Origin: a virus
Taxonomy: Duplodnaviria > Heunggongvirae > Uroviricota > Caudoviricetes
Reading direction: 5' to 3' (one strand)
Virus record (IMG/VR): IMGVR_UViG_2713896785_000020
Length of the DNA: 4,025 nucleotides
The translations under genes were made by a program, and so were the position numbers. The notes beneath the pieces were generated by a model. The model ran no database searches, had not been told where the DNA came from, and saw nothing but the letters and a program-made list of their open reading frames with translations. Within the stretch, counting starts at the first letter, position 1. Every line of letters begins with the position of its first letter. Below, piece after piece: positions 1 through 4,025 of the stretch.

Positions 1-312
1 GCAACAAGATATCTGATGAGCGTTCTGGCCAGAGAGCTGGTTGCCAGTGGCGATGTATACAATTCTGGCTACGGGTTATTCCCGTCTGAACAGGCTCGTA
101 AAGACTGGCAAAATGCCCGCAAAAAACTCTCAAGGGCAAAGCTGAAGAAACCATCTGCGGTTGATCCGGACCTTATCTGGTCATTACCAGATGGCGAAAT
201 ACGCCGCTACGACAGGCGTCTGAACATAATCTGTCTCGAGTGCCGGAAGAGCGAAGTTATGCAGCGCGTACTGGCGTTTTATCAGGGGAATTTTGAGGAG
301 GTGGTGCGGTGA
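1..312 (+). CDS. hypothetical protein, probably 5'-truncated by the window edge
   Basis: Frame is open from position 1 to TGA at 310-312. The first in-frame ATG (16) has no Shine-Dalgarno sequence upstream, so the true start is probably outside the window. Its stop overlaps the GTG start of the next gene (GTGA), a typical translational-coupling arrangement. Contains a CxxC pair (..IICLECRK..). No family recognised. Confidence 0.55.
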   Translation, partial: ATRYLMSVLARELVASGDVYNSGYGLFPSEQARKDWQNARKKLSRAKLKKPSAVDPDLIWSLPDGEIRRYDRRLNIICLECRKSEVMQRVLAFYQGNFEEVVR

Positions 313-563
313 GTGAATCAAAATGCCAGGTTAATGGCAACAAGATAGAACCATGTGCAGCACTGGCAAAGTCCCTTGAGCATGATGCTGAATACACGAT
401 GCGAAAAGGTCTGCTGATATACAAAATCTGGAATGAGAGTTTAACTCGCGGTCCTGATTTTGTGATGTTGCGTTCCGGTGAATTTTCTAAATTACCAGTT
501 CGGGTTTCATTTTGTCCGTTCTGTGGTGAAAGTCTGAAAACGTGGGAGAACAGAAATGAATGA
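309..563 (+). CDS. small hypothetical protein with four Cys (C-x9-C ... C-x2-C), possible zinc-ribbon type; GTG start
   Basis: GTG at 309 is preceded by GAGGAGG (295-301) with a 7-nt spacer. 84 codons. Cys at residues 6, 16, 69, 72. Its stop TGA (561-563) overlaps the next ATG (ATGAATGA). No family recognised. Confidence 0.6.
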   Translation: MSESKCQVNGNKIEPCAALAKSLEHDAEYTMRKGLLIYKIWNESLTRGPDFVMLRSGEFSKLPVRVSFCPFCGESLKTWENRNE

Positions 564-798
564 AATTAAAGAAACACCAGTAGTACGTGATGAATATGGC
601 TGCTGGACGCATCCTGAATATGAAAAATTCTGTGACGGTCGGGAATATATTTCAACGGAAGAGTTTAACGCCTGGATGGAGGAAAATAATCTTCAATANN
701 NNNNNNNNNNNNNNNNNNNNNNNNNNNNNNNNNNNNNNNNNNNNNNNNAACTAAATACTGAAGATTTAAATCAGAAACGATTTTTATTAAATCCTTAA
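556..798 (+). CDS. hypothetical protein; body interrupted by the N run, so the 3' end and length are unverified
   Basis: ATG at 556 is preceded by GGGAGA (544-549) with a 6-nt spacer. 47 clean codons (MNEIKETPVVRDEYGCWTHPEYEKFCDGREYISTEEFNAWMEENNLQ) before the N run. The stop at 796-798 is valid only if the N run preserves frame, which is not guaranteed (see the hok evidence). Confidence 0.45.
   Translation: MNEIKETPVVRDEYGCWTHPEYEKFCDGREYISTEEFNAWMEENNLQXXXXXXXXXXXXXXXXXXLNTEDLNQKRFLLNP
699..748. other. run of 50 N (unknown or masked sequence)
   Basis: Literal n characters in the sequence. True length of the hidden segment is unknown. Confidence 0.95.
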
Positions 799-983
799 CC
801 GGAGGGATTCTGCACCCTCAGAACATCAGGAGACCGTCTGAAAGGGCGGAACAGATAATGCTTACGTTGAAACATTTTATCGACATACCAACATGGTTAG
901 CCGTCATTGCTTTTGTTAAAATACACATCCACTTTTCTGTGCAATGTTTAACCACTGGTCATATCAAATGGCATTCATGCGAA

Positions 984-1002
984 CCATGATATAGAATCAT
1001 GG
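984..1002. repeat. inverted repeat CCATGAT-ATAGA-ATCATGG, 33 bp upstream of the 1035 start codon; possible operator overlapping a -10-like TAGAAT
   Basis: Seven-bp perfect arms (984-990 and 996-1002) around a 5-bp spacer. TAGAAT at 992-997 lies inside it. Function is inferred from position only. Confidence 0.35.
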
Positions 1003-1034
1003 CTTGAGAGAGTCGATGAAAGCGCAACTATGGT

Positions 1035-1613
1035 ATGAGAGACATTGATGTAAGAAAGGCTGTGCATGCCAAGATTCTGAGAGATCATCATAAAGATCCT
1101 GACACCCTAATCATTGATGAGTTTACGATGAATCTAGGGGCTAGCAGAGCTGATATAGCAGTGATCAATGGGCTTATACATGGTTATGAGTTGAAGAGCA
1201 AGAGTGATAACTTGCTCAGATTACCAGCGCAGGTGCAACATTACTCATCAGTGATGGATAAAGTAACTTTGGTTGTCTCTGATTGCCATCTTTATGATGC
1301 TTTAAGCATAGTTCCATCATGGTGGGGGATAAAGCAAGTTACGCAAGGTGCACGGCAAGGTATCCATTTAAAAACAATTCGAACTAGCAAGTTGAATCCA
1401 CAAGTGGACAAACTTTCCTTAACAATGCTTCTTTGGAAAGATGAATTGCTTTCCCTATTAAGTGATGTAGGGGAGCTACAGAATTTGAAAAATAAACCTA
1501 AACGCGTCTTATGGTCAAAACTCGCCAATAGTATGGATGTTGGCGAGCTTCGTGAAGCTGTTCGAGTTAAACTTAAAGCCCGTAAAGAGTGGCGAGTTGC
1601 TCAACAACCTTAG
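1035..1613 (+). CDS. PD-(D/E)xK nuclease-fold protein, sce7726-like small partner protein
   Basis: 192-codon ORF; ATG 1035 is the first start after an in-frame TGA at 1017-1019. N-terminal region shows the classic arrangement ..LIIDEF.. (E29), ..RADIAVI.. (D40), ..GYELKS.. (E52-x-K54), i.e. acidic residues on consecutive predicted strands followed by ExK. Weak Shine-Dalgarno. Family assignment is from remembered motifs, not a search. Confidence 0.7.
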   Translation: MRDIDVRKAVHAKILRDHHKDPDTLIIDEFTMNLGASRADIAVINGLIHGYELKSKSDNLLRLPAQVQHYSSVMDKVTLVVSDCHLYDALSIVPSWWGIKQVTQGARQGIHLKTIRTSKLNPQVDKLSLTMLLWKDELLSLLSDVGELQNLKNKPKRVLWSKLANSMDVGELREAVRVKLKARKEWRVAQQP

Positions 1614-2670
1614 TTATGTGATGGTTTTGCCCAATCCTACGCCATACCTCTGGGCTACCAAATTTATAGTTACCAGAGGGATTGGCTTTGTAGGCTTGAT
1701 ACTCGTTTGCATAATATTCTATGTCTCTATCTCCCGCACAGAATGTAGGCCCTGAATATTCTCGATGAGCAAGAATATCCTCACTATGTTTACCATATTG
1801 TTCATAACCAAAGCGATTAGCTACTCTTCCTCGAAATACCCAAAAGTCATTATCTCCAGAGTATCTGACGCTGGCAGATACGCTAGGGAATCGCGTCGAA
1901 AGCCTATTAAAGTCGGGGTGCTGTACTCCATAATCACTATAAATCACATTTCTGGCAAGTTCTTTTCTATTCATTAAACTCTGCCATAAAATCCACTCGA
2001 TTCGAGGTTGAGAATATAGACCAACAGAAATATCACTGAGATCTGTAGGAAATGAACCCCCAGAAAGAATCACTTTTCTGTATTCATTGAGGTGCGCCAG
2101 ATTGTTTATCAATCCCATTGCCAAAGTATATAGTTCGCCGGAATTAATTTTATCCTCGGTTAACTCATCTCTTAAGTCAATAATTATATCAATATTTGAT
2201 AAAGGAATTCCCAGATGATTAATGTAATGCGTTATTAATTGTGGGTTAACCAGATCTAACGTGGTTAATCTCAAGCATATTTCATTCTGCATTAATTCAT
2301 CAATCGCTCTTTTATAGTTAGATGGGCGAGTTGGTGAACTGACAGGAATAACTCTTATCCCCATATCTCTAACTTGATTAACCGCATTTATTATAGGGTA
2401 ATGATCTTCAGGAGAAATAAAATGCTCTTCAATTAATAATCCATCAATATAAACACCTTGCATATCTGAGCAAGATTTTGAGACTTTCTTTCCGAACTCT
2501 ATAAGAGTCTCGTTATAACTCTTTAAGGCAATACCTGAATCAGGGTCAATTGGCACTGGTTCAATTTCGAGTAATGGCAAAATTTTTGATTTCTTTTCAA
2601 TGGATAGCTGCGATAAAGCTGATAACTCAGAACGTTTCGCTTTCAGAATAGGAATATATGAAATTGTCAT
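1573..2670 (-). CDS. Beta-protein family protein (sce7725-like; as I recall, Pfam Beta_protein PF14350)
   Basis: 365-codon ORF on the minus strand. Start ATG (complement of 2668-2670) is preceded by AAGG with a 7-nt spacer. The N-terminus MTISYIPILKAKRSELSAL matches the conserved Y-x-P-I-L-K-x-K-x-x-E start I associate with Beta-protein/sce7725-type proteins. Very AT-rich coding sequence. Confidence 0.8.
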   Translation of the reverse strand: MTISYIPILKAKRSELSALSQLSIEKKSKILPLLEIEPVPIDPDSGIALKSYNETLIEFGKKVSKSCSDMQGVYIDGLLIEEHFISPEDHYPIINAVNQVRDMGIRVIPVSSPTRPSNYKRAIDELMQNEICLRLTTLDLVNPQLITHYINHLGIPLSNIDIIIDLRDELTEDKINSGELYTLAMGLINNLAHLNEYRKVILSGGSFPTDLSDISVGLYSQPRIEWILWQSLMNRKELARNVIYSDYGVQHPDFNRLSTRFPSVSASVRYSGDNDFWVFRGRVANRFGYEQYGKHSEDILAHREYSGPTFCAGDRDIEYYANEYQAYKANPSGNYKFGSPEVWRRIGQNHHITKVVEQLATLYGL

Positions 2671-3022
2671 GTTAATACCTTATACAGAATCAATTAACAA
2701 TTAATGGTTCTTCGGACATTGAAATTTATATCGCAAAAATTGGCAAACTCTCCTCGACTACTCACTTGTGGGTATCCTGGCGTAAAAGGAATGACTTGGC
2801 AATACCCGGTGTGATCATAAGTCATTGAAAATGATCATTTTTATCAGTCTTTCTTCCATGATGAATGCTAATGCCATTTGATTTGTTGAGGTGAAAACTG
2901 TTAAAAATCAAAACGATGTAATTGAAATGAACGTTCGGTAGCATTCACGCTTTAAATGTTTCTTTTGTGCTGATTGGATGAATTTGGGTCACTTATGATG
3001 AGAGATGTTGCAGGAAAAGAAG

Positions 3023-3051
3023 TTGGCATTGATCTATTGGATAGTTAGAAT
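3023..3051 (+). promoter_or_regulatory. sigma70-type promoter of the hok/mok mRNA
   Basis: -35 TTGGCA (3023-3028), 17-bp spacer, -10 TAGAAT (3046-3051). The predicted transcript start near 3058 (GGGTGCTTGAGGCTATCTGCCTC) resembles the 5' end of the plasmid R1 hok mRNA as I remember it. Confidence 0.45.
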
Positions 3052-3109
3052 TGCTGCGGGTGCTTGAGGCTATCTGCCTCAGGCATGAACACCAAAAGGC
3101 AGATAGAGA

Positions 3110-3180
3110 AAAGCCCCAGTTAACATTACGCGTCCGGCAAGACGCTTAACATTAATCTGAGGCCAATTTCATGCTTTGCA
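3110..3180 (-). ncRNA. sok: sok-like antisense RNA (antitoxin), approximate boundaries
   Basis: Minus-strand promoter-like elements at the position expected for sok: -35 TTGCCT (complement of 3209-3214), 17-bp spacer, -10 TAACCT (complement of 3186-3191). The transcript would be antisense to the mok Shine-Dalgarno/start region. The 3' end is not defined by a clear terminator, so coordinates are approximate. Confidence 0.4.
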
Positions 3181-3313
3181 CATGTAGGTTAGCCTCTTAC
3201 GTGCCGAAAGGCAAGGAGAAGCAGGCTATGAAGCAGCAAANNNNNNNNNNNNNNNNNNNNNNNNNNNNNNNNNNNNNNNNNNNNNNNNNNCAGCTTACGA
3301 ACCTGAGGAGTAA
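3171..3313 (+). CDS. mok: mok-like reading frame: in-frame N-terminal extension of hok (MLCTCRLASYVPKGKEKQA-MKQQ..), interrupted by N run
   Basis: ATG 3171 is preceded by GAGG (3156-3159) and is in frame with hok ATG 3228, with no stop between. This resembles chromosomal MokC as I recall it (MLNTCRVPLTDRKVKEKRA-MKQHKAM..). Body hidden by N run 3241-3290. Confidence 0.4.
3228..3313 (+). CDS. hok: Hok/Gef family type I toxin (HokC/HokD-like); most of the CDS is hidden by the N run
   Basis: AAGGAG at 3213-3218, then ATG 3228 reading MKQQ before the N run. After the run the frame reads ..AYEPEE then TAA (3311-3313), a Hok-family C-terminus. The surrounding leader and 3' UTR are homologous in layout to hok/sok. 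ATG-to-stop is 86 nt, not a multiple of 3, so the N run does not preserve the true length. Confidence 0.75.
3241..3290. other. run of 50 N inside hok; hidden segment is not length-preserving
   Basis: Literal n characters. The hok start and stop on either side are out of frame with each other across the run, and a Hok of about 50 aa would need roughly 120 hidden nt rather than 50. Confidence 0.9.
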
Positions 3314-3320
3314 GAGACCC

Positions 3321-3375
3321 GGCGAGGGAGAAATCCCTCGCCACCTCTGATGTGTCAGGCATCCTCAATGCACCC
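3321..3375 (+). promoter_or_regulatory. structured hok 3' UTR: perfect 9-bp hairpin plus fbi-like element complementary to the mRNA 5' end
   Basis: GGCGAGGGA (3321-3329), loop GAAA, TCCCTCGCC (3334-3342). CCTCAATGCACCC (3363-3375) is complementary to GGGTGCTTGAGG (3058-3069) with a one-nucleotide bulge, as expected for hok mRNA fold-back inhibition. Confidence 0.5.
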
Positions 3376-3381
3376 GCACTT

Positions 3382-3407
3382 AACCCGCTTCGGCGGGTTT
3401 ATTTTAT
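3382..3407 (+). terminator. intrinsic (rho-independent) terminator of the hok transcript
   Basis: AACCCGC (3382-3388), loop TTCG, GCGGGTT (3393-3399), followed by a T-rich tract TTATTTTAT. Confidence 0.7.
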
Positions 3408-3692
3408 CTGTAAATATTTTTATAAAAATAATGCCCACACACAGCATAAAACAAAAAGTATCACAGATAAAAAAGGAGCGTAATGTGCAGATTTGTTGTT
3501 TTCCATATTTACTCACTTTAACATAATCAATATTGATATGGTTGTTGTTTCGGTGGTTTCAAACGAGATGTTATGGTGATCTGGTAAAATTGCATAACAT
3601 TAAAATTTAATTTATCTAATCGCTTTTAATAATAAGCGTTGTGTTTATCCCAACAATCTGTTGTTTGACTTTTATTCCATTAATGTAGGGGC

Positions 3693-3720
3693 TTTACACT
3701 GGAACCAGTTTATTTATACT
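3693..3720 (+). promoter_or_regulatory. candidate sigma70 promoter for the downstream ORF
   Basis: -35 TTTACA (3693-3698), 16-bp spacer, -10 TATACT (3715-3720), about 50 bp upstream of ATG 3772. Sequence match only. Confidence 0.25.
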
Positions 3721-3771
3721 TTATACGCCAGCCTGAACAACTGGCACCTGCTGCGCCAGCAGAGACAACCG

Positions 3772-4025
3772 ATGGCGCACGATACCAAATTACACAATTC
3801 TGATGATTCTGCCGTCTTTGCCAGCAGGTGCGGACGGCGTTTTCATGCATTCAAATCGGACTGGTTCCAGCATCCACCATGCACTGAAGAGCAGGCTGAA
3901 TGGATAATTCAGTGTTACCGCAGGCGCGGATACGAGGTTAAAAAAGCCCTTAGCCTCGACTACCGTCACTGGATAATCTCCGTCAGGCTTCCTTACTCCG
4001 AACGCCCACCGCGTCCGTCCCGCAC
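3772..4025 (+). CDS. hypothetical protein, 3'-truncated by the window edge (MAHDTKLHNSDDSAVFASRCGRRFHAFKSDWFQHPPCTEEQAEWIIQCYRRRGYEV..)
   Basis: First ATG after an in-frame stop at 3601-3603; open to the window end (84 codons). Preferred because the AT-rich promoter-like spacer lies upstream. The mirror frame on the minus strand is also open from the window end down to a stop at 3790-3792, so strand assignment is not secure. Several rare codons (AGG, ATA). Confidence 0.35.
   Translation, partial: MAHDTKLHNSDDSAVFASRCGRRFHAFKSDWFQHPPCTEEQAEWIIQCYRRRGYEVKKALSLDYRHWIISVRLPYSERPPRPSR

Follow-up and report, generated by a model that had tools for sequence, protein, structure and literature searches.

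A convergent beta–cII gene pair in an Escherichia coli prophage as a putative minimal relative of the gop-beta-cII and PD-lambda-2 anti-phage systems

Introduction

To which system, if any, does a pair of small convergent genes carried by a tailed-phage genome belong, and what might the pair do for its carrier? The question is raised by a 4,025-nt stretch of Caudoviricetes DNA (IMG/VR record IMGVR_UViG_2713896785_000020; "the window" hereafter means this whole stretch at its full length), in which an original prediction made from the letters alone had read a 192-aa PD-(D/E)xK protein and a 365-aa Beta protein as a candidate defence module that could be assigned to no named, experimentally characterised system.

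Two known systems bear on the answer, gop-beta-cII of P4 and PD-lambda-2. The P4 locus was reportedly the subject of earlier work by Ghisotti in 1990; to our knowledge the mechanism of neither system is known, and the literature treats them as unrelated toxin–antitoxin-like systems. The P4 system, listed as 'gop_beta_cll' in DefenseFinder and PADLOC, confers protection from lambda and P1 (Rousset 2022, PMC9122126), its cell killing is triggered by the phage accessory protein orf184 (bioRxiv 10.1101/2023.04.06.535777), and beta has been described as neutralising Gop (PMC9122126, PMC9519451). PD-lambda-2 is composed of a HigB-like protein A, an Xre/M78-peptidase protein B and a beta-like protein C, of which B is toxic and is neutralised by A, while C is needed for defence and not for neutralisation (PMC9519451).

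Results

The window is identical to positions 5223761-5227993 of the E. coli 2013C-3264 chromosome (NZ_CP027544.1), save at 699-748 and 3241-3290, where masking has put 50 N at each place and has made the window 208 nt shorter than the chromosomal segment. The carrier is a lambdoid prophage next to mtfA/tRNA-Ser. On the left, the cassette adjoins a replication module (YdaT, DUF977 and two small genes), and on the right it is followed by hokD/sok, DUF968, RusA and the Q antiterminator. The features discussed below are as follows.

850-3045: variable cargo of about 2.2 kb, between the replication module (DUF977 and two small genes) and hok/sok
968-997, plus strand: promoter that probably belongs to the cII-like gene itself, ATGGCA-18-TAGAAT, including an extended -10-like element, TGnTATA (about 987-997)
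1035-1613, plus strand: cII/sce7726-family gene, 192 aa (ORF1)
ORF1 residues about 1-125: N-terminal PD-(D/E)xK nuclease domain as modelled, with E29, D40, E52-x-K54 and Q66-xxx-Y70
ORF1 C-terminal domain: three helices, ending in a conserved LKxRxxWR motif
1573-1613, both strands: 41-nt overlap in which the 3' ends of both genes are coding, antisense to each other
1573-2670, minus strand: beta-family gene, 365 aa, N-terminus MTISYIPILKAKRSELSAL (ORF2)
ORF2 fold: divergent TIM barrel plus C-terminal helices, as modelled; conserved charged residues E15, D76, R134, D165, R223, D246 and H351, mostly at strand ends
2671-3045, minus strand: cargo-specific leader 5' of beta, with no conserved ORF
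3058-3233: sok RNA (119.8 bits), with hokD annotated in the source record

Homology to prophages with other cargo (blastn) stops on the left at position 849 and resumes on the right at 3046, so the cargo measures about 2.2 kb and comprises exactly two genes. Elsewhere the same slot is filled by an alpha/beta hydrolase, a DUF5677 protein, relBE with ydfV and flxA (K-12 Qin), or small nin-like genes. The pair was recovered, with both ORFs intact and at least 97.9% identity, from 93 of 5426 complete E. coli genomes, as against 4787 of 5426 for the hokD flank. GC content is 33-43% in the cassette block versus approximately 50% on the left flank. The AT-rich block, the hok/sok neighbour and the mobile-element-like surroundings described in the original prediction are thereby all borne out, the last of these being a variable slot in a lambdoid prophage. 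The cassette behaves like a moron or hotspot cargo, not like a core gene.

The pair extends well beyond E. coli, to phages of Gordonia, Mycobacterium, Myxococcus and Bacillus and to plasmids of several phyla. In a Wohlfahrtiimonas prophage it directly follows the CI repressor, the position held by rexAB in lambda, a placement that by this analogy would be consistent with expression in the lysogen. In other cases it lies near an integrase, a restriction–modification (R-M) system or CRISPR, and on plasmids and non-prophage chromosomes it is found beside toxin–antitoxin (TA), Abi, reverse transcriptase (RT), R-M and CRISPR genes. Homologous pairs thus recur across phyla, some of them in such company, a point that the original prediction had proposed to check.

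Both convergent ORFs are real and reach profile scores of 191 and 178 bits. ORF1 matches the NCBIfam model sce7726_fam (NF033832) over residues 1-184 of 192 (191.1 bits, E 1.7e-56, cutoff 70) and the PADLOC model 'cll', which represents P4 cII (E 2.4e-28), and shares 28% identity with P4 cII itself (tblastn, E 1e-15). Its homologues, at 99% identity and below, carry the Pfam domain PF26915 (Phage_P4_cII). The PADLOC names were checked on P4, whose gop, beta and cII match the models gop, beta and cll at E values of 4.8e-70, 8.2e-188 and 3.2e-113, and RefSeq names P4 cII 'sce7726 family protein' and P4 beta 'beta family protein'. By these profile, PADLOC and P4 matches, ORF1 is assigned to the P4-cII/sce7726 family. 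The original prediction had noted that Beta proteins occur in gene pairs with small sce7726-type proteins; the pairing is real, but the partner had been missed, since on the same matches ORF1 is itself the sce7726-type protein and not a further nuclease, and the pair is beta plus cII. A profile search of 1.84 billion cluster representatives returned 5,438 cII-family clusters at E <= 1e-3, counted at 50% identity. In PHROGs, ORF1 and ORF2 both fall into families of unknown function.

The catalytic motifs proposed for ORF1, namely IIDEF (E29), RADIAVI (D40) and GYELKS (E52 and K54), are present, with the corresponding codons at 1119, 1152, 1188 and 1194, and all four residues are invariant in 86 of 86 diverse homologues, P4 cII among them. 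The modelled fold agrees with the PD-(D/E)xK reading: it has an alpha-beta-beta-beta-alpha-beta core with the D in beta2, the ExK in beta3 and a QxxxY helix, and D...ExK...QxxxY is the RecB-like motif set. The closest structure to the model is 3dnx (SPO1766); sequence and profile searches of PDB sequences with ORF1 gave chance-level matches only. As modelled, ORF1 is a PD-(D/E)xK nuclease-fold protein with an intact site and is predicted to have nuclease activity.

For ORF2, the Pfam family Beta_protein (PF14350) gives 178.3 bits (E 3.8e-52, cutoff 27), with residues 5-356 aligned to profile positions 1-341 of 342. The PADLOC model PD-Lambda-2_C (PDLC03983) matches residues 4-362 (E 1.8e-41), the PADLOC 'beta' model matches weakly (E 2e-4), and P4 beta is 23% identical (E 8e-8). 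The threshold of NCBIfam sce7725 (NF033831) was missed, at 12.3 bits versus 60, with only the N-terminal 35 residues aligning. Of the earlier assignment to sce7725-type Beta proteins, the Beta-protein part consequently stands and the sce7725 part falls. Structure modelling indicates a divergent TIM barrel without a close solved relative; sequence and profile searches of PDB sequences with ORF2 returned chance-level matches only, and comparison with DpdA/TGT revealed no specific similarity over and above the barrel fold as such. Acidic and basic residues are conserved at the strand ends of the model, which gives the protein the look of an enzyme.

The PADLOC assignments ('cll' for ORF1, PD-Lambda-2_C and 'beta' for ORF2) also overturn the statement that the pair fits no named system, the parent systems having been validated against phages. 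The structural reading of the original prediction was accurate; the unassignability that it concluded was not.

In order to place the pair among its relatives, we used the cII-like protein as the seed for a survey of 80 viral contigs and of 80 genome loci spanning Pseudomonadota, Myxococcota, Acidobacteriota, Bacillota, Actinomycetota, Chloroflexota, CPR and Melainabacteria. A convergent beta lies beside cII in 77/80 genome loci and 79/80 viral loci (156/160). In two of the four exceptions, the DNA ends less than 200 nt past the cII gene; the remaining two are one Xenorhabdus contig present in both collections. The genes overlap in 75 of the 77 genome pairs, by 11-158 nt, and in nearly all viral pairs, and the overlap length equals 2 mod 3 in all 159 of 159 overlapping pairs, that is, it keeps a single antisense phase. 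The same convergent, overlapping layout is annotated in plasmids of Rhizobium, Rhodococcus and Bacillus and in Gordonia phages.

In the window, the overlap at 1573-1613 codes for cII residues 180-192 on one strand and for the last 13 beta residues on the other. In 68/80 loci, exactly 30 nt separate the cII W186 codon from that of beta H351, and most of the remainder are off by a multiple of 3; one piece of DNA thus encodes the conserved C-terminal motif of cII on one strand and that of beta on the other. Pairwise identities of cII and beta co-vary (Mantel r 0.81, reached by 0/999 permutations), with beta diverging faster (mean identity 31% versus 43% for cII). On these sequence comparisons, cII and beta have been passed on together across phyla, joined by a dual-coding 3' overlap that is ancient. 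For overlapping convergent genes, it is of unusual age.

A promoter candidate for ORF1 at 968-997 came from a consensus scan, and its TG-TATA columns, about 45 nt 5' of the cII ATG, are invariant in 10 enterobacterial homologues; the cII-like gene thus probably has its own promoter. Upstream of beta, an alignment of 10 homologous upstream regions shows conservation of the ribosome-binding site alone. A search for a hidden third gene or RNA found no ORF within 250 nt upstream of beta on the beta strand in the window, small ORFs at 2694-2944 (minus strand) that are not conserved in the homologous upstream regions, and sok as the sole Rfam RNA. The terminator scan found none between or after ORF1 and ORF2, and since neither gene has a terminator, their transcripts must run antisense into each other, collide and pair. 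A regulatory role for this collision is plausible, and it probably keeps cII and beta low and mutually dependent in the lysogen. The cII gene is co-oriented with the early-right operon of the prophage, to which beta is antisense.

Architectures across loci point to beta and cII as a common core and to the toxin modules as variable add-ons. A PD-Lambda-2_B protein is encoded directly upstream of beta in at least 14/76 genome loci (E down to 1.8e-150), a minimum count, given that certain ORFs of around 400 aa that precede beta in high-GC genomes are unclassified; in the other 62/76 no PD-lambda-2B-like gene was found there. At some further loci, the gene preceding beta encodes an FRG-domain protein or a small membrane/coiled-coil protein instead. 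Conversely, all four loci seeded on B (4/4) encode (HigB)-M78 peptidase-Beta_protein together with a convergent, overlapping Phage_P4_cII, which suggests that definitions of PD-lambda-2 omit a conserved fourth gene. A phmmer search of 168 loci found gop in P4 only. Stand-alone beta plus cII is the commonest architecture among the sampled loci. On this sequence evidence, beta and cII form the core common to gop-beta-cII and PD-lambda-2-type loci, and the window holds the bare core.

Natural disruptions of the pair were also recovered. In strain PEC240, an IS1 element splits beta at window positions 2078-2085 and cII is intact and identical. Several other loci carry a truncated or frameshifted beta beside an intact cII, in a survey seeded on cII, so that the frequencies of beta loss and cII loss are not comparable from these loci. 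Because the PEC240 insertion and the other broken-beta loci keep cII intact, cII does not appear to be a free-standing toxin held in check by beta.

Discussion

We propose, with moderate confidence and by analogy with the validated relatives, that the cassette is prophage-borne accessory cargo acting as an anti-phage module of the superinfection-exclusion or abortive-infection kind, built on a minimal beta-cII core. The module would be expressed in the lysogen, where beta would sense an infection cue, much as the phage protein orf184 triggers gop-beta-cII. Beta would then license the cII nuclease, and cII would cut DNA, with the result that phage replication is stopped or the infected cell killed. 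In the larger relatives, the same beta would be wired to other effectors, namely the Gop membrane toxin or HigB/Xre-peptidase. We assign the sensing and licensing role to beta because it evolves faster, is required for PD-lambda-2 defence and is tied to several alternative effectors, and the effector role to cII because it is the sole other protein in the cassette. These roles are inferred from relative evolutionary rates and analogy; the opposite assignment is possible, as is a function of cII as a DNA-binding regulator, in line with its historical P4 name. The core alone may not protect, since both validated relatives add a toxic component that is absent here.

Each of four other explanations appears less likely than an anti-phage module. 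In an addiction module, cII would be a nuclease toxin and beta its antitoxin, as for Gop in P4, and the pair would stabilise the prophage beside hok/sok with no part in phage defence. The described neutralisation of Gop by beta and the TA-like character of PD-lambda-2 fit such a role, the cassette adjoins another addiction module, and relBE fills the same slot in K-12 Qin. However, the beta-like protein C of PD-lambda-2 is not needed for toxin neutralisation, known proteic antitoxins do not resemble a TIM barrel of 365 aa in which catalytic-type residues are conserved, and cII persists intact beside broken beta genes in PEC240 and other loci, where expression and compensating changes may matter; we consider an addiction function quite improbable. 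The same broken loci weaken the idea of an R-M-like pair, in which beta would modify DNA or the nucleotide pool (by base exchange, compare TGT/DpdA) and cII would cut unmodified or modified foreign DNA. The cargo contains no methyltransferase, and the barrel of beta resembles DpdA/TGT in nothing beyond the generic fold, which leaves this explanation very unlikely.

A role in the phage life cycle draws on the placement of cII, which has the replication genes on one side and nin/RusA on the other and shares the direction of the early-right operon, on its RecB-like D...ExK...QxxxY motif set, and on the naming of homologues, one in a Gordonia phage being annotated 'exonuclease' and others 'MmcB-like DNA repair protein' (one source) or 'regulatory protein' (others). 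Here cII would be a recombination/repair-type exonuclease or a lysogeny regulator, with beta as an accessory enzyme, and the pair would serve prophage replication, recombination or the lysis–lysogeny decision. Against this, most closely related prophages lack the cassette and have unrelated cargo at the same slot, the pair also resides on plasmids and on non-prophage chromosomes beside TA, Abi, RT, R-M and CRISPR genes, and the anti-phage activity of the homologous systems was validated with plasmid clones, where no phage life cycle is involved, all of which makes a life-cycle function distinctly unlikely. It is also highly doubtful that the pair is what remains, without function, of a larger system after loss of the toxin module (gop, or HigB plus Xre-peptidase), with the prophage as its passive carrier. 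Both validated relatives do have additional components that are absent within 20 kb on either side. Yet the stand-alone form is the commonest, with 62/76 genome loci having no PD-lambda-2B-like gene and gop confined to P4; 93 E. coli genomes keep the two ORFs intact, at 97.9% identity or more; the catalytic residues are invariant; and the dual-coding overlap has been maintained across phyla.

Within the anti-phage reading, a bolder version, which we regard as unlikely, would make beta-cII an ancestral autonomous immune core to which gop and HigB/Xre-peptidase were added later. The TIM barrel of beta would then be a new enzymatic infection sensor, or a signal or modification enzyme, controlling a RecB-like nuclease, and the overlap would serve as a collision/antisense toggle, fixing the ratio of beta to cII and switching over when the cell is infected or the prophage is induced.

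In the literature searched, we found no description of beta plus cII as the common core of gop-beta-cII and PD-lambda-2-type loci, of this core as widespread on its own, of cII modelled as PD-(D/E)xK and beta as a TIM barrel, or of an ancient, fixed-phase dual-coding 3' overlap of the two genes. The minimal pair offers the simplest setting for asking about the role of the beta TIM barrel and about cII as an effector, and the antisense overlap is a tractable test of regulation by convergent transcription, in a large cII family that spans many phyla, phages and plasmids. If the pair proved inactive alone, it would be ordinary prophage cargo related to known systems.

Comparison with known systems

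At the level of fold, ORF1 has the core, D, ExK and QxxxY positions in common with RecB/Cas4-type and MmcB-like PD-(D/E)xK nucleases. It differs from them in adding a three-helix C-terminal domain and in having no helicase or Fe-S module, and it shows no sequence-level relationship to any solved structure.

Compared with sce7725/sce7726 gene pairs, ORF1 is a full-length sce7726 member and, in agreement with the annotation of that family, has a beta-superfamily partner, whereas ORF2 scores below the sce7725 threshold and belongs to the 'beta family' branch.

Of the PD-lambda-2 components, C is matched by ORF2 over its full length, while A (HigB-like) and B (Xre-HTH/M78-peptidase) are absent from the window: no A- or B-like gene is annotated in the source record, and the B-like HMM matches other loci, not the window. 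Published PD-lambda-2 does not list cII as a component. The cloned PD-lambda-2 fragment extends 387-396 nt beyond the outer genes, too little for a complete cII, and beta therefore worked there without an intact cII. A search for the native E. coli PD-lambda-2 returned no E. coli member among the top protein matches and no enterobacterial plasmid match.

With P4 gop-beta-cII, the window shares homologues of two of three components (cII and beta), the convergent orientation in which beta and cII face each other, and residence in an E. coli mobile-element hotspot. The P4 system has gop, a gene for a small membrane/coiled-coil toxin immediately 5' of beta, which is absent by tblastn from the window and the 44-kb locus. 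P4 cII is 264 aa long versus 192 aa for ORF1, being extended at its C-terminus by about 80 aa, and P4 beta and cII do not overlap and have a terminator between them, whereas the window genes overlap. The carrier is a lambdoid prophage here and a P4-like satellite for gop-beta-cII, and the beta of the window resembles PD-Lambda-2_C (1.8e-41) more closely than P4 beta (2e-4). Neither gop nor a HigB plus Xre-peptidase module occurs in the window or in the 20 kb to its left and right, and the locus is therefore best described, on its sequence relationships, as a minimal two-gene variant of two named and validated systems, one that can be assigned after all.

The beta–cII core and its upstream partners

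A convergent, overlapping Phage_P4_cII gene is regularly present at PD-lambda-2-type operons, which encode HigB, an Xre/M78 peptidase and beta. This arrangement was observed at L004, L174–L177 and at least 14 of the 80 genome loci fetched with a cII-like protein (L008–L087). At other loci, different genes lie directly upstream of beta:

L083, directly upstream of beta: FRG-domain protein
L058, directly upstream of beta: 161-aa membrane/coiled-coil protein
L053 and L082, directly upstream of beta: ~230-aa proteins with no Pfam match

The variety of small genes upstream of beta suggests that the beta–cII core is surrounded by a family of interchangeable partner modules.

A more distant Xre + beta clade, represented by a Pseudosulfitobacter plasmid (L007, 4004–5756) and related Sulfitobacter and Roseovarius plasmids, contains no recognisable cII; there, beta is accompanied by an unrelated convergent gene of 215 aa, beyond which lie genes for a UvrD helicase and an AAA ATPase. 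The nuclease partner may have been replaced analogously here. Xenorhabdus koppenhoeferi (L016/L125) is the only sampled locus in which the cII-like gene is intact and the sequence continues for over 2.8 kb downstream of it, yet no beta gene is detectable. Two independent IS1 insertions were recovered, both from swine E. coli isolates. In PEC240 (L173), IS1 lies at the equivalent of window positions 2078–2085 and splits beta at approximately codon 195, leaving cII intact, and in CAU16175 (L172) it lies at 888–896, on the left margin of the cargo, the variable prophage insert that holds both genes, and ~140 nt upstream of cII.

Prophage backbone around the cargo

The neighbouring backbone features are:

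309–563, +: small prophage gene
556–798, +: small prophage gene
3058–3233, +: sok RNA (119.8 bits; gathering score 59)
~3228–3383: hokD, from the source-record annotation

The sok RNA and hokD form a complete hok/sok type I toxin–antitoxin locus, which by sequence comparison is part of the conserved prophage backbone and outside the variable cargo, since homology with other prophages restarts at 3046. The two small genes, assigned to phrog_4030 and phrog_1372 and of unknown function, accompany the DUF977 replication-module gene and likewise lie outside the cargo. The 84-aa product of this pair contains the cysteine pairs C6/C16 and C69/C72, a potential zinc ribbon.

Two runs of exactly 50 Ns, at 699–748 (within a small hypothetical gene) and 3241–3290 (partly masking hokD), replace sequence in the window, which lacks 208 nt relative to the source record (138 and 70 nt, respectively).

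Comparison with known systems

In Wohlfahrtiimonas chitiniclastica (L180, 8001–10340), the beta–cII pair lies directly downstream of a prophage CI repressor, with beta in the same orientation as the repressor; in lambda, this slot is held by rexAB. A type I-F CRISPR-Cas locus lies ~4 kb from the pair. The 161-aa protein of L058 resembles Gop, the toxin of P4 gop-beta-cII, in organisation, with a transmembrane segment and a coiled coil, but shows no resemblance to it in sequence. The published three-gene definition of PD-lambda-2 (PMC9519451) does not include a cII gene, and the clone described there has no room for a complete one.

What the first reader, a model, noticed from the sequence alone, without database searches (positions are those of the whole stretch)
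3023..3407. Complete-looking hok/mok/sok type I toxin-antitoxin locus divergent from the cassette
All regulatory hallmarks I associate with hok/sok are visible: promoter, 5' element GGGTGCTTGAGG complementary to 3' CCTCAATGCACCC (fold-back inhibition), GAGG plus ATG for mok in frame with hok, hok Shine-Dalgarno and MKQQ start, AYEPEE-stop C-terminus, a sok-type promoter on the opposite strand, a 9-bp perfect hairpin and an intrinsic terminator. An intact addiction module next to the cassette would stabilise the element. It starts like HokD/RelF (MKQQ) but lacks relBE upstream, so it is a separate hok locus.
Basis: partly seen in the sequence, partly recalled or inferred. Interest (0 to 1): 0.5.

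Follow-up and report, generated by a model that had tools for sequence, protein, structure and literature searches.

The report
Intact prophage hokD/mok/sok toxin-antitoxin locus
This is an ordinary, already annotated hok/mok/sok RNA-controlled toxin-antitoxin locus (the complete form of E. coli hokD) sitting in a lambda-like prophage, found in about three quarters of complete E. coli genomes.

Summary
The three non-N parts of the window are 100% identical to E. coli 2013C-3264 (NZ_CP027544.1). In that record the 50-N run at 3241-3290 stands for 120 real bases. The recovered gene is uninterrupted: a 51-aa protein identical to K-12 HokD (Pfam Hok/Gef, E=1.2e-23).

All the regulatory parts of the hok family are present:
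- a hok promoter, and a 5' tac element that pairs with the 3' fbi element. This pairing is in the minimum-energy fold and is kept by compensatory changes across 19 loci from seven or more genera.
- a 5' leader that matches Rfam RF01794 at 119.8 bits (cut-off 59).
- an in-frame mok leader reading frame.
- a sok promoter and a predicted 71-nt antisense RNA, collinear with the annotated and experimentally tested sokW of phage Sp5.
- a 9-bp 3' hairpin and an intrinsic terminator.

This is not a hok locus separate from hokD: it is the intact form of hokD, in the same prophage position as in K-12 Qin, where everything upstream of the hok ribosome-binding site has been replaced by relBE. The "addiction" role is untested.

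The locus occurs in 4018 of 5426 complete E. coli genomes and is annotated as hokD in RefSeq. It is already known and of low interest.

The parts
3023..3051 (+). hok promoter: -35 TTGGCA (3023-3028), 17-nt spacer, -10 TAGAAT (3046-3051)
   Evidence: Consensus scan, 10 of 12 matches. The -10 is conserved at -12 to -7 relative to the RNA 5' end in 19 of 19 loci, while the -35 varies. Homology to 933W/Sp5 begins at the -10.
3058..3407 (+). Full-length hok mRNA. True length is about 419 nt, because the 50-N run hides 120 nt.
   Evidence: Position 1 of the Rfam leader model falls at 3058. The terminator is at 3382-3407. Minimum-energy fold is -175.2 kcal/mol, z = -8.6.
3058..3069 (+). tac (translational activator) element, GGGTGCTTGAGG
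   Evidence: Pairs with fbi in the minimum-energy fold. Compensatory changes across loci. Pairs with ucb in the Rfam consensus structure.
3111..3117 (+). ucb / anti-SD of mok, AAGCCCC. It sequesters the mok GAGG in the closed form and pairs with tac in the open form.
   Evidence: In the minimum-energy fold GCCCCAG pairs with CUGAGGC. The Rfam structure pairs it with tac. Element definitions are from PMC9841398.
3159..3162 (+). mok Shine-Dalgarno sequence, GAGG
   Evidence: Read directly from the sequence. Columns G102-C106 are invariant across 19 loci.
3171..3313 (+). mok reading frame. It is 70 codons once the hidden bases are restored, in frame with hok and sharing its stop.
   Evidence: Translation gives MLCTCRLASYVPKGKEKQA followed by HokD. 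mokW/hokW are annotated the same way in phage VT2-Sakai.
3109..3179 (-). Predicted Sok antisense RNA, about 71 nt. It has a 15-nt single-stranded 5' tail covering the mok AUG, then a long hairpin and UUUU.
   Evidence: Collinear with the annotated 71-nt sokW. Fold is -28.6 kcal/mol, z = -4.7. The ends are inferred by homology and were not mapped here.
3186..3214 (-). sok promoter: -35 TTGCCT (3214-3209), 17-nt spacer, -10 TAACCT (3191-3186)
   Evidence: Conserved in position in 19 of 19 loci. It is 38/38 identical to the sokW promoter region. The sokW -10 was mutated with loss of antitoxin activity in PMC8621323, as deduced from primers YO-421/422.
3192..3200 (+). dcb region, GCCTCTTAC. It pairs with the mok SD in the open form. 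In the closed-form fold CTCTTAC pairs with GTAAGAG at the hok stop.
   Evidence: The Rfam structure pairs GAGGC with GCCUC. Helix 9 is 100% paired in 19 loci but does not vary.
3214..3218 (+). hok Shine-Dalgarno sequence, AGGAG
   Evidence: Read directly from the sequence. Homology to K-12 hokD begins at exactly this point.
3228..3313 (+). hok (hokD) coding sequence. It is truly 156 nt / 51 aa; 120 nt are hidden under the 50-N run at 3241-3290.
   Evidence: Sequence recovered from the 100% identical record. The protein is identical to K-12 HokD. Pfam PF01848, E = 1.2e-23.
3321..3342 (+). 9-bp perfect hairpin with a GAAA loop; expected 3'-terminal protective stem-loop of the processed mRNA
   Evidence: Present in the minimum-energy fold. 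Helix 19 is 86% paired across 19 loci with 2 compensatory pairs. The role is inferred from R1 work in PMC9841398.
3363..3375 (+). fbi (fold-back inhibitory) element, CCTCAATGCACCC
   Evidence: Pairs with tac. Found 45-56 nt after the stop codon in 17 of 19 loci, with covariation.
3382..3407 (+). Intrinsic terminator: 7-bp GC-rich stem, TTCG loop and T-rich tail
   Evidence: Terminator scan. Homology to most E. coli copies ends here.

Best explanation
Window 3023-3407 is an intact hokD-type hok/mok/sok type I toxin-antitoxin locus. It is carried as a self-contained unit, with its own promoter and terminator, in the region between the replication genes and the Q antiterminator gene of a lambda-like prophage of a Shiga-toxin-type E. 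coli.

Mechanism, inferred by homology to R1 hok/sok and Sp5 hokW/sokW:
1. The + strand promoter makes a roughly 419-nt mRNA.
2. The 5' tac element of that mRNA pairs with the 3' fbi element. This locks the mok ribosome-binding site against the ucb element, so the full-length RNA is neither translated nor bound by Sok.
3. Slow 3' trimming removes fbi, back to the 9-bp hairpin.
4. tac then pairs with ucb. This exposes the mok ribosome-binding site and the Sok target.
5. A roughly 71-nt unstable antisense RNA (Sok) is made from the minus-strand promoter at 3214-3186. It pairs through its 15-nt 5' tail with the mok start region, blocks mok translation and hence the coupled hok translation, and marks the duplex for RNase III.
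6. If Sok supply falls, the stable processed mRNA is translated. The 51-aa HokD peptide then depolarises the inner membrane.

What is shown here: every sequence and structure element, the intact reading frame, and family membership. What is inferred: transcription of both RNAs, processing, and killing.

The biological role is open among three options. Given the prophage context and the hokW precedent, the most likely is help with lysis or abortive killing on prophage induction or Sok loss.
For: - Source and hidden sequence: 100% identity of all three non-N segments to NZ_CP027544.1, which is annotated hokD there. The hidden 120 nt restore an intact 51-aa reading frame identical to K-12 HokD.
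- Toxin family: Pfam HOK_GEF, 82.9 bits against a cut-off of 22.
- Leader RNA: Rfam RF01794, 119.8 bits against 59, full length 1-157.
- tac/fbi: present in the minimum-energy fold. It is conserved at a fixed distance after the stop codon in 17 of 19 loci from Escherichia, Kluyvera, Citrobacter, Pseudocitrobacter, Pantoea, Erwinia and Photorhabdus. It shows compensatory T-A to C-G and G-C to A-T changes.
- Whole structure: 84% of cells paired, against about 40% when the partners are slid.
- mok: in frame with hok, as annotated for mokW/hokW.
- Sok: the region and promoter are collinear with the annotated sokW and identical to it in the terminator hairpin (54/54) and promoter (38/38). sokW was shown to counteract HokW, with partial dependence on RNase III and Hfq (PMC8621323).
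- Toxicity: the K-12 HokD coding sequence, which encodes the same protein as here, was used as a previously characterised toxic control in bioRxiv 10.1101/2025.08.07.668861.
- Context: a lambda-like prophage, between the DUF977 gene, small hypothetical genes and the cassette on one side, and a hypothetical gene, DUF968, RusA and Q on the other.
Against: - No expression data exist for this strain.
- The sok -10 matches the consensus in only 3 of 6 positions and was missed by the consensus scan.
- The minimum-energy fold of a 3'-trimmed RNA shows the 5' metastable hairpin rather than the tac/ucb stem. The open conformation is therefore supported only by the Rfam covariance model, not by energy minimisation.
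- Chromosomal hok loci tested earlier did not mediate post-segregational killing (cited).
- The strain carries 7 hok-like places, so cross-regulation by other Sok RNAs is possible.
Confidence: 0.93

Rival explanations
1. The locus looks intact but is functionally silent as an addiction (post-segregational killing) module. It does not stabilise the prophage or the neighbouring cassette and is simply hitch-hiking selfish DNA.
For: - Earlier tests of chromosomal hokA, hokB and hokC loci found no post-segregational killing and no activation by rifampicin (summarised in bioRxiv 10.1101/2025.08.07.668861).
- The locus is present in 4018 of 5426 genomes, often in several copies. Paralogous Sok RNAs could buffer the loss of any one copy.
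- Only 93 genomes have it next to this cassette.
Against: - All regulatory elements are kept, with compensatory changes across genera. That argues for continued selection on the RNA switch.
- The closely related hokW/sokW is active.
- The Sok 5' tail target differs from hokW at 7 of 18 positions while its flanks are identical. This suggests each copy keeps a private antitoxin.
Confidence: 0.3
2. Its role is phage-directed, as for hokW/sokW. On SOS induction Sok falls and HokD accumulates, speeding lysis and phage release. It is not a maintenance device.
For: - Takada et al. showed that mitomycin C lowers sokW, raises HokW in a RecA-dependent way, and that deleting the locus halves the number of Sp5 phages released (PMC8621323).
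- Here hok is on the same strand as the early-right genes from cro to Q. Read-through on induction would therefore be sense to hok and antisense to sok (inference).
- hok genes are enriched four-fold in prophages.
Against: - hokW sits in a different part of its phage genome, next to different genes.
- Whether this prophage is inducible is unknown: its DUF968 gene is frameshifted.
- No data exist for this copy.
Confidence: 0.35
3. It acts as an abortive-infection defence. A superinfecting phage shuts off host transcription, Sok decays and Hok kills the cell. Together with the adjacent PD-Lambda-2-like cassette it would form a small defence island in the prophage.
For: - R1 hok/sok is cited as implicated in phage defence (its reference 27).
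- The neighbouring genes match PADLOC PD-Lambda-2_C (1.8e-41) and 'cll' (2.4e-28).
Against: - A systematic survey found no enrichment of hok next to defence systems.
- Hok itself has no PADLOC model hit.
- Adjacency to the cassette is rare, 93 genomes against 4018.
Confidence: 0.15
4. The hok gene is broken. The N run hides a deletion or frameshift, since 50 N would put the start and the end of the gene out of frame.
For: With the N run taken literally, the MKQQ frame reads through to QLTNLRSKRPGEGEIPRHL and not to AYEPEE.
Against: - Both N runs are exactly 50 long, yet they replace 188 and 120 bases in a record that is otherwise 100% identical over 3925 bases.
- The restored gene is intact.
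- hokD is annotated as intact in all listed relatives.
Confidence: 0.02

Closest known systems
hokD (relF) of E. coli K-12 cryptic prophage Qin
   Same: - The 51-aa protein is identical.
- The DNA is 98.4% identical over 257 nt, from the hok ribosome-binding site through fbi to the terminator.
- The position in a lambda-like prophage is the same, upstream of the DUF968 (ydfU) and Q antiterminator (ydfT) genes.
   Different: In K-12, homology stops 14 nt upstream of the hok ATG. The hok promoter, tac, ucb, mok start, the Sok RNA gene and the -10 and spacer of its promoter are replaced there by relB-relE. The literature describes that copy as inactivated by rearrangement (PMC12214031). The window has the complete regulatory 5' half.
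hokW/mokW/sokW of Stx2 phages Sp5 (VT2-Sakai) and 933W
   Same: - About 93% DNA identity over about 410 nt.
- The layout is the same: a 70-codon in-frame mok, a 51-aa Hok and a 71-nt antisense Sok.
- The sok promoter (38/38) and the Sok terminator hairpin (54/54) are identical.
- hokW/sokW has been shown experimentally to be a working type I toxin-antitoxin pair (PMC8621323).
   Different: - The Hok C-terminus differs: VFVDYESEK in HokW against VFTAYEPEE here.
- The Sok 5' tail and its target match at only 11 of 18 positions.
- The -35 region and the sequence after fbi are different.
- The position in the phage genome is different.
hok/mok/sok (parB) of plasmid R1, the founding member
   Same: - Same Hok/Gef toxin family.
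- Same set of RNA elements: tac, fbi, ucb, dcb, mok SD, a 3' stem-loop, and an antisense RNA over the mok start (definitions in PMC9841398).
   Different: - The proteins are only distantly alike. HokW, a close paralogue of this protein, is 44% identical to R1 Hok.
- As I recall the R1 sequence, mok there is in a different frame from hok; this was not checked here. In this window mok is in frame.
- The Sok terminator hairpin here carries extra sequence relative to the Rfam consensus (16 nt in the Rfam alignment; about 21 alignment columns).
- R1 is a plasmid; this locus is in a prophage.
hokC (gef)/mokC family of enterobacterial chromosomes
   Same: - The proteins are about 82% identical, with the same MKQ(H/Q)KAM start and KDLCEV core.
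- The leader architecture is the same and matches the same Rfam model.
   Different: - The short form of the Sok hairpin, without the extra sequence.
- A chromosomal rather than prophage location, as far as the record titles show.

Membership tests
hok/mok/sok type I toxin-antitoxin | Small hydrophobic toxin of the Hok/Gef family (Pfam PF01848) | tested here: met
   82.9 bits against a cut-off of 22, E = 1.2e-23, covering profile positions 1-42 of 42. Uses the sequence recovered from under the N run.
hok/mok/sok type I toxin-antitoxin | Intact toxin reading frame with its own ribosome-binding site | tested here: met
   A 51-aa reading frame with no frameshift or stop, and AGGAG 9 nt before the ATG.
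hok/mok/sok type I toxin-antitoxin | Overlapping upstream mok reading frame with a GAGG ribosome-binding site, to which hok translation is coupled | tested here: met
   GAGG at 3159-3162 and ATG at 3171 open a 70-codon frame that shares the hok stop. The layout is the same as annotated mokW/hokW. The coupling itself cannot be tested here.
hok/mok/sok type I toxin-antitoxin | Long-range 5' tac / 3' fbi pairing that closes the full-length mRNA | tested here: met
   A 12-bp helix with one bulge in the minimum-energy fold. Across 19 loci 89% of cells are paired and 4 pairs change on both sides. The element lies 45-56 nt after the stop codon in 17 of 19 loci.
hok/mok/sok type I toxin-antitoxin | Alternative open leader fold (tac/ucb stem, Sok-target hairpin, mok SD/dcb stem) | tested here: met
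   Full-length match to the Rfam RF01794 covariance model, whose consensus carries these stems: 119.8 bits against 59. Energy minimisation of a trimmed RNA did not reproduce the tac/ucb stem.
hok/mok/sok type I toxin-antitoxin | Antisense Sok RNA gene with its own promoter, complementary to the mok translation start | tested here: met
   Met at the sequence level. The promoter TTGCCT-17-TAACCT is conserved in 19 of 19 loci. The predicted 71-nt RNA has a free 5' tail over the mok AUG, a hairpin and a U tail. It is collinear with annotated sokW.
hok/mok/sok type I toxin-antitoxin | Sok is actually transcribed, is unstable, and neutralises hok | not testable with these tools
   Shown only for the 93% identical hokW/sokW (PMC8621323).
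hok/mok/sok type I toxin-antitoxin | 3' processing to a truncated, translatable mRNA ending in a protective stem-loop | tested here: inconclusive
   The 9-bp hairpin lies where expected and is conserved. Processing itself cannot be observed from sequence.
hok/mok/sok type I toxin-antitoxin | Toxin kills or arrests the cell when expressed | not testable with these tools
   The K-12 HokD coding sequence, identical in protein to this one, is listed among previously characterised toxic controls in bioRxiv 10.1101/2025.08.07.668861.
hokD orthologue (as opposed to another hok paralogue) | Protein identity and conserved position relative to K-12 hokD | tested here: met
   51/51 aa identical and 98.4% DNA identity over 257 nt. 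Downstream DNA reaching into the DUF968 (ydfU) gene is also homologous, at 83%. RefSeq names it hokD.
Plasmid/prophage addiction (post-segregational killing) module | Loss of the element kills the segregant cells | not testable with these tools
   No data for this locus. Earlier chromosomal hok loci were negative for this.

The most novel reading that the evidence does not exclude
The hok/sok unit may be wired into the prophage's own transcription programme. It points the same way as the early-right genes from cro to Q. Read-through on induction would therefore raise hok mRNA and, by collision, suppress sok. The toxin would then act as an induction-timed auxiliary lysis or abortive factor. Each of the strain's 7 hok-like copies would keep a private Sok 5' tail, so the copies would fire independently.
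Probability: 0.15. Interest if true: 0.35.

Novelty: already known. Interest (0 to 1): 0.08.

Why it matters
It matters little as a discovery. The locus is annotated as hokD in RefSeq, belongs to one of the oldest and best-studied toxin-antitoxin families, and occurs in about 74% of complete E. coli genomes.

It has three modest uses:
- It shows what the complete hokD locus looks like, whereas the K-12 reference copy is a rearranged remnant fused to relBE.
- It adds a case of a hok/sok unit next to a candidate defence cassette in the variable region of a lambda-like prophage.
- It is a caution that the N masks in these windows do not preserve length, so reading frames cannot be judged across them.

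Tried and rejected
- Reading the 50-N run literally gives an out-of-frame gene. Rejected because the mask hides 120 nt.
- The consensus promoter scan found no minus-strand promoter. The sok promoter was instead located by homology to sokW and by its conservation.
- The count of promoter-like sites is not above chance by itself: 2 found against 1.4 expected.
- Folding a 3'-trimmed mRNA to see the tac/ucb 'open' stem gave the 5' metastable hairpin instead. Energy minimisation therefore neither confirms nor refutes the open form.
- PADLOC gave no hit for Hok.
- The weak Rfam hits rsmX (E = 0.49) and ceN48 (E = 0.76) overlap the locus. They are far below their gathering scores and are chance matches to the terminator and to leader hairpins.
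- In the plasmid search, hits beyond the close relatives (about 88-98% identical) covered only short leader fragments. R1-type loci were therefore not aligned directly, and comparison with R1 rests on the literature and on Rfam.
- Two of the 19 comparison loci lacked a clear fbi. L046 (Photorhabdus) has a Hok protein 4 residues longer than its close relatives, and L048 (Shigella) is a frameshifted hok pseudogene.
Full report
**Source of the window and the N runs**

The window has two runs of exactly 50 N, at 699-748 and 3241-3290. A megablast of 2850-3500 against complete E. coli genomes found one record, NZ_CP027544.1 (strain 2013C-3264, human stool, USA), that matches at 100%. The match spans 721 bases there against 651 in the query. 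All three non-N segments of the window (698, 2492 and 735 bases) occur exactly and in order in that record. The N runs replace 188 and 120 real bases. The masks therefore do not preserve length. Read literally, the MKQQ start and the AYEPEE end are in different frames. With the real 120 bases the gene is 156 nt long and encodes MKQQKAMLIALIVICLTVIVTALVTRKDLCEVRIRTGQTEVAVFTAYEPEE.

**Checking the observation**

- The + strand promoter TTGGCA-17-TAGAAT lies at 3023-3051. It ends 7 nt before G3058, which is position 1 of the Rfam leader model.
- The scan count alone is not above chance: 2 sites found against 1.4 expected. However, the -10 box is conserved at -12 to -7 in 19 of 19 related loci.
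- GGGTGCTTGAGG (3058-3069) pairs with CCTCAATGCACCC (3363-3375) as 12 bp around one bulged T. This pairing is part of the minimum-energy structure of the 419-nt RNA (-175.2 kcal/mol, z = -8.6).
- The mok GAGG (3159-3162) and ATG (3171) open a 70-codon frame that is in frame with hok and shares its stop.
- The hok AGGAG (3214-3218), ATG (3228) and TAA (3311-3313), the 9-bp hairpin (3321-3342) and the terminator (3382-3407) are all as described.

**What it is**

The protein matches Pfam Hok/Gef (PF01848) at 82.9 bits, E = 1.2e-23. The leader at 3058-3233 matches Rfam RF01794 over the whole model at 119.8 bits, against a gathering score of 59, E = 6.6e-28. That model is named 'sok', but it hits the hok-sense strand. 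Its consensus pairs tac with ucb and the mok SD with dcb, so it describes the open 5' leader of the hok mRNA.

Le Rhun et al. (PMC9841398) summarise the family mechanism:
- The full-length RNA is closed by tac/fbi, with the mok SD held by ucb.
- 3' trimming lets tac pair with ucb and lets the mok SD pair with dcb. This allows both translation and Sok binding.
- The hok mRNA/Sok duplex is cut by RNase III.

In the full-length fold here, GCCCCAG (the ucb region, around 3113-3119) pairs with CUGAGGC, which contains the mok SD.

**The antisense gene**

Phage VT2-Sakai (Sp5) annotates sokW as a 71-nt minus-strand RNA overlapping the mokW start. Its mokW and hokW end at the same coordinate, so they are in frame. 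Transferred to the window by collinear alignment:
- Sok would start near 3179 and end near 3109.
- The promoter on the minus strand would be TTGCCT (3214-3209), a 17-nt spacer, then TAACCT (3191-3186).
- The scan missed this promoter because its -10 matches only 3 of 6. Both boxes are nevertheless conserved in position across 19 loci.
- Primers YO-421/422 of Takada et al. show that the 'pro-less' sokW mutant changes exactly this box (TAGGTTA to CCGGCTC on the + strand). That mutant lost protection.
- The predicted RNA folds into a 15-nt free 5' tail (GCAAAGCAUGAAAUU, complementary to the mok AUG region), a long hairpin and a U tail (-28.6 kcal/mol, z = -4.7).

**Comparison across species**

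A scan of one genome per species with the Hok protein returned 53 loci. Eighteen of the twenty loci scanned carried a full-length RF01794 match, from Escherichia, Shigella, Kluyvera, Citrobacter, Pseudocitrobacter, Pantoea, Erwinia and Photorhabdus.
- In 17 of 19 loci the first 12-14 nt find their best partner 45-56 nt after the hok stop codon.
- GGGTGC/GCACCC is replaced by GGGCGC/GCGCCC, and GAGG/CCTC by GAGA/TCTC, in other genera.
- On the alignment the tac/fbi helix has 89% of cells paired and 4 of 12 pairs changed on both sides.
- The whole fold has 84% of cells paired, against 37-43% when the partners are slid by one to three columns. It has 47 pairs with double changes, against 28.6 in shuffles.
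- The structure string came from this sequence's own fold, which favours it somewhat. The slid controls and the compensatory changes are still clear.

**Relation to hokD**

The protein is identical to K-12 HokD. BLAST against the K-12 Qin region shows 98.4% identity over 257 nt. The match starts at the hok AGGAG, 14 nt before the ATG, and runs through fbi to the terminator. A second block at 83% identity continues into the DUF968 gene ydfU. Upstream of that point K-12 has relE and relB.

[quoted passage not shown] The window carries the complete form in the same prophage position.

**Context and frequency**

The surrounding genes, in order, are: a LexA-family repressor, Cro/CI, YdaT, a 356-aa hypothetical protein (the 1,071-nt gene L001 1795-2865), DUF977, two small genes, the sce7726 and Beta-protein cassette, hokD, a 92-aa gene, DUF968 (frameshifted), RusA and a Q-type antiterminator. 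This is a lambda-like prophage. hok points the same way as cro to Q, and divergently from the Beta-protein gene (start at 2670).

- The 419-nt locus is covered at 80% or more in 4018 of 5426 complete E. coli genomes, with a median of 2 and up to 9 places per genome, and 541 places on plasmids.
- It is found in 110 phage records, where it is annotated hok/mok, hokW/mokW/sokW, gef or relF.
- It is found in 1583 plasmid records.
- Cassette and hok together occur in only 93 genomes.
- Homology to other copies starts at the -10 box and ends at the terminator. The unit therefore behaves as a self-contained mosaic module.
- A recent survey reports hok in about 80% of Enterobacteriaceae genomes, a four-fold enrichment in prophages, and no enrichment next to defence systems (bioRxiv 10.1101/2025.08.07.668861).

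**Function**

The molecular mechanism is inferred with high confidence from family membership. The biological role is not settled. Three options are on the table:
Earlier chromosomal hok loci were negative for post-segregational killing.
- Induction-linked help with lysis, as shown for hokW/sokW.
- Abortive infection.

I rank the hokW-like role first because of the prophage setting and the co-orientation with early transcription. None of the three was tested.

**Verdict**

The locus is already known and annotated. Interest is low.

Noticed in passing
window 699-748 and 3241-3290: Both N runs are exactly 50 long but hide 188 and 120 bases in the 100% identical record. Masks in these windows do not preserve length, so reading frames and spacings cannot be judged across them.
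   Followed up: yes
window 3058-3233 (+): Rfam family RF01794, named 'sok antitoxin', matches the hok-sense strand. It starts at the mRNA 5' end, and its consensus pairs tac with ucb and the mok SD with dcb. The model therefore describes the open hok mRNA leader rather than the antisense RNA.
   Followed up: partly
window 3162-3179 (Sok 5' tail target), compared with L003 (phage VT2-Sakai hokW): Between this locus and hokW, the Sok terminator hairpin (54/54) and the sok promoter (38/38) are identical, but the stretch bound by the Sok 5' tail matches at only 11 of 18 positions. This looks like divergence of antitoxin specificity between paralogues. The strain has 7 hok-like places.
   Followed up: partly
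window 3296-3299: The Tyr47 codon TAC is followed by G, giving UACG inside CAGC-UUACGAA-CCUG. This is the motif for TadA A-to-I mRNA editing, which recodes Tyr to Cys. Editing at 6% is reported for K-12 hokD (PMC12214031).
   Followed up: partly
window 1035-1613 (+) and 1573-2670 (-): The neighbouring 'cassette' is a pair of convergent genes that overlap by 41 nt. One is an sce7726-family protein (PADLOC 'cll', 2.4e-28; no Pfam hit). The other is a Beta-protein (PF14350, 3.8e-52; PADLOC PD-Lambda-2_C, 1.8e-41). It is a candidate anti-phage system, lacks the other PD-Lambda-2 genes, and is present next to hokD in 93 of 5426 genomes.
   Followed up: partly
L001 7273-8321 (just right of the window): The prophage's DUF968 gene is annotated as frameshifted, so the prophage may be partly defective.
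   Followed up: no
L051 250-640 (Erwinia sp. CGal63): A hok leader (RF01794, 133 bits) lies about 95 nt downstream of three CRISPR-DR4 repeats.
   Followed up: no
L018 (Acinetobacter idrijaensis), L023 (Xanthomonas pisi), L056 (Candidatus Scatousia MAG): Near-identical HokD matches (96-100%) occur in non-enterobacterial assemblies, on contigs of 275, 431 and 2,995 bp. These are most likely E. coli contamination of those assemblies.
   Followed up: no
window 3131-3146: Relative to the Rfam consensus and to about half of the compared loci, the Sok terminator hairpin carries extra sequence (cgtccggcaagacgc and flanking bases: 16 nt in the Rfam alignment, about 21 alignment columns). This lengthens the hairpin. 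It is shared by hokW and several Kluyvera and enterobacterial loci.
   Followed up: partly
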